The notes beneath the pieces were generated by a model, which had not been told where the DNA came from, ran no database searches, and saw only the letters and a list, made by a program, of their open reading frames with translations. Position numbers and translations under genes: made by a program. Shown piece after piece: positions 1 to 64,000 of a DNA stretch of 64,000 bases (its first letter is position 1; each line of letters begins with the position of its first letter). Source of the stretch: Nitrososphaerota archaeon (lineage in GTDB: Archaea > Thermoproteota > EX4484-205 > JAAOZP01); assembly GCA_011605725.1 (NCBI GenBank), contig JAAOZP010000009.1:1-64000 (forward strand), in the 5' to 3' direction.

Positions 1-3000
1 CCATACTTCGAGCAGGTCGGGGTCTTCGAGGAGAAGAATGCTGCGGAAATTCTCGGCGTTAAGCCGGGTTTGCTAAGGAGCAACAGCTCAATCGGTGAAT
101 ACAGGACTAGGCTGGTCAGCCAGACGTGGAGGATTAGCGGAGGCATCGTGATGAACGCGACACAGTTTGCAGCCTACAACCGAACTATGAACAGTTTCAT
201 CTCTGAGAACAACCTGCAGGGCGAGTTTAAAATAGGCTGGAGAAGGCTTACGAACGCGACGAGGCTCGCGAAACCCTCTAGCGAAAAAGGCTTCCTAACC
301 CTGATCTACCGTCCTCTCAGCGTAAAGGGAAGTGGACCGCTGAAATCGATTCAAGTGAAGAACTATGCCTGGAGAGACATGGAGTACGAGCTGAAGGTGG
401 GCAGCTACATGGCTCCGCCGCAGCTTGAGACAACCATCTTCGAGAATGTTGAGGCAACAAGCCTGACCGTAGGAAGGAACAGTGACCATGTTTTCCTCTC
501 AGCATCCATGGTTGGCGAGGCCCGTCTGTTGCGCGTAAACCTCAGCTACAGCGGTATGCTTGTCGCAAGGCTGGAGTACGAGCTTAAGCCTGTTGAGTCC
601 GGGGAAACGTTGTTCTGGAGGGGCTTCTGGGACGCGTTGAACGAGCGCCTGCCGGGGATAGCTGCTATGAGCGGAGTTATGATCGGCGGTAGCCTGCTTA
701 TCGCGCTCGGCGCGACTGTTTCAGGGCTTCCCTCGCTCATCCTTAAGGGCTTGGGAACCGGGGTTAAGCTCGCAGCATTCCTCTACTATCTTTTCCGCGG
801 AGTACCTCTGAACATCGGGGAGATCACGCACGCTTTCAACGCTACAGCCTTCCACCTGGGGCAGTCATACGAGTACGCGAGCCTAGCATGCCTCCTGGAG
901 GAGGTGGAGCAGCCAGTCTGCACCGCCCTGCTTGCGAAGGAGTATCTTCTCCACAGCGAGCTCCTCAACTTCGTGAGTACAGGGAGACTCTCTCCCATGC
1001 TTCACAGTATTGAGAAAATAAGTAGGGAGATGATGGAGGTTGCCCGGCCCAGGGGCTTCTTGGCGTCGATTCTCTGGGACGCTGCGGTAGCGGAGCTCAG
1101 GATAGCGGAGAGGATTGCGGAGGACACTGTGATGGATCTTTTCTTCGACGTCAGCCTTACTGATGTTGAGATAGCGCTGAGCCGGGGGGCAGACCCGCAT
1201 CTAAGCGGGAGAGCATGGGGAAGGATCACGGCTTCCCTACTGTCTTTCACCGCACTCGTGCTTTCATACAAGGCTGGGGAGAAGATTGAGGAGAAGGCTT
1301 TGGAGAGCAAGCTGGAGGCTAAGGTGTGGAACACTAAGGGTCTGCTGAACTATCTCGGAGAGAGGTTCTACGCCTGGGTGACCTTCCCCCTCGTAGACCT
1401 TGTCTCAACAATACTCAGCCTTAAGAATGTGCTGGTTTTCGTCGTTAAACACCCTGTTGCAGCAGCCAGGATAGCGAGGCTCGCAATCCTGCTGAGGCTG
1501 AAGGACCTTGGCGAGCAGGTTGGAGAGAGCCTGAGCGGGAGAACAGGCTGGCTCTGGGAAAGCCTGGAGAGCAGGCTTGTCGAAAGGCTGAGGAACGCCG
1601 GCTCCGAGGAGGAGATTGGTAGGGTGTTCGACACCCTTGATGACTGCGGCCTGGTGGACGATGCGATAGGACTCGTGAAAAGCCTTAGGAAAACCGGGGG
1701 AAGCATGGATTGGGACAGGACTGTATTCAGGCTTCTTTACGCGATGGCTGACAAGGGTGTTGACGCGGATGAGCAGGCAAGCATCCTCAGGAGCCTCGAC
1801 CAAGCAGCAAGGAAATGGGGTGATGCAGAGAACTTCGTCGACCTGTTTAACGGGCTGAGAGCCTCGCTGAGTCTGGATGAGGACCTGAGGGGAAGGGTCT
1901 TCCAATACCTGCGCGAGTATGCGGCCGGCGAAGACGGGAACAGGATTCTCCTCTTGACGAGGACGCTTGAAGCCCTTCAGGCAAGGCTGGAGAAAGGATA
2001 CGGCGCTGAGAAGCTGGGGCTCATTCTGGACGAGATGGGAGACATGAACTGCTACAGGTTTAAACTCGGCAAGGAGACTGGGAGCGAGAGCTTCCAGCTC
2101 GGGGGTGAGATAAGCCCTGGAACATACATGGCGACGCTCAGGGTGAAGACGGGGGGCGGGGTGGAAACATTCATGTTCCCGGTTAAGACGGAGACCCAAG
2201 CGTCTAAAATCAAGATGCCGATAAGCGTTTGGAATCAGATTAAGGATCTAAACCCGTATTTGATCGACGTTAAGCTCGTCGACTACAGGCTTGCTTTCCC
2301 AATGGATTTCGCCGTAGCAGGCAGGAGGCTTACCGCAGATGTCTTCACGAACGAGATGGAGCTCGATGGAAGAAAGGTTGGGTTTGAAATCGAAAAAGTA
2401 TCGCACCGCGAGGACGAGCTTCACGTGCGGATAGAGATAAAGAACTCAGTCGGCATACAGGCTCATCAACACCTCGTGCTCGCCCTCTCCCATAGGGGGA
2501 GCGTGGAGCTCAGCCCTCCTGGTGGCGGGACGATCCGCCCGCTTGAAGAAATAAGATGGGTAAACGGGCATACCATCGAGACCGTCTACGTGGTTGAGGA
2601 TGTGCCTCAGAGGGGGCTTTTCAGCTTCAAGTCTGACGACCGTGAAAGCCAGCTTAAGAATGGGCTGTGGGAGAAGGAGACAACGATATCAGTCCTCGAG
2701 GAGGGGGAGGCCAAGCAGAGGGTCAGCCTGAAAACATTCCTGTTCACAGAGCTGGGATGGAAGGCGTACGACGAGCTTAAGGAGAAGATAGAAGATAACT
2801 ACGTTCTGGTCGCGGAGTTCGACAACAACAGGGTGGCGACCTGCAAGAGCGAAGGCCTCACGGTCGCCATACCTGAAGGGGCAGAGGGGATAACGAGGAT
2901 AAGCATAATCTCAAAGGGCAGAGAATTGGAGTTTTACCTTGGGAGGGTAATGGATCCCGAGGCTGAAGAGCTGGATATAGGGAAGACAGGCGAGCTCATT

Positions 3001-3489
3001 CTTTACGAGTACCGTAGGTCCATGCTTCTCCCATGGGAGAGCTTATCCGGATGCGTAACGATAATTCACGAAGGAGAGACTGGGAAAGCCGATTTCCCTG
3101 TAGTGGTAAACAGGGATGTGACGCTGAAGATAAGGCTGGAAGATTCGAGAAGGTTTGAGGTTCAAGTAAAGAAGGGAAATAATGTTGCGATTGTTGAGGT
3201 TACCTCTACAAGGAAGCTGGATGAGATGATGAAGGACCCGGAAGGCTTTGTTAAAAATAAGATGACAACTGGAAGAGGGAACCCTATGAGTGACCTCGAG
3301 AAGCATGCTAAGGAATATGGTGTCAGGCTTGGAGTAACAGGTGTCTTTGCTTATGATCCTGAAAAGGTGTTTCTAGATAAAGGGGAGGGCATCTTAGACG
3401 TCATAGGTAATGTTAAGAACCCGTATATGGAAACGTTTTTCTTCGACGGGGAGAACTGGATTAGGGTGGTGAGCATAGAGGTTGGCTGA
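1..3489 (+). CDS. Giant putative polymorphic toxin 1 (5'-truncated by the window); conserved trunk plus C-terminal PD-(D/E)xK-like domain
   Basis: Frame is open from base 1 (PYFEQVGVFEEK...). Trunk motifs align with the 9407..14308 protein (IYRPL..KNYA/VYHPL..RNYA; FWRGF/WWRGF; DVSL..GRAWGRI/DVSL..GYAAGRI; FYAWVT/LYAWIT). C-terminus has IGKTGE..ADF..IVEVTST. Stop overlaps the next gene. Confidence 0.7.
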   Translation, partial: PYFEQVGVFEEKNAAEILGVKPGLLRSNSSIGEYRTRLVSQTWRISGGIVMNATQFAAYNRTMNSFISENNLQGEFKIGWRRLTNATRLAKPSSEKGFLTLIYRPLSVKGSGPLKSIQVKNYAWRDMEYELKVGSYMAPPQLETTIFENVEATSLTVGRNSDHVFLSASMVGEARLLRVNLSYSGMLVARLEYELKPVESGETLFWRGFWDALNERLPGIAAMSGVMIGGSLLIALGATVSGLPSLILKGLGTGVKLAAFLYYLFRGVPLNIGEITHAFNATAFHLGQSYEYASLACLLEEVEQPVCTALLAKEYLLHSELLNFVSTGRLSPMLHSIEKISREMMEVARPRGFLASILWDAAVAELRIAERIAEDTVMDLFFDVSLTDVEIALSRGADPHLSGRAWGRITASLLSFTALVLSYKAGEKIEEKALESKLEAKVWNTKGLLNYLGERFYAWVTFPLVDLVSTILSLKNVLVFVVKHPVAAARIARLAILLRLKDLGEQVGESLSGRTGWLWESLESRLVERLRNAGSEEEIGRVFDTLDDCGLVDDAIGLVKSLRKTGGSMDWDRTVFRLLYAMADKGVDADEQASILRSLDQAARKWGDAENFVDLFNGLRASLSLDEDLRGRVFQYLREYAAGEDGNRILLLTRTLEALQARLEKGYGAEKLGLILDEMGDMNCYRFKLGKETGSESFQLGGEISPGTYMATLRVKTGGGVETFMFPVKTETQASKIKMPISVWNQIKDLNPYLIDVKLVDYRLAFPMDFAVAGRRLTADVFTNEMELDGRKVGFEIEKVSHREDELHVRIEIKNSVGIQAHQHLVLALSHRGSVELSPPGGGTIRPLEEIRWVNGHTIETVYVVEDVPQRGLFSFKSDDRESQLKNGLWEKETTISVLEEGEAKQRVSLKTFLFTELGWKAYDELKEKIEDNYVLVAEFDNNRVATCKSEGLTVAIPEGAEGITRISIISKGRELEFYLGRVMDPEAEELDIGKTGELILYEYRRSMLLPWESLSGCVTIIHEGETGKADFPVVVNRDVTLKIRLEDSRRFEVQVKKGNNVAIVEVTSTRKLDEMMKDPEGFVKNKMTTGRGNPMSDLEKHAKEYGVRLGVTGVFAYDPEKVFLDKGEGILDVIGNVKNPYMETFFFDGENWIRVVSIEVG

Positions 3490-4132
3490 ACAGAGCCTTC
3501 CGGAGAAGGTGAGGGATTTTCTTAACGAGAGGCATAGACCCTATGAGCCATATGAAGTAAAGCAATGTCCATTACCATGTGAGGAGTGGGGAGTTTGTTT
3601 GGAGGAAATCGATATGTCTGTATGGAAGGATGAGGCCGGGAAGATTCATATTATGAATGATGCGCATCGCCCGAAGGATGTGCTGTTATGGATGGATGAC
3701 CATGTCGTTGTCGGGAGCAGGAGGCCAACGAGTAAGGAGAGCAAGAAGAGGATGTGGGAGAAGAGGGAGGAGATAGTAGGCGAGGTTCTTGAATGTATAG
3801 AGAAAAAGAAGTGGGATGAGCGCTTCAAATTCAAGAGCAAGAAGATCAGAAAGCTGATTGCCGAAATAATGTGGGGCGACGAGGTGGCGAAGATTGTAGG
3901 CGGAAGGCTTGGAGTAGAAATCGAATTCATTACGATAGCTGGCGAATCAGCGTTTGAATCCGTTTTCGACTCAAAGGGAATGAGTGATGAGCAAATACTT
4001 AGGGAGATAGCTAAGAGGCATGAGGCACTAGAGGAAGCATACCACAAGTATATGAGGTCGTTAAGGCAGAGCATGAGGGGGCATGGGGAATTTAAGGAGT
4101 TTTATAAGAAAGTATTTGCGGAGGAAAAATAG
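3482..4132 (+). CDS. Putative cognate immunity protein of toxin 1
   Basis: 216 aa charged cytoplasmic ORF whose start overlaps the toxin stop; paralog immediately downstream. Function is inferred from context. Confidence 0.6.
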   Translation: MAEQSLPEKVRDFLNERHRPYEPYEVKQCPLPCEEWGVCLEEIDMSVWKDEAGKIHIMNDAHRPKDVLLWMDDHVVVGSRRPTSKESKKRMWEKREEIVGEVLECIEKKKWDERFKFKSKKIRKLIAEIMWGDEVAKIVGGRLGVEIEFITIAGESAFESVFDSKGMSDEQILREIAKRHEALEEAYHKYMRSLRQSMRGHGEFKEFYKKVFAEEK

Positions 4133-4735
4133 TTGGACTCTAGTATTTGCGCGTTAAATTGGGGACCTAAAAAATAAATTCAAGGATCGTTAATAATCCT
4201 TGAAAATGAGTGAAAACATGGGTAAGAACTTGCCTGAAAAAATTGCGGCTCTTCTAAGTGGGAAGACGCGTCTCATGAAGTTTAAGAAGTGGGAAGTTTG
4301 TATAAAGAGTCGTCTGGACGGATGTTATAACTCTGTCTGGGAGGATAACGACGGTAAGATTCATCTCCTGGGTAGCGTGGAGAACAGGCCTGGAAAAAAG
4401 CTTCTCTGGATGCCCGACTCCGTCTTTATCGGAAATATGGAGGGAGATGAGAAGAAAAGGATGAAGATGAGGTTTGAGGCACAACGGGAGCTCATGGATC
4501 TAATCGAGAAGAAGAAATGGGACGAGTGCCTCTTGAAGTTTAAGGACAAGCAGATCAGAAAGCTGATTGCCGAAATAATGTGGGGCGACGAGGTGGCGAA
4601 GATCGTTAGCAAGGCGACTGGCGTAGAGGTAACATTCAGAACAGTCGGAGGCAAATCAGCGTTTGAATCCGTTTTCGACTCGAAGGGAATGAGTGATGAG
4701 CAAATACTTAGGGAGATAGCTAAGAGGCATGAGGC
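3843..4735 (+). repeat. Direct repeat blocks shared by the two immunity paralogs
   Basis: 52-bp identical block at 3843-3894 and 4552-4603; 82-bp block with one mismatch at 3945-4026 and 4654-4735; both offset by 709 bp. Confidence 0.9.
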
Positions 4736-4820
4736 GCTTAGAGAAGCTACTTTGAGGTATCATGTGCAAGACAGTACTTCCAGGGGGTTTAAGAGGAAGG
4801 TTTTAGCAGGATTAGAATAG
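4206..4820 (+). CDS. Paralog of 3482..4132 (putative orphan immunity protein)
   Basis: Shares IRKLIAEIMWGDEVAKIV and SAFESVFDSKGMSDEQILREIAKRHEAL with the upstream gene; N-terminal half diverged. Confidence 0.65.
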   Translation: MSENMGKNLPEKIAALLSGKTRLMKFKKWEVCIKSRLDGCYNSVWEDNDGKIHLLGSVENRPGKKLLWMPDSVFIGNMEGDEKKRMKMRFEAQRELMDLIEKKKWDECLLKFKDKQIRKLIAEIMWGDEVAKIVSKATGVEVTFRTVGGKSAFESVFDSKGMSDEQILREIAKRHEALREATLRYHVQDSTSRGFKRKVLAGLE

Positions 4821-4909
4821 CCAACCTACTAAAACTCCATCCCGATTTCCTCTGCCTTATGCGGTGAATATGTTTCGTTCATCCTGTCTGATTGGCCACC
4901 TGGTTAAGT

Positions 4910-5115
4910 GGAAACACGTATATGACGCTCCTCCGTAAATTCGGGGCAGGTCCTTCCACCTTGAGGAGGCAGCTAACGCACTAGGAGTAAAACCCAGCTA
5001 TATGAAGAACCTGCTGAGCGAGCTTAGGCGTAGGGGTTGGCTTATTTCAAATCCTGATTCGAACGATGCGCGGCGTGCCGTTTATAACTTGACCTTGCTG
5101 TTATTAGCGGGATGA
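4910..5115 (+). pseudogene. Degraded winged-helix (MarR-like) regulator
   Basis: Manual translation SFHLEEAANALGVKPSYMKNLLSELRRRGWLISNPDSNDARRAVYNL; frameshifted near 4940; stop overlaps the ATG at 5112. Confidence 0.55.
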
Positions 5116-5307
5116 AAACGGAGAAGGTAGGCTTAACGATAAGCAGCTACGAGGGTGAATATGTTCTGTTTGTCAACGGAAGGATAGTCGACAAGGATCA
5201 TGATATCCAAAGGCTGATCAGAAGAGCCTTGAAGAAGTATAAGCCGGAGGAAAATCTTTATAACGAATGTGATGAGGGTAAGGGAGCTCGTCATAATCAG
5301 GTTTTAA
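5112..5307 (+). pseudogene. DUF5678-like small protein with a frameshift
   Basis: YEGEYVLFVNGRIVDKDHD..LIRRALKKY; removing one A in gaggaaaatc (~5250) gives the natural-looking ending EEIFITNVMRVRELVIIRF*. Confidence 0.5.
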
Positions 5308-5316
5308 GTGCTGGCC

Positions 5317-6273
5317 TCATGCGCAGAACAAGCGCGCGCCCCACATTATTGGTGTTTTCCCTTTCCCTTTAACAAGTTCGATGAGATGCTCATAATAGCC
5401 CTCGTAAAGCTTTGGCGCATCGCTGACACCGCTAAGCTGGTTCTCATCGCCCCCAATATGAACGTAACTAGAAGGCCAAAAATTAATCACCTCGTTTAAA
5501 AGACTGTAACCAAAGTTTCTTGCCTCCTTGCTGCTAAGGTCTAGTTGAAAAGTGTTACCGTTTAAGCTATACTTTGAAAGGCTTGGAATGGAAAGTATGT
5601 TATTCATATGTCCTGAAAGTTCAAGCGAGGGGAAAACATCTATTCCAAGCTTTTTCCCATAGCCAATGATTTCTGAGAGCTCTTCTCTCGTAAATTTACC
5701 TCTGCTCGCACCTATCTCAGGATAGTTTTCCCATGGAAAAAGGTCTTCAAGATAAATCCCTAAGTAGTTATACTTGAGCAGGAAAAGAAATTTTAAAAGA
5801 TCTTTGAAAACCTCAACTTTCGGAACCCCTCCCCTTGCTACATCTAAGTGGAAACCTCTAAACTGAAAGTTAAGAAACTCGCCAATTTCAATTTCCGGTA
5901 GGTAGCCGGGTCTCTGCCTTATTAATTGTAGAATAGAAGCATAGGCAACATTAAAGTCTCCTGAAACCTCAACCACTCCATTTTTCACTCTCACATAACT
6001 CGTAAACGAGCCTGGTAGAGTTGTATTAACAATCTTCCAGCTCCCCCTTGCAACGTTAAAGGCTTCTCCCAAAAAGCTAGGAAAATTGCTAAACCCGTTA
6101 AACTGAAACCACCTTCCACTGAAGTTTAAAAATTTTGGCTCAGGCACTATCTTTGGATATGAATAGTTTTCATTCATTGCTCTCACAAACGTTGAGGCTA
6201 CGGGAAAGCTGAAAAGCGAAAGCTGTATCACAGCCACTAAAAATAGAGCACGCACGCTAATTTTCTCTCTCAT
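5317..6273 (-). pseudogene. Secreted GH20 beta-N-acetylhexosaminidase, C-terminally truncated
   Basis: Signal peptide, FRGFHLDVARGG, ELSGH and catalytic HIGGDE; homology stops at GKTPIMWG, before the barrel is complete. Confidence 0.75.
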
Positions 6274-6423
6274 TTCTAATCAGCACCATGCACACTGCCT
6301 TTTTAAGATTATGAAAATCACGTATTCATCTACCCCGTATCTCAGTCTTTTCCTTGGGGATCGACGAGGCTTAAAGGATCCGTAGGTTCCTTCAACCCTA
6401 CTAAGAGCCTCCTTCTCAGCGCG

Positions 6424-7014
6424 CTACACCCCCTCTATGTGAAGCCACATCTTAACATTATGCTGCTTATAGACCTCATAAACCTCCTTAAAGAACTTGC
6501 CCCACTCCTTCATGAAACCGTTCATGAAATCGATACGGTAGGCGATACGTTGCTCTGGCGTTAGGTGCTCTTCTTGACAGGAGACTCCGGTTCTCCTAAT
6601 ATATTCCTCGGCTATCATCCTATCCTCAGGATTATCTTTTGAGAAGAATGTCTTCGTAAGCAATGTTTCCAACTCATCCTTAACCTCTTTAATCTCAAAG
6701 ACTTCAACTGGCCAGAAGAACTTTAAACCCCTCCTCCAGGTTTTCGGATCGACCCTGATATTGTCGGGGTACTTTTTGATAACCGCATTCACCTTAGACA
6801 TTAAGTATGAAACGTAGGGGTTCTTCTTCGCTTCCTCCACTTCTTTTTCACCATAAGCATAAGCCGAATTAATAATAGCCGGTATGTACTTTAACCCTTT
6901 TTTCTCCATAAGCCAACTCTCTCCGGCCAGTGTCATGTACATCTTCCTCAACTCCTCTCTAATCTTCCTCCGCATTTTAGGCTCGAGTTTAATCACCATC
7001 CAGTACTCAGTCAT
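6424..7014 (-). CDS. Orphan immunity protein, paralog of 14315..14902
   Basis: Full-length similarity (MTEYW...KGLKYIPAII...FSKDNPEDR...NVKMWLHIEGV). Confidence 0.75.
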   Translation of the reverse strand: MTEYWMVIKLEPKMRRKIREELRKMYMTLAGESWLMEKKGLKYIPAIINSAYAYGEKEVEEAKKNPYVSYLMSKVNAVIKKYPDNIRVDPKTWRRGLKFFWPVEVFEIKEVKDELETLLTKTFFSKDNPEDRMIAEEYIRRTGVSCQEEHLTPEQRIAYRIDFMNGFMKEWGKFFKEVYEVYKQHNVKMWLHIEGV

Positions 7015-7020
7015 TCTTCA

Positions 7021-7222
7021 TCAACCTTCATATTTCTCTCCACTTATAAAAATCTCTACTGTGTCTGGGTACTGCCTCATAAGCTCAACTAGGTGGTCTA
7101 ATAGTATCTTGCTCTCTAAGGTTTGGGGGTCGTGTAAGAAACTGTAAACCAACTTCCAAGTATTTTCTTTAGCAATTTCAAGATATCTGCCAGCTTGATC
7201 TATCTCGCTGAGAATGGTTTTT
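7021..7222 (-). pseudogene. Orphan toxin C-terminal fragment (homolog of the toxin 2 tip)
   Basis: Manual translation TILSEIDQAGRYLEIAKENTWKLVYSFLHDPQTLESKILLDHLVELMRQYPDTVEIFISGEKYEG* aligns with the last ~65 aa of 9407..14308; same 6-nt spacer to the immunity ATG. Confidence 0.9.
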
Positions 7223-7373
7223 CGGAGACGGGGAGGAAGACGCTGGTGAAAACGTGACGCATACGTATAGGAAGGAGGGAAACTACACGGTAACCCTAAT
7301 GGTTAGCGACGACGAAGAAGTAGACTGGTGCCTCCTAAAGGTAAGCGTGAAGCCCCGCTTCAAAGAAGCCTGA
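7215..7373 (+). pseudogene. PKD-domain fragment
   Basis: Manual translation WFFGDG..GENVTHTYRKEGNYTVTLMVSD matches the PKD signature WxFGDG..HTY..G.YTVTL; no start codon. Confidence 0.75.
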
Positions 7374-7384
7374 AGCCACCGGCC

Positions 7385-7531
7385 TGCAATACCCTACATG
7401 AATACTTATTATCTAAGGAGTTAAAAGAGCTTCACCATGAATATCTAATAACTGGTGGGATACCCCGCGCCTATATTTCCAATGGATCTATCACTAGGGA
7501 CCTCTATGAAGGTTATGTTGAGCTTTACTGA
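7385..7531 (+). pseudogene. COG1373-type AAA+ ATPase (AAA_14/DUF4143), middle fragment
   Basis: EYLITGGIPRAY..DLYEGYVEL motif. Confidence 0.65.
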
Positions 7532-7746
7532 CACATACTAATTCTCTTTATCGAGATTCGTACTGCTACCGTCTGGAACCATCATTGTTGAGGCCGAATG
7601 GTCTTAAGCAAATGAGTATCCGGAGTTTAGTTTTTCAAATTGATTTGCATGAGTGCTTAAAAACATCTTGATCGTTGTTTAGCAGAATGAGAATATGTGT
7701 CTATTCGAAAAACTTATTTAAAACCTTAACCCTCATTATTACAGCT

Positions 7747-8925
7747 ATGGTTAAGCATGTTTGGCTTGTCTTAGCCCTAGCCTTGCTATCAACCCTCCTC
7801 TCAACTCCTCTGAATGTTTACGCTTCCCCGTTTGAGCTTGCTTATGATGATGGTGACTTTGACTATGCTTGGTCGGACTTCTACCCTAGTGGCGCCGCGG
7901 TCAAGTTTAATCCTCCAGCCTTGCCTTGGAGGATAACCAGCGTGGTTTTCTACGGCCTAGCTTTAGAAAAGGGTGGAAACATGCTTTTCACCCTCGAGAT
8001 AAGGGATCGGGGTTTCACCCTGGTCTACACGGAACAGTACGCGACCTTCCAGTTCTTCGAGAGCGGTACCTTCGGCTGGGCTAGGATTCCTCTTCCAAAC
8101 CTTACTGTTAACGGGGAGTTCTACGTCTGCATCTATCCGTGTTTCTCCCTCGGCGCTACTCAGCTCTGGATAGGTGTTGATGATGATCCCCCGGTCAGCA
8201 ATAGGAGCCTCCTGGTAGACAGGGAGGAGGGCAGGATAGTCAAGACTTGGGATGAGAAAAGCGGTAGGCCGAGGAACTTCATGATAAGGGTTGAAGGTGC
8301 TCAAGCCGTCAGCGTTGCCAGCATAGGCGTGTCCTCCATCAGGATTGGGGAGCAGGGTGTCGAGGTCAGGCTCAACATTGCTTCAAGCCAACCCATCGTA
8401 AATGTTGAGGGAATACTTAGGCATGGTCTAACCTGGGACCCATGCCCCATCACTCTTGAAGACAATGCTTACGTTGCGAGACTCCCGGGGCCGGGGAACC
8501 TTACCGTCAACGTTAAGACCATGGATGCGACTTTCGGCGCAACTATTAACATTCAGGTTGAAGTCTGGAAAGCATACCTGGAGCTTAGAAAAAGGGTTGG
8601 AATGCTTGAGGAGAGCAACCAGACTCTAACCAGTCTTGTTCAAGAGTTGTCCTGGAGGGTTATGGAGCTTAACAACAGCGTGGTTGAGCTTAACGCTCTC
8701 AACAAGGTTTTGGAGGAAAGGTGGCTCAACGCATTGAATCAGGTGCAGACCCTGAACGAAACCCTGGTCACCGTTAGGAGTGAGGCGGAGGCTTTGAAGG
8801 ATGAGAACAACTGGCTAAGGATTACCGGCATAATCTTCGCCACCCTAGCTGTCTTCACTCTCCTCGTGACCCTCGGACTCAGCAGGCTTAGGAAGACCCG
8901 ACGGGGGGAGGAAGCCGGAGAATGA
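7747..8925 (+). CDS. Membrane-anchored secreted protein (signal peptide, ELAYDDG beta-domain, coiled coil, C-terminal TM helix)
   Basis: Hydrophobic N-terminus MVKHVWLVLALALL, heptad region, TM helix followed by a basic tail; stop overlaps the ATG at 8922. Confidence 0.7.
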   Translation: MVKHVWLVLALALLSTLLSTPLNVYASPFELAYDDGDFDYAWSDFYPSGAAVKFNPPALPWRITSVVFYGLALEKGGNMLFTLEIRDRGFTLVYTEQYATFQFFESGTFGWARIPLPNLTVNGEFYVCIYPCFSLGATQLWIGVDDDPPVSNRSLLVDREEGRIVKTWDEKSGRPRNFMIRVEGAQAVSVASIGVSSIRIGEQGVEVRLNIASSQPIVNVEGILRHGLTWDPCPITLEDNAYVARLPGPGNLTVNVKTMDATFGATINIQVEVWKAYLELRKRVGMLEESNQTLTSLVQELSWRVMELNNSVVELNALNKVLEERWLNALNQVQTLNETLVTVRSEAEALKDENNWLRITGIIFATLAVFTLLVTLGLSRLRKTRRGEEAGE

Positions 8926-9272
8926 TGAGGAGAATAGCGAGCATCCTTTTGATTCTCATCCTTCTCATTACCGAGAATGCGAGCACCCTCGTCAACCCCG
9001 GCGAAACACTGGAGCAGCCTGCAGCCGTTGAGCTCGACACCATCATAAGAGAAATTGAACTAGGAGTTCCTCCTGAAGGTCCTCTCAGCGACAGGGAGTT
9101 CCTAATGCCGGAGGGTGTTTCAATAGACGATGTTAAGAATCTTTGGCGCGTCGCTGCGCCCTTTGTAAGCCATGGTGCTGATGACGACATATTCGTAATG
9201 CTTTCGCAAGCCTGGGGGGAACCATTAGGCTTCCGGACGCGGTTAGGATTGGGAACGATAGCTTCCCCATAA
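8922..9272 (+). CDS. N-terminal, signal-peptide-bearing part of toxin 2 (frameshifted)
   Basis: MMRRIASILLILILL signal peptide; the downstream frame is open from 9185; adding one G to the G6 run at 9214-9219 fuses it to 9407..14308. Confidence 0.65.
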   Translation: MMRRIASILLILILLITENASTLVNPGETLEQPAAVELDTIIREIELGVPPEGPLSDREFLMPEGVSIDDVKNLWRVAAPFVSHGADDDIFVMLSQAWGEPLGFRTRLGLGTIASP

Positions 9273-12200
9273 GGTATGATAAGGCCTATGTTGAGAGGAA
9301 CGGCTTCGGGCAGGTTCTAATCCATATTCCTATCGACGTTCCGCTTTTCCAAACTCTCCCGGCATGGCTACACGTCTACTCTAGGGCGATAGGGGGGAAG
9401 CAGCACTTGGTCTACAACGTTACTGAGACACGGTGGTACAGGATAAGGAGGAGGATAGAGGGCCTCTACAACATAACCTACCTTGACCTTGAAACGGGCG
9501 AGACTAGTAGCGTCCTCTCAAGCCTAAGCCTCGGAGTATACCCTGAGTTTGGGATTGCTGAGGAGCCTCCACAGCCATCATTCCCACCAGGGCTTCTCAA
9601 ATACTTCCCTGGGTACGCGAACCTGACGACAATACCTCCTGGGACAATGATAGACTTTTCAAGGGCTACGCCATCATTCCTCGTCGCCGTCCCGGGACAC
9701 TATGAAGACGTTGACATCCTCGTCCCTGAGCACATGGAGAGCTTCAGAGTACTGTTCCCAGCGTACGACCCCGTTATCTTCGCCGGCTGGCTTGTCGAGA
9801 CAAGCCTCTCATCCAGCAGTGTTGAAACAGGCGACATATTAGAGGTAAGCTACACTGCCACGCCTGTTAACATTGATCCTGATGAGCAGCCTCTCAACGC
9901 CACCCTAACCCTCATCTGCCCAGCGGGCTTCGAGCCCATTGACGGTGTTCAGCGTAAGCTTAACAACACGCATACCTCCGGAAGCTTCAAGCTGAAAGCA
10001 ATCGCTCCGGGCACATACGATTTGACGCTTAAGCTGGATGGCAACGCCTTCTTCCCAGGCTGGCCTCCAACGGACGAGGTCACCTATATCGTCAACGTCG
10101 TCGGCCCGGCTTCGCCCATGGTTGAGGTTAGCCTTGAAGGCGGTGAACCCATGTTTAAACACGTTAACACTACGGTTAGGCTTGAAAACAAGGGTGCTGG
10201 AGAAGCCTTCAACACCATTCTAGAGTTCTCCGGAGACGTTGAGCCCCTTAGAGTAGATGTTGGAAGCATCTCTGCAGGGGGAGGCTGGAGCAAGACTGTT
10301 ACGCTCAGGCTGAAGTCAGCCCTTGCGAATATAAAGGCTAGGGTAACGTTCTTCGATGCCTCGGGGAACAAGTATGTTTCAGAAGGCTTTGCGACGGTTT
10401 TTTCACCAAACTACGTCGTGCCTGAACATTTCGAAGAATACACGCTGAGGGTTCCTGAGCACTTTGAGAAGAGGAGGGTATTCGTCCCCGGCTACGAGGG
10501 CTATACTCATGTTAAAATCTACCATCCCTACTCCGCCTTCGAGATCCCGGGGAGCTTCACCATCGGCTTCGAAGGCATTATTCTTGAGGCTGAGGGAGTA
10601 AAAGTATACACTTCTTTCCTACCTATTGCTGACGAGGGCTTCGAGCTCAGAGTTATTCCGAAAAACCTTACGCTCAACATCTACGGGGATGTTCTCGTGG
10701 GATCCCTCATCCCGGTTCAAGGATTGCAGACAACAGTACCCGTGAAATACGTGGTGACTAGTGTTGAGCCTGCTTTCGAGGAGAAGCTGGTGAGGGAGGA
10801 TGAGGCCAAGAGTATTCTGAACGCAACGGGCTGCGGTGAAGTAAAGGCGCCGGAGGGCTATGAGGTTACTCTTGCTTCTAAACGAGTGGTTAGGAAGCCC
10901 ATCTGGGTTGACACATCAACCTACAGGAGGCTTCAGCAGGAGGGCTTCGGAATAATAAGGGAGGGATGCTACTGGTATGAGGATGGACATAGGGAGGAGT
11001 GGCCCTCCTCCGACGCGGTTTGCGAGTCAACACCATTTGAAAGAGAAGTGTTCGCCAACAGGATTGTACTGGTCTATCATCCGCTTCAGGAAGTCGCCAC
11101 CGGCTCGCTTGCAAGAGGGCTCTGGCTCAGAAACTACGCTACCCAGGACATAGATTACACGATTACTGTTGAGCCAGTCACCCTGCCTCCGTCGAAGCCT
11201 GAAACCGCCACGTTGAAAGCCGGGAAGGCTAGTTGCAAGGAGCTCAGCCTGCTCCTCTTCACAAACACGACTTTCTGGGTTAGGCTTCGTAAGGATGAAA
11301 GGCTTGTGGCCGAGCTCTTCATGCCGAGGGTTCTAAGCCTCCCATTCCCGTTCTCCCTGCAGTGGTGGCGCGGCTTCGCCCTTGGCCTCATCAATAGGAG
11401 CCAGAGGATAATGGTGAACATTATGATGCTCAGCATGGTTGCGATGGTTCCGAGAGAACTGATGCCAGTCATAGCGGTTGCACTAGGTTTCATGAAGGCG
11501 TGCCAAGTCTACAACCAGAGGGGCGAGATCTTCAACGCAACCATGGCGTTGGGGAACCTGATGAGCATGGGACTCATATACCGCGGCATGGCTGACGGCT
11601 ATAGGCTTCAGAATAAGAATGGTTTCGCAGCCGTGTGCAACAACCTTTCTCAAACATTCCTGGAGAAAGCCAGGGAGGTTGCCAGCGACCTTGGCCTCAG
11701 GCTAATCTTGGATGTTTCCCTAGAGGACTTTAAGGTAGCCTTAGGGTTTAGGAGGGCGAGCGAGTTTGAGCAGGGTTATGCTGCGGGCAGAATCGTAGGC
11801 GCGATGGTTGAGGCAGCATCCTACGCAGCCACCTACGCAACAATCTACCACGAGTTTTCAACAGCCAGGGACATGCTTAACGCAGCGGGGCAAGCCGGAG
11901 AATTCTCCGCGGCAGAAGTGTTGAAGAGGTTTGGGCAGGGGCTCTACGCGTGGATAACCCCCGCGATATGGGACCTCGCCGAAACAGGGATAAAACTCGG
12001 AGTGTGGGTTAAGGGCAAACTCAGCCTGCCTGATGTTTCAAAGCTCATCCTGGCAGACCGTTTCAGCAACGAATTCGGCGAGACTGTTGGAAAAGCATTC
12101 CGGAGCCTCCCGGACGGAGGGGAGCCTGAGGATATTGCGAAAGGGGTTTCAAACATTGTCGACAAGGCTACTCTCGACAGTGATGTTCCTGAAAGCGTTG

Positions 12201-14308
12201 GGTCAAGAATACTTGACATCCTGAGCAGAATCAGCAGGGAGTATGTTGGTGAAAAAGACTGGGGGGAGAAGTCTTACCGGACCCTGAAAATCATGGTTGA
12301 AGCATGGAAGAGGGTTAGCGAGCTTGAAGCGTGGAAGAAAGGGGGTGAGCCTGGGAAGCTTCTGATGGACTGGATGGACGGTACTAGTAACGGGAAAGGT
12401 GGAGAGATGGTTACTGTTCTAAGGGGGCTGGCTCAGCTGGGTGACGGTGAGCTTGAAAGCGTAGGAAGAGCTTTAACCAGGGATGGAGACGATTCTGAGA
12501 ATGGGCTTATGCTTTTCAAAACTTACCTCGGCGCTAGGGATGATTATGGCAGGGAGATTGCTGACGCCTTCTTAAACAGCATCTCTAAGCATCCTGAGCT
12601 GTTAAGCCTCTGGAGCGGAGCCGTGGAGGACAGGGCCGCAATATTCATCGGAGCATCCCATGAACAGGATAGGATATCTTTACCGGAGGGTATTCGCGAG
12701 AGTGTTTACCGTGTCATCATACAGGATTCCGAAGGCGAGAACATCCTGATAGACGACTTCAGAAGGATCGGCAGCGGGCAGGAGACTATCCGCTTCTCCT
12801 CCGAGGATACTGCCGGCAGGATAAGGAAGGGCCAAGAATACCTGGTTATTCTTAAGACTGCAACCCCAGGGGACTTTCTCGAGAAATACCCGTCGAGGTT
12901 CGTTAAGGCTACTGGGGGAAACGCCTACTTGATGGATACTGAGAAAAGCAGGGTCGTTGAAGGACTGGTTGGGGAGCTGGACGAGTATGGAGGCTTCGCC
13001 TTCATCAGGTTTATGGTTACAGATGCTGACGGAAAACAGGTTGAGCTCAGGCTAACCCAGGGAGGGAGGCTGATGCTGATCTCCGGCGAAGGGAGAACCA
13101 TGATAGGCGGGGTTGAGTTGAAAACCGTTTGGGACGATGCCGGAGGCGAGGTGGCTAGGCTCCTGTTCCTGCAGGAGGAGGGCCTAGACAGGTACGGCGG
13201 GATAATTGTTCTAAACAGGAGGCTTCCCTTGAGACCCGTGTTGTTCCTGGGCAACGAGGAGCACATTATAGAGATAGAGCTAGGCCAGAAATACCTTGAC
13301 GTAAGCGGGATGCTTAAGAGAATCATAGGCGGCGAAGAATATTCGAGGCTCAGCGGAGAAATGAGCAGCGGGGACGCGGTTCTTGGAGTAGCTTACCTTA
13401 AGCAGGATGGCGGAGTAGATTCAGCGTGGACCCGGAGCGCTGACGCGGAGTTCAAGATTAAGGAGGCGGAGGATGTGCTCGGCCTAATTATTGTAAGGAA
13501 GAACGGTCTTAGCGCGGTGAGCCTCGACGAGAGTGTTAGAGCAGAGCTTTCCGGCGAATCCCTGAAGTTCCATGGTGTCAAGGGGATGAGCGGGGGCGCC
13601 GCATTCAGGGTGAGTGAAGCCCGCTTCAGGGAGCTCAGCGGGTATGGTCCGATTCTCGAGATTACTCTGCCGAGCGGCGAGGCTATTCTGTTCCGCGTTG
13701 ACGTGGGTGGAGACGGTAAAACAGTATACTCGAAGCTAGCCTTAGCAGTGGAACGGTATGCGCCTGAGATAAACCCGGTTGAATACTACGGCGAGCTCAA
13801 GTTTAAACTGAGCGAGGGTGGCCAAACTTTCGAGTATACTCTAAGGGACTTGATGGTCGTCGAGTATGAGGACAGCAGGGGCATTCATAGAAGCGTAGTT
13901 GGCTTAAGTGAGCCTCTTCCGGATAAAGTATTGAAGGAACCTCAGCATGTTGCTGCGAAGCTATTTACTAAGTCATTTTTGGAGAAGCAGGGATACAATA
14001 TTTTAGAAGAAGAAAAACATCTTGAATGGTGGGATGAGGATGTGTTCTTCGATTTCCACGTGGAAACACCCGATATGAAAATAGCGATAGTTGAATGCAA
14101 GCATGGTGACGAAACTGTTAGTAAGATAAAGCAGGCGGATAAGTATTTTGAAATTGCTAGGGGAAAAGGCTGGAAACTGATTTACAGCTTCCTGCATGCT
14201 CCCCAGACCCCTCAGGCCGAGGAATTGCTTAATCACTTGGTCGAGCTTATGAGGCAGTACCCAGACACAGTAGAGGTTTTTATAAGTGGAGAGAAATATG
14301 GAGGGTAG
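9221..14308 (+). CDS. Giant putative polymorphic toxin 2: Ig/CARDB-like region, hydrophobic helices, C-terminal PD-(D/E)xK nuclease
   Basis: VRLENKGAGEAFN..VGSISAG (CARDB-like), central hydrophobic helices, and tip LEKQGY..E..FDF..AIVECK..QADKY; open frame extends upstream of the 9407 TTG. Confidence 0.75.
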   Translation, partial: TIRLPDAVRIGNDSFPIRYDKAYVERNGFGQVLIHIPIDVPLFQTLPAWLHVYSRAIGGKQHLVYNVTETRWYRIRRRIEGLYNITYLDLETGETSSVLSSLSLGVYPEFGIAEEPPQPSFPPGLLKYFPGYANLTTIPPGTMIDFSRATPSFLVAVPGHYEDVDILVPEHMESFRVLFPAYDPVIFAGWLVETSLSSSSVETGDILEVSYTATPVNIDPDEQPLNATLTLICPAGFEPIDGVQRKLNNTHTSGSFKLKAIAPGTYDLTLKLDGNAFFPGWPPTDEVTYIVNVVGPASPMVEVSLEGGEPMFKHVNTTVRLENKGAGEAFNTILEFSGDVEPLRVDVGSISAGGGWSKTVTLRLKSALANIKARVTFFDASGNKYVSEGFATVFSPNYVVPEHFEEYTLRVPEHFEKRRVFVPGYEGYTHVKIYHPYSAFEIPGSFTIGFEGIILEAEGVKVYTSFLPIADEGFELRVIPKNLTLNIYGDVLVGSLIPVQGLQTTVPVKYVVTSVEPAFEEKLVREDEAKSILNATGCGEVKAPEGYEVTLASKRVVRKPIWVDTSTYRRLQQEGFGIIREGCYWYEDGHREEWPSSDAVCESTPFEREVFANRIVLVYHPLQEVATGSLARGLWLRNYATQDIDYTITVEPVTLPPSKPETATLKAGKASCKELSLLLFTNTTFWVRLRKDERLVAELFMPRVLSLPFPFSLQWWRGFALGLINRSQRIMVNIMMLSMVAMVPRELMPVIAVALGFMKACQVYNQRGEIFNATMALGNLMSMGLIYRGMADGYRLQNKNGFAAVCNNLSQTFLEKAREVASDLGLRLILDVSLEDFKVALGFRRASEFEQGYAAGRIVGAMVEAASYAATYATIYHEFSTARDMLNAAGQAGEFSAAEVLKRFGQGLYAWITPAIWDLAETGIKLGVWVKGKLSLPDVSKLILADRFSNEFGETVGKAFRSLPDGGEPEDIAKGVSNIVDKATLDSDVPESVGSRILDILSRISREYVGEKDWGEKSYRTLKIMVEAWKRVSELEAWKKGGEPGKLLMDWMDGTSNGKGGEMVTVLRGLAQLGDGELESVGRALTRDGDDSENGLMLFKTYLGARDDYGREIADAFLNSISKHPELLSLWSGAVEDRAAIFIGASHEQDRISLPEGIRESVYRVIIQDSEGENILIDDFRRIGSGQETIRFSSEDTAGRIRKGQEYLVILKTATPGDFLEKYPSRFVKATGGNAYLMDTEKSRVVEGLVGELDEYGGFAFIRFMVTDADGKQVELRLTQGGRLMLISGEGRTMIGGVELKTVWDDAGGEVARLLFLQEEGLDRYGGIIVLNRRLPLRPVLFLGNEEHIIEIELGQKYLDVSGMLKRIIGGEEYSRLSGEMSSGDAVLGVAYLKQDGGVDSAWTRSADAEFKIKEAEDVLGLIIVRKNGLSAVSLDESVRAELSGESLKFHGVKGMSGGAAFRVSEARFRELSGYGPILEITLPSGEAILFRVDVGGDGKTVYSKLALAVERYAPEINPVEYYGELKFKLSEGGQTFEYTLRDLMVVEYEDSRGIHRSVVGLSEPLPDKVLKEPQHVAAKLFTKSFLEKQGYNILEEEKHLEWWDEDVFFDFHVETPDMKIAIVECKHGDETVSKIKQADKYFEIARGKGWKLIYSFLHAPQTPQAEELLNHLVELMRQYPDTVEVFISGEKYGG

Positions 14309-14314
14309 AGAAGA

Positions 14315-14902
14315 ATGACGGAGTATTGGATAGTGGTCAAGCCTGCGCCTAAAACTCCAAGAAAGATAAGGGAGAGGTTGAAACACATATCGATGTCAGC
14401 GGTAGGATCTTGGCGCATGAAAAGTAAGGGATTGAAGTATATTCCTGCTATCATCGATTCCGCTTACGCTTGGGGGGAGAAGGAGGTTGAGGAGGCTAAG
14501 AAGGACCCGGTCGTCTCCTACCTAATGGGTAAGGTGGAGGTCATGATTAAGAAGTGCCGAGACAACATAAGAGCCAACCCCAAAACGCTTGGGCCAGATT
14601 TCAAGATTTTCTGGCCCGTGGAAGTTCTAGACCTTGAGGAGGTTAGGAAAGAACTGGAGATACTATTAACGAGAGAACTGTTTTCAAAGGATAATCCTGA
14701 AGATAGACGGATAGCGGAGGAAGATATTAAAAGAACTGATCTGGCTATTGGGGAGGAAGGGATGAAGTCTGAACAACGTATCGACTCTCGCATCGATTTC
14801 TTTAATAGGAATATGAGGAAATGGGGTGAGTTCTTTAAGGAGGTTTATGAGGTCTATAAGCAGTATAATGTTAAAATGTGGCTTCACATAGAGGGAGTGT
14901 AA
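14315..14902 (+). CDS. Putative cognate immunity protein of toxin 2
   Basis: 195 aa ORF 6 nt after the toxin stop; duplicated together with the toxin tip at 6424..7222. Confidence 0.7.
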   Translation: MTEYWIVVKPAPKTPRKIRERLKHISMSAVGSWRMKSKGLKYIPAIIDSAYAWGEKEVEEAKKDPVVSYLMGKVEVMIKKCRDNIRANPKTLGPDFKIFWPVEVLDLEEVRKELEILLTRELFSKDNPEDRRIAEEDIKRTDLAIGEEGMKSEQRIDSRIDFFNRNMRKWGEFFKEVYEVYKQYNVKMWLHIEGV

Positions 14903-14969
14903 GCGCGCGCTGAAATCCATTATCTTTCTTTTCCTTTAACCTTAATAAAATGCTAGATGTGTCCCATCC

Positions 14970-15642
14970 TTAGATTAATAATAAGAAAATTGGTACTGGT
15001 ACTTTAAGATAGCTTCTCTTTACTTCAAGCGAGTCTTTAGTCAGTAATAAGCCTTTAGAAGATTTACCTCCTTTTTGAAAATCTATAATACTGAAACCAT
15101 TTTCACTGCTAACCTTTGACTGATATTTAACCTCTATTGGTGAGTAATGGTCACCCATCTTAAGAACAGAATCGAGTTCACGTTTTCTTTGACTTCGCCA
15201 ATAGAATAACAAAACAGTATAGTCGAATTGTGTAGATGGGTAATAGCTGAAAAGTAATCTAATTAGGTGATTAGCTATAACCGATTCTGTTATTTTTCCG
15301 GGTTCTTCTTGCTTCTTCAGATATTGTAGGGTTTCATCATACGGTTCTCTGCCTAGAGCCCATGATCGTAAAGCATGAAAAATAAACGGGTCTTCAAAGT
15401 GAAACTTTTTTCTTTCTAAATGCAGGAACATCTCTATTTCGATCTAACTCATAGATCATACTAATAGCGAAGCTGTTTCTAAGAAAATCCACATAAGACA
15501 ATACAGTGTGATGCAATCCTATTTCAGTTCCTTCACCTAAGGTATTAAAGCCAACGGGTGATGTTAAAGTTTCATCTAGCCTCTTGACGATCTGCCGTAT
15601 AAACATCTCATTACCTTGCCATTTCTGAATGTCTTTAAATAA
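14970..15642 (-). pseudogene. COG1373-type AAA+ ATPase, C-terminal DUF4143 fragment (frameshifted)
   Basis: FKDIQKWQGNEMFIRQI..HTVLSYVDFL..RKKK/FHFEDPFIFHAL..ESVIANHL..YWR..ELD..PIEVKY; shift in the A-run near 15410. Confidence 0.8.
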
Positions 15643-15659
15643 TTATTCTAAATATGTTT

Positions 15660-16391
15660 TTATCCAGATACTCTTCTAGCCTTCTTCCTACCAGTCTTCC
15701 TCGGAGCGATCAAGCCAACCTTAGCACCAGGCGGAGCATTACGACTAACAGACGAAGGACCCCCCACATGCTGATGCCTTCCCCCGCCGAATTTGTGATA
15801 CACACTTATCATTGCTACTCCTCTTACTATTGGGTAGTGTCTTCCTTTGCTTTTCATGAGTTTGCGTTTTGTTCCCGCTTTGAGGAATGGTTTTTCTGTT
15901 CTTCCTCCTCCTGCTATTACTCCGATTGTTCCGAGGGAGTTTGCGTCTACGATGAATGTTCTTGCTTTAGGGTCTTGTAGTATGGCTGTTCCGTTTGTTT
16001 TTCCGATTAAGACTGCGTAGTTGCCTGAGGCTCTGAAGAGTGCTCCGCCGTCTGAGGGTTTTCGTTCAATGTTTGAAAGCATTATTCCTTCTGGCGCTTC
16101 GCTGAGCGGGATTATGTTTCCTACTGCTAGTGGGCTTCCTGGTCCTATTGATATTCTTTGGCCGACGTACATTGATTCTACTGCAACCGTGTAGAAGGTT
16201 TTTCCGTTGTCGAGCCTGATTTCTGCTAGGGGTGCTCCTCTTCCCGGGTCGTGGTGTAGTGCGACAAGGGTTCCTTCGAGTCTTTCTCCTTTTGCTAGTG
16301 TTGGGTATTTGGCTGGTGCGACTCTTCTGTGGGTTGGGGCCATGAAGTTTGGTGATGCGCCGCGCCTCCTTACTATTGGCCTCTTGCCCAT
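15660..16391 (-). CDS. rpl2: 50S ribosomal protein L2 (uL2)
   Basis: HDPGRGAPLA, VRGVAM, APPGAKVGLIA motifs. Confidence 0.98.
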   Translation of the reverse strand: MGKRPIVRRRGASPNFMAPTHRRVAPAKYPTLAKGERLEGTLVALHHDPGRGAPLAEIRLDNGKTFYTVAVESMYVGQRISIGPGSPLAVGNIIPLSEAPEGIMLSNIERKPSDGGALFRASGNYAVLIGKTNGTAILQDPKARTFIVDANSLGTIGVIAGGGRTEKPFLKAGTKRKLMKSKGRHYPIVRGVAMISVYHKFGGGRHQHVGGPSSVSRNAPPGAKVGLIAPRKTGRKKARRVSG

Positions 16392-16407
16392 TTAGCCATC
16401 ATCCTCC

Positions 16408-16668
16408 TTAAACTATTTTAAGCTTGCTTGCAAGGTCCATTGCGCTGTATTCTTTAGCTAGTTTGACCACGGCTTTCTTCTCTCCAGATATGCTTCTTAT
16501 GATGTTGACTTTTTCAACCTTAACGTTGAAAGTCTTCTCAACAGCCTCTTTAACACTGTTTTTATCCGCTTTGGGGTCAACTATGAATATCAGCTTGTTC
16601 TCCTTCTCGATGAGTCTGAAGGATTTTTCCGTTGAAACCGGCCTGATTATGACGCTATTTTGAGACAT
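16408..16668 (-). CDS. rpl23: 50S ribosomal protein L23 (uL23)
   Basis: TEKS..IEKENKLIFIVD..KKAVVKL; gene order. Confidence 0.97.
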   Translation of the reverse strand: MSQNSVIIRPVSTEKSFRLIEKENKLIFIVDPKADKNSVKEAVEKTFNVKVEKVNIIRSISGEKKAVVKLAKEYSAMDLASKLKIV

Positions 16669-17455
16669 ATTTTCTCACCTTTTCAACAATGTTTTCAAGG
16701 GCTGGGAGTGTCCATATTGTTAGTCTCCCCGGGGCTCCTCCGGGTGCGAGATCCATTACTGAAAGCTTCTCCGGTGTTCTGACGTCTACCCCGGGTATTC
16801 CTGAGGCTGCTTTAACAACGCTGGCCTTATTGTTTGAAACTATTATCAAGGGGCCGATTCTCCTTCTTAACCTCCTCCCCCTCCACTTTGATTTCCCACA
16901 TCTAACTCTCGGCCTGCCGTAGATTCTTTCAAGCTCCTGCTCTAAACCTATTTTCTCAAGGAGCTTAAGTAGTTCACGTGTCTTAGAAATGTTTTCAAAC
17001 TCTTTCGTGAAGACTATTGGGATGCTTGCTGAGCCAGGTCTGTGGCCTCTTTTCTCAACAACCTCCTTCTTGAAGACTGCTGATAATGCTGAAACAAAGG
17101 CCTTCCTATACTCCTTCCTGTTTATCTCCTTCCTTATCTTCTTCTCGACGCGCGGCGGATGTGTAACCCTGCCTTTAACAGTCATCGGGGCGAACCTGGC
17201 GACTCCTCTCTCGGTCCTGGGTACTCTAGCTATGCCGTAGCCGACTCCCCAGCTTTCAGCAGTGGTTCTCTTACCTGCCATCGGGTCCCTGCCCTGCGGC
17301 TGGAGCCTCCTAGACTGCTGGGCTAGGAAGGCTCTCCTTATCAAAAAATCCTCTACTTCAAACATTGTTATGAATGATGGGAGTGATGCTTCCCCGTCTT
17401 CCTCGCCGTCAGCCTTGAGAACCCTTATCTTCACTTCCTCCTGCATGCTCATCAT
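16655..17455 (-). CDS. rpl4: 50S ribosomal protein L4 (uL4)
   Basis: AESWGVGYGIARVPR, LAPGGAPGRLTIWT. Confidence 0.98.
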   Translation of the reverse strand: MMSMQEEVKIRVLKADGEEDGEASLPSFITMFEVEDFLIRRAFLAQQSRRLQPQGRDPMAGKRTTAESWGVGYGIARVPRTERGVARFAPMTVKGRVTHPPRVEKKIRKEINRKEYRKAFVSALSAVFKKEVVEKRGHRPGSASIPIVFTKEFENISKTRELLKLLEKIGLEQELERIYGRPRVRCGKSKWRGRRLRRRIGPLIIVSNNKASVVKAASGIPGVDVRTPEKLSVMDLAPGGAPGRLTIWTLPALENIVEKVRKYVSK

Positions 17456-18462
17456 ACTGCTACAGGCCTCCTTATGTTGACGTATGTTAAGACAGGTGGC
17501 TGCTTAGGCTTAACGTCATGCTTTCTCGCTGAAACCCTTATTTTAACAAGCCTCTTGGGGGTGCCTGGGACACTGCCGTTTAAGATGACTGCTTGACTCT
17601 TTATCACACCATACTTGTGGAACCCTCCGGCAGGATTAATCTCGCCAGGGTTTTCAACAATCTTTAGAACCTGCAGGTTTCTAACCATTCTCTGCATGTA
17701 TCCCGTTTGACCAGGCCTTGGCACAGTGTACATTACTCCAGCGGGTTTCCACGGTCCCAGTGTAGCTATGCCTCTTCTCGTCTTGTTACTCTTCCTGTCG
17801 AGAATCTTAACCCGAAACCTTTTCACAACACCCTGAAAACCCTTCCCCTTGGTTACTGCGAAAACATCCACGTAAGCCCCCTCCTCCAGAACATTCTTCG
17901 CGTAAACCTCTCTGCCGAGTAGGGACATGGCGTAGCTGATCCTCTCACTCATGCTTCCGCCTCCGACACCTATTTCGAAAACCTCAGGCGTCTTCTTCCC
18001 TAAGCCGGCGAGATGTGGCTGCGTCGCCACTATGACCCTGACCTCTCTTGTCTTCTCAGCAATACCTTCTGGAGCACGTGGCTCCGCCGCCTCCTCACTT
18101 TTGCCCAGCGTGTTTATCCTCCTCTTAAGGTTCTCAGGAAGGTTTTTAGCCCATCCTTCCCAAATAACTCTTAAACCCTGTGGACTGTTGCCGTAGAGCC
18201 TTACTCCAACGATGCTTAACGGCGGTGTTTCAATAATCGTGATCGGGGTGAAAACCTCCTTCCCCTTGAAAGGAGAGGACTCGGAGGTGTCTATCGTGAA
18301 GCCGTGCGTCATACCTACTCGGTAGCCGGCGAAGCCTAGAAGCCTTGTTTCACCGTCAACCTCCGGCCAGAACCTTATCCGGGGGGTTAGCCTTTTAAAC
18401 CGTGCTCTAGGACGGAACGCGAGCGAACCGTGTCTCGGAGCACTTTGCTTCCTATGACCCAT
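17452..18462 (-). CDS. rpl3: 50S ribosomal protein L3 (uL3)
   Basis: PRHGSLAFRPR, TKGKGFQGVVKR. Confidence 0.98.
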   Translation of the reverse strand: MGHRKQSAPRHGSLAFRPRARFKRLTPRIRFWPEVDGETRLLGFAGYRVGMTHGFTIDTSESSPFKGKEVFTPITIIETPPLSIVGVRLYGNSPQGLRVIWEGWAKNLPENLKRRINTLGKSEEAAEPRAPEGIAEKTREVRVIVATQPHLAGLGKKTPEVFEIGVGGGSMSERISYAMSLLGREVYAKNVLEEGAYVDVFAVTKGKGFQGVVKRFRVKILDRKSNKTRRGIATLGPWKPAGVMYTVPRPGQTGYMQRMVRNLQVLKIVENPGEINPAGGFHKYGVIKSQAVILNGSVPGTPKRLVKIRVSARKHDVKPKQPPVLTYVNIRRPVAV

Positions 18463-18577
18463 CTCGGTAATCCCCTTTTAATCAGCGTGGTTGTCAAAGG
18501 AATGAGCGACCCGTTTTAACCTTTTCCCTTTGCAGAATGAAACCTGTTGGAGGCTTTTTCCCATTGTAAACCCGTGT

Positions 18578-19453
18578 CTACCAGTATCCTCTTGCTAAAG
18601 AAGTAACCAGCGGGAGAGTTATGTAGACGGCTTCCTCAGTACGCACTGTTTCAACACCCTGCTCCCCCACGGTGTTTACGATTATGTTGAAAACATCCTC
18701 AGCCCTCAACCCTTCCCTAGCCAGTATCTCCCTGAGACCCATTGAAGGCGAGCCGAATGCAACCATTATCCTCCTTCCCCCGGAGAAAAGCCTCCTAAGC
18801 TCACCTATCCTCCTCCAAACAGGCTCGCCATACTTTGAAGTCCCTATTTTAACAGCGTCAAGGCTCTTCAGGAGTTCTCCAAGCGTCTTCCTGGGTGTTG
18901 AAACCCGGTAGCCCAGGTAGAACGGTGACTCCCCTGGGCTGACTATGCTGGCGGAGAGCCCCAAAGGGTTTTCAACCCTAGCTAGGACAACGCTGCCAAC
19001 TCTGGCTTCAAGCGGCGGCTGGGGGACTGGTGCCGTCAGGGTCTTCTCAAGCCCGGCTTCGAGAACAAGCCTGCCGCGCTCAGCCCTAACCACGGCGGCA
19101 AGCCTGAAGCTCCCGGGCTTAACATGCTTAAGGGAAGCGGGCACAGTGTGCGAGGGTATTTTCAAAGGGGGGAGGAGGCCGGCGAACCTAAGCTCCTCCT
19201 GCTTCTTGAAGACGAGTCTCCTCAAGTACTGGGGGATAACCATGTAGTGGAGGAGCTTTGAGAAAACCCTTTGGTTGCGGAGCGACTCGGAATCATGATC
19301 GTCAAGATAGATAATGATCTCGTCGACCATGAATATTGCTGCAGCCCTTCCAACGAGCCCGGCTCTGAATGTTTTAATCCTCAGATCCTCTGAAACGCCT
19401 ATGACGGATGCTGGAAGCAGTATTGAAACCTGCAATCCTCCTCTATGAGGCAT
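18578..19453 (-). CDS. SPOUT RNA methyltransferase (DUF171/SPOUT1 family)
   Basis: GRAAAIF.VDEI, PQYLR, GLLPPL, QGVETVRTEEA; usual neighbour of rpl3. Confidence 0.9.
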   Translation of the reverse strand: MPHRGGLQVSILLPASVIGVSEDLRIKTFRAGLVGRAAAIFMVDEIIIYLDDHDSESLRNQRVFSKLLHYMVIPQYLRRLVFKKQEELRFAGLLPPLKIPSHTVPASLKHVKPGSFRLAAVVRAERGRLVLEAGLEKTLTAPVPQPPLEARVGSVVLARVENPLGLSASIVSPGESPFYLGYRVSTPRKTLGELLKSLDAVKIGTSKYGEPVWRRIGELRRLFSGGRRIMVAFGSPSMGLREILAREGLRAEDVFNIIVNTVGEQGVETVRTEEAVYITLPLVTSLARGYW

Positions 19454-19485
19454 GCTGCCCCGGTCCTATTATGAGTTTCTGAAGA

Positions 19486-19887
19486 CTACTCGAGCTCAGA
19501 CATTCTCTCTGAAAGGATTTCTGAAAGAGGCTTCCTCTCCCTCCCGTCTGCAACCATTATTCGCGACTCGTACCTAACGGGGATCCCCAGGTATCTTAGA
19601 AACCTGTAGAGGTCCCCGGCGTCAACAGCCCCGTCCACATAGCCCTTCTTAACAAGCGCGTAGAGCAGGAGCTTCGCCCTCTTGGTTTCCTCAGGGAAAT
19701 CATGCTCCGCGAGGGACAGTATCTCCCTACCCTTATCATCCAGGAGGCTTAAAACTGTTTTATCCACGTCGTCAAACGTTCTCTGAGGAGTAGTCTCCCT
19801 GCTTTTCTCACTGCTCTTAGCAAGCCTGTTCATCAAGCGTTTCCTCTTCTCCTCCAGGATGCGCTCCAGCTCCTTGTCTTCAGACAA
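19486..19887 (-). CDS. PDCD5-like dsDNA-binding protein (divergent paralog)
   Basis: N-terminus EDKELERILEEKRKRL resembles 43721..44032; helical, 133 aa. Confidence 0.55.
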   Translation of the reverse strand: MSEDKELERILEEKRKRLMNRLAKSSEKSRETTPQRTFDDVDKTVLSLLDDKGREILSLAEHDFPEETKRAKLLLYALVKKGYVDGAVDAGDLYRFLRYLGIPVRYESRIMVADGRERKPLSEILSERMSELE

Positions 19888-19987
19888 TAATCACCACGTT
19901 GAAGAAACGGTTTTAAAACAGCTTTTAAACGTTACCCGGGTGAAAAAAGCTTATCTAATTTAAACTAGGAGGGAAATAATGCTGTCC

Positions 19988-20071
19988 GCCGGGGTGGCAG
20001 AGTGGTAATGCGCTGGCCTTGAGAGCCAGTGGCCCATGCGGGCCGCAGGGGTTCAAATCCCTTCCCCGGCG
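19988..20071 (+). tRNA. tRNA-Ser(UGA)
   Basis: Acceptor GCCGGGG/CCCCGGC, anticodon arm CTGGC-CT TGA GA-GCCAG, long variable arm, GTTCAAATC. Confidence 0.97.
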
Positions 20072-20232
20072 CTTTCCAGCCGAAACATCCTCTCCAGTAT
20101 GCGTGACGCTGCATCGCGAGTAAACGCTTAAAACGCGTATTTTCGCGGCATTTTCGTGAAAATCGTTAAGCTCATTATGCGCGCTCAAGCACTTGTCGTC
20201 GAAGCATCAGAGCAGGGCTTTAACGGATCCGT

Positions 20233-20742
20233 TTAAAGGTGGAAGACTACCCCTCCGTTTTCAGCGGATCGCCTAGCAAGGATTAGCGTCTTGACTATCT
20301 CCAGCGTCTCCTCAGGCGGGAACGGGGGCTGCATGGTTTCAACCATTCTCAGGAATGCGCGAAGCATGTTAGAGCAGAAGTAGTCGCTGTCTTCAACCCT
20401 AACCTCCCTCCACCCCCTTGTCCCGTAGAGGCTCATATGGAAGAGGTAGTGGATATTCCTGTAGACTGTCAGCACGAATCTCCTCCCGTCTCTCATCGTT
20501 ACGACCACGATGTCCCTCCCTTCTTCGCCAACATTACGCACGCTTTCCACGCCTCCTCCCACGCAGACGTAAAGCTGCTCCAAGGCGTGGACACCGTAGA
20601 AAACAAGGTCCCCGCTGCAGACGCTGCTGCCAGTAAGTATTTCCCCAAGGCTTTCTTTTTCAGCGAGAAATTCCTCAACCTCCCTAGCGTAGCGGAGGGC
20701 GGAGCAAGACATGAAGGGAGCATTATGCTTCCTCGCCGTCTC
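20233..20742 (-). pseudogene. Gfo/Idh/MocA-type oxidoreductase, C-terminal half
   Basis: ETARKHNAPFMSCSALRYA..FYGVHALE..PPEETLEI; the Rossmann N-terminus is missing. Confidence 0.7.
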
Positions 20743-20743
20743 C

Positions 20744-20821
20744 GACCTCCTGCTTAGTTACGAACGGTATTTTATTTAAGTCCCCTATCGTCTTAATGTC
20801 GCCAGGTTTAAGGCCGGCGCG
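20744..20821 (-). pseudogene. Phenylacetate-CoA ligase-like N-terminal scrap
   Basis: RAGLKPGDIKTIGDLNKIPFVTKQEV is typical of the PaaK-family N-terminus. Confidence 0.55.
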
Positions 20822-20835
20822 CGTGCAGCGCGAAT

Positions 20836-21481
20836 CAGTCGAGTGGCAGTACCATATGATTAGCTTCATCCACAGGCTTGAGAAAACCATGGGGAGGCAG
20901 CACCCTGTTGGAATGACTGTCCCCTGGGCTCCGGGGAGGCCTGGCGGCAATGAAGAACTTTTCAGAAGCCCGGCGGAATGGGTTTCTCCAAACCCTGCTG
21001 CCCGAAACGGCTACAGCTACAAGTATGACCCGCCCCCGGCTGACGGCGGGAAGATTGTTCTCCTGGACACAGACCACCTATAACACTGTATTCATGGATC
21101 CTTACGACAGCGGTTACACCGCGGGCGGGCTCACAGGCCTAGGGTTGAAAAGACGCTGGAAGGATTGGCCAAAGATGGGAGCCAGTTCGGAGAGCAATGG
21201 GCTGCATACGCATGCTTGCGGGAGAAATTGAACCTCGCAGGGCTCACCCCCGCCCGGGGCTTTCTCAAACAGGCTATTGCCTAGCGAGCCCGGGAGAAGA
21301 ATACGTGGTTTACATTCCGAGGGAATACCCTTCAACCATATGGGTAGACCTTTCGGGGGCGAGGGGGAGCCTCAGGGCTGAATGGCTCAACCCGGTCACG
21401 GGGGAAACAGTCGGCGAGGAGAAGGTTGAAGGCGGGGATACAAGGGTCTCAAAACCTCGTTCATGTAGGAGGCGGTTCTAA
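20836..21481 (+). pseudogene. Degraded glycoside-hydrolase-like protein (DUF6298/DUF4038-like, with C-terminal putative collagen-binding-type domain)
   Basis: WQYHMI..QHPVGMT..WVSPN..DGGKIVLLDTDHL*, FMDPY, YCLASPGEEYVVY..VDLS..EWLNPVTG spread over three frames. Confidence 0.6.
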
Positions 21482-21927
21482 TAGTTAGAAGCATTTAAAA
21501 ATAAACCGTCAGCCAGCGGGCTCTCAGGAAGCCCGGGTTCGAAAAGCTCCTCGTCGCTGCTCTCCAAGACTTCGTACGCGTCCTTCTCACAGCCCTCCCA
21601 CGGCTCCCCCACGTACTTATCAGCATACTTCTCCACAACGCTCGCCCTAACCCTTAGGACAAACTCATCCCCCTCAGTGTTGCTGAACCAGGCGGATAAG
21701 CCCTCCCCCTCTTTTAAGGCAACGCTGCAGCCGACAACAGTCTTCAAACCGTCGACGACGCATAGGAAGGGCTTTCTCCATCGCGTAGTGACTTCACAGG
21801 CAACAGGCTTGCCGATAGTATTCTCAGCCTTTAAACCCATCTTCAAGCCTAAAACCAGAAACGGTCCTAAATGACCGTGCAGGCTAACAGCCTTCTCTAA
21901 AAGATCACGTGGAATACGGGTTGTCAC
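21478..21927 (-). CDS. FmdE-family metal-binding protein
   Basis: LHGHLGPFLVLG and C(V)VDG motifs. Confidence 0.85.
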   Translation of the reverse strand: MTTRIPRDLLEKAVSLHGHLGPFLVLGLKMGLKAENTIGKPVACEVTTRWRKPFLCVVDGLKTVVGCSVALKEGEGLSAWFSNTEGDEFVLRVRASVVEKYADKYVGEPWEGCEKDAYEVLESSDEELFEPGLPESPLADGLFLNASNY

Positions 21928-22476
21928 CTACGTGACCCCCTGTTTACGCAGACCCCTAGCCTCCAGGCTTAAAACCAGCGACACACCCATCACCCATCCG
22001 ACTACGCCGCCAGCCATGTGCAGCAAAACCCAGCCGAGAACCCCGCCCCACTTGACTAGCTGCGGAGCAGCCATGAAGAACACTCCTATTATGAAGCCTG
22101 CTACCGCGGCTGAAGCAGTTGAAGCAACCAGTAGAAACACGGCTCCGACGCGTTTCCTCTCGAAACAGTTCCCGTAGCGGAAAGCCCAGGTTAAAACGTC
22201 GAAAACCACGCTGGCTGCCGTGAAGCCCAGGAAATGCGTTGCACTGGGCCTGAAAACGAAATTCAGGATTGTTGCCACTAAACCCACTGTGCTCGCTGTC
22301 CCAAGCTTCCTTACCCACCAGAGTGCCAGAATCAGGGATGCGAAGCCAATCATGTCGCAGAAAACAGGAATGCCGAACATTGTAAATACTATGGGGGAAA
22401 CCGTTGCGTTCAACACACCCCAGAGCGCTGCGAAAAGCGCTATGGAGGCGACGTCGCGGATATTGAAGTAAGCCAT
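21928..22476 (-). CDS. ECF transporter substrate-specific (S) component-like membrane protein
   Basis: RDVASIALFAALW N-terminus, about 5-6 TM helices, RK.G loop. Confidence 0.7.
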   Translation of the reverse strand: MAYFNIRDVASIALFAALWGVLNATVSPIVFTMFGIPVFCDMIGFASLILALWWVRKLGTASTVGLVATILNFVFRPSATHFLGFTAASVVFDVLTWAFRYGNCFERKRVGAVFLLVASTASAAVAGFIIGVFFMAAPQLVKWGGVLGWVLLHMAGGVVGWVMGVSLVLSLEARGLRKQGVT

Positions 22477-22488
22477 CTCCAACCACCA

Positions 22489-22516
22489 GTATTACTTTTT
22501 CCCGTTTCAGTAATAC
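22489..22516. promoter_or_regulatory. NikR-type operator GTATTA-N16-TAATAC
   Basis: Perfect inverted repeat GTATTACT-N12-AGTAATAC between a minus-strand TATA box (TTTATATA, 22525-22518) and the ECF-S start. Confidence 0.75.
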
Positions 22517-22896
22517 CTATATAAAGCTTGCGAGGAATCATGCTGGCAACCGTTAATGAAACATACGTTGAGACTAGGTTTTATTGCAAAAGCCTATGTA
22601 AAAAGCATGTCCCAACAGAGTGGATATGAAAGCCTGAGGAGGTTTACAAAAGCATCCAAGCGCCTTGGCTGGAGAACCCTTCTAGTTCAAGGGGAATCAT
22701 CAGCGTTTAAAGTTGAGACATAACGCCGCAGCCTCTTAACATCACTAGGAGAACCTTTCCCTCAAACATGCCGTGTTTTCAAAAAAATCTACACGTGTTC
22801 TGCAACGTCTGAAACAGTTAAACGTCGCATGTTTAAGGAGGTGTATGCGGGGGAAAAGGTTTAAAAAAGTACGAGCAGTCGTAATTTGAAACCGAG

Positions 22897-23577
22897 TTGC
22901 CGGATAAAGCAGGAAGCCAAGTTACTCCAGCTGTCGAAGAATACTTGGAATGCATATACAGGCTTCAGGAGAAGGAGGGAGTAGCCAGGACCAGCAGCCT
23001 CGTTAGAAACCTGAAGGTAGCCCCCGGCACGGTTACTAACACGGTGGAGCGGCTTGAGAAAGAGGGCTTCGTGAAACACTCCTCCTACAGGGGTGTTAAG
23101 CTTACTGAGAAGGGTCTCAGAATAGCCCTTCAAGTGGTCAGGAGACACAGGCTGTCGGAAAGGCTTCTAGTGGATATTCTGAAAATGGACTGGGACAGGG
23201 TTCACGAGACAGCTTGCAGGCTGGAGCACAGTTTAACCGAGGAGGTGGTTAAGCATTTGGAGAAAGCCTTAAACTATCCGAAGACCTGTCCGCATGGAAA
23301 CCCTATTCCCAATGAGCAGGGAAAGGTTTTCGAGGAGGAAACAAGGCTACTTTCCGAGCTTTCCGAGGGCGAGCAAGGAGTAATCGTTAAAGTGGTTGAC
23401 GAGAAGCCTGAGCTCCTTATACGCTTAAAGAAGCTTAGAATGGTTCCGGGAACTGTTGTGAGGATTGTTGAGAAGCCAGCGTCAGACAAGCAGGTCGGAG
23501 TTGAGGTTGAAGGAGAGAAGGGGATGCTGAGTCTCAGCCTAGCCTCGCTGATACGTGTGAGGGGAGTTGTGAAATGA
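22897..23577 (+). CDS. DtxR/MntR-family metal-dependent regulator with FeoA domain
   Basis: EEYLECIY, RRHRLSE, ACRLEH, CPHGNPIP. Confidence 0.95.
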   Translation: MPDKAGSQVTPAVEEYLECIYRLQEKEGVARTSSLVRNLKVAPGTVTNTVERLEKEGFVKHSSYRGVKLTEKGLRIALQVVRRHRLSERLLVDILKMDWDRVHETACRLEHSLTEEVVKHLEKALNYPKTCPHGNPIPNEQGKVFEEETRLLSELSEGEQGVIVKVVDEKPELLIRLKKLRMVPGTVVRIVEKPASDKQVGVEVEGEKGMLSLSLASLIRVRGVVK

Positions 23578-23870
23578 GCACTACCGTTGAAACTGGGGGA
23601 CGCGAAGTACCCTTGGCAATGTTGAGGGACGGGGAGACTGGGATTGTTGTCTCAGTGAAATCAGGGTACGGGGGAGCATGGGGGCTTAAGAAGAGGCTTA
23701 TGGACATGGGCATAACTCCGGGAACAAGGATCACGGTTGTTAAGTCAGCCCCGTTCCACGGGCCGATGGAGATCCTCGTCAGAGGGTATAGGCTTGCCAT
23801 AGGCAGGGGGATGGCTGAGAGAATCTTCGTGCGGGTGGAGGAGACGCAGGCCGGCTGCAGGGAGTCTTAA
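23574..23870 (+). CDS. feoA: Ferrous iron transport protein A
   Basis: RLMDMGITPGT..APFHGP..LAIGRG. Confidence 0.95.
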   Translation: MSTTVETGGREVPLAMLRDGETGIVVSVKSGYGGAWGLKKRLMDMGITPGTRITVVKSAPFHGPMEILVRGYRLAIGRGMAERIFVRVEETQAGCRES

Positions 23871-23883
23871 AGGGGAAACAGGT

Positions 23884-25827
23884 TTGAACGGGAGGAGGCT
23901 GGTTATAGCTCTCGCGGGAAACGCGAACGTCGGCAAATCAGTAATATTCAACTACTTAACCAGGCTGCACCAGCATATTGGCAACTGGCCGGGGAAGACT
24001 GTTGAGAAGGCGGAGGGGACGCTTCACTTTAAAGGGTACACGATTGACGTTGTCGACCTCCCCGGCATATACTCGCTCTCCACATACTCTATAGAGGAGT
24101 CCATTTCGAGAAGGTTTATCGCTGTCGATAAGCCTGACGTGGTGATAAACGTTATCGACGCTTCTGTTCTTGAAAGAAACCTGTTCTTCACCCTGCAGCT
24201 CATGGAGCTGGAGACACCGATGGTCATCGCCCTAAACCAGATGGATGTTGCAAGTAGGAAGGGCATCCAGATAGATGTGGAGAAGCTTGAGGAGATTCTG
24301 GGCGTTCCAGTTGTTCCGACAATCGCGGTTAAGGGGGTTGGAATCTTCAAACTGCTGGAGAAAGCTGTTGAAATATTCGAGGGGAAACTTAGTGCGAAGC
24401 CTAAACCGGTTAAATACGGGGAGGAGGTTGAGCAGAGAATAGAGAGGATTGCTGAAGCAGTTAGAGACAGCGGCCTCCCGTATCCGGCTAGATACGTAGC
24501 GATAAAGCTCCTTGAAGGCGACAGGGAGATTCAGGAGGAGGTTGAAAAAGCGGATCCTCAGGCAGCGGCTCTCGCGAGAAGACTCGGCGAGGAGCTTGAA
24601 AAGCTTCACGGCCACTCCTGCCCAACCCTGATAACTTCTGAACGCTACCAGGCTGCTAACTGCATAGCTAGAGAGGTTCAGAGGCTCATCCCGCCGGTGA
24701 AGCCGACTCTAGGCGAGAAGCTTCACAACGTAACTACGCATAGGGTTGCCGGATACCTTGTAATGGCTGCAACACTGCTCTCAATGTTTCTCTTCGTCTT
24801 CGCCGTGGGAAACATTCTCTCAGAGTTTTTAAGCAGTCTTCTCTACGGTTTAAAACCGTTTTTCGAAGGGTTTTTCGGAACAGGGTTTCTCGCCCAACTC
24901 TTCTGGGGGGGTGTTGTCGAAGGACTGATAGCCGGGGCAACGATAGCACTGCCCTACGTAATCCCTTTCTACCTAGTTCTCTACTTCCTTGAGGACTCCG
25001 GATACTTGAGCCGCATAGCCTTTCTCATGGACAGCATAATGCACAGGATGGGGCTTCACGGGAAAGCCTTCATACCTCTGCTACTAGGATACGGCTGCAA
25101 TGTTCCCGCATGCCTAGGGTGCAGAATAATGGAAACCCAGAGGGAGAGGCTTATCGCAGCCTTCGTCACAACCCTGGTGCCCTGTGCTGCAAGAACAGTC
25201 ATAATACTCGGCTTAGTTGGAAGGTTCATAGGAATACAGTGGGCCCTGGTGCTCTACGTGTTCGACTTGCTGATAATCTTCCTCCTAGGAAGGCTTGCCT
25301 TCAAAATACTGCCCGGCGAGCCAACGGGGCTTATAATGGAGATGCCTGACTATAGGCTGCCACATCTCAGGACTGTTTTAAGCCAAACATGGTTCAGGCT
25401 CCTCGAATTCCTTAAAATAGCCTTCCCGCTGATAATCGTGTCAACACTCACGGTTAAGCTTCTAGAGGCTCTTGGCATGCTGAGCTTTTTCACAAGTCTG
25501 CTGGCCCCCGTCACAGTAGGCTGGCTCGGCCTTCCCGTGGAAACAGGCGTAACACTCTTGTTCGGAGTTTTGAGAAAAGAGCTTGCGCTCATAATGCTCA
25601 CCACCCTGCTTGGCACCACAGACCTGTCTCAAGCACTGACACCGGTTCAAATGACGGTTTTCACGATCGTCAGCATGTTCTACATTCCCTGCGTGGCGAC
25701 GATCGCAACCCTAGTGATGGAGTTCGGCTGGAGGAAAGCCCTAGTCATAACTGTTTCAGAGGTTTTTCTCGCCCTCGTCCTAGGCGGGCTCGCCCTGAGA
25801 ATACTGGTGCTCACAGGATTAAGATAA
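23884..25827 (+). CDS. feoB: Ferrous iron transport protein B
   Basis: GNANVGKS, GNWPGKTV, DLPGIYS, GYGCNVPA, PC motifs; polytopic C-terminus. Confidence 0.97.
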   Translation: MNGRRLVIALAGNANVGKSVIFNYLTRLHQHIGNWPGKTVEKAEGTLHFKGYTIDVVDLPGIYSLSTYSIEESISRRFIAVDKPDVVINVIDASVLERNLFFTLQLMELETPMVIALNQMDVASRKGIQIDVEKLEEILGVPVVPTIAVKGVGIFKLLEKAVEIFEGKLSAKPKPVKYGEEVEQRIERIAEAVRDSGLPYPARYVAIKLLEGDREIQEEVEKADPQAAALARRLGEELEKLHGHSCPTLITSERYQAANCIAREVQRLIPPVKPTLGEKLHNVTTHRVAGYLVMAATLLSMFLFVFAVGNILSEFLSSLLYGLKPFFEGFFGTGFLAQLFWGGVVEGLIAGATIALPYVIPFYLVLYFLEDSGYLSRIAFLMDSIMHRMGLHGKAFIPLLLGYGCNVPACLGCRIMETQRERLIAAFVTTLVPCAARTVIILGLVGRFIGIQWALVLYVFDLLIIFLLGRLAFKILPGEPTGLIMEMPDYRLPHLRTVLSQTWFRLLEFLKIAFPLIIVSTLTVKLLEALGMLSFFTSLLAPVTVGWLGLPVETGVTLLFGVLRKELALIMLTTLLGTTDLSQALTPVQMTVFTIVSMFYIPCVATIATLVMEFGWRKALVITVSEVFLALVLGGLALRILVLTGLR

Positions 25828-25917
25828 AAGGGAAAACATGGATCAGAAGGGCTTGTCAAGCGTTCTCTGAGCGCACGGGGGGAAATATTTATCCCTTCCC
25901 AAGCCTACTTCTTAAAC

Positions 25918-26355
25918 GTGAAGCCCTGTCCCGGGAAGTATGACTATCCTGAGCACACTTCAGACGTGTATGTTCAAGCATACGGGAGAAGCCTGGAGGA
26001 GGCTTTCGAGAACGCTGCACTAGGATTAACGGGGGTCGTAACAGACGTTTCAAGAATAAGGCCTGAGCAGACTTTTGAGGAGACTGTTGAAGCCGAGGAT
26101 TTGCAGATGCTTCTCTACAAGTGGCTGGAAGCAATACTTGTCAGGCTTGACGCTGAGCAAATGGTTTTCTCAGTCTTCAACGTGAAGATAGAGAGGGAGA
26201 ACGGTAAGTATGTTCTCAAAGCCGTGATGAAGGGTGAAAGATTCAATCCTGAATTGCATACGAGTGGGACGCAGGTGAAGGCAGTTACTCTTCACGATAT
26301 GGAGATTGATAAATCACCGTCTGGAGCCAGGGTTAAGGTATTGCTAGACATATAG
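25918..26355 (+). CDS. Archease
   Basis: EHTSDV..EAFENAA..VKAVTLH..VLLDI. Confidence 0.95.
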   Translation: MKPCPGKYDYPEHTSDVYVQAYGRSLEEAFENAALGLTGVVTDVSRIRPEQTFEETVEAEDLQMLLYKWLEAILVRLDAEQMVFSVFNVKIERENGKYVLKAVMKGERFNPELHTSGTQVKAVTLHDMEIDKSPSGARVKVLLDI

Positions 26356-26469
26356 GGTCTGACCTTAAGCGCGCGTAGCCAGCTATGCGCTACAGCTGCG
26401 TTTTAAAACTAAACTTTATTTCTAATGCTTTACTGTTTTATTTAAGAAAAAAGTTTAACGTTGGGCTTC

Positions 26470-26669
26470 CTACATAAGTCTGTCAAGTATATAGTAGAAT
26501 GCTGTCGAAAACACTTCTATCAATAGTACTGCGAGTATGGAGCCTGATATTCGCCCGTCATAATGTAAGTTATGAGTAAAGCAACGGGGTCAACAACTAG
26601 CCTGTATACTAACGTTTTTACGAGGCTTTTCTTTCGTGAACGGTGAATTGGCGGGGCATACTGCACCAC
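26470..26669 (-). pseudogene. DUF2061-like small membrane protein, frameshifted
   Basis: Manual translation SRKKSLVKTLVYRLVVDPVALLITYIMTGE, then 1-nt shift to SGSILAVLLIEVFSTAFYYILDRLM*. Confidence 0.5.
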
Positions 26670-26909
26670 CAGGCTTGCACCGATAATTCAAAGCATATGC
26701 TTAAAAGCTTTTACATTTTATATTATTGTTCATCCTAAATGATAACATCGCTTCCCGCAACCGTAACATCCTAGTTAACGTTCACCCTATCTTTACGCTT
26801 GAAACGGTGAAAGTTTTCTACAGCAGGAAGCCTTATACTGCCGTGAGCATTTATAGCGCATAGTCTTCATCTACACGGGTCCACGCATGTCTGCTTGATT
26901 CGTGTCGGC

Positions 26910-27140
26910 TTAACCACCAGGTATCTGAGACATGTATCTCTTAGCAGCCATCCTAACGTCTTCCGCGCGAATCGTTTTCCTCTTAGCGAAGACTGCGAGC
27001 TGTGCCGCGTCTCTGGCGATTCTCGTACCTATGTCTTCAAGTATTCTAGATAGTTCTTCAGCAGCTTCTTCGCTTACTCTTTCTCCTCCGGATTTCCGGA
27101 GAATCCTGTACATCGCCGCTAGGGACAATTCCTCCGACAT
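26910..27140 (-). CDS. Archaeal histone (HMf family)
   Basis: ELSLAAMYRILRKSGGERVS..AKRKTIRAEDV. Confidence 0.95.
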   Translation of the reverse strand: MSEELSLAAMYRILRKSGGERVSEEAAEELSRILEDIGTRIARDAAQLAVFAKRKTIRAEDVRMAAKRYMSQIPGG

Positions 27141-27512
27141 TTAAATTACCCTCATTTGGGTTGAATCAACTGATTAATAAGTCTTTTTAGGGGAAAAGGT
27201 TAAATTTTTTGACTAAAATCGATAAAGTCTTAAGAATCAGCCTAATCCCAGCTGAAAAGCTGTTTTAATGGGGTTTTTAAGCACCTCGGGTGCTGGGAAA
27301 CCCGAGCATCACGCTTAAAAAGCTTTCGGCTCCGCAAAGGTTTCAGCCGTATGCGAAACAGACTGGACAATTGTTCCTGCTCATAGGGACGCTTGGACAC
27401 CGTTAGCTGACTTTTAAGCCTCAGCCTGAATTTTCCGGCAGCATTGAAAACAATCGTAAAAGGCTGTGTTTAAACGAACAAGGGTAAAGATTTATGTTGC
27501 ACCTCTTGGGCA

Positions 27513-27707
27513 TGGCTGAAGGCGACTGAAAGAGTACTGGTGTTCGCAGCACACCCGGATGACGAGCTGGTGGAAGCAGGAGGCACGATATGCAGACTGC
27601 GCAGGGAGGATTGTGCAGTCAGGGTTATGCTTTTCTCAAGAGGGGGAGGAGGCCTTGCGGCCAGTGGAACCTGGAAGCCTTTAGTCAGCGTTGCATGGAG
27701 GCATTAG
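27513..27707 (+). pseudogene. PIG-L/LmbE deacetylase N-terminal remnant
   Basis: Manual translation RVLVFAAHPDDELVEAGGTICRL..VRVMLFSRG, after which homology is lost. Confidence 0.75.
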
Positions 27708-27862
27708 CAGATATTCACGGCGGCCGTCTTGACAGCGTTTAGACTCGTCTAAACGGGTGGAAAGCAGCATTTTCCCCGGCTTAGCGTCACGGCCATTATC
27801 AAGGGGAGAATACTTTTTTAAGGAAGAAAACGATGAACTCCGTTTACGAAGGGTAGTGGAGA

Positions 27863-30800
27863 ATGCTCCAGAATGAGATTGCAAAACTGTTCGACGGCGA
27901 GTACGAGATGCAGTTGCTTGAGAACAAGGTGTTGGAATTCTGGGAGGAGAACCAGATACCTGAGAAACTCAGGAAGCTGAGGCTAGAGAGAAACATAGGG
28001 AAACTTGGATACGTTGAGGGGCCGCCGACTCTAAACGGTCGCTGCCATGTGGGGCATTCATGGGGCCGGGCGATAAAGGATTTATGGTACAGGTGGAGGT
28101 CGATGCAGGGTTATTACGTGCTTTTCAGAGCAGGCTGGGATACGCAGGGATTACCAGTTGAGATCGAGGCTGAGAAGGAGCTTGGCTTCTCGAACAAGAG
28201 GGAGGCTCTTGAAAGGCTTGGCGAGGAAAGGTTTGTCGCCGAGATTAAGAAGATTCTGAAGAAGTATCATGATGACTGGAGAAGGGTTGACAGGAGGTTC
28301 GGCATGTTCATGGACTATGAGAAGGAGTATCTGACTTACAGGGACGAGTATATTGAGAGAGAGTGGAAGTATCTTGAAAAGGCTTATGAACAGGGGCTCC
28401 TCGGAAAGGGTTACAGGGTTGTAGCTTACTGTCCGAGCTGCCAGACTTCTCTGAGCAACGCTGAAGTTGGCCTGGAGTACAGCATGGTTGAGGACCCGTC
28501 TGTATACTTTAAGGTTAGGCTTGAAACAGGAGAATATGTTTTAGTATGGACTACAATGCCTTTCACAATTGTTACTGACGAGCTTCTAGCAGTAAACCCT
28601 GAGGCGGAGTATGCGAGGGTCAGGGTTGGAGGAGAGGAATGGATAATGGTTGAAGGCCTTGTTGAAACGCTCATGAATAGGCTTGGAATATCCGACTACA
28701 CGGTTGAGGAGACCTTCCCAGGGTCTGAGCTTGAGGGTAAGAAGTATGTTTATCCACTGCTGGATGAGGTTCCATATCAGAGGAGGCTCGAGCAGGAGGA
28801 CAGCAGGATACATAGAATAGTTACTGCGGATTTCGTCGACGTCACCACGGGGACGGGAGTAGTCCACTTGGCGCCTGCTAACGGTGAGGAGGATTTCGAT
28901 GTAGCGCAGAGGATGAGGATACCTGTTTTCTCACCTTTCGACGATGAGGCCAGGTTCACTGAGGATGCAGGCTTCTTCAAAGGGCTTTTCGCAAGAGACG
29001 CAGACCAAGTTGTCCTAGATGTTTTAAACAGGAAGGGCCTCTTAGTCAAGGCGGAGAGAATTGTCCACGAATACCCGTTATGCTGGAGGTCTAAGCATAG
29101 ACTACTATGGCTTGCGAGGACAGAATACTTCTACTGGCTTGACAGGATTATCGATAAACTATTGGAAGCAGCGTCTAAAGTAGAGTATTTCTATAATCCT
29201 CCTAAAAACAGGTTTTTATCCTTTCTAAAGGAGGGGAAGCCTTGGTGCATATCTAGGGAGAGGGTCTGGGGGACACCGCTGCCGATATTCGTCTGCGAGA
29301 AGTGCGGTAGGGAGGAGCTTCTTGCTTCGAGGAAGAAGATCGTTGAACGTGCTGTAAGCCTACCAGACGGGGAGAGCTTTGAGCTTCATAAGCCTTGGAT
29401 AGACAAGGTAAAGGTCAGGTGTGTTTGCGGAGGAATCATGCATAGAGTTCCATTTGTTCTCGACACTTGGCATAATAGTGGGGCTGCACCATACGCTAGT
29501 TTGACTGATGAAGAGTTCGAAGAATTCGTACCTGTAGATTTCCTAGTTGAATCCATAGACCAGACCCGTGGATGGGCATGGTCGCTGCTGGCTGAAAACG
29601 TAATCTTGAGGAATAAGGCGGAAGCACCCTACAAGGCGTTCCTGTTCTATGGTCAAGTTCTGGATGAGAATGGTAATAAGATGAGCAAGAGCCTTGGCAA
29701 CGTTATAAACACTGAAGACGTGGTGACAAAGTATTCAGCCGACCTCTGCAGGTTCTACCTTCTTTGGAAGACGAACCCGCTTGAAAACATTAACTTCAGC
29801 TTTAAAGAGATGATGGAGAGACCATTCCAGGTTTTAAACACGTTCTTCAACCTGGGGAAGCTGCTTAAACAGAACGCTGAGTACGACGGGTTCAACTATG
29901 ACGCGTACAGCCTTGAATGGGCTTTGAAGAAGGGGGTTGTTAAAGACTCGGAGAAATGGCTTCTCTCATGTCTCCAGAGGCTTGTGGAAAAAGTGACAGA
30001 AGGCTTTGAAAACATGAGGATACACGAGTCTGCAAGAGCCCTGGAGAAATTCATCGTTGAAACGCTTAGCAGACAATACGTACCCATGGTTAGGAAGGAT
30101 CTGTGGAGCGACGCGCCGGAGGACCTTGAGCGGAGAATGACGATATACGCTGTACTCTTCCATGTGTTGAACATTGTTAACAGGCTTATGAATCCGTTGA
30201 CGCCTTTCCTTGCTGAAGCCATGCATCAAGGGGTTGTTAGAAGGTTCAGTAGGAACACGGCTGAGTCCATTAACCTTGAGCAATGGCCAGCCCCCGACAG
30301 GAGCCTTCTAAACGATAAGCTTGAGAAGGATTTCGAAAGGATTGATGAAGTGGTCAGCATGGTGAACTGGGCCAGGATGAAGGCTGGGGTGAAAAGAAGA
30401 TGGCCGCTGAAAAGAGCAATACTTGTTCTTAACGAAGAGTATTCTGAAAGTGTCGGTAGAAACATGAATCTGTTCCGCGAGATGATTAACGTTAAAGAGG
30501 TTTCTTTGAAAAACAGCCTGGAGGAAGCGGGTGTCAAGACAAGGGTAAGAATAAACTATTCTACAGCGGGTCCAAAGTTCAGGGGTAAAGCTGGAAAAAT
30601 AGCCAGCCTTGTTTCAACAAGGCCTGAGGAAGTAAGGAGAAGCATCGAGAAAGAGGGAAGATACGTTGTTGAAGCAGACGGAGAAACCTTTGAACTGATT
30701 GCCGGAGACCTTATTTTCGACCAGGAGCCGCCTGCGAACCATGTGTTAGCCACAGGTAAACCAGGCTGCGTGATACTGGATACGGTAAGAACTCCCGAGC

Positions 30801-31072
30801 TTGTTGCAGAAGGATACATGAGAGATGTTGCAAGAAGAATACAGGCGTATAGGAAGGAACTCGGCTTAAACCCGACGGATATTCTGAGAAGCGTAACCGT
30901 ATACGGCGTCGGCGAGGAAGGGTACGAGAGGCTTAGGCCTCTGTTAACAGAGCTTTCAAACCTGGTTAGAGCTGAGAAGGTGGAGGTTAAGAAAGAACCG
31001 CCGGCTGACGTGAGCATATTAAAGGAGTATGACATTGAGGGAGAAAAAATCTACGTGAAAATAGTTAAGTAG
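27863..31072 (+). CDS. ileS: Isoleucyl-tRNA synthetase
   Basis: GPPT..HVGH, GWDTQGLPVE, WTTMPFT, GTGVVH, WCISRERVWG, DQTRGW, KMSKS. Confidence 0.97.
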   Translation: MLQNEIAKLFDGEYEMQLLENKVLEFWEENQIPEKLRKLRLERNIGKLGYVEGPPTLNGRCHVGHSWGRAIKDLWYRWRSMQGYYVLFRAGWDTQGLPVEIEAEKELGFSNKREALERLGEERFVAEIKKILKKYHDDWRRVDRRFGMFMDYEKEYLTYRDEYIEREWKYLEKAYEQGLLGKGYRVVAYCPSCQTSLSNAEVGLEYSMVEDPSVYFKVRLETGEYVLVWTTMPFTIVTDELLAVNPEAEYARVRVGGEEWIMVEGLVETLMNRLGISDYTVEETFPGSELEGKKYVYPLLDEVPYQRRLEQEDSRIHRIVTADFVDVTTGTGVVHLAPANGEEDFDVAQRMRIPVFSPFDDEARFTEDAGFFKGLFARDADQVVLDVLNRKGLLVKAERIVHEYPLCWRSKHRLLWLARTEYFYWLDRIIDKLLEAASKVEYFYNPPKNRFLSFLKEGKPWCISRERVWGTPLPIFVCEKCGREELLASRKKIVERAVSLPDGESFELHKPWIDKVKVRCVCGGIMHRVPFVLDTWHNSGAAPYASLTDEEFEEFVPVDFLVESIDQTRGWAWSLLAENVILRNKAEAPYKAFLFYGQVLDENGNKMSKSLGNVINTEDVVTKYSADLCRFYLLWKTNPLENINFSFKEMMERPFQVLNTFFNLGKLLKQNAEYDGFNYDAYSLEWALKKGVVKDSEKWLLSCLQRLVEKVTEGFENMRIHESARALEKFIVETLSRQYVPMVRKDLWSDAPEDLERRMTIYAVLFHVLNIVNRLMNPLTPFLAEAMHQGVVRRFSRNTAESINLEQWPAPDRSLLNDKLEKDFERIDEVVSMVNWARMKAGVKRRWPLKRAILVLNEEYSESVGRNMNLFREMINVKEVSLKNSLEEAGVKTRVRINYSTAGPKFRGKAGKIASLVSTRPEEVRRSIEKEGRYVVEADGETFELIAGDLIFDQEPPANHVLATGKPGCVILDTVRTPELVAEGYMRDVARRIQAYRKELGLNPTDILRSVTVYGVGEEGYERLRPLLTELSNLVRAEKVEVKKEPPADVSILKEYDIEGEKIYVKIVK

Positions 31073-31136
31073 GAAAACAAGTTTAAAAACATGCTTTCAA
31101 AAAGGTTTATTTTCCCCTTTCATGAAGCCTTTCCAA

Positions 31137-31229
31137 GCTCCGGTGGTGTAGCCCGGTAAGCATACCGGCCTTTCGAGTACATGAGTTGAAGACAGCCGGG
31201 GGTCGCGGGTTCAAATCCCGCCCGGAGCA
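31137..31229 (+). tRNA. tRNA-Glu(UUC) with 18-nt intron at 37/38 (31176-31193)
   Basis: Acceptor GCTCCGG/CCGGAGC; CCGGC-CT TTC G[intron]A-GCCGG; CTTT/GAAG central BHB helix. Confidence 0.95.
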
Positions 31230-31471
31230 CTATTAACTTGAAATCCGTATAATGCTTGGGTCAAGTTTTGTTCCGAAGCGCTGCAAGTTTAACCTATAAA
31301 TGAATTTGCAAATGGTGTTCCTGTTTGCACCGGTAGGTTAGCATGCGAATTATTAGCGTGCGTAATGTTGCAGCGTCCTCCGGGAGACATTATTCTGACA
31401 ATCCGCCAAGAGGCTCGCGCGCTATACTTAAACATTAAAAATCCTAAGCAGTCAATCGGCGGGCTGCTCGT

Positions 31472-33679
31472 TCAAGTCTTTCTACCCGCTTGTAGTATCT
31501 TGCCTATCAGCGACTCGGCGGAGGAAAAGGTTTGGATGGTTTCTCCTTTCAGCGCCATCGGAAAAGCCCAGATGACCAGGTTACTGTAGTAATCACTCCC
31601 CCAAACGGGTCCACCGTCTTCTGCACTAATGAGGCAGTATTGATTCCAAGGGGTTCGATGTCTCAGAGCAATACTCTCGTAAATGCGGCGAACAATTTCT
31701 AAACCTGTCTCCGTGCGACCAGCATAGATCATCGTCATCGCGACACATATGCTTTCGCCTACAAATATCTCTGAAGAATGGGTCTTACCTGAGGTATCCC
31801 GCTTTCCATCAGGTAGACAACCGTTAACAATGCCGCAGTCAGTTGCTTTAAAGTTTAAAGCCTCCACTGAATCTAGAGCGCTCATCGCGTGTTCTGAGAG
31901 AAAAATGCCGTCGAGCCCCACGATCCTTGTGCACCATTCTCCCATCAACTGGTTCGCCAAACAAACCTCGGATACGCGTTTCCCCTCAGGGTCGTTATAA
32001 AGACGGTAATACCGGCCGTTCCAAAGCTTTTCCTCAAAGGCTCTTCTCCCCTGGTCAAACCATACGCGGCAGTCTTTTGCAAAAGCCATGTCGCCAACTT
32101 TTTTCGCCATGTCTTCCGCGATTTTGAGAGTGGCAAGCCAGATTCCTGCTACGTATGCTGATGTGCCATGCCAGGGCCATATGTCGTAGAACTGGTTAGC
32201 AGGCCAGTCTTCGCCTTGAGGAGCATGGGGATGCTCGTTGACGAGGCCATCAGCATCCGTGTCCAAACCTTTTGCAAAGTAGATAGCATCCTTAACTGAA
32301 GGGAAGAATCTTCGCAGAAAAGCCTCGTCACCGGTTCGACAGTAATATCGGTAAACCGTCTGCACGTATTCGGACGAGTTGAGCGGATGCTGACAATAAT
32401 AATGGGGTCTTGTAAAACCGATGGGTTTACCGAAGGAGAATGGGATTTCCCCTGTTTTTAATTGGTAGTGTGCAAAGCCGTTTAGGGTTGTCAACTCTAA
32501 TTCAGGAAAGAAGAATAATATTGGGAAATGGCCGTGGAACCGGCAGACGATGGTTTCAGTTATAGGGCAACCGGTAAAGCTTTCACTATGGGTGAAAAAG
32601 CCCATTGGACCCCACCAATCATCCGGTCTATCACTGTAAATCCATATAGTGTTCTTTGCAAGACTGTAGAGACTGTTGATTAAGGCGTCCTTAAGCCATA
32701 ATGGCAGCTCAGACCGGTAGATAACTTCTTGCCATGCAAGGCTACGTCGAAGCATGTCATCAGAGTTCGCAGCGACGAAACGTGCCACGTCAGCGGGACT
32801 TTTGAATCTTGTTAAGTACCGGTGTTCATGGGGCATACCGTCACTGTCGCGGAAGTAGGGATAAAACCAGGCTAAGACGAAGTTCACATTCGTCTCAGCT
32901 CCAGGCATGATTTTGAAATCAAGTGCTAGGGTTGCACCTGGATGCGTGGCGGAGGCTCTCTGCATCTCCCTGTTAAGGCTTGTCCAAGGAGCTGCTTCTG
33001 TTCCGAGCGCTGCTCCATGTTTAACAGCTGTCCTTGGATGAATAACGCCGATAGCATAGCCTACTTCTTTTCCATGTTTAACTTCAACACCAGCCAGATT
33101 ATCCTCCTTATCTGTTAATTCAATTCTGGTAAACGTTTCGCCTTCATGCGGTGTTGGACCAGGAAAGATTAACGCTAAGCAGCCGGATAAAGGCTTCTCT
33201 CCCGTGTTCGTCAACCATGTCTTGAAGACTATTGCCGGCGTGTTAGACGTTTCAACGTCTCCCGGCACAAAAGGAGTGAAGGCGCGGAGACTAACTTCCA
33301 ACGGCAGGTCGAGGACGTATTGTAAATCTGCAAAAGGATAATGCCCCCAGTAGCATATGTCGGAAACACCTTTTAAACCTTCAGGCGGCTTTAGTGTCAA
33401 GACGCGGATCTCCGAATCCAAGACAAGTGCTAAAAATGGTGAGTTCAACTCGCGGGGTTTTGGCCAAGTGTTAAAAATCGTGCATTTTCCTAAGGTTCCG
33501 TCCGTGTTAAGACTAATGTATCCGGTTCCTAATCCACCCAGTGGCATACCCTCTACAGCTCTGCCTCCTCGGTAAACAACTCCAGCGACTGAATGGGTGA
33601 AACCGTCTGCAGAAAATTCCATGAACCGGCATTCCGGCAGTTCCTTTGGGAATAATAGTTTTCCACGCATTTCTTTCAT
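31472..33679 (-). CDS. GH116 glycoside hydrolase (GBA2/beta-glucosidase or xylosidase-like)
   Basis: GMPLGGLGTG, WGHYP, NQFYDIW, LWNGRYY, NQLMGEW. Confidence 0.9.
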   Translation of the reverse strand: MKEMRGKLLFPKELPECRFMEFSADGFTHSVAGVVYRGGRAVEGMPLGGLGTGYISLNTDGTLGKCTIFNTWPKPRELNSPFLALVLDSEIRVLTLKPPEGLKGVSDICYWGHYPFADLQYVLDLPLEVSLRAFTPFVPGDVETSNTPAIVFKTWLTNTGEKPLSGCLALIFPGPTPHEGETFTRIELTDKEDNLAGVEVKHGKEVGYAIGVIHPRTAVKHGAALGTEAAPWTSLNREMQRASATHPGATLALDFKIMPGAETNVNFVLAWFYPYFRDSDGMPHEHRYLTRFKSPADVARFVAANSDDMLRRSLAWQEVIYRSELPLWLKDALINSLYSLAKNTIWIYSDRPDDWWGPMGFFTHSESFTGCPITETIVCRFHGHFPILFFFPELELTTLNGFAHYQLKTGEIPFSFGKPIGFTRPHYYCQHPLNSSEYVQTVYRYYCRTGDEAFLRRFFPSVKDAIYFAKGLDTDADGLVNEHPHAPQGEDWPANQFYDIWPWHGTSAYVAGIWLATLKIAEDMAKKVGDMAFAKDCRVWFDQGRRAFEEKLWNGRYYRLYNDPEGKRVSEVCLANQLMGEWCTRIVGLDGIFLSEHAMSALDSVEALNFKATDCGIVNGCLPDGKRDTSGKTHSSEIFVGESICVAMTMIYAGRTETGLEIVRRIYESIALRHRTPWNQYCLISAEDGGPVWGSDYYSNLVIWAFPMALKGETIQTFSSAESLIGKILQAGRKT

Positions 33680-34235
33680 AACCTCTTCCTCCTAAACTGT
33701 TTACTAATCAAATGGAGACTGGCTTCTTTAAACTTTGCTGAAGCCCTTTGAACGTGTGTTAATGAAGTATTCATAATGCTAAATTGGTAAAATAATTTAA
33801 TAATTAAACATTTAGCTGAGAGGAGGGTTAATTCACACGCCTCTTCTTCACAGCTACGCGTAGCCAAGTCTCTGGATGGAAAGATGTATGGTATGTTACT
33901 GGCGTGTTAAAGCCAATGCTGCTTTGAATCGGATAGTCAACCCCGTATGTCGATCATAAGTGTTAACTATTTTCAACAGTAGCACAACCCGCCGGATTCT
34001 TCCATCCTAATGTTTAAGCTTTTTAGAGAATTGGCTTTGACGAGAAGCAGACCTCAGGCGCCTGCAGACTATTTCAAAACAGCATACGGCTCTGCTGGGG
34101 AAATCCAGGCTTTGAAACACGTACCGCATTAGCTGGTCTCTATAACCGTAAGTGGAGACAGATAAAAAGCGTCTCTGGACTTCAGACAGCGTGCGAGAAG
34201 GAAGTTCCTCACAATGATTTATTTTTCCAGAGAGG

Positions 34236-34320
34236 TGCGGAGGGTGGGATTTGAACCCACGAACCCCTTCGGGACGAGGTCCTAAGCCTCGCGCGATTGA
34301 CCAGGCTACGCGACCTCCGC
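34236..34320 (-). tRNA. tRNA-Leu(UAG)
   Basis: GCGGAGG/CCTCCGC-A, CGAGG-CT TAG GA-CCTCG, variable arm, GTTCAAATC. Confidence 0.96.
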
Positions 34321-34400
34321 TGGTTAGATTTCCATCAGGCTTCCGGATATAAGTGTTTTTCAGCAAGTTTTTAATTCCAGTAGGCTGTATCTTAGACGGG

Positions 34401-35435
34401 ATGAGAAGCATATTCTTCAGGAATGGGGTGGTTTACGCGCTTGATTCCTCTAAACTGCCTTACAGAGAGAGTTGGCTTAGGCTTACGAATGCCCGTCAAG
34501 TGGCTTCTGCAATAAGGAAAATGCAGATCAGGGGAGCTCCGTTAATCGGGGTTGCTGCAGCCTACGGCCTTGCCTTAGAGGCTCTAAGATACAGGGGGAG
34601 TGATGTTGAAAAACTGAGAAACAGGGTATTGAAAGCCTCGGAGGAGCTTAGGCTCGCTAGGCCTACTGGAAGGAATCTGGGCTGGGCGATAGACAGGTGT
34701 CTTCAAGCAGTGAGGGAAGAAGAAACAGTAAGCGGTTTAAGAAGAAGACTTCTCGAGGAGGCTAATAGTATTGCTGACGAGGATGTTGAGACCAACCTTA
34801 AGATCGCCAGGAATGGTTTGGAATTGGTTAGGGATGGTGACAGGATTCTTACGCATTGCAACACAGGTGGCCTAGGTACTGTAGAGTATGGTACTGCTCT
34901 TGGAATAATAAGGCTAGCGTGGGAAAAGGGAAGAAGGATTTCAGTACTGGCTACTGAAACCAGGCCGTTGCTCCAGGGTGCGAGGCTTACTGCTTGGGAG
35001 CTTAAGAAATACGGGGTTCCTTTTAAACTGATATGTGACTCCATGGCTGGATACGTTATGTCTAGAGGCATGGTTGACAAGGTTCTCGTTGGTGCGGACA
35101 GGATTCTTGTAACAGGCCATGTTGCGAACAAGATTGGGACCCTTACACTAGCGGTTCTGGCGAAGCACTACAACGTGCCTTTTTACGTTGCAGCACCATT
35201 ATCAACTTTCGACCTTACGACTAAGCCTGAGGATATTCCTATTGAGGAAAGAGACTCTGTGGAAGTCACTCATTTTCTCAGCAGGCTTATCACTGTTGAA
35301 GGAGTTGAAGTCATTAACCCCGCGTTCGACATCACGCCTCCTGAACTAATCTCAGGGATAGTTACTGAGAAGGGAGTGATCCAGCCTCCTTATGAAACCA
35401 ATATTCCTAAAGCCTTCTCGGAGAAGGGTCGCTAG
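34401..35435 (+). CDS. mtnA: S-methyl-5-thioribose-1-phosphate isomerase (eIF2B-like family)
   Basis: IRGAPLIG, ARPT, THCNTG, ETRPLLQGARLT, GADRI, ANKIGT, NPAFDITP. Confidence 0.92.
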   Translation: MRSIFFRNGVVYALDSSKLPYRESWLRLTNARQVASAIRKMQIRGAPLIGVAAAYGLALEALRYRGSDVEKLRNRVLKASEELRLARPTGRNLGWAIDRCLQAVREEETVSGLRRRLLEEANSIADEDVETNLKIARNGLELVRDGDRILTHCNTGGLGTVEYGTALGIIRLAWEKGRRISVLATETRPLLQGARLTAWELKKYGVPFKLICDSMAGYVMSRGMVDKVLVGADRILVTGHVANKIGTLTLAVLAKHYNVPFYVAAPLSTFDLTTKPEDIPIEERDSVEVTHFLSRLITVEGVEVINPAFDITPPELISGIVTEKGVIQPPYETNIPKAFSEKGR

Positions 35436-35440
35436 CCTCC

Positions 35441-36988
35441 CTATGCTTGTTCCGCGAGAAGCTGGAAAAGGGGCTTGAGGTGACGGTAAAGAGAAACGTA
35501 GAGGCGGTATTGTTTATCGTAGAGTTTTGAAGCCCAAGGATCCGGGTTTGAAGAATCACCATACTTAACTGTCTCAGCACACGCCTGATTCAGATCCATC
35601 CATAGGCCGCAGGCAATCCCAGCCAGTAGGCAGGAGCCGAAGCAAACATCGTTCGGCTGGGCAGCGCTCACAACGGTTTCTGAGAGAACACTGGCCAGTA
35701 TTTCTCTCCAGAGGCTGCTTCCTGAGCCTCCTCCTCTGAAAACCAGTTTTTCAGGCTTTAACCCGAGGCCTGTTAAAACCTCTTTACAATCCCTGAACGC
35801 GAACGCCACGCCTTCTAAGACAGCCCTAACCATGTGAGTCTTATCATGCGCCAGGTTTAAACCGAAGAAGACGCCTCTTGCAGCAGGGTCGTTGTGAGGA
35901 GTCCTTTCTCCTATCAAGTACGGGAGGAAAACAAGTCCTTCCGAACCCGGGGGCGGCTTAGCAGCCTCCAGGGTTAAAAGATCGTACGCATCTATCCCGC
36001 AGATTTCTGAGAGAAGTTTCTCCTCTTTCCCAAGAGCATCTCTAAACCATCTTAGGGATAAGCCTGCTGAGAGCGTTGAGCCTTGAACAACCCACATGTC
36101 TGGAGCAGCATGGCAGAAAGTATTCGTCCGACCCATCTTGTCCACCACTGGTCTAGCCGTTGGGCTTAGAACCTGGCCTCCAGTACCTATGTTCACCGAC
36201 CAGACTCCTTCACGCACTACGCCGCAGCCGAGCGCCCCAACCATAGAGTCTCCGCCGCCTGTTGCCACAATCGTTCCAGGCCTTAAGCCCAATGTCTCCG
36301 CCGCCTGTCTACTAAGTTCCCCAGCAGCCTCATGCGAACCCTTAATCTCTGGAAGAGCGTCCAGCTCTATGCCTACGATTGACGCTATTTCCTGAGACCA
36401 TTGTCTTCTACGTATGTCGAGAAGCAGTGATCCTGAAGCATCGCTGAAATCAGTGCAGACAACATCAGTCAGCCTCATCCTAATGTAATCCTTTGGAAAT
36501 AGAAGTGTTTTCACAGCCTCCGCGATCCTCGGCTCATTCTGCCTAACCCATAGGAAGCTTACAGCGGCGAAGCCCGTGGACGCCCTGTTTCCAGTTATCT
36601 CTATCAATGCTTCTGCTCCAAGCTCATTCTCAATCTGAATGCGTTGGCTCCTAGTTCTATTGTCAGACCATATTATCGCGGGTCTCAAAACTTCTCCGTA
36701 ACTGTCTAGAAGAACCATTCCATGCATCTGGCCGGAGACACAGATGCTTGAAACAGAGTCCCCGTTGAACCCAGTTCTACTGAGAAGCTCGTGAACAGCC
36801 TCCTTTACGCTATGCCACCATACAGCAGGATCCTGCTCGCACCATCCTGGATGAGGAGACTTAATCGGATATGGCCTACTGGCGTTCAAAACTACTGAAC
36901 CATTGCTGTCGACAAGCATAGCCTTAACGCTTGACGTTCCAAGATCAAGCCCGAGCACAAGAGGAGGCTCCACGCGCCCCATCATCAT
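35441..36988 (-). CDS. xylB: Xylulokinase (FGGY kinase)
   Basis: GLDLGTSSVK, SGQMHG, SDASG, LPYLIGERTP. Confidence 0.88.
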   Translation of the reverse strand: MMMGRVEPPLVLGLDLGTSSVKAMLVDSNGSVVLNASRPYPIKSPHPGWCEQDPAVWWHSVKEAVHELLSRTGFNGDSVSSICVSGQMHGMVLLDSYGEVLRPAIIWSDNRTRSQRIQIENELGAEALIEITGNRASTGFAAVSFLWVRQNEPRIAEAVKTLLFPKDYIRMRLTDVVCTDFSDASGSLLLDIRRRQWSQEIASIVGIELDALPEIKGSHEAAGELSRQAAETLGLRPGTIVATGGGDSMVGALGCGVVREGVWSVNIGTGGQVLSPTARPVVDKMGRTNTFCHAAPDMWVVQGSTLSAGLSLRWFRDALGKEEKLLSEICGIDAYDLLTLEAAKPPPGSEGLVFLPYLIGERTPHNDPAARGVFFGLNLAHDKTHMVRAVLEGVAFAFRDCKEVLTGLGLKPEKLVFRGGGSGSSLWREILASVLSETVVSAAQPNDVCFGSCLLAGIACGLWMDLNQACAETVKYGDSSNPDPWASKLYDKQYRLYVSLYRHLKPLFQLLAEQA

Positions 36989-37008
36989 TATTTATGACAT
37001 ACTAATCT

Positions 37009-37016
37009 TATATAAA
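37009..37016 (-). promoter_or_regulatory. TATA box for xylB (probably leaderless)
   Basis: Minus-strand TTTATATA about 20-27 nt upstream of the ATG run. Confidence 0.5.
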
Positions 37017-37055
37017 GTTAGCAACGTCAAAACTCTGAGGGTAAGGATGCTTCAT

Positions 37056-37162
37056 GCGTCGACTGAGGAGAGCCCCGTGCTCTTCTAAGGGCTGATGGTT
37101 GCAGCGGGAACCCGGTCTGGCAAAACCAGATGAAGAGAAGCAAGTCGACTAGCTGCAAACCT
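37056..37162 (+). ncRNA. Candidate structured RNA A (unassigned)
   Basis: Several complementary segments in an intergenic region; see findings. Confidence 0.25.
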
Positions 37163-37225
37163 AAAACACCGAGTTAATCATAAAATAATGATTCTTCCAC
37201 AGGTAATTAGAAAAACGGCGATGAA

Positions 37226-37299
37226 TGGGCCGAGCCGGACTCGAACCGGCAGCCTCCTGCGCGTCAGGCAGGTGTCCTAGCCATTTAGACGATCGGCCC
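37226..37299 (-). tRNA. tRNA-Val(GAC)
   Basis: GGGCCGA/TCGGCCC-A, CCTGC-CT GAC GC-GCAGG, GTTCGAGTC. Confidence 0.96.
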
Positions 37300-37610
37300 T
37301 ATATCCTAATCCTGTTATTAACAGGAGAGTCATGTTTTAAAGTTTTCCCGTGGGAAGCCCGGGATTTTGAAAGCCCACCGGCAAATTTGAGCTCAATCAA
37401 CCGTATCGAACCGCTATTTTAAGATCCCTCTAGTGTAATCGCTTGAAACTTGGAAGTGTTAGCGCGTTACAACGTGTTGAGAGGGTTAGGCGTGTCTTAA
37501 ATGGGATAATAAGGATGAGAATAACTTTCAACACGTTTATCTAATGGGGAATCTCAATAAGCAGCCAGCTGCGACTTTGAAACAGGGAGCATCATTCATA
37601 ATTAAACCCG

Positions 37611-37751
37611 CTCTGAGGCTCCCGTATTGTCCAAATTAACTTAAGGATAGGCCTCCACCGGTGCCGACTCCATTAGGGAGAAGCAGGTGTGAGAGTGAAA
37701 CTCATAGTGCGCTTGAATACGGGCGTGCACTAATAGTAAGCGGCCTGAGAG
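37611..37751 (+). ncRNA. Candidate pseudoknotted structured RNA B (unassigned)
   Basis: Multi-branch fold with three abutting hairpins and an 8-bp pseudoknot; see findings. Confidence 0.4.
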
Positions 37752-37801
37752 TTCCTACACGGTTTTTCTGGGAAAAGTTTTCAATCCTAAGCTTTTTGCT
37801 G

Positions 37802-38104
37802 CTACTCGAAGAGCGCGCCTAGTCCAGCCATTTCCTCAGCCGGCTTCTTCTCCTCCTTCTTCTCCTCCTTCTTCTCAGCCGGTGCCTGCTGGGCTGCTGG
37901 CGTAGCTGGGGCTACTGGACCTATTGCCAGCGGAGTTGATAATACTTCATCAATATTCACTTTCGAGAGCGAGGAAACCAGTACTTTTATCCTGGCTTCA
38001 TCAGGCTCTATGCCTGCTGCCCTCATTATGGCTTTTATCCTTTCCTCTGTAATCTCCTGCTTTGCGGAATGCAGGAGCAGTGCCGCATGGATGTATTCAG
38101 ACAT
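37802..38104 (-). CDS. rpl12: 50S ribosomal protein P1 (L12)
   Basis: [24 protein letters not shown]. Confidence 0.97.
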
Positions 38105-38248
38105 CAGCATCCACCTCAGAATTTTCTGAGCATTCTTACGCAGGGTGTTTTTAAGCTTTTATCCGCTCTTTCAACATACCTTTAAACCTGCTTAAACGTT
38201 CTTTAGAAGACAAGCTCCTTAGTGATACCGTGTCATGGGCTTCTGAGC

Positions 38249-39097
38249 CTAGGCTTTTTCAAGAACTGATTCAAGCCGGCTTGCCTCTGCTCTCGCTGTC
38301 TGCAGCATTATTCTAACCGTGTTTTCATCATAGTACTGTGCTTTAAGGCTTAGTGTAACGGCCTTGGAAAAGGCTTCTCTAAGCATTATTCTAAGAGATT
38401 CAGGCGTCGGGAAGAACGTTGCAACAGACAGTTTTAAAGCGTTTTCAACACTCTTTGAGAATCCATTCGCAATGTCCTCAAAAGTTATTGAGAGAACTTC
38501 CTCACTATATACTATGCCATCGTGAATCGCGGCGTATGATTTTATGAATGCTTCAACAGGCCTTATGTTAAGCTTCGAGAGGACGGAGGCCAGTTGAGGC
38601 GTAACCACGTCCCCCGGCTTCGCTACGACAGTGTCTTTCGTTACCCATATGCTTCCGGTTTCAATCCTCGTCGGTAGGCCTACCTCGTTGAGAGAAGAGA
38701 TCACTGGGCCAGCTGGAAGACCGGTGTTTCCAGCGGGAACAACTATCTCCCTGTCAACAACATCCCCAGCGTTAAGAGGCAGTCTTATCGAATATTTCTT
38801 AAGCTCCTGTTGTAGCTCATACGGATTCACGTTTGAAACAATCAGCATTACTGAACCCTTGGAAGCATACTTCTTTAAGAACTCTCTTAACGCTTGCGAA
38901 CTTGTTTTCTCAGCAGCCTTCTGTAGAAGCGTCGTCTTAACATGTTTCAGAATAGCTTTCCCCCTTAGTCTTCTCCTAGCCTCGTTTATCGTTATGGATT
39001 TAACCCTGAAAGTGTTGACAAGCATAACCGTCTTGCTCGACTCTATCAGGCGGAGAATCTCGTCTACTACTCTTGCCTTGAGAACCTGCTGGCTCAA
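38249..39097 (-). CDS. rpl10: 50S ribosomal protein L10 (P0/uL10)
   Basis: VPAGNTGLPAGP, LSKLNIRP; gene order. Confidence 0.95.
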   Translation of the reverse strand: MSQQVLKARVVDEILRLIESSKTVMLVNTFRVKSITINEARRRLRGKAILKHVKTTLLQKAAEKTSSQALREFLKKYASKGSVMLIVSNVNPYELQQELKKYSIRLPLNAGDVVDREIVVPAGNTGLPAGPVISSLNEVGLPTRIETGSIWVTKDTVVAKPGDVVTPQLASVLSKLNIRPVEAFIKSYAAIHDGIVYSEEVLSITFEDIANGFSKSVENALKLSVATFFPTPESLRIMLREAFSKAVTLSLKAQYYDENTVRIMLQTARAEASRLESVLEKA

Positions 39098-39771
39098 GCC
39101 TTAGCCTCCCTCGATGCTTTAACGATCCTACCCATGGTTGTCTTAAACCCTACGTATCTTATTGATGCTGAACGCGGGAGTCTTCTTTCAACCACCGATA
39201 AGACTGCACTAGCGTTCTCCAGAAGCTGTTGAACAGTCATTTCCTCATGCCCTATTTTACATGAGACGGCGAGGCTGGATTTAAGCACAAGCCTCACGCT
39301 TCTCCTAAGCCTTTCAACAATCGGTGTTATCGACGAGGCTGGCGGAACCGGTGTTGGCATCTTGTTCTTAGGTCCGAGGAACTGGCCGAGCACCCTGCCG
39401 ACCAGAGGCATGAGCGGTGCTTCAGCTATGAAGAAATCGTAGGATTGCGCAATCTTCCTGCAGTTCTTCTTCTTACCGGCCATGCTGCTTAAAGAGTCTC
39501 TCGAAAGAACGTCCAGCCCAAGGCTTTTTGCTTCAATAGTCAAGGAGCCGTCTGTGAAGACGCATATTTTAGGCTGCGATTTATAAGGGCTGTGTGGAAG
39601 TTCCACGAGCTCTGTAAACCTTTGATCCGGCTTAGACAGGTCCACGCCGGCTAGGCACACGACTATTTCAACACTCTGCCGAAACTTCCTGGGCCTATTG
39701 TTCTCTGGTGAAAGAGCTTTTCTTAAAGCGTTTTCCAGCGAACTCTTGCTGACCGAGAGCGCTACCGACAT
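39094..39771 (-). CDS. rpl1: 50S ribosomal protein L1
   Basis: RKFRQSVE, LGPKNKMP, KTTMG. Confidence 0.96.
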   Translation of the reverse strand: MSVALSVSKSSLENALRKALSPENNRPRKFRQSVEIVVCLAGVDLSKPDQRFTELVELPHSPYKSQPKICVFTDGSLTIEAKSLGLDVLSRDSLSSMAGKKKNCRKIAQSYDFFIAEAPLMPLVGRVLGQFLGPKNKMPTPVPPASSITPIVERLRRSVRLVLKSSLAVSCKIGHEEMTVQQLLENASAVLSVVERRLPRSASIRYVGFKTTMGRIVKASREAKA

Positions 39772-39772
39772 T

Positions 39773-40282
39773 CTACGCACCCTCCCTGCTTAAAACCTCA
39801 TCGTACTCTCCTTTTTCAAGCATGCTGATAACTTCCTTCGGAGGCTTAGAGTCAACAGTTACACCCATGCTTTGACAAGTCCCCAAAACCTCCTTCACAA
39901 CCCCCTTAAGCGTCTTAGAATAGGTATCGTTCATCTTCATCTTAGCTATTTTAACGACTGCTTGGAAACTCAGGTTTCCCTTAGCCTCCTTGCCGGGTGC
40001 TCCAGACCCTTTGTCTATCCCAGCCTCCTTAGCTATCAGAGCTGAGGTTGTGGGGGTTTTAAGAGTTACCGTGAACTGCTTCGTATCGGTGTCAACCTCA
40101 ATCTCAACCGGGACCTTCATCCCCTTAAAATCCTTAGTGGCTTCGTTTATCTTAGCCACTACTGCCCCAACGTTAACACCTAAAGGGCCTATGGCTGGGC
40201 CTAGGGGTGGTCCCGGCGAAGCATTACCGCCCTCCACTATTAGGCTGAGAGTCTTCTTAGCCAGTTTTACACACCTTTTCAA
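39773..40282 (-). CDS. rpl11: 50S ribosomal protein L11
   Basis: PGPPLGPAIGPLG, GTCQSMG; true start probably near 40264. Confidence 0.97.
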   Translation of the reverse strand: MKRCVKLAKKTLSLIVEGGNASPGPPLGPAIGPLGVNVGAVVAKINEATKDFKGMKVPVEIEVDTDTKQFTVTLKTPTTSALIAKEAGIDKGSGAPGKEAKGNLSFQAVVKIAKMKMNDTYSKTLKGVVKEVLGTCQSMGVTVDSKPPKEVISMLEKGEYDEVLSREGA

Positions 40283-40344
40283 CGTGAGGCCTCTTGCAAG
40301 CCTTAAAAATATTTCTTAAGCAATCCAGGCCCTTAGGAATGGGT

Positions 40345-40833
40345 TTAAAGCTTAGCCTGGCCTTCTTCAACAACCCTTACGCTGTCCATTTTAAGCGTTA
40401 TTGGAAACGGGGCCACTGCACCGTCAAGCTCCACTGTAACCTCGTTCCTCTCAGGATTGACTTCTAAAACCCTTGCGCGGTTCTTTTTAAGCAGGCCTCC
40501 GACTATTTCAACAATATCTCCAACTTTAATCTCGGTGGCGACTGGTTTCTCCTCAAAATACTTTCTAAGATCGTTAATGCTTAAACTGCCCTGAACCCTT
40601 CTTTTAACATGCTTAATATCCCTTATCGCCTCCTCAACCGGAAAGGGGGAGTCGGCCTCGATGTAAATATAGCCCTTTAAACCAGGCAGCACTATTACGG
40701 AGTGAATCGGAAGACCCTCAGCTTCACACCTGTTCTTGATCATGAGGGCTGAAGACATTTCTTGGCCTATGGAGGTCCTCACGAGGAAAAACTTCGGCTC
40801 AGCAGTCTTATCCCTGCTCATCCTGTTCAGCAA
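40345..40833 (-). CDS. spt5: Transcription elongation factor Spt5 (NusG)
   Basis: RTSIGQE, LKGYIYIE, KOW motif GDIVEIVGG. Confidence 0.95.
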   Translation of the reverse strand: MLNRMSRDKTAEPKFFLVRTSIGQEMSSALMIKNRCEAEGLPIHSVIVLPGLKGYIYIEADSPFPVEEAIRDIKHVKRRVQGSLSINDLRKYFEEKPVATEIKVGDIVEIVGGLLKKNRARVLEVNPERNEVTVELDGAVAPFPITLKMDSVRVVEEGQAKL

Positions 40834-40837
40834 CCCC

Positions 40838-41023
40838 TTATCTGAGTTTCACACCCGTTAGCTGAAGGAGTGAGGCAACAATGTGTACAACGAAAGCCAT
40901 TCCCCCGACTACGAGGATTCCGATTAAGAAGATCTTTAGTGATAGCTTCAGCTCTGACCCGTCGGGTTTCTCGCTGAGCTTCAACACTCTAATTATGGTT
41001 CTAACCCTGTCTGTAAGACCCAT
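40838..41023 (-). CDS. secE: Protein translocase subunit SecE/Sec61gamma
   Basis: RVLKLSEKPD plus one TM helix; between ftsY and spt5. Confidence 0.9.
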   Translation of the reverse strand: MGLTDRVRTIIRVLKLSEKPDGSELKLSLKIFLIGILVVGGMAFVVHIVASLLQLTGVKLR

Positions 41024-41069
41024 ACCCGGTTTCCAACTGGAAAACAGGAATATATTCTTTTCCCCCGGA

Positions 41070-41978
41070 TTAGACAAGCATCATTAGGCTGTTAACGTAT
41101 TCCTTAGGGTTGAACCTTTTAAGATCAGAGTATTTCTGCCCAGTTCCCACGTATATGACTGGCTTCTTGGATGTGAAGGATACTGAGAGCGCTGCTCCCC
41201 CCTTAACGTCAGCGTCGAACTTGGCCAGTATTACCGCGTCGAAGCCGACATGACTGTTGAAGTCGGCAGCCTGGTTCCAAGCATCGTTCCCAGTTAACGC
41301 GTCTACTACAAGTATCGTGTACGAGGGTTCAACAACCCTCTTAATCTTTCTAAGCTCATCCATGAGGTTTACGTCAGTATGCATTCTTCCAGCCGTGTCT
41401 ATAAGGACAGCATCTATCCCCCTTCTTAAGGCTTGTTGAACTGCTTCGAAGCCTACGCTCGCAGGGTCTGAACCATACTCTTTAAAAACCATCGGCAGCC
41501 CAAGCGCCTTAGCATGCTGACCGAGTTGCTCCACAGCTCCAGCTCTGAAAGTGTCGCTGCAAGCCAGAAGGACGCTTAAACCATTCTCTTTAAACATGTG
41601 TGCAACCTTGGCTATTGTCGTTGTTTTCCCAACACCATTGACACCTATGAAAAGAAGCTTAAAGGGCTTCGGTGATCTCCGGGCTTCCTCGACAAGGTCG
41701 ATTTGAGAATTGCCCAACGTTTTCAGGAGGAAGAGCGTCAACTCTTGTTCTACAAGCTTCTTCACAGCATCCCTGTCGAAAATAGGGGTTCTCCGCCCTT
41801 CAAGGGTTTCAGCAATAGTCTTCTTCAACTCGTCGACAAGCGGGAGAGCCACGTCGCAGAGCACTAGTTTAAGCCCATAATCGTCAAGAACCTCTTCAAT
41901 CTTCTCCCGGCTGAGCGGTCTTGTTGAAACAGCTTCCACGAGGGATTTGAAAAGCTCGCCTACCTTCATAAGGAGCAC
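41070..41978 (-). CDS. ftsY: SRP receptor FtsY (NG domain only)
   Basis: GVNGVGKTT, DTFRAGA, DTAGR, KFDADVKGG, GTGQ. Confidence 0.96.
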   Translation of the reverse strand: MLLMKVGELFKSLVEAVSTRPLSREKIEEVLDDYGLKLVLCDVALPLVDELKKTIAETLEGRRTPIFDRDAVKKLVEQELTLFLLKTLGNSQIDLVEEARRSPKPFKLLFIGVNGVGKTTTIAKVAHMFKENGLSVLLACSDTFRAGAVEQLGQHAKALGLPMVFKEYGSDPASVGFEAVQQALRRGIDAVLIDTAGRMHTDVNLMDELRKIKRVVEPSYTILVVDALTGNDAWNQAADFNSHVGFDAVILAKFDADVKGGAALSVSFTSKKPVIYVGTGQKYSDLKRFNPKEYVNSLMMLV

Positions 41979-42394
41979 TATTTCTTAAGCTTCTCGTAGA
42001 GCAGTTGAATCCTGCTCCTGCTCTCTTCTATCTTAGCCTGAAGACTACTCATCTGGGTCTCTATGGATCCACGCGCATCATTAAGCTCGCTTAACCTTTT
42101 TTCAACCATTTTAAGAGTCTCCTCCAGGCTTCTCTCAATAAGTATTCCCGATCCGGTGTTAACGAGAAACCTGTTAGTATCTTTCAAAACTGCTTTACCG
42201 TAGACTCCTCCACCTATGTCTAGAAAAAGCTCAACACCTTCACCGGCTTTAGAAATCTCCTCGAGAGCGGATTTAGAAACCTGAAGGTCGTTTATAGATG
42301 CTACTACAAGCTGGTATCTTGACCTAAGCTCCTCCATGATTGTTTCGAATGATCTGAGCTCCGTTATGGCTTTCCTAAGCTCCTCCTCGCTCAT
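41978..42394 (-). CDS. pfdA: Prefoldin alpha subunit
   Basis: Coiled coils flanking IGGGVY..VNTGSG hairpins. Confidence 0.93.
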   Translation of the reverse strand: MSEEELRKAITELRSFETIMEELRSRYQLVVASINDLQVSKSALEEISKAGEGVELFLDIGGGVYGKAVLKDTNRFLVNTGSGILIERSLEETLKMVEKRLSELNDARGSIETQMSSLQAKIEESRSRIQLLYEKLKK

Positions 42395-42581
42395 CGGTTT
42401 CAGTCTTAACCTCCTCTAGGCTGAGTATTTTAATATTCTCCCTTTTAACACGGTGTCTACTCCCTATCAGAGAGTAGGCCTTCTCAAGAGCGGTCTTCTC
42501 CTTAGAAGCATCCACGCTTATGAAGAAAGGGATCTCCCTCAAAGGTTTTCGAAATGCTCCTTTAACTTTGAACACTGGCAT
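42375..42581 (-). CDS. rpl18a: 50S ribosomal protein LX (eL20/L18Ae)
   Basis: YSLIGSRHRVKR. Confidence 0.93.
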   Translation of the reverse strand: MPVFKVKGAFRKPLREIPFFISVDASKEKTALEKAYSLIGSRHRVKRENIKILSLEEVKTETDERGGA

Positions 42582-42605
42582 GCCTGAGCCTGGAGACGGG
42601 GCTTA

Positions 42606-43274
42606 TTAAAAATTTTTCAGCGCCAGCGATATGCTCATAAGCTCAGCCCCGGTTGTAGACTCTCCCACAAGCACCCCATACGGGCTTGCGAGCATGCCGA
42701 GCCTTATGAAAGCCAGCCCGTCGTTCACCGACACTGTGTAAACCCTGAGCTTTAAAACGTCTTCTAGAAGCTTCTTCTCTCTGTCTGACAGTATCTTGGA
42801 GGCGAAGCACAGTTCCTCTCCAGGCACTGCAAGAGCCCCTATAGCGACATAGTTGGCAAGTCTTGCGAAATCATAGTCGACCCCAAGGAAGTCAGCTATC
42901 GCTCTGGCCTCATTCGCGGGGACTCTCGTCGAGAAAAGCGCTCCCTTATTCGAGAGAATCATCATGTTTCCCCATGCTTTAAGCCTGCTTTCAACCCTCA
43001 TGATCTCCTTACCAAGCGTCTCCAGCTCTCTTAGCTCCTCATCCTCAACAGTGTCCGGGGCGATTATGAAGCTCGAGTTCACCGCTATCATCGATGAAAC
43101 GGCATGAACACCACCTATGTTTGTCACCGCTATCGAGCCGACTTTTAGAAAATCCCTAAGCCTCTTTAGGAAGCCCTGCGGAGCATTCTTGTTAACTACA
43201 GCATTAACTCCAAAGACCTTCGAGTAGGCCCCTATGAAGGGTGTTTTCCAGATTGATGCTCTGGCTACTTCCAT
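42606..43274 (-). CDS. eif6: Translation initiation factor 6
   Basis: AWGNMM..NKGAL, SVNDG..G..VGESTTGAEL; gene order. Confidence 0.92.
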   Translation of the reverse strand: MEVARASIWKTPFIGAYSKVFGVNAVVNKNAPQGFLKRLRDFLKVGSIAVTNIGGVHAVSSMIAVNSSFIIAPDTVEDEELRELETLGKEIMRVESRLKAWGNMMILSNKGALFSTRVPANEARAIADFLGVDYDFARLANYVAIGALAVPGEELCFASKILSDREKKLLEDVLKLRVYTVSVNDGLAFIRLGMLASPYGVLVGESTTGAELMSISLALKNF

Positions 43275-43277
43275 GAC

Positions 43278-43547
43278 TTATCGCTGCTCTGAAGCGGGGA
43301 GCCTTAGAACAACCTCATCCTCTTCAACGACCGCGAGAACTCTCATACGACTCTTCAAAACTTTCCCAAGGTTGGAGTGAATATACTCGTTCAAATCATT
43401 CCCAATAACTATTCTCTTACCTTTAAAAGCCTTTGAAGCCTTCTCCCTGAGCTTGCGGATTGCTACTTCACGCCTATCCGGAAAAGGCGCATTCTTAACC
43501 CTTGAAAGATTTATTGAAAGAATGGTCTCCTGAGTCTTACTGCTCAT
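43278..43547 (-). CDS. rpl31e: 50S ribosomal protein eL31 (divergent)
   Basis: SINLSR..AIRKLR..IGNDLNEYI; position between eL39 and eIF6. Confidence 0.85.
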   Translation of the reverse strand: MSSKTQETILSINLSRVKNAPFPDRREVAIRKLREKASKAFKGKRIVIGNDLNEYIHSNLGKVLKSRMRVLAVVEEDEVVLRLPASEQR

Positions 43548-43558
43548 CTCAAACCACC

Positions 43559-43720
43559 TTAAAGCTTGATCCTGCTTCTTCTCCAGTTTCTCCAGCGATG
43601 TGTAAACCTTACTTTCCCACGTGTCTTAGCTATGACCCATGTTGGCACGGAGTAGGCTCTCTTCAACTCAGCCTGCAGGCGAAGCTTCTTGCCAACAGTC
43701 TTGCTCCTAGCCAGCTCCAC
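43559..43720 (-). CDS. rpl39e: 50S ribosomal protein eL39 (not in ORF track)
   Basis: Manual translation ARSKTVGKKLRL..VPTWVIAKT..RNWRRSRIKL*. Confidence 0.93.
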   Translation of the reverse strand: MELARSKTVGKKLRLQAELKRAYSVPTWVIAKTRGKVRFTHRWRNWRRSRIKL

Positions 43721-44032
43721 TCACCTCAACCCTCTTTTCGAAGACAAGTATATTCTCTCCAGGATCTCCTTCAGATACTCGTCTTCAACCGGTATTTTAA
43801 GCTTGCCCTGCTGCGCTAAGGCTATAAGGTATTTCTCAACCTGCTCTGCAAGCTGTGGCTTAACCAGCCTTAGATTATTCAAACGGCTCCTCGCCTCAGG
43901 CGTGAAAACAATCCTGCTTAAAGTCTTTATGACCGTCTGCTCCTCTTGCCTACGCTTGCTTTCCTCAAGATCCTTCTCCATCTGTCTGCGCCGCTGTTCA
44001 AGTATTCTTGCAATCTCCTCGTCCTCACTCAT
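43721..44032 (-). CDS. PDCD5-family DNA-binding protein
   Basis: TPEARSRLNNLRLVKP..LIALAQQG. Confidence 0.95.
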   Translation of the reverse strand: MSEDEEIARILEQRRRQMEKDLEESKRRQEEQTVIKTLSRIVFTPEARSRLNNLRLVKPQLAEQVEKYLIALAQQGKLKIPVEDEYLKEILERIYLSSKRGLR

Positions 44033-44040
44033 TTTCCCAA

Positions 44041-44469
44041 CTACCCTTTTCCAGCAATCTCGCGGGACAGCTTGTCTAGGAGGGAAACACCCTTCGGCGT
44101 CAATCCCCTGCCCTTGTTCGACCTACTTACTAGACCTGCTGCCTCAAGCTGCTGAAGGATCCTTCTGATTATTGCTCCACCAGCCCTAACCTTATGCGCC
44201 CTCCTCATAGGGTATTTCTTCCTACCGCCGTACGCCTTTCTAAGTCTTGAAACACCCATCGGACCCTTCACGTAAAGCCTTCTAAGTATTGAGGCGGCTC
44301 TGACATACCACCAGTCTAAGCGATCCGGAGGCCTCTCCCGGTGGCTGCCCGTTTTAACGAAAAGAGCCCACCTAGGGGGACTTACCTCCTTAACGTTCTC
44401 ACTAAGGTATTCTGCAATCCTCTCTATCAGCATGTCAGCCGGAACCGCTTTAACATGTACAGCCTCCAA
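44041..44469 (-). CDS. rps19e: 30S ribosomal protein eS19
   Basis: VKTGSHRERPP..WWYVRAASILR, LQQLE. Confidence 0.97.
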   Translation of the reverse strand: MEAVHVKAVPADMLIERIAEYLSENVKEVSPPRWALFVKTGSHRERPPDRLDWWYVRAASILRRLYVKGPMGVSRLRKAYGGRKKYPMRRAHKVRAGGAIIRRILQQLEAAGLVSRSNKGRGLTPKGVSLLDKLSREIAGKG

Positions 44470-44531
44470 CAGTCTTCAGTCTCCGCTTAGAGGCAAAGGT
44501 TTTATAAGGTTTAGCGTGGGGAGGCCTATGG

Positions 44532-45212
44532 ATGAAGAGTCTCGTATGCTTTTTCGACGCGAGCCTTGAGCTTGTTCCAAGAGAGCTAGCTGCCCATCCG
44601 CAGGTTGTTAAAAACGCTGCTAAAAAGGGGAAAAACCCGTTGGAAACGATGCTTGAAAAAAGCATCCATCATAAGGCGATTCTGAGGCTTGAAAACAGGG
44701 AGAAAAGAGGCAGGCCGGATATTCTGCATACCTGTCTTAAAATAGTTTCAGACTCCCCCGTATATAGGGCTGGGAAGCTGAGGGTTGTGGTGCACACCGT
44801 AGGCGGGAAATGGATTGTTCCAATAGGGAGAATAAGGTTTCCAGTGACCTACGGGAACTTCATAGGGTTGATGGAAAAGCTTCTCTCAGAAGGCAGAATC
44901 CTAGACCCTAGTGGGAGAATCCTTATTGAAACAGTGTCGAAAAAGGATGCTTTAAGGGTTTTAGACGAATATCCTCGCAGGATACTCTTCACTCATGTTG
45001 GCAGGAGAGTTGAGGTTAGAGATTATGTTGAAAGCGTTTCAAAAGACGGTGTCCCAGCATGCTTTTTCATAGGTGCATACCCGAGGGGAAGACCCTCTGA
45101 AGAAATATGGAGCATGACTGGGGAGAAGATTTCAGTTTACGACGGGGTTTTAGCAGCCTGGACGGTGACAGCTTGGCTTACTTACGAGATATTCCGGCTA
45201 AATCCTTGCTAG
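44532..45212 (+). CDS. nep1: 16S rRNA pseudouridine N1-methyltransferase Nep1/Emg1
   Basis: LELVP, KRGRPDILH, F.GLMEKL, IGAYPRG. Confidence 0.93.
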   Translation: MKSLVCFFDASLELVPRELAAHPQVVKNAAKKGKNPLETMLEKSIHHKAILRLENREKRGRPDILHTCLKIVSDSPVYRAGKLRVVVHTVGGKWIVPIGRIRFPVTYGNFIGLMEKLLSEGRILDPSGRILIETVSKKDALRVLDEYPRRILFTHVGRRVEVRDYVESVSKDGVPACFFIGAYPRGRPSEEIWSMTGEKISVYDGVLAAWTVTAWLTYEIFRLNPC

Positions 45213-45619
45213 TATATGAAGACTCTTGACGCAATAACCCTGTCGTAAACCTCGTCCAACTCCCTTACTTCAGAGAATAATCCTGAAAGCTCGGCGATTC
45301 TCTGTGCTAAAAGATGGTAGCAAGCATATGCTTCTCCAGTCATAACGTAGTAGAAGAAATCCTTGCAGGAACAATACTTTACCAATGGGATAACAAGATA
45401 CTCCTCCTCCCTGCCTACGATAATCCACCTAACCCTGTTTGAGGGCTGCAGAACATACTTCTTCACTCTTTTTAAGGCTACTGTCCTTAATGCTTTCCTG
45501 CCTCTTTCGCCGAAAACGCTGATAATCTTCTCCTCACACTCGCGCGTCACACCCTGAGTCTTAAGAGTAATTGCTATTTCCTCAGGTATGCTGTCAGCGT
45601 TATCCTTATCTTTAATCAT
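45209..45619 (-). CDS. SWIM zinc-finger protein
   Basis: YCSCKDF..CYHL. Confidence 0.85.
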   Translation of the reverse strand: MIKDKDNADSIPEEIAITLKTQGVTRECEEKIISVFGERGRKALRTVALKRVKKYVLQPSNRVRWIIVGREEEYLVIPLVKYCSCKDFFYYVMTGEAYACYHLLAQRIAELSGLFSEVRELDEVYDRVIASRVFIY

Positions 45620-45636
45620 CCTCTCATTACCTAGGC

Positions 45637-46383
45637 TTGAACACGCAGACAGGATTTAAGCTTATTAAAGGGGAGCCGGCGCTGCTAGCTGGAGAAACAC
45701 TCGTTATCGCAGACACACACATAGGTTACGAGGGTGAGATACGGCTTAAGGGGATTAAGCTTCCAAGCCTAACCAGGAGCATCCTTACGCGTATTCTAAA
45801 CCTGGCTGAGAAAACATCTGCTACAAGACTGCTGATCCTTGGAGACTTGAAACACACTGTCTACGGGCCCAGGGGGCTCGAGTGGATGGAGATCCCGGAG
45901 TTCATGCGGAGAATCGCCACCAGGTTTGAATGGGTTGGTGTCGTTCCTGGAAATCACGACGGGGATCTTTACACCGTCCTGCCTGAGGAAGTTGAGCTAA
46001 TGGATTCTGACGGAGTCCTGCTCAACGGGATTCTCTTCACGCATGGTCATAAGAGGATTGATAATGTTCTCGACAAGAAAGGTTGGAGCAATGTTAGGAA
46101 AATTGTAGTTGGACATTTCCACCCGGCTGTAGAGCTTCTCGACGACCTAGGATACAGATACGTGATTCCGGTCTGGATTAGGGGTTTACTGAAGAACAGT
46201 GTTGAAATATTTTTTATGCCGGCTTTCAACAAGAACATTGGGAAACTTATAGTTAACAATCCTGAGAGAATGTCTGATGAGTTAAAAGGTTTCTTAAAAA
46301 CAGGTTCAATTAATCTTAAAGAGGCTGAGGCATACAGCCTTGACCTAGTCCTCATAGGGAGAATCGGTGAAATAGAGACATAA
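45637..46383 (+). CDS. Calcineurin-like metallophosphoesterase
   Basis: ADTHIG, GDLKH, GNHD, HGH, GHFHP, MPAF. Confidence 0.92.
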   Translation: MNTQTGFKLIKGEPALLAGETLVIADTHIGYEGEIRLKGIKLPSLTRSILTRILNLAEKTSATRLLILGDLKHTVYGPRGLEWMEIPEFMRRIATRFEWVGVVPGNHDGDLYTVLPEEVELMDSDGVLLNGILFTHGHKRIDNVLDKKGWSNVRKIVVGHFHPAVELLDDLGYRYVIPVWIRGLLKNSVEIFFMPAFNKNIGKLIVNNPERMSDELKGFLKTGSINLKEAEAYSLDLVLIGRIGEIET

Positions 46384-46516
46384 ATATACGCGTCGGTTTT
46401 CCTTCTAGAGTAGGATCCTGCTGTCTAGCGCGCTGTTTTCACAGTATTCTTTCGAAAACGTTGAATACTTTAATACTGTTGAGAAAAACTTATATCAAGA
46501 CTTTAAACATAATCCT

Positions 46517-47536
46517 GTGAGTTTGAATACTCGGATCCAGAAAATAGTGTTTATAATGGGTCTAATACTATTCTCAACGGGGGTCTTTATTACGATGGGT
46601 ATTCCGGAGGACGCCGGCTGGAAGCATAGGAGCAAAACATTGATTGAAGGAAAAACTATAAGTGTTTCAGCTGGATGGAAATCTGACAGCAGGAAACTCA
46701 TCGAAGAGGTTCTAAAAGTTGAAGCCCCTCTGAAATACGATGTATGTTGGGGAGCCACGCCGCTCTTCTTCGGAGAGGAAAAAGACTTCATGATAACTGG
46801 GGGGGCAGTTGAGCAATCATCTCCTAGAAAGCCTTTCAACCTATATGTTCTCGACCGTGTAAACCTCAACCTGTGGGAAGCAGGATTACCCTACAGGGCT
46901 TACTACGAGGAGAAGGGTAAGACTTCAGTCAACTTCACCTTCACAATAGCATCGAAGGAAAATTTGCCTGACGCAATCTATTTTATCGTGGAGGAGCATG
47001 ATCCAGGAGTAGAGCCAATAGTCCTTGTCAGCTCGACGATCAGCTGGACCGAGAAATCTTCGAAAACAGATTGCACTGGATACGTAGCGTTCACGCCTCA
47101 GGTTTTAATCGGAGAGGCTAAGGATTTCATGCTTAAGGGTAACGCTACAGAGGAGAACGGAAACAGGTTCAACTTCTACGTTATGGAGTATTCTAACTAT
47201 TGGGAATGGCTTGCAGGTAAAAACTATACGGCCATGCTTGAGCGGGAGGACGTGAACTTTTTAAGCTTCAACATTTCGCTTGCAGAAGATCAAGTGAGCC
47301 CGGCGTTCAGCGTGTGTTTTGTTGTTGAAAATACCTTAAAAGATGTGGATGAAAAAATCATTATTAATGCGACGTTAGAATGGCAGGAGAAAACAACTGT
47401 TTCACCAGTCCCCGGTGGAAAAATAATTGGCATCATCATGGCAAGCATGGGCCTTATCATGATAGTTACTGGAATTGCTCCGGTAGTATTTAAACATGGA
47501 GGAAATCTCTTCGACAACATGGGAAATAATGTATAG
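46517..47536 (+). CDS. Membrane protein with two tandem extracellular beta-domains
   Basis: N- and C-terminal TM helices; internal repeat KDFM..FN.YV..W.AG..F.VE. Confidence 0.7.
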   Translation: MSLNTRIQKIVFIMGLILFSTGVFITMGIPEDAGWKHRSKTLIEGKTISVSAGWKSDSRKLIEEVLKVEAPLKYDVCWGATPLFFGEEKDFMITGGAVEQSSPRKPFNLYVLDRVNLNLWEAGLPYRAYYEEKGKTSVNFTFTIASKENLPDAIYFIVEEHDPGVEPIVLVSSTISWTEKSSKTDCTGYVAFTPQVLIGEAKDFMLKGNATEENGNRFNFYVMEYSNYWEWLAGKNYTAMLEREDVNFLSFNISLAEDQVSPAFSVCFVVENTLKDVDEKIIINATLEWQEKTTVSPVPGGKIIGIIMASMGLIMIVTGIAPVVFKHGGNLFDNMGNNV

Positions 47537-47808
47537 AATAGGCCCATGAAAGCATGAGAGAAGAGCATGTGTAGAGTTGGGTTCACGCGATTTAGCTACG
47601 TGACGTGTTTATGATACGTATTGATACCAGTAGAAAAGCGCGGCGCTTAAACCGGTTTTCTTAAAGTACGTGTTTCCTACTGGTTTAGACTTGATCCTTG
47701 AAGCATTAGAATGTTCAAAAGCTGTTTACGCGCACATTTAGATGGTAACACTTGACTGGTTGGTCGTTGAAGTTTTAAAAATGTTCTCGTAAGGTTTAAA
47801 AGCTAAAA

Positions 47809-48810
47809 ATGTTTTTCAATTTCATGAAAAACGGGGTCGTTTTCTCCACGGCCTTGGACGACAATTTCTTAGAGGTTTTAAGCGGGGAAATGCCTTTTAA
47901 AAACGAGGTTGTTGCGATAAAGCTCCACATGGGTGAGCCCAGGAATAGGAACCATTTGAAGGCCGAGGAGGTTAAGAGGTTTGTCGATTTGTTGAAGCGA
48001 ATGGGCTGCAAGCCATTTCTTTTCGACACGACTGTTTCTTATGCTGGCAAGAGGAATAGTGTGGAGGGCTATTTTGAAGTAGCTGCTGTAAACGGCTTCA
48101 CAGATGCTTTCATGGAGTGTCCAATAGTGATCGGCGATGAAGAGCATGAAGCGGTGAAAGGCAGGCTTGAATACCGGGTTGCTAAGAAACTTTGCGGTGT
48201 CTCCGTCCTAGTCTTGACTCATGTTAAGGGTCATCCCTGTTCCGGCATAGGTGCTGCTATAAAGAACTTGGGAATGGGAGCAATGACCAAGAAAACTAAG
48301 TCAGAAATCCATGAAGGCGGTAAACCAGTCTACGTCGGGGGCTGCGAGGTTTGCGGCGTCTGTGTCGAGAACTGTCCTATAGGTGTTATGAAGCTTGACG
48401 AAGATGAGAAAAGGCCGAAACCCTCTTTAACAGACTGCTTAGGATGCTCTAACTGTACGATAGTTTGTCCCAGAGGAGCCTTGAAGCCGCGAGTAGCTGC
48501 TTTTGACTTTCTGCTGGCGGAGGCCGCTAAGGCAGCGATTTCAAAATTTAAGAAGGTTTATTTCGTGAATTTTCTACAAAGGATGACGAGGTTTTGCGAT
48601 TGTTTCGACGAGCCGTTGGAGCCAGTTATCGCTGACATAGGTATTCTCGCAGGCGGCGATATTCTTGCTGTTGAGAAAGCGACTCACGATTTAATTGTTA
48701 AAAAGGAAGGCAGAGATGTTTTCAAGGAGTTGAACAAGAAGTCTTTTAGAGAACAGTTGAAGGCTGCAGAACAAGTTTTCCTTGGTAAGCGAAATGATGG
48801 AGAAACTTAA
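47809..48810 (+). CDS. DUF362 Fe-S protein with 2x[4Fe-4S] ferredoxin insert
   Basis: AIKLHMGE, HVKGH, KNLGMG, two CxxCxxCxxxCP, CDC. Confidence 0.9.
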   Translation: MFFNFMKNGVVFSTALDDNFLEVLSGEMPFKNEVVAIKLHMGEPRNRNHLKAEEVKRFVDLLKRMGCKPFLFDTTVSYAGKRNSVEGYFEVAAVNGFTDAFMECPIVIGDEEHEAVKGRLEYRVAKKLCGVSVLVLTHVKGHPCSGIGAAIKNLGMGAMTKKTKSEIHEGGKPVYVGGCEVCGVCVENCPIGVMKLDEDEKRPKPSLTDCLGCSNCTIVCPRGALKPRVAAFDFLLAEAAKAAISKFKKVYFVNFLQRMTRFCDCFDEPLEPVIADIGILAGGDILAVEKATHDLIVKKEGRDVFKELNKKSFREQLKAAEQVFLGKRNDGET

Positions 48811-48824
48811 TACTAATGATTTTC

Positions 48825-49613
48825 TTAATAGAAGTACTCCGGCTTCTTCCTTCCCTCAGTTAATTCATACTGCCTAGCTGCCTCCTCCATCAGCCTGTCG
48901 AAGTCCCTACTGGTCTTTTCAATATCTTTAAGGTCAAGGTCTATTTTTAACATTTTAACCAGCTTCTCGAGAATAGCGTGAATACTTCTAGGATATATGT
49001 TGGCAAAGGGTGGAGCATGTCCCCATAGGCTTATAGCATCAATGCTTTTTCTCTGACAGGCGAGCACGAGAAGCGAGTGGATGCCTACTGGTGCGGGCTG
49101 CCTACTGCTTCCATACGTCACATATCCTACTCTGTATTCTTTCAACTCGTCTTTTAACCTGGGGTTTCCAACTACCGCCTCCACCGTCTGCTCTTCATGT
49201 GAAATTTCTGGAGTAACTACTCCGCCGATTATGTACATTCTCCTCACCCTGCAAAAACTTGCTAAATCAACTATTTCCTCAGCGTATTCGTTAGGCTTGA
49301 AATTAGGCTCGTCGGCAAGCAGAAGCATCAAATCGTTTCCTCCAGCCGTATTCTTACAGTAGAATAACTCTGTGGAAGGCCATTCTATCCTTCTTATAAT
49401 ACCCTCTTCAATCCATCCTAATGGCCGAGAGTTTTGAAGAATGTAGAAATCGTCCGGAACCATTTCGCCGAACTTTCTTGCCCCCAGCTTCCTTACTAGG
49501 TAGCTTACACTTCCGCTTGAAATTCTTCCAGCATCAGCCCAACCTCTAAACCCGAGTATGAACATTGGTTCTGTAAGTATAGGCTGCTCGTAAATATTGA
49601 ATCTCCCCCTCAT
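48825..49613 (-). CDS. PAC2-family (proteasome assembly chaperone-like) protein
   Basis: GFRGWADAG, EPN, SLWGHAP. Confidence 0.88.
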   Translation of the reverse strand: MRGRFNIYEQPILTEPMFILGFRGWADAGRISSGSVSYLVRKLGARKFGEMVPDDFYILQNSRPLGWIEEGIIRRIEWPSTELFYCKNTAGGNDLMLLLADEPNFKPNEYAEEIVDLASFCRVRRMYIIGGVVTPEISHEEQTVEAVVGNPRLKDELKEYRVGYVTYGSSRQPAPVGIHSLLVLACQRKSIDAISLWGHAPPFANIYPRSIHAILEKLVKMLKIDLDLKDIEKTSRDFDRLMEEAARQYELTEGRKKPEYFY

Positions 49614-50164
49614 TCTATCTCCTAAGGTTTTGAACCCGTGGGAGGATTTAAACCTATTAAGCGAGCGACCAGCGCGGGGACTGCAAAATGACGTCGACGA
49701 CGTGTCTTCTCCAACCCTCATTAACACCGTTTTCCTTTCAATATTCGAGCAGAAGCGCTTGGTCTCTCATTCCAGCAGCAGATATTGTTATTCATCCCCA
49801 TACATGGGCATGCCTAAATTATTAGTAGAACTCTGGCTATCTTACCCTCAGGTATTCCCACCCCCTGGCCGCTTCCTTCTCCCTCGTTAAAAATCGTTAC
49901 CCACACCGGAGAGTTACGCAGTGTTCAAGGTGCGCGGGCTATCTCCACTAGCCTTAAATTCCAAGAGTCTAAGTCCTTCTGCCACGCCTGTCGTTAGGTC
50001 TGTTTAACGTCAACGGGTGTAAATCCATGGGGGCGTGCTTCTCAATTACAGAACGTAAGTCCTTCCAGGGAAAAATGGCTGGGTAAAACGTCTTCCCTCG
50101 GATTTTTCCACGATGGCTTCAGGCTGGCGGAAAAAGGTTATATAGGTTGCTTCGATAAAATGCT

Positions 50165-50581
50165 TTGGACATGTCCATCGTTCAGACATATAGGGGCAAG
50201 ACTCTCGAGGAGCTGAACAGCCTTTCGATGAACGAGCTGATGAGGCTTCTCCCAGCCAGGATTAGGAGAAGCCTTAAGAGAGGACTTCACCCTGAGACTC
50301 GGAAGCTCCTCGAGAAGATCAGGAAGGTTAAGGCTGAGATGGCTCGAACCGGGGTTCAGCCCAGGAGGATAAGAACTCACAGGAGGGATATGCCTATTCT
50401 CCCGGAGATGGTTGGGTTAACCATTGAGGTCCATAACGGTAAGGACTTCATACCTGTCGAAATCACTCTGGATAAGGTGGGCCACTACTTGGGTGAGTTT
50501 GCAATAACCAACAAGAGGGTTGTTCACGGTAAGCCTGGAGTCGGAGCTAGCAAGGCTTCTACTTACGTGCCTTTGAAGTAA
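50165..50581 (+). CDS. rps19: 30S ribosomal protein S19 (uS19)
   Basis: [27 protein letters not shown]. Confidence 0.97.
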
Positions 50582-50614
50582 GAAAAATAAAAAGGATTAG
50601 GGAAAGAATTGGCC

Positions 50615-50845
50615 TTACTGCTTCTTAGGCTGCTCCTTCCAAACATACGTTATTCTATCGTCTATCACCAGGTATTCTCCACTGTCCTTGACTGATACCA
50701 TGGGTTTCTTCAATATTGTAGCAATCTTTCTAAGTCCTTCAAGCGACTTGACGTGTGCAACGTATCCTTCAGGAGTCTTCTCAAGCTTATCCACGTTCAC
50801 TGCTCTACGTATGCTGGGCTCGGCTTCAGCCGCCTCCTTGCTCAT
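50615..50845 (-). CDS. Small hypothetical protein
   Basis: 76 aa ORF filling the S19-L22 gap, with an upstream TTTAAAT-like box. Confidence 0.6.
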   Translation of the reverse strand: MSKEAAEAEPSIRRAVNVDKLEKTPEGYVAHVKSLEGLRKIATILKKPMVSVKDSGEYLVIDDRITYVWKEQPKKQ

Positions 50846-50948
50846 TTTCTATCGCTAAAGCTGCTTTATCCTAGGATTTAAGCATTGCCTATAACGGGCA
50901 AAATATTTAATAATTGGTGCATATTCCTGTCCTGCTTCCACAGCCAAG

Positions 50949-51425
50949 GTGTTGAGTTTGCCAAGCTTTAAGTACAGTTTGGTTGAGGTGGACAGGGCCC
51001 GTTCGGCTAAGGCCAGCCTTAGAGAGGTTAGAGTATCGCCTAAACACTCGGTTGAGCTGGCCAGGTTTATAAAGGGTTTAAGGATCCCGGAGGCCAGGGA
51101 AAGGCTGGAGGCGGTTGTGGAGAAAAAGCTCCCTGTCCCGTTTAAAAGGTACAGGAAGAAGGTTCCTCATAGAAGGGGGGTTTTAAAAGCTGACTCCGGA
51201 AGGTATCCTGTTAAAGCAGCCAGGTTCTTACTAAGGCTGCTGGCGCAGCTTGAGGCTAATGCTGAGTTTAAAGGATTATCGCCGGAGAGGATGAGGATAA
51301 CCGGTGTCGTTGTCCATCGTGGGAGAAAGCTGAAAAGATATACGCCTAGAGCCTTCGGAAGGGCTACACCGAGGTTTGAAACCCTTACTCACGTGGAGGC
51401 CTTGGCTGTGGAGGAGGCTGGTTGA
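50949..51425 (+). CDS. rpl22: 50S ribosomal protein L22
   Basis: GRYPVKAA, PRAFGRA. Confidence 0.97.
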   Translation: MLSLPSFKYSLVEVDRARSAKASLREVRVSPKHSVELARFIKGLRIPEARERLEAVVEKKLPVPFKRYRKKVPHRRGVLKADSGRYPVKAARFLLRLLAQLEANAEFKGLSPERMRITGVVVHRGRKLKRYTPRAFGRATPRFETLTHVEALAVEEAG

Positions 51426-51426
51426 A

Positions 51427-52077
51427 ATGTCTGCTAGGCGGAAAACGATTTTCTACAAGAGGGTTCTTGAATTCGGAAAGCTGCATCAGAAGATCGACGA
51501 CTTTCTAAAAGAGTACTTGAAGGAAGCTGGTTACAATGGTGTTAGACTGTTGAACGTCCCAATGGGTCTGGTGGTTACAATATACACTAGTAAGCCGGGT
51601 GCCGTCATAGGGCCGGATGGGAGAAACATAAGGGAGCTTCAAAACATGCTTCAGAAAAATTTTGGTCTTGAGAATCCTCAGGTTAATGTGGCTGAAGTTG
51701 AGAACCCTGATCTTGAGCCTCAACTGGTTGCGCAAATGATATGCAGGGCTTTAGAGCGGGGTGTTAAATACCGTAGGGCTGCTAGGGTTGCTCTCCGCAG
51801 GATAGTTGCAGCCGGTGCCGTTGGTTGCGAGATAAGGATAGCCGGTAAGCTGGCGACTGACAGAAGCAGGTTTGAAAAGTTTACATATGGTTATCTGCCT
51901 GCGGCTGGAGACCCAGCTATGAAGTATGTTAAAACCGGGAAGGCGAGTGTGCTTTTGCCTCAGGGCCTAATAGGGGTCAAGGTTAAGATTCTCTGTAAAG
52001 CATCCTTCCCGGATGAGGTTCAGATAATAGGGGTTCAGAAGGAGGCTGCTGAAGTTGGCGAGGCTAAAGGCGAGTGA
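51427..52077 (+). CDS. rps3: 30S ribosomal protein S3
   Basis: KPGAVIG, GCEIRIAGKL, GVKVKI. Confidence 0.97.
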   Translation: MSARRKTIFYKRVLEFGKLHQKIDDFLKEYLKEAGYNGVRLLNVPMGLVVTIYTSKPGAVIGPDGRNIRELQNMLQKNFGLENPQVNVAEVENPDLEPQLVAQMICRALERGVKYRRAARVALRRIVAAGAVGCEIRIAGKLATDRSRFEKFTYGYLPAAGDPAMKYVKTGKASVLLPQGLIGVKVKILCKASFPDEVQIIGVQKEAAEVGEAKGE

Positions 52078-52267
52078 AGTAAGGGCGATGTCTAGGGAGG
52101 AACGGCTTAAAAGGCTCCAGGAGCTTAGAAGCGAACTTATGATGGCGAGGATGAGAGCTGCCTCAGGGCTGGAGGAGAACACTAAGATGGTTAGAGAACT
52201 GAAGCGTGCTATAGCAAGAATACTTACTGTTGAAAAGGAGGAGGGGAGAATTGAGAGCTCCAAGTAA
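52055..52267 (+). CDS. rpl29: 50S ribosomal protein L29
   Basis: ELRSEL..LKRAIARILT. Confidence 0.95.
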   Translation: MARLKASEVRAMSREERLKRLQELRSELMMARMRAASGLEENTKMVRELKRAIARILTVEKEEGRIESSK

Positions 52268-52520
52268 CCTTGCGTATCACGAGTTGAATGGTCTGCATGT
52301 TAGGGTTGTGGATTTGAGCAGCGGGTCGACTGTTGCTTCGGGCAGGGTTGTCTGGGAAACGAAGAACACTTTCACCATACTGTCTGAAAGAGGCAGGTGT
52401 CTAACAATACCTAAGCATAACAAGAGATTCTTTTTCAGACTTGGCGACACGGATGTTGCTATAAATGGAGACTCGATTGCCTTCAGACCTGAAGAAAGAA
52501 CTGGGAGGGTTGACCCATGA
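52251..52520 (+). CDS. rnp1: RNase P protein component 1 (Rpp29)
   Basis: HELNGL..GRVVWETKNT..IPK..RPEER. Confidence 0.93.
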   Translation: MRAPSNLAYHELNGLHVRVVDLSSGSTVASGRVVWETKNTFTILSERGRCLTIPKHNKRFFFRLGDTDVAINGDSIAFRPEERTGRVDP

Positions 52521-52840
52521 GCTTTCTTAAGGGTCTCAATATTTCTCCACCTGAGACCGAGTGCAGTGACAGGAAGTGTCCGTTTCACGGTGAAGTTAGG
52601 ATCAGGGGAAGTGTTTTTGAGGGCGTTGTTGTTTCTGACCGAATGAAGAACACGGTGATCGTCATGAGAGAATACTTGCAGTATGTTCCGAAGTATAAGC
52701 GTTACATGAGGAAGAGGAGCAGAATACCTTCTCACAATCCTCCGTGCATCGCTGCTAGAACAGGGGATAAAGTTATAATAGGTGAGAGTAGACCTTTAAG
52801 CAAGACGGTGCATTTCGTAGTGCTGGGTAAGGTGAAGTAG
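52517..52840 (+). CDS. rps17: 30S ribosomal protein S17
   Basis: CPFHG, KYKRY, RPLSKT. Confidence 0.97.
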   Translation: MSFLKGLNISPPETECSDRKCPFHGEVRIRGSVFEGVVVSDRMKNTVIVMREYLQYVPKYKRYMRKRSRIPSHNPPCIAARTGDKVIIGESRPLSKTVHFVVLGKVK

Positions 52841-52841
52841 C

Positions 52842-53279
52842 ATGGCGGTGAAGAAATCCAGAGCAGTTTCTGCAAAAGGCATTTTAGAGTATAGGCTGAG
52901 AGGCTCTAGGGGTCTTCCTGTTGGCGCGAGCCTCGTCTGTGCGGACAATTCCGGCGCTAAGCTTCTAAGGATTGTTCAAGTAGCTAAGTCTGGAGGACGT
53001 CTTAGACGTCTACCCTCAGCTAAGGTGGGTGATCTAGTAACGGTCTCCGTTAAAAAGGGTACTCCTGACCTTAAGAACAAGCTTATGAAGGCGATAATAG
53101 TTAGACAGCGTTTCCCAATCAGGAGAAGAGACGGGTTAAGGGTTGTTTTCGAGGATAATGCTGCCGTGCTTATGACGCCTGAGGGAGACTTGAAGGGTAC
53201 TGAGGTTAAGGGCCCGGTTGCAAAAGAGGCTGTGGACCTATGGCCTAAGCTTTCAGCACTAGCCTCGTCAGTGGTGTGA
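52842..53279 (+). CDS. rpl14: 50S ribosomal protein L14 (uL14)
   Basis: CADNSGAK, FEDNAAV, GPVAKEA. Confidence 0.98.
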   Translation: MAVKKSRAVSAKGILEYRLRGSRGLPVGASLVCADNSGAKLLRIVQVAKSGGRLRRLPSAKVGDLVTVSVKKGTPDLKNKLMKAIIVRQRFPIRRRDGLRVVFEDNAAVLMTPEGDLKGTEVKGPVAKEAVDLWPKLSALASSVV

Positions 53280-53632
53280 ACGGTATGAACGAGAGACACT
53301 TAGCATATAAGGCTTCCTCCGTTCATCTGAGTCGTGAGCTTAGAAGTAAGTATGGTTTCAGGAGCCTGCCCATCAGAGCCGGAGACAGGGTTCTTATAAT
53401 CAGAGGAGACTATAAGGGTGTTGAAGGCGATGTTAGCAGAGTTGACAGGGCGAGGGGGCGTGTCTACGTTTCAGGAGTATACCGTGAGAATGCTCGTGGC
53501 GAGCAGCGCTTAATACCAATACCGTTAAGCTCAGTGATACTCGTAAAGATTGAGGATAAGGATGAGTGGAGGCGGCGCTTGATAGAGAGGAAGCTTAAGC
53601 CAGTTAAGGAGGCATCGGAAAATGGCTCGTAA
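53276..53632 (+). CDS. rpl24: 50S ribosomal protein L24 (uL24)
   Basis: LSRELRSKYG.RSLPIR.GD.V..RG. Confidence 0.96.
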   Translation: MNGMNERHLAYKASSVHLSRELRSKYGFRSLPIRAGDRVLIIRGDYKGVEGDVSRVDRARGRVYVSGVYRENARGEQRLIPIPLSSVILVKIEDKDEWRRRLIERKLKPVKEASENGS

Positions 53633-54344
53633 AGGTGGCTCTAAGAGCTTAAAGAGGTTTGCTGCCCCGCCTGTAATGCAGGTTTCCAGCGTTAAGGAGA
53701 GAAAGTTCGTCACCAGGCCTGAGCCTGGTCCACATAGTCTCAAGATGTCAATACCCTTGCAGGTTCTCGTCAGAGACATCTTGAAAATGGCTGAGACAGG
53801 TAGGGAGGCGAAATATGTGATAAGCCACTCGATGGTTCTCGTAGACGGGGTTGTGAGGACTTCCCACAAGTTTCCAGTGGGGCTTATGGATGTTGTCAGC
53901 GTGAGAGAGCTGGGTAAACACTTCAGGATTCTGGTTAACGAAAAGGGTGAGCTAATCCCGGTTGAAATCCCGCAGGAGGAGGCTTCCATGAAAATATGCA
54001 GGATTAACAAGAAATATCTTTACAGGGGCAGGCTGAGGCTTGCGACTGAGGATGGGCGATCCTTTGAAACGGAAGACTGGTCTCTGAACGTAGGCGGCTC
54101 GCTTCTTGTAAAGATTCCGGAAGGAACTGTTCTAGACAAGGCTCCTCTATGTGAAGGCGTTATTGGATATGTTTTCATGGGTAAGCACACGGGTGCCGTC
54201 GGCACCGTTAGAAAAGTCTCTGAATCAAGCCTGCTTAGAGAAAGTACTGTTACGCTTTCAGTTGCAGACGGGAGTGAAATAAGCACTGTTAAGGATTACG
54301 TTATGGTTGTCGGGAGGGATAAGCCTTGGTTGAAACTGTTTTAG
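53622..54344 (+). CDS. rps4e: 30S ribosomal protein eS4
   Basis: LKRFAAP, PGPH, FPVGLMDV. Confidence 0.97.
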   Translation: MARKGGSKSLKRFAAPPVMQVSSVKERKFVTRPEPGPHSLKMSIPLQVLVRDILKMAETGREAKYVISHSMVLVDGVVRTSHKFPVGLMDVVSVRELGKHFRILVNEKGELIPVEIPQEEASMKICRINKKYLYRGRLRLATEDGRSFETEDWSLNVGGSLLVKIPEGTVLDKAPLCEGVIGYVFMGKHTGAVGTVRKVSESSLLRESTVTLSVADGSEISTVKDYVMVVGRDKPWLKLF

Positions 54345-54865
54345 AGGAGAAAAAGGCTCAGGCGAATCCTATGAGGCGAATAATGATCGAGAAGGTTGTG
54401 GTCAACATTTGTCCTGGGAAGCCGGGTGAACCCTTGGAGAAGGCTAAGCAGGTTTTAACGCTTTTAACCGGTATGAAGCCTGCTGAGAGAAGAGCTAGGA
54501 AAACAATAAAGGAGTTTGGCGTCAGAAGGCGTGAAGCCATCGCTGCGATAGTGACTCTAAGGGGTAGCAGGGCAGAGGAGTTTCTCGAAAAGGCTTTCAC
54601 AGCAATCGGCAGGAAGGTGAAGGCATCCAGCTTCCAGAACGGTGTCTTCAGCTTCGGCGTGAGAGAGCATATTCAGTTTCCAGGGGTTAAGTATGATCCT
54701 AAGATAGGCGTGCTAGGTATGGATATATGTGTCAAGCTTTGCAGGCCAGGGTTCCGTGTAATGTATAGGAGGCGCAGGAGAAGCACTGTAGGCAAGTCTC
54801 ATAGAATAACTAGGGAGGAGGCGATTAACTTTATGAAGGAGCGGTTCAGCCTGGAGGTTGTCTGA
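54326..54865 (+). CDS. rpl5: 50S ribosomal protein L5
   Basis: [23 protein letters not shown]. Confidence 0.97.
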
Positions 54866-54866
54866 A

Positions 54867-55028
54867 ATGGCTCGTCAAACTCCGAAGAAGAGAACGTTCG
54901 GCAAGGGCTCGAGGCCCTGTGTGAGATGCGGCTCATACGGGCCGATAATCCGGCAATACGGCTTAAACTATTGTAGACACTGCTTCAGGGAGGTTGCTCC
55001 ACTGCTGGGCTTCAGGAAGTATAATTAG
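54867..55028 (+). CDS. rps14: 30S ribosomal protein S14 (zinc type; not in ORF track)
   Basis: Manual translation [30 protein letters not shown]. Confidence 0.96.
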
Positions 55029-55039
55029 GTGTTACATGA

Positions 55040-55432
55040 ATGACTCTTAATGATCCTCTGGCCAACGCGTTAACGGCTCTTCAAAACGCTGACCTGCGTA
55101 GAAAGAAAGAGTGCATAATATCTCCTGCTTCTAACCTTATAGGGCACGTGCTTAAGATTCTTCAGCAATCCGGGTACATAGGCGAGTTCGAATTCATAGA
55201 CGATGGTAAAGCAGGCTTCTTCAGGGTTCAGCTTGTGGGGAGGATTAACAAGTGTAGGGCGATTAAGCCCAGGTTTCCAGCATCCTACCGTGATATTGAG
55301 AAGTTTGAAAAAATGTTTCTCCCAGCCTACAATGTTGGGCTTCTAATCGTTTCAACACCCCAGGGCTTAATGACTCATACTGAGGCTAAGAGCAGGAAGA
55401 TTGGAGGAAGGTTGATCGCATATGTCTACTAG
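55040..55432 (+). CDS. rps8: 30S ribosomal protein S8
   Basis: [23 protein letters not shown]. Confidence 0.98.
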
Positions 55433-55991
55433 CAATATAGAGTCTGCTGTTCATGTTGCTACTGTGAAAGTGCCTGAAAACGTGAAGATAAGCCTCCAGT
55501 ATTCAACTGTGACTGTTGAGGGGCCTCTTGGAAGGCTTTCCAGAGACTTTTCCCACACCGGTTTAAAGCTTACTCTAGAGGGAGACGTTCTTAAGGTTTT
55601 CAGCGTCAACAAAGGGAGAAGGTTTAAAGCGAGGGTTGGAACTGTTGCAAAATTGATTAAGAACATGTTTGAAGGCGTTCTCCACGGCTATATCGTTAGA
55701 TTGAAGATTGTCTATTCTCACTTTCCCGTCACAGTTAAGTATGACAAGCCTACTGGAACGGTTTCTATACATAATTTCATGGGTGAGAAGTCTCCCCGAC
55801 TCTTCAAAATACCTTTTCCAAACGTTGACATTCACGTTTCGGGTCAAGACATTACTGTCACAGGACTAGACAAGAACGAGGTTACTCAGGTTGCTGCAAT
55901 GTTCGAATTAGCAACCAAGATTAAGGATAAGGATCCAAGAGTTTACATCGACGGCATATACGTTGTGGAGAAAGGATTATGGAGGAAGTGA
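55422..55991 (+). CDS. rpl6: 50S ribosomal protein L6
   Basis: [21 protein letters not shown]. Confidence 0.97.
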
Positions 55992-56407
55992 ATATGTCTG
56001 CCGAAATAAAGAAGCTTCTCTCCGCTAGGAGGAGACGGAAAGAAACAAAACCATCGTTCGTCAGGCAGGAGAGCTGGAGATACACTAGGCTTAGTGAAAA
56101 CTGGCGTAGACCAAGAGGAAAGGACAGTAAAATGAGGCTTAGTGCAAAAGGCTGGCCTAAGACAGTCAACATCGGTTACGGCACACCAAGGCGGTCGAGA
56201 GGCCTCCACCCTTCAGGCTTAAGACCCATCCTTATCTCATCTAGACGCGACTTGGAGAAAGCAGGTTCTCCCAATGGTAAAATACTTGTATTCTCCTCTA
56301 GGCTTGGCAGAAGGCTGAGGGAGGCTCTTGCCAAGGAGGCCTCCTCCAAGGGCTTCATTATCGCGAACTATGAGAGGAAGGTTATTGAGAAGGCTGAGGA
56401 GGGTTAA
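55979..56407 (+). CDS. rpl32e: 50S ribosomal protein eL32
   Basis: FVRQES..WRRPRG.DSKMR, GLHPSG. Confidence 0.97.
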   Translation: MEEVNMSAEIKKLLSARRRRKETKPSFVRQESWRYTRLSENWRRPRGKDSKMRLSAKGWPKTVNIGYGTPRRSRGLHPSGLRPILISSRRDLEKAGSPNGKILVFSSRLGRRLREALAKEASSKGFIIANYERKVIEKAEEG

Positions 56408-56410
56408 TAG

Positions 56411-56842
56411 TTGAGTGTTAAGACTGTCAGAAGACTGGCTGCTGACATCTTGAAAGTCGGGGAGTCGAGAATCTGGATAGACCCTGCAAGGATTGAAGAA
56501 GTTGAGGACGCTGTTACAAGGGCTGACGTGAGGAGGCTTATTAAAAGCGGCGTGGTAAGGGAGAGGCCGCCGTCAACCCCGAGCAGGGGGAGGGTTAGGG
56601 CGAGAAGCGGGAGAAGAGGCCCGGGAAGCAGGAAGGGGGCAAAGGGTGCTAGAATGACTGTGACATGGGTTGAGAAGGTCAGGGCTCAGAGAAGGCTTCT
56701 CAAACAGCTCCGGGACAAAGGCGTTATTTCAAGAAGGCTCTACAGGAGGCTCTACCTAATGGTTAAGGGCGGTGCTTTCTCTAGCAGAAGGGTTTTGATG
56801 AATTATGTTGCTTCGCTGAAAGAAAGGGGTGAGGCTGTTTAA
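56411..56842 (+). CDS. rpl19e: 50S ribosomal protein eL19
   Basis: RLAADIL..RIWIDP, RRGPGSRKG, KGGAF. Confidence 0.97.
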   Translation: MSVKTVRRLAADILKVGESRIWIDPARIEEVEDAVTRADVRRLIKSGVVRERPPSTPSRGRVRARSGRRGPGSRKGAKGARMTVTWVEKVRAQRRLLKQLRDKGVISRRLYRRLYLMVKGGAFSSRRVLMNYVASLKERGEAV

Positions 56843-57417
56843 TGGCTAGGTCAGCATCCTACAGGGTGAAGTTTAAGCGTCGCAGGAAGGGTCTTACGGA
56901 CTACTATTTAAGAACAAAGCTTCTCAGGTCAGGCTTACCTAGAGTGGTCGTAAGGGTTTCAAACAAGCATGTGCGCGTGGCGGTTGTTTCAAGCAGGCTC
57001 GGCGGGGACGTTGTTATTGCCCATGCTTTCTCACAGGAGCTTAAGAAATTCGGCTGGCCTTTCAGCTTCAACAATACTCCGGCAGCCTACTTGACGGCTT
57101 ACTTAGCTGGATTAAGATGTTTAAAGAAAAATGTTTCAGAAGGTATTCTAGACGCTGGACTACACAAGCCGACTAAGGGTGGAAGAGTATATGCTGCTTG
57201 CAGCGGGCTTCTGGATGCGGGCTTCAAGTTGAGGGTTGACCCATCTATGCTCCCGGATAAGAGTAGGATAACGGGGGAACACATATCTCGCTTCTTCAAA
57301 GAATCAGGGGGAAAAGGTTTTTCAAGGTATGTGGAAGCCGGTTTGAAGGTTGAGGAGATGCCAAAAATATTTGAAGAGGTTAAAGGCAGGTTGAGGGAGG
57401 CTGCTGTAAATGGCTGA
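56842..57417 (+). CDS. rpl18: 50S ribosomal protein L18 (uL18)
   Basis: RRRKGLTDY, NTPAAYLT, RITGEHI. Confidence 0.97.
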   Translation: MARSASYRVKFKRRRKGLTDYYLRTKLLRSGLPRVVVRVSNKHVRVAVVSSRLGGDVVIAHAFSQELKKFGWPFSFNNTPAAYLTAYLAGLRCLKKNVSEGILDAGLHKPTKGGRVYAACSGLLDAGFKLRVDPSMLPDKSRITGEHISRFFKESGGKGFSRYVEAGLKVEEMPKIFEEVKGRLREAAVNG

Positions 57418-58069
57418 GGACGAGATAGGGGAGCCTGAGGAAGAAGTCAGAGAGATAACCATCGAAACTCCTTTAATAAGGATGATTAAAGAAGGCAGAG
57501 TTTCATCCGTTGAAGACGTTTTCAACATGGGTCTGAAGATAAGGGAGCCTGAGGCTATAGACCTTTTGTTACGCAAGATAAGGGAGGAAGTCATATCGAT
57601 GAGCCCTGTTCAAAAGCAGAGCGATGCTGGTGAGAAGACTCGTTTCAGAGCACTCGTTGTCGTTGGGGATGAGGATGGTCATGTCGGCATAGGTTCAGCT
57701 AAGGCTAAGCAGGTTAGAGACGCGATTGAAAAGGCCGCTAGGAAGGCTAGGCTAAACATAATACCTGTACCAAGAGGATGCGGCTCGTGGGAGTGTAAAT
57801 GCGGGGAGCCTCATTCAATACCTTCTAAAACATTCGGTAAGACTGGAAGTGTTTCTATCGTTCTATTCCCCGGTCCTAAGGGTCTCGGCTTGGTTGTAGG
57901 AGACGCTGCGAAACCTGTTTTCAGGCTCGCCGGGATAAAGGATGTTTGGTCTAAGACTAAGGGCTCCACTTCAACAAGCCACTCCTTCGTGACTGCTGCC
58001 TACCTTGCTTTGAAAAGGCTTTTCACAACCAGTTTCCTAGCTTCGGAGGCTGCTCGCGTTGAAGTCTGA
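57410..58069 (+). CDS. rps5: 30S ribosomal protein S5
   Basis: QKQSDAGE, RGCGSWEC, PKGLGLV. Confidence 0.97.
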   Translation: MAEDEIGEPEEEVREITIETPLIRMIKEGRVSSVEDVFNMGLKIREPEAIDLLLRKIREEVISMSPVQKQSDAGEKTRFRALVVVGDEDGHVGIGSAKAKQVRDAIEKAARKARLNIIPVPRGCGSWECKCGEPHSIPSKTFGKTGSVSIVLFPGPKGLGLVVGDAAKPVFRLAGIKDVWSKTKGSTSTSHSFVTAAYLALKRLFTTSFLASEAARVEV

Positions 58070-58550
58070 GGGAAGCCTTCCTCCACTGGCAATAGTCGTT
58101 AGGGTAAGGGGATGTGTAAACGTTACTAAAGATGTTTCCACTACGCTCAGGAAGCTTAGACTCCTCAGGGTGAACTCTTCGACGCTCGTCAGGCTGACTC
58201 CCTCAGTGGAAGGCATGCTGAGAAAAGCGAAGGATTATGTTTTCTGGGGGAGAATAGATAAGAACACGCTTCGCCTACTACTCTTGAAAAGAGGCAGGCT
58301 TCCTGGAAACAGGCGTTTAAGCGATGAGAATATTTCAAAATACACTAGGTACGGGACGCTGGATGAGCTTGTTGAAGCAGTCTGGCTGAGCAGCTCTCCG
58401 GCTGAGGCTATTAAACCTGTTAAGCCTGTTTTCAGGCTTAACCCGCCTAAAGGCGGGTTTAAGAGAAGCGTTAAAAAACCCGTTAAGAAAGGCGGTATAC
58501 TGGGAGACTGGGGAGATAGGGTAAGCCGGATTCTGCGGAGAATGGTCTAG
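58059..58550 (+). CDS. rpl30: 50S ribosomal protein L30 (uL30)
   Basis: VRVRG..LRL, FRLNPPKGG. Confidence 0.96.
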   Translation: MKSEGSLPPLAIVVRVRGCVNVTKDVSTTLRKLRLLRVNSSTLVRLTPSVEGMLRKAKDYVFWGRIDKNTLRLLLLKRGRLPGNRRLSDENISKYTRYGTLDELVEAVWLSSSPAEAIKPVKPVFRLNPPKGGFKRSVKKPVKKGGILGDWGDRVSRILRRMV

Positions 58551-58663
58551 CAGGCTGGGTCTGGCTTGAAAACTTGGCAAGGCTAAGCGTGAAAAGGTTT
58601 AAGACTCGCAGTAGTCTTAATGGTAAGGGTTAAAAAGTCCAGAATACTCTTCTCGCCGAGAAA

Positions 58664-59083
58664 TTGCCGACCAGGTTGAGAAAAGTAAGGAAGATGCGGG
58701 GCAGCAGAACCCACGGCTGGGGACAGGTAGGGCAGCATCGCAAATCAGGATCGAGAGGCGGTGTTGGCAGGGCTGGCAGCATGGGGCACAAGTTTCTAAT
58801 GTTCTATAAGGAGGAGAAGGAGAAAGGCTTCGTAAGAAAGGTTCCGAGGGTTGAAGGAGGGAAGATAAACGTTGGGAAGCTGGATGAGCTTTACAGAAGG
58901 ATGCACGGCAGGGCTCCGGAGGGTGGGGAAATTCTTGACCTGGCTGCGCTCGGCTATTCTAAGCTTCTCGGTTCTGGAAGTGTTTCCACAGCTTACGTGG
59001 TTAAGATTGCCTCTTTTAGCGAGAAGGCTAGGATGAAGATAGAGGCTAAAGGAGGCAGGATTGTTAAGCCTGGTGAAGCCTAA
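58664..59083 (+). CDS. rpl15: 50S ribosomal protein L15 (uL15)
   Basis: RGSRTHGWG..HRKSGSRGG, KLLGSG. Confidence 0.97.
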   Translation: MPTRLRKVRKMRGSRTHGWGQVGQHRKSGSRGGVGRAGSMGHKFLMFYKEEKEKGFVRKVPRVEGGKINVGKLDELYRRMHGRAPEGGEILDLAALGYSKLLGSGSVSTAYVVKIASFSEKARMKIEAKGGRIVKPGEA

Positions 59084-60489
59084 TGGGATTCTTGGAAGCC
59101 ATGGAGAGTATTGAGCCTTACGTTCCACAGATAGAGGCGCCGACTAGGAAGGTAGGCTTCACTACCAGGCTGATGTGGACAGGGCTCGTCCTGGCGCTAT
59201 ACTTGGTTATGGGCTATATTCCTCTCTACGGGATTGCAACCCAGGGGGCTGATCCTTGGGCGTCATACAGGATCATAATAGGGGGGCAGCAGGGTTCTCT
59301 ACTCCACCTCGGCATCGGCCCTCTGGTTACAGGCAGTCTTATAGTGCAGCTTCTAGCCGGATCCGGATTAATCCGGTTCGACCCGGGTTCAGAGTATGAC
59401 AGAAGGATGCTGCAGGTCGCTACTAAGCTGGTTACGCTCCTGCTAATCTTTTTCTCAGCAGGCTCAACTGTTTTCAGCGGATCCCTTGGAACACTAGGTC
59501 TTAAGGCTGAGATGATAGCTATGACGCAGCTTTCAATAGCCTCGGTTCTCCTTCTCTTCCTCGACGAGACTCTCCAGAAAGGCTGGGGCCTGGGCAGCGG
59601 GATAAGCCTATTCATCTTAGCCGGTGTTGCTAAGGAAATATGGCTGGGCTGCTTAAACCCTTTTCCAGCGCCTGACGGCTACATGTGGGGAGTACTGCTC
59701 TTCTTCCTCCAAAAGTCTTTCTCCCTTCAAAACCCTCTCTCCGACTTTTTCTACAGGCGTGCTCCAACTGTTCCCACGCTTTTTCAGCTTATTGTGACAA
59801 TACTGTTCATACTCTTGCTAATCTATCTTGAAAACGTTAGGATTAACATTCCGATCTCCCACGGCCGTTTCAGAGGCTTCTCCAGAGGCTTCCCCATCAG
59901 ATTGCTTTACGTTTCAAACATTCCAGTTATTCTCGCAGCCGCGATCTTCTCGAACATACAGCTGATGGCTAATGTTGCAAGCGGGACTTGGCTGGCTGAA
60001 ACACCGGTTGCCGACTTCATAGGAAGGGTTAAAGTGGTTAACAACACGTATGTTCCTGTTTCAGGGCTCGCTTGGCTAGTGAATCCTCCGAGAGGCGTCA
60101 CGCACGCTGCTGCGGAGCCTCTTCACGCGTTAGGCTACGTGGTGCTGCTAGCCTTCTTAAGCCTAGGCCTGTCGATGGTTTGGCTCTCCGTGTCAGGTAT
60201 GGATGCCAAATCAGTTTCCTCTCAGCTGGTTGACTCAGATATTTTCCTAAGAGGCTTCAGATCCACTCCCGGGGTAATCGAGAGTAAAATAGCTCCCTAC
60301 ATAAACACGGTTGCACTCCTAGGCGGTTTAACAATCGGGCTTATCGCTGGCGTGGGGGATGTGCTTGCCGTCATAGGCGGGGGAATGGGTGTTCTGCTGG
60401 CGGTGGACATTATTCAACAATACTATCAGTTGATAATGGAGGAGACTATTGAAACCCATCCCGGCCTGCTTAGAATGCTTGGTAAGTAG
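59083..60489 (+). CDS. secY: Protein translocase subunit SecY/Sec61alpha
   Basis: LGIGPLVT, GLGSGISLFI, LYVSNIPVI, GFR. Confidence 0.97.
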   Translation: MGFLEAMESIEPYVPQIEAPTRKVGFTTRLMWTGLVLALYLVMGYIPLYGIATQGADPWASYRIIIGGQQGSLLHLGIGPLVTGSLIVQLLAGSGLIRFDPGSEYDRRMLQVATKLVTLLLIFFSAGSTVFSGSLGTLGLKAEMIAMTQLSIASVLLLFLDETLQKGWGLGSGISLFILAGVAKEIWLGCLNPFPAPDGYMWGVLLFFLQKSFSLQNPLSDFFYRRAPTVPTLFQLIVTILFILLLIYLENVRINIPISHGRFRGFSRGFPIRLLYVSNIPVILAAAIFSNIQLMANVASGTWLAETPVADFIGRVKVVNNTYVPVSGLAWLVNPPRGVTHAAAEPLHALGYVVLLAFLSLGLSMVWLSVSGMDAKSVSSQLVDSDIFLRGFRSTPGVIESKIAPYINTVALLGGLTIGLIAGVGDVLAVIGGGMGVLLAVDIIQQYYQLIMEETIETHPGLLRMLGK

Positions 60490-60590
60490 CCAGAAACATT
60501 TATTTAACATCGTTTTTCCCGATGAATTAAGCATGGCACGTAAAGCTAGGCGTCTGTCTACGAGTGTTTTAAAACCGTTTACTGTGGAGG

Positions 60591-61049
60591 ATGATGGAAT
60601 TGTCCGCTAGTGGCGTAGTAATGGTGACGCTGGTTTCAGCAGTCGCCTCGCTCCTAGGCCACCTTGTTTTAAAGTTCTTCCTCCACCCTGAGAAAATAAG
60701 GTTGAAGACCGAGGAGTTAAAAGCATACAGGTTGGAGCGCGCCGCTGCAGTCAAGCTTAAGGATCAGAAGCTTCTTAAAAAGCTCGATAAGCAGAAGGTC
60801 TACATGTCTCAAGTCGAGCAGGAAGTCTCATCCTTCCAGCTTAAAACAATGCTCCTGAACATGGGCATCATGTTTTCAGCATTCTACTTTCTATGGTTCA
60901 CACTGCCTATGGGAGACATAGCCGGCCGTTTCTCAGCATCCCTATATGGTGGAAACGAGGAGTTACAGTTGAACTATGGCCTCTGGTACGTCATATCCCT
61001 CTCCTTCTTTCTACAGGTCTTCAGGAAAGCGTTTGAAGCAGGTGGCTGA
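60591..61049 (+). CDS. DUF106 / EMC3-TMCO1 (Oxa1 superfamily) membrane protein
   Basis: TM-coiled coil-TM-TM topology with WYVISL; conserved position after secY. Confidence 0.85.
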   Translation: MMELSASGVVMVTLVSAVASLLGHLVLKFFLHPEKIRLKTEELKAYRLERAAAVKLKDQKLLKKLDKQKVYMSQVEQEVSSFQLKTMLLNMGIMFSAFYFLWFTLPMGDIAGRFSASLYGGNEELQLNYGLWYVISLSFFLQVFRKAFEAGG

Positions 61050-61050
61050 A

Positions 61051-61614
61051 ATGGCGGGGTTAAAGAGGCCTAGAGGACCAATAATAATAGTAACAGGCTT
61101 ACACGGGGTTGGCAAATCGACTTTCGCAGCACCACTCGCAAGGGAGTTCAATCTTAAGTATGTTTCAACAGGCTCTGTTTTCCGTTCAATAGCTGAGAAA
61201 AAAGGGTTGACGCTCGCCCAGCTTTCAGAGCTCTGCAAGAAATCCCCAGATTTCGACAAGGAGATTGACAGTGTTACTCTCTCCCTGCTTGACTCTGGCG
61301 GAGTTGTTCTAGACAGCCTTCTAGCAGGATGGTTCGCTAGGAACGTTGAATCCTTCAAAATATATTTGAAGGCTCCTTTCGAGGAAAGGTGTAGGAGGAT
61401 TGCTGCGAGGGAGAAAAGGCCTCTGGAAGAAATAGTCTCCGAGACGATCATCAGGGAGGAGTCTGAGAGGAAAAGGTTCGTTGAATACTATGGTTTTAAC
61501 ATCGATGATTTAAGCATCTACGACATTATTATTGACACGGGGAGTCTCTCACAGGAATCTGTTGATAGAATACTTAAGTTAGCCGTATCCTCCTATTTAA
61601 AGGAGAAATGGTGA
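61051..61614 (+). CDS. cmk: Cytidylate kinase (archaeal type)
   Basis: GLHGVGKST, G.VFR..A, RIAARE, YDIIIDT. Confidence 0.92.
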   Translation: MAGLKRPRGPIIIVTGLHGVGKSTFAAPLAREFNLKYVSTGSVFRSIAEKKGLTLAQLSELCKKSPDFDKEIDSVTLSLLDSGGVVLDSLLAGWFARNVESFKIYLKAPFEERCRRIAAREKRPLEEIVSETIIREESERKRFVEYYGFNIDDLSIYDIIIDTGSLSQESVDRILKLAVSSYLKEKW

Positions 61615-61621
61615 TGGGGAA

Positions 61622-61915
61622 ATGCCTAGAGAAGTGTTACGACCAGGTAGAATATGCGTGATAACCCGTGGCAGGGATAGGGGGAAGAAATGCGTCGTAG
61701 TGGGAAGCATCGATGATTCCAGAGTTCTCGTAACAGGCCCCAAGGAGTTGAACGGTGTTAAGAGGGGTAGAAAGAATATTCTACACCTTCTGCCTCTTGC
61801 TGAAAACGTCAGAATAAGGGCGAACTCTAAAGATGAGACTGTTCTGGCAGCCCTGGAGAAAAGCGGCTTGAAAGAGTTCATGAGGGAGATTATGAGGATT
61901 GAGGACGCTTGTTGA
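61622..61915 (+). CDS. rpl14e: 50S ribosomal protein eL14
   Basis: [26 protein letters not shown]. Confidence 0.95.
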
Positions 61916-62898
61916 TTTCGTAAGGCTTCGGACGCTGGTTAAGGAGGAGTGTGAAACCGACGAGAAATACGGAGAGTACCCGGATAGGAGGAGCATTTCC
62001 AGGCTTCTGCAGCTGGGGATTGTGAACCTGGATAAGCCTCCGGGGCCCTCGAGCCACGACGTGTCTTCAACAGTTAAAAAGATTCTTAACGTTGAGAAGG
62101 CTGGGCACGCCGGGACCCTTGAAGCAATGGGGAGATCCCGGTGTATCCGGCGTCCTACCGGTATGTCTTAACGACGCCACTAAAACAATAGAATATCTTC
62201 ACATGATGAGTAAAGAGTATGTGGGAGTATGCGAGGTCCACGGGGATTTCGAAGAGAAGGCTTTGCAAAGATGGGTTGAGAAGATGACTGGCCCCATATA
62301 CCAACGTCCTCCAGTGAAATCATCCGTTAAAAGGTCGTTGCGTCGGAGAATTATTGTAAGGTTTACGGTTGAGGATGTTTCCGACAGGAGGTTCGTTTTC
62401 AGAGTTGTAACTGAACCAGGCACGTATGTTAGGAAGCTTCTCCACGACCTTGGTCTGCTTCTAGGAACTGGTGCGCATATGGTTGAGCTTAGAAGAGTTA
62501 GAGACGGTTTTCTAGACGAGGATTCTTCAACGACCCTTCTAGAGCTGTACGCTGCTTGGCATCTCTACTCTGAGAAGGGTGATGAAACTCTTGTCAGAAG
62601 GTTTGTCAAGCCTGTTGAAGAGGCTTTCAAAGGTTTCCCTTCAGTATACATTAAGGATAGCGCGGTTGCAGCAGTTGCCCACGGAGCTCCACTCGCGTCC
62701 CGGGGTGTTTCAAAAATAGACCACCCGCTTTCCAAGGGAGACGTGGTATGCATAAAAACCCTGAAGGGGGAATGCGTGGGCTTCGGTACTCTAACCATGA
62801 GTTCAGACGAGGTTCTGCAGGCTAAGAGCGGGATAGTTGTTTCAGTAGAGAGGGTTGTGATGGATAGGAACCTCTATCCAAAGATGTGGGGAGGATAA
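61899..62898 (+). CDS. cbf5: H/ACA RNA-guided pseudouridine synthase Cbf5, two exons (61899-62121 + 62135-62898)
   Basis: [16 protein letters not shown] in one frame and [22 protein letters not shown] plus PUA domain in another; removing 13 nt restores GTL-D-P. Confidence 0.95.
62122..62134 (+). other. 13-nt BHB-type mRNA intron in cbf5
   Basis: CGGGA/TCCCG outer helix, bulges TG|A and AG|A, central helix CCCT/GGGG, inner A-GCAA-T loop. Confidence 0.88.
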
Positions 62899-62986
62899 TA
62901 GTCTGTTAACCTACCGACTTCTATCCTCATGTTCAGTACCTTGGCTGACAAAGCTTAAAAACATGTTTCCGTGAAAAATCCTGAAT

Positions 62987-63100
62987 GCCGAGGTGCCCGA
63001 ACCTGGCTAAGGGGCAAGCCTGGAGCATGAAACAGTTAAAGCAGTTTCAGAAAGCTTGTGGCCCTCATGGGCCTTAGGGGTTCAAATCCCCTCCTCGGCG
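62987..63100 (+). tRNA. tRNA-Ser(GGA) with 27-nt intron at 37/38 (63026-63052)
   Basis: GCCGAGG/CCTCGGC-G; CAAGC-CT GGA G[intron]A-GCTTG; CTGG/TCAG BHB helix; long variable arm. Confidence 0.95.
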
Positions 63101-63548
63101 TTTAAATATTTATATCATTTTTTAAATGTGTTAAATCAAGAGTGCTTTAAATAGAGAAGCATAAGATATTTGAGGCGATGTATGAAAAGCCTGAATAATA
63201 CTTCGGAGGCGGACTAACACTGTGTCATCGCTGCCATCATCTCCAGGCCACCGGTCGGATGCTGGTTGGCAGCCGTATCCAGCAAGATTGTAAGCTACAA
63301 GTAATCTGTATGGGGAGTTTAAGATTTATTGCTGATAACAAGGATTGCAGGTCAGCTTATCACACTTACCAGGGTGGGAAACGGAGGAGGTGGAGAGCGC
63401 TTTTAAACAGGTTTCCCCACGCCTCATTAGGAGTAGAATGCTGTTTCAGCATCCGAGCGAGAAATCTTCAAGTTTAACCATGTTTCTCAAGGCTGTTCAG
63501 GCAATAATGTTTATAACCGGCTCCCGGGAAGCCTCATTAAGCCTGCTT

Positions 63549-64000
63549 ATGAGCAACAGGGAGTTTAAGGAGATAGTGCGGATCGCCGGCGTGGATTGCG
63601 ATGGGAAGAGAATGGTATTGGACGGTCTATCACTGGTTAAAGGCATAGGCTGGTCTACTGCCAGGGCGCTATGCATAGCTCTAAACATACCGATGAACAC
63701 TAGGCTTGGCTACTTGTCTGAAGAAGAGGTTTCAAGAATAGAGGCTGCGCTGAACAATCCCAGGTCTCTGAACATACCTGTTTGGATGCTTAACAGGAGA
63801 AGGGATCCTGTAACTGGTGAGGATAAGCACCTTATAACTTCTGACTTGGAGCTTACTCAGAAGATGGATATTGAGAGAATGATGAAGATTAAGTCTTGGA
63901 AGGGCGTTAGACATTCCCTCGGTTTAAAGGTTAGGGGTCAGAGGACTAGGACAACCGGTAGGACCGGTGGGCCAGTTGGTTTTTCAAAAGCCGCTGCTGC
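63549..64000 (+). CDS. rps13: 30S ribosomal protein S13 (3'-truncated by the window; not in ORF track)
   Basis: Manual translation IVRIAG..KGIG..IPVWMLNRRRD..GVRHSLGLKVRGQRTRTTGR. Confidence 0.97.
   Translation, partial: MSNREFKEIVRIAGVDCDGKRMVLDGLSLVKGIGWSTARALCIALNIPMNTRLGYLSEEEVSRIEAALNNPRSLNIPVWMLNRRRDPVTGEDKHLITSDLELTQKMDIERMMKIKSWKGVRHSLGLKVRGQRTRTTGRTGGPVGFSKAAA

Follow-up and report, generated by a model that had tools for sequence, protein, structure and literature searches.

A candidate lineage-specific polymorphic nuclease toxin/immunity system in a hot-spring archaeon

Organization of the locus

The window, by which we mean the whole stretch of 64,000 nucleotides that was analysed, is a MAG contig of a hot-spring archaeon of the Candidatus Brockarchaeota (Brockarchaeota/Thermoproteota). 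Its first part encodes two very large paralogous proteins, here called giants, and the following associated features.

1-3489, + strand: giant 1 (P0001), 1162 aa visible, 5' end truncated at the contig start
2842-3486, + strand: T1-class tip of giant 1, PD-(D/E)xK fold
3482-4132, + strand: P0003, F2-family follower and putative cognate immunity protein for giant 1; the P0003 start and the giant stop overlap by 8 nt
4200-4820, + strand: P0004, second F2-family follower, a tandem immunity-like extra with 52% identity to P0003
6418-6425: second palindrome, AGCGCGCT, touching the P0006 stop
6424-7014, - strand: P0006, F1-family follower, 66% identity to P0005
6424-7212, - strand: orphan module, consisting of a 63-aa remnant of a T2-tip C-terminus (7024-7212) and then P0006
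7675-8925, + strand: P0007, the upstream partner; probable true start near 7747
8922-14308, + strand: giant 2 (P0002, main frame 9407-14308), about 1796 aa after reading through a 1-nt deletion
8922-8990, + strand: signal peptide of giant 2, within the separate ORF 8922-9272
13781-14305, + strand: T2-class tip of giant 2, with a PD-(D/E)xK nuclease domain and a four-stranded beta unit
14315-14902, + strand: P0005, F1-family follower and putative cognate immunity protein for giant 2
14902-14911, no strand: A(GC)4T palindrome, touching the P0005 stop codon and forming the 3' boundary of the cassette

Giant 1 consists of a conserved trunk until about nt 1980 and a variable part at about 1980-3486. 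The ~590 N-terminal residues missing from it, together with the partner gene upstream, are encoded where contig C10 or C15 ends; an identical 136-bp repeat connects that contig end to giant 1. In giant 2 the conserved-to-variable junction falls at about 12335-12515. Compared with a 94%-identical, intact ortholog of 1796 aa, giant 2 has one base absent after position 9188, and it is for this reason that its signal peptide is located in a separate ORF. The Sec-type signal peptide proposed in the first-pass annotation of this DNA is therefore present in giant 2, though not in its main frame, while the N terminus of giant 1 lies outside the window. A paralog on contig C4 of the same genome is split by a deletion; together with the frameshift in giant 2, this means that some copies in the genome may be dead, or the MAG may be erroneous. 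The Shine-Dalgarno-like GGAGGG of P0005 lies in the last two Gly codons of giant 2.

The trunk family and the upstream partner

Each giant begins with a signal peptide and an N-terminal half rich in sequons, continues with a conserved trunk that has membrane and helical parts, and ends in a variable C terminus of ~450-650 aa. The trunk carries the motifs WRGF, GYAxGRxVG and NWITPAIWD, and residues W61/F64 (WRGF), G197/G201 and W256/T258/P259/D263 are invariant or nearly so in 26 family members. This bears out the earlier suggestion of a shared trunk for the family; the two trunks in the window, however, are only 23% identical in a pairwise comparison (E 4e-7), and their kinship is secure through the family profile only. 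The family is small, as a search with the trunk profile returned 58 clusters among 1.84 billion representatives. Of 10 clusters whose names were checked, one proved to be a spurious insect match. The other nine are proteins without a name or annotated as hypothetical, encoded on metagenome contigs or in MAGs; NCBI labels among the nine were Thermoproteota, Brockarchaeota, Bathyarchaeia and Nitrososphaerota, and some were unlabelled metagenome contigs. The family is restricted to a narrow lineage.

No Pfam family matched the giants at threshold, whether they were searched whole or in pieces, and Rhs, FHA, LXG and Hint domains, which had not been seen by eye either, were undetectable by Pfam (whole proteins at E <= 0.1, pieces at E <= 5). 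For the CARDB/Ig-like segments described previously, the support for a beta-sandwich is only sub-threshold (E >= 0.01). Neither a processing protease nor a VENN-like release motif nor translocation machinery was identified.

A P0007-type gene adjoins the start of the giant in most of the ~45 loci described below. P0007 has a signal peptide, a conserved globular domain and a coiled coil, with a membrane anchor at its C terminus; for this partner, 145 sequons were counted where 53 are expected. Searches with this protein returned coiled-coil matches only; it is an anchor protein of the coiled-coil kind and not of the Omp85 type.

Exchange of tips and followers as cassettes

The three-gene cassette was found at about 45 related loci, with 4-14 divergent copies per genome and as many as 10-14 in the richest, and at most loci the follower starts at -43 to +7 nt relative to the giant stop. 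The class of the tip and the family of the follower go together, T1 with F2 at 15 of 15 loci, T2 with F1 at 14 of 15, and T4 with F4 or F7; as all loci are drawn from related genomes, these counts are not independent. Compared with the P0012 ortholog, eight homologs are 70-95% identical until about residue 1140, where identity drops abruptly to around 20%, with values of about 15-30%; two homologs with the same tip as this ortholog remain 65-100% identical through to the end. Giant 2 and one other locus share 66% identity in the tip and 64% in the follower with only 22% in the trunk, and in the comparison with another locus it is the trunk that is similar (80%) and the tip (22%) and follower (30%) that are not. 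Tip and follower identities are correlated (rho 0.39 and 0.54; Mantel p <= 0.009 and 0.0005), with trunk-tip and trunk-follower correlations between -0.17 and 0.17. In these comparisons, tip and follower travel as a single cassette among trunks that are only ~22% identical. Invariant C termini and a downstream gene that does not co-vary, named at the outset as observations that would count against a toxin system, were thus not what was found.

Orphan modules, also part of the initial description, are present in the window and beyond. In the window, 7212-7024 matches residues 113-175 of the T2 tip with 68% identity (tblastn) and precedes P0006. Other contigs of the genome carry F1 genes arrayed with fragments of T2 tips (C11) and a T1 tip with an F2 gene (C20). 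Tandem F2-F2 followers, as seen with P0003 and P0004, also occur at loci L044 and L050. An exchangeable C terminus, an adjacent co-varying candidate immunity gene and orphan cassettes, three of the operational criteria of Zhang et al. (2012; PMC3482391), can be recognized in these sequences; as to the further one, secretion of a toxin and its delivery into another cell, the signal peptide and the avoidance of sequons in the C-terminal half would be indirect signs.

The tips share a nuclease fold

There are four tip classes with one restriction-endonuclease-like fold common to all, which makes the tip diversity narrower than that of bacterial systems. AF2 models were obtained with a pLDDT of 88.3 for the T2 tip and 88.6 for the T1 tip, and in fold models and alignments both have the alpha-beta-beta-beta-alpha-beta core with E...D...(D/E)xK that defines the PD-(D/E)xK superfamily. 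The earlier assignment of both tips to this group is correct as far as the fold is concerned, and E..D..ExK motifs are present in all classes; individual copies deviate, however, and the tip of giant 1 has E-V-T instead of E-x-K, with Thr where Lys is expected. Further tips show motif erosion to ExE or SxK. Residues H1514, E1536, D1549, E1563, K1565 and E1569 (P0002 numbering) are invariant in the T2 alignment, including the catalytic set, which in tip numbering is E78, D91, E105 and K107; E111 is also listed as catalytic. In T1 the conserved residues are E51, D84 and E119 in tip numbering, corresponding to E998, D1031 and E1066 of P0001.

Foldseek matched the T2 tip to PD-(D/E)xK proteins, namely SfsA, NucS, Bax1, Can2 and CdiA-CT, and the VIA Z scores were 10.2 for XisH, 9.7 for NucS and 6.6-6.8 for CdiA-CT and TseT. 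The best fold matches, NucS/EndoMS, SfsA, XisH and AF1548-type proteins, align over 101-130 residues at 2.9-4.1 A (Z 8.6-10.2). All of these work in repair or recombination as stand-alone proteins of the cytoplasm and are only 13-16% identical to the tip, and a common fold does not reveal the substrate. VIA matches of the T1 tip are weaker (Z 5.0-6.5) and comprise BpuSI, HsdR, exonucleases and Hjc. The best PDB sequence match of the T2 profile is again NucS (E 0.042). None of the tips matched a Pfam Tox-REase model, and generic PD-(D/E)xK models gave sub-threshold, single-member matches only.

The followers and their predicted binding to the tips

P0003 and P0005, the ~200-aa proteins encoded directly after the giants as first annotated, are cytoplasmic and have neither a signal peptide nor a membrane segment. 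The sequon ratios of the followers (0.60 for F1 and 1.08 for F2) are much nearer to the cytoplasmic background of 0.88 than those of the tips. The two families were thought to be unrelated, each with a second copy nearby, and this is confirmed by the lack of profile similarity between F1 and F2 (hhalign E 0.27) and by the paralogs P0004 and P0006. Imm-family models in Pfam matched none of the four followers in the window, where only unrelated sub-threshold matches were obtained; the PDB gave no meaningful match to the follower profiles, and an Atlas search with P0005 found nothing.

A model of the T2 tip in complex with the F1 follower reached an ipSAE of 0.62, compared with 0.00 for the best control. 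Among solved complexes, 58 of 80 reach this mark, and among mismatched pairs 2 of 110 do so, a benchmark that transfers only roughly to the present case because own alignments were used in the modelling. At least 73% of contacts agree between the complex runs, and the partner pLDDT is at least 87. The modelled interface on the tip comprises residues 51-56, 78-91 and 111-118, including the catalytic residues E78, D91 and E111, and the modelling thus supports a position of the follower over the catalytic residues of the tip.

Membrane topology and localization

The N-terminal half contains 224 sequons where 77 are expected, and the post-membrane regions contain 3 where 29 are expected and 1 where 25 are expected. 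The background ratio for soluble proteins of the genome is 0.88, and 0.51 in the lowest chunk; the C-terminal half avoids sequons 10-25-fold, far under the cytoplasmic background. This near absence of N-glycosylation sequons, far below that of cytoplasmic proteins, suggests that the post-membrane half is exported. Sequons are frequent in the TM2-TM3 loop, and the loop from TM3 to TM4 carries a net positive charge, both of which fit an N terminus out/C terminus out topology. Hydrophobic helix 4 is weak and contains Asp or Glu, and if it fails to span the membrane, the nuclease half would be cytoplasmic.

A cytoplasmic nuclease half would be in line with a membrane-embedded sensor-effector, for example in antiviral defence or abortive infection, in which the glycosylated ectodomain senses the surface and the follower restrains the nuclease until it is triggered. 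Such a C terminus in topology is possible with a marginal helix 4, every tip is a nuclease of one fold, as expected of a fixed effector, and a cytoplasmic follower is modelled on the active site. However, a cytoplasmic location leaves the 10-25-fold avoidance of sequons unexplained, and exchange across unrelated trunks, orphan modules and follower arrays are hallmarks of toxin/immunity systems that defence effectors do not show, and for this explanation we see only a small likelihood.

Discussion

In this study, we revisited a locus for which a polymorphic-toxin architecture had been proposed from the DNA letters, and we suggest that it probably encodes a lineage-specific archaeal polymorphic nuclease toxin/immunity system. 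Sequence comparison and modelling support the proposed architecture, as every prediction that could be computed from it held (tip swap, class pairing, orphans, fold and complex model). The three genes are translationally coupled and encode a P0007-type protein, a giant of 1400-1860 aa and a cytoplasmic partner of ~200-400 aa. The P0007-type product would be a glycosylated, membrane-anchored coiled-coil surface protein. The giant would be exported by means of its Sec signal peptide and anchored in the producer membrane by three to four conserved hydrophobic helices, with its N-terminal ~750 aa forming a glycosylated extracellular stalk that is probably receptor-binding. The membrane block is followed by a conserved helical region of ~300 aa and then by the exchangeable ~450-650 aa, made up of small beta domains and the terminal PD-(D/E)xK nuclease; everything beyond the membrane block most likely also lies outside the cell and is kept glycan-free. 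Upon contact with a neighbour, release or translocation of the nuclease part would lead to cleavage of nucleic acid in that cell, and we propose that a matching follower, by sitting on the nuclease active site, would protect the cells that carry it. The system may have a role in competition between cells. New tip and follower cassettes are gained by recombination at the trunk end, the displaced ones surviving as orphan modules. As far as sequence searches can tell, the stalk, the helper protein and the candidate antidotes match no described family. Against the toxin/immunity reading it can be said that an obligate nuclease-module family with a co-evolving regulator would look similar, and that the tips are confined to one fold where bacterial systems combine numerous toxin folds unrelated to each other. 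The weakness of hydrophobic helix 4, the failure to identify a protease, release motif or translocation machinery, the Lys missing from the tip motif of giant 1 and the damaged copies in this genome also count against it.

Nucleases that are secreted and have a dedicated inhibitor in the cytoplasm are established, as in the case of barnase/barstar and NucA/NuiA. The giants, with a signal peptide, membrane anchoring and a nuclease fold, could accordingly be surface-anchored, non-antagonistic nucleases that function in the harvest of extracellular DNA, biofilm remodelling or the processing of DNA to be taken up, the follower being a barstar-like intracellular inhibitor that shields the producer until export. 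A housekeeping nuclease, however, gives no ground for 4-14 divergent copies, cassette swaps, orphans and stand-alone followers, and the family is limited to a narrow lineage, which makes this explanation quite improbable.

Classical polymorphic toxin systems are generally missing from most archaea (Zhang et al., 2012; PMC3482391). The system described here resembles them, and especially CdiA-CT/CdiI, in having a conserved N-terminal delivery part with a swappable C-terminal toxin, a gene right after the tip that co-varies with it, displaced orphans of tip fragments and immunity genes, and several paralogous loci in each genome; the CdiA-CT PD-(D/E)xK tips 4g6u, 4g6v and 4zqu are among the structural matches. 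Unlike CdiA and CdiB, the giants and their partner show no TPS domain, FHA repeats, VENN motif at the junction or CdiB transporter. In addition, membrane helices form a block inside the trunk of the giants, a gene for the conserved coiled-coil partner lies upstream, the archaeal host has no outer membrane, and all tips are of one fold. A restriction-endonuclease-fold toxin with an adjacent immunity protein is also found in the T6SS pairs TseT (Tox-REase-5)/TsiT (7dym) and PA3907/PA3908 (9oz0), to both of which the T2 tip aligns (Z 6.6-6.8). These pairs differ in their delivery apparatus, and Pfam gives no Tox-REase match in the tips and no Imm match in the followers described here.

Within archaea, the VARTIG module of Thermococcales is hypervariable and lineage-restricted; it is led by a large protein with a signal peptide whose C-terminal region recombines, variable small genes come after it, and its organization has been compared by the authors with that of polymorphic toxins (Makarova et al., 2021; PMC8416519). 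VARTIG is centred on arCOG07710, has been reported from Thermococcales only, and its downstream genes encode mostly membrane proteins; its variability resides in an Ig domain, and the text of the paper does not mention a nuclease (PMC8416519). Compared with this description, the system reported here ends in a variable nuclease and has a soluble partner protein. Very little credence can be given to a VARTIG-like self/non-self (kin) recognition in which the variable C terminus and its partner are mainly identity tags and the nuclease fold is partly inactive, as the erosion of tip motifs (E-V-T in giant 1, ExE or SxK elsewhere) and the analogous module organization (PMC8416519) would allow, since the catalytic residues of T2 are invariant and a follower with no signal peptide or membrane segment cannot serve as a surface tag.

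Returning to the polymorphic toxin/immunity system, a bolder form of it, which we consider possible but unlikely, is an archaea-born contact-dependent delivery machine that has no bacterial ancestor and whose cassettes are mobilized through A(GC)nT palindrome joints. In such a machine, the anchored giant would show its unglycosylated nuclease cargo on the outside and pass it over the S-layer and membrane of the neighbour, via its conserved helical and hydrophobic trunk together with the coiled-coil partner. If this is true, the palindrome joints bounding the cassettes would tie a new DNA-joining mechanism to the diversification of a weapon. Homology with the orthologous locus L037 stops exactly at the palindrome at 14902-14911.

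Gene content of the cassettes

The first-pass annotation had described giant paralogs with followers of ~200 aa within the first 15 kb, and the ORF positions and paralog identities confirm this arrangement. The P0003/P0004 (F2 family) and P0005/P0006 (F1 family) followers are candidate immunity proteins.

Genes of the two cassettes in the window (ORF calls; for P0004 and P0006 together with pairwise comparison)
1-3489, + strand: P0001, giant 1 ORF, open at its 5' end
3482-4132, + strand: P0003, ~210-aa follower after giant 1
4200-4820, + strand: P0004, ~210-aa paralog of P0003, 52% identical
6424-7014, - strand: P0006, copy of P0005, 66% identical
7675-8925, + strand: P0007, 416-aa gene
8922-9272, + strand: short ORF with signal peptide
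9407-14308, + strand: P0002, 1633-aa ORF
14315-14902, + strand: P0005, 195-aa gene directly after P0002

Comparison with an intact 1796-aa ortholog, which is 94% identical and starts with the same signal peptide, shows that the short ORF and P0002 form a single gene, giant 2 (8922-14308). Relative to the G025 ortholog, one G is missing after 9188 within a GACGACGA run, and this single-base deletion (9188/9189) shifts the frame just 89 codons into the gene, which may reflect either a real pseudogene or a MAG error. Giant 1 is truncated by the contig start. The ends of contigs C10 and C15 each carry a P0007-like gene and, behind it, ~600 aa of a giant N-terminus including the signal peptide, and overlap by an identical 136 bp the starts of C8 and of the contig studied here (C19, window 1-136); therefore the genome contains four giants, namely two in the window and a further one on each of C8 and C4. 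The 136-bp stretch sits in otherwise divergent giant paralogs and the assembly is broken there four ways (C10/C15 to C19/C8); its identity between such paralogs would fit a recent gene conversion. The idea that the C4 giant (trunk ORF P0011) is naturally tipless was rejected, as a ~113-nt deletion, seen against an intact ortholog (95-98% identical), splits the gene into the trunk ORF and a 347-aa ORF carrying a T1 tip. Between the two cassettes of the window lie a small DUF5678-like ORF (5112-5372, + strand; E 7.6e-6) and a partial glycoside hydrolase family 20-like ORF (5317-6273, - strand; E 5.9e-17), and DUF5678 and PIN genes are also found near a related locus, L007.

Cassette layout, trunk and distribution

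In a survey of about 45 loci in 14 genomes, most loci consist of three parts: an upstream gene of 380-450 aa that abuts or overlaps the start of the giant, the giant itself (1400-1860 aa), and a follower of 195-395 aa that starts at -43 to +7 nt relative to the giant's stop codon. In the upstream partner, a signal peptide is combined with a globular domain that is conserved, a coiled coil and, at the C-terminus, an anchor whose tail is rich in Arg. In the window, the start of P0003 overlaps the stop of giant 1, and giant 2 ends in two Gly codons that spell GGAGGG, a Shine-Dalgarno-like motif 9 nt before the P0005 ATG; from these two features we infer that giant and follower may be translationally coupled. 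Gly-Gly directly precedes the stop codon in many giants when the C-termini of all related loci are compared, and because the codons in the window place GGAGGG in front of the follower, this recurring 'GG' probably serves the follower as ribosome-binding site rather than acting as a protein signal.

The trunk motifs quoted in the first-pass annotation proved to be real, with WRGF, GYAxGRxVG and NWITPAIWD invariant or nearly so in 26 members of the trunk family that otherwise share just 17-25% identity with giant 2. Conservation within the giant family also covers the N-terminal ~750 aa, which gave sub-threshold beta-sandwich matches only. Pfam searches with both giants, ten sub-regions, the four followers and the upstream partner returned no family at threshold. 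Where homologs are named, they are hypothetical proteins encoded by MAGs of Candidatus Brockarchaeota or Thermoproteota. A search of 1.84 billion representative proteins with the trunk profile returned just 58 clusters, and with 22 clusters the F1 follower family is equally narrow. Among 401 genomes sampled from the phylum, trunk matches are present in 15, this genome counted: 12 of the 16 other genomes of the same genus have them, and of the two further matches one is in a sister family and the other in a different part of the phylum. When a single protein was used as the query, individual genomes showed as many as 10-14 matching places.

Exchange and co-variation of tips and followers

Clustering of the last 250 aa of the giants yielded four tip classes and a fifth cluster formed by the truncated C4 copy alone. 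Eight homologs are 70-95% identical to the P0012 ortholog up to about aa 1140 and then about 15-30% identical over the last ~600 aa; two homologs with the same tip as this ortholog are 65-100% identical right to the end. Furthermore, trunks that are >70% identical bear T1, T2 or T4 tips. Tip class predicts follower family: a T1 tip, the class found on giant 1, is followed by an F2 follower at 15 of 15 loci, a T2 tip, as on giant 2, by an F1 follower at 14 of 15 loci, and a T4 tip by longer F4/F7 proteins. Within the two classes tip identity also correlates with follower identity (rho 0.39 and 0.54; Mantel p <= 0.009 and 0.0005), and trunk identity shows no correlation with either. Giant 2 shares 66% identity in the tip and 64% in the follower with a locus whose trunk is just 22% identical; with a locus whose trunk is 80% identical, the values are 22% for the tip and 30% for the follower.

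Predicted nuclease fold and tip-follower binding

All four real tip classes have the E...D...ExK spacing. In T2 tips (residues numbered within the tip), H56, E78, D91, E105, K107 and E111 are invariant or nearly so. The AF2 model of the T2 tip (pLDDT 88) matches PD-(D/E)xK proteins: Foldseek returned SfsA, NucS, Bax1, Can2 and CdiA-CT with E 8e-4 to 1e-2, and VIA gave Z 10.2 for XisH, 9.7 for NucS, 9.5 for AF1548 and 6.6-6.8 for CdiA-CT and TseT. E51, D84 and E119 are conserved in T1 tips, for which the AF2 model (pLDDT 88.6) taken alone had no Foldseek match at E <= 0.001. The top VIA matches of this model are the nuclease domains BpuSI, HsdR, phage exonucleases and Hjc at Z 5.0-6.5, scores that are weak by themselves, although the folds matched hardly differ from one another, and it is on these scores together with the motifs that the predicted T1 fold is based. 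An hhalign comparison of T1 with T2 places the D and ExK motifs in register (E 0.004). The T1 copy of giant 1 itself reads E-V-T in place of ExK, so this tip may be impaired as a putative nuclease.

Searches against the PDB gave no meaningful match for the window tips as single sequences or for the T1 tip profile, a weak NucS match only for the T2 tip profile, nothing for the F1 follower profile and designed-protein noise only for the F2 follower; a look-up of P0005 in the ESM Atlas gave no usable match.

A complex of the T2 tip with P0005, modelled with family alignments for both chains, reached an ipSAE of 0.62 (median of three runs), compared with 0.00 for the best of three controls. Among solved complexes this value is attained in 58 of 80 cases, and among mismatched pairs in 2 of 110, counts which are only rough here because self-made alignments were used. 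At least 73% of the contacts agree between runs, the partner pLDDT is at least 87, and the confident contacts involve tip residues 51-56, 78-91 and 111-118, which make up the catalytic face. The model supports binding of the T2 tip by P0005, and this putative nuclease and its partner are small enough for expression and assay.

Orphan modules and cassette edges

Directly upstream of P0006, at 7212-7024, lies a 63-aa remnant of a T2-tip C-terminus (68% identity). Contig C11 (37900-42650) carries an array in which T2-tip fragments lie between at least four F1-type genes and a full-length giant is absent; contig C20 has an orphan module of a T1 tip and an F2 gene, and further F2 fragments are scattered in the genome. 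A T3-type tip is also seen about 1.3 kb from another F1 gene (C11:99890-102350), and this site and the array look like a store of orphan cassettes.

Palindromes of the form A(GC)nT occur at 0.76 per 10 kb in the genome. The window contains three of them, and two adjoin the stop codons of the F1 followers P0005 (14902-14911) and P0006 (6418-6425), and homology to the orthologous locus stops exactly at one such palindrome. Among about 40 related loci, about 10 have a palindrome <= 136 nt from the last follower, and at the C4 locus (L005) the palindrome TAGCGCGCGCGCTA forms the joint that seals the ~113-nt deletion between P0011 and the next ORF. These positions suggest that a palindrome-marked joining process may shape the tip-follower cassettes, which would tie cassette boundaries to GC-palindrome joints of the same genome.

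Relation to known systems

Polymorphic toxin systems are a main way in which bacteria fight their kin. Classical systems of this type are generally absent from most archaea, and those found are rare and mostly acquired from bacteria (Zhang et al., 2012; PMC3482391). Experimental characterisation of an archaeal polymorphic toxin was still lacking as of 2021 (PMC8416519). The organisation of giants and followers described here agrees with the operational definition of a polymorphic toxin system. The interpretation as such a system, already put forward from sequence inspection, is supported at the level that computation allows by cassette exchange, tip-follower co-variation, orphan modules and the predicted nuclease fold. 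The reported lack of Rhs, LXG and Hint hallmarks was likewise borne out by Pfam scans of the giants and their pieces, in which CdiA/CdiB hallmarks were absent too. By layout, the nearest archaeal analogue is VARTIG of Thermococcales; however, the variable end of VARTIG is an Ig domain, whereas the giants have a nuclease-fold tip, and the genes downstream of VARTIG mostly encode membrane proteins (PMC8416519). Assignment of the organism to Thermococcales and of the module to VARTIG was dropped, since the homologs carry Brockarchaeota names and the VARTIG description differs. We found no paper linking Brockarchaeota to a polymorphic toxin system. Brockarchaeota genomes were reportedly published after the study of Makarova et al. 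in mBio in 2019. The trunk, the helper protein and the two candidate immunity families are of no known kind, and the data support the view that giants, as putative toxins, and followers constitute a new variant, specific to archaea, of the polymorphic toxin/immunity systems. As an archaeal case with clear cassette exchange, the giant family is compact and open to direct testing.

Predicted location of the nuclease half

Avoidance of N-glycosylation sequons provides a sequence-only way to ask whether an archaeal domain is exported.

N-glycosylation sequons in 22 giants, which are related to one another
N-terminal half: 224 observed, 77 expected
Membrane block: 33 observed, 16 expected
Helical region: 3 observed, 29 expected
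C-terminal region: 1 observed, 25 expected

For the soluble ORFs of the genome the observed/expected ratio is 0.88, with a minimum of 0.51 among 7-kb chunks. Ratios are 0.00-0.20 for the final 250 aa of each tip class, 0.60 (F1) and 1.08 (F2) for the followers, and 2.7 for the upstream partner. In the simplest reading, the giants would have four membrane helices with both the N- and the C-terminus outside (N-out, C-out), and glycosylation of the cargo would be selected against. Sequons in the membrane block lie in the acidic loop of ~90 aa that links helices 2 and 3, and the loop following helix 3 carries a net positive charge; helix 4 is marginal.
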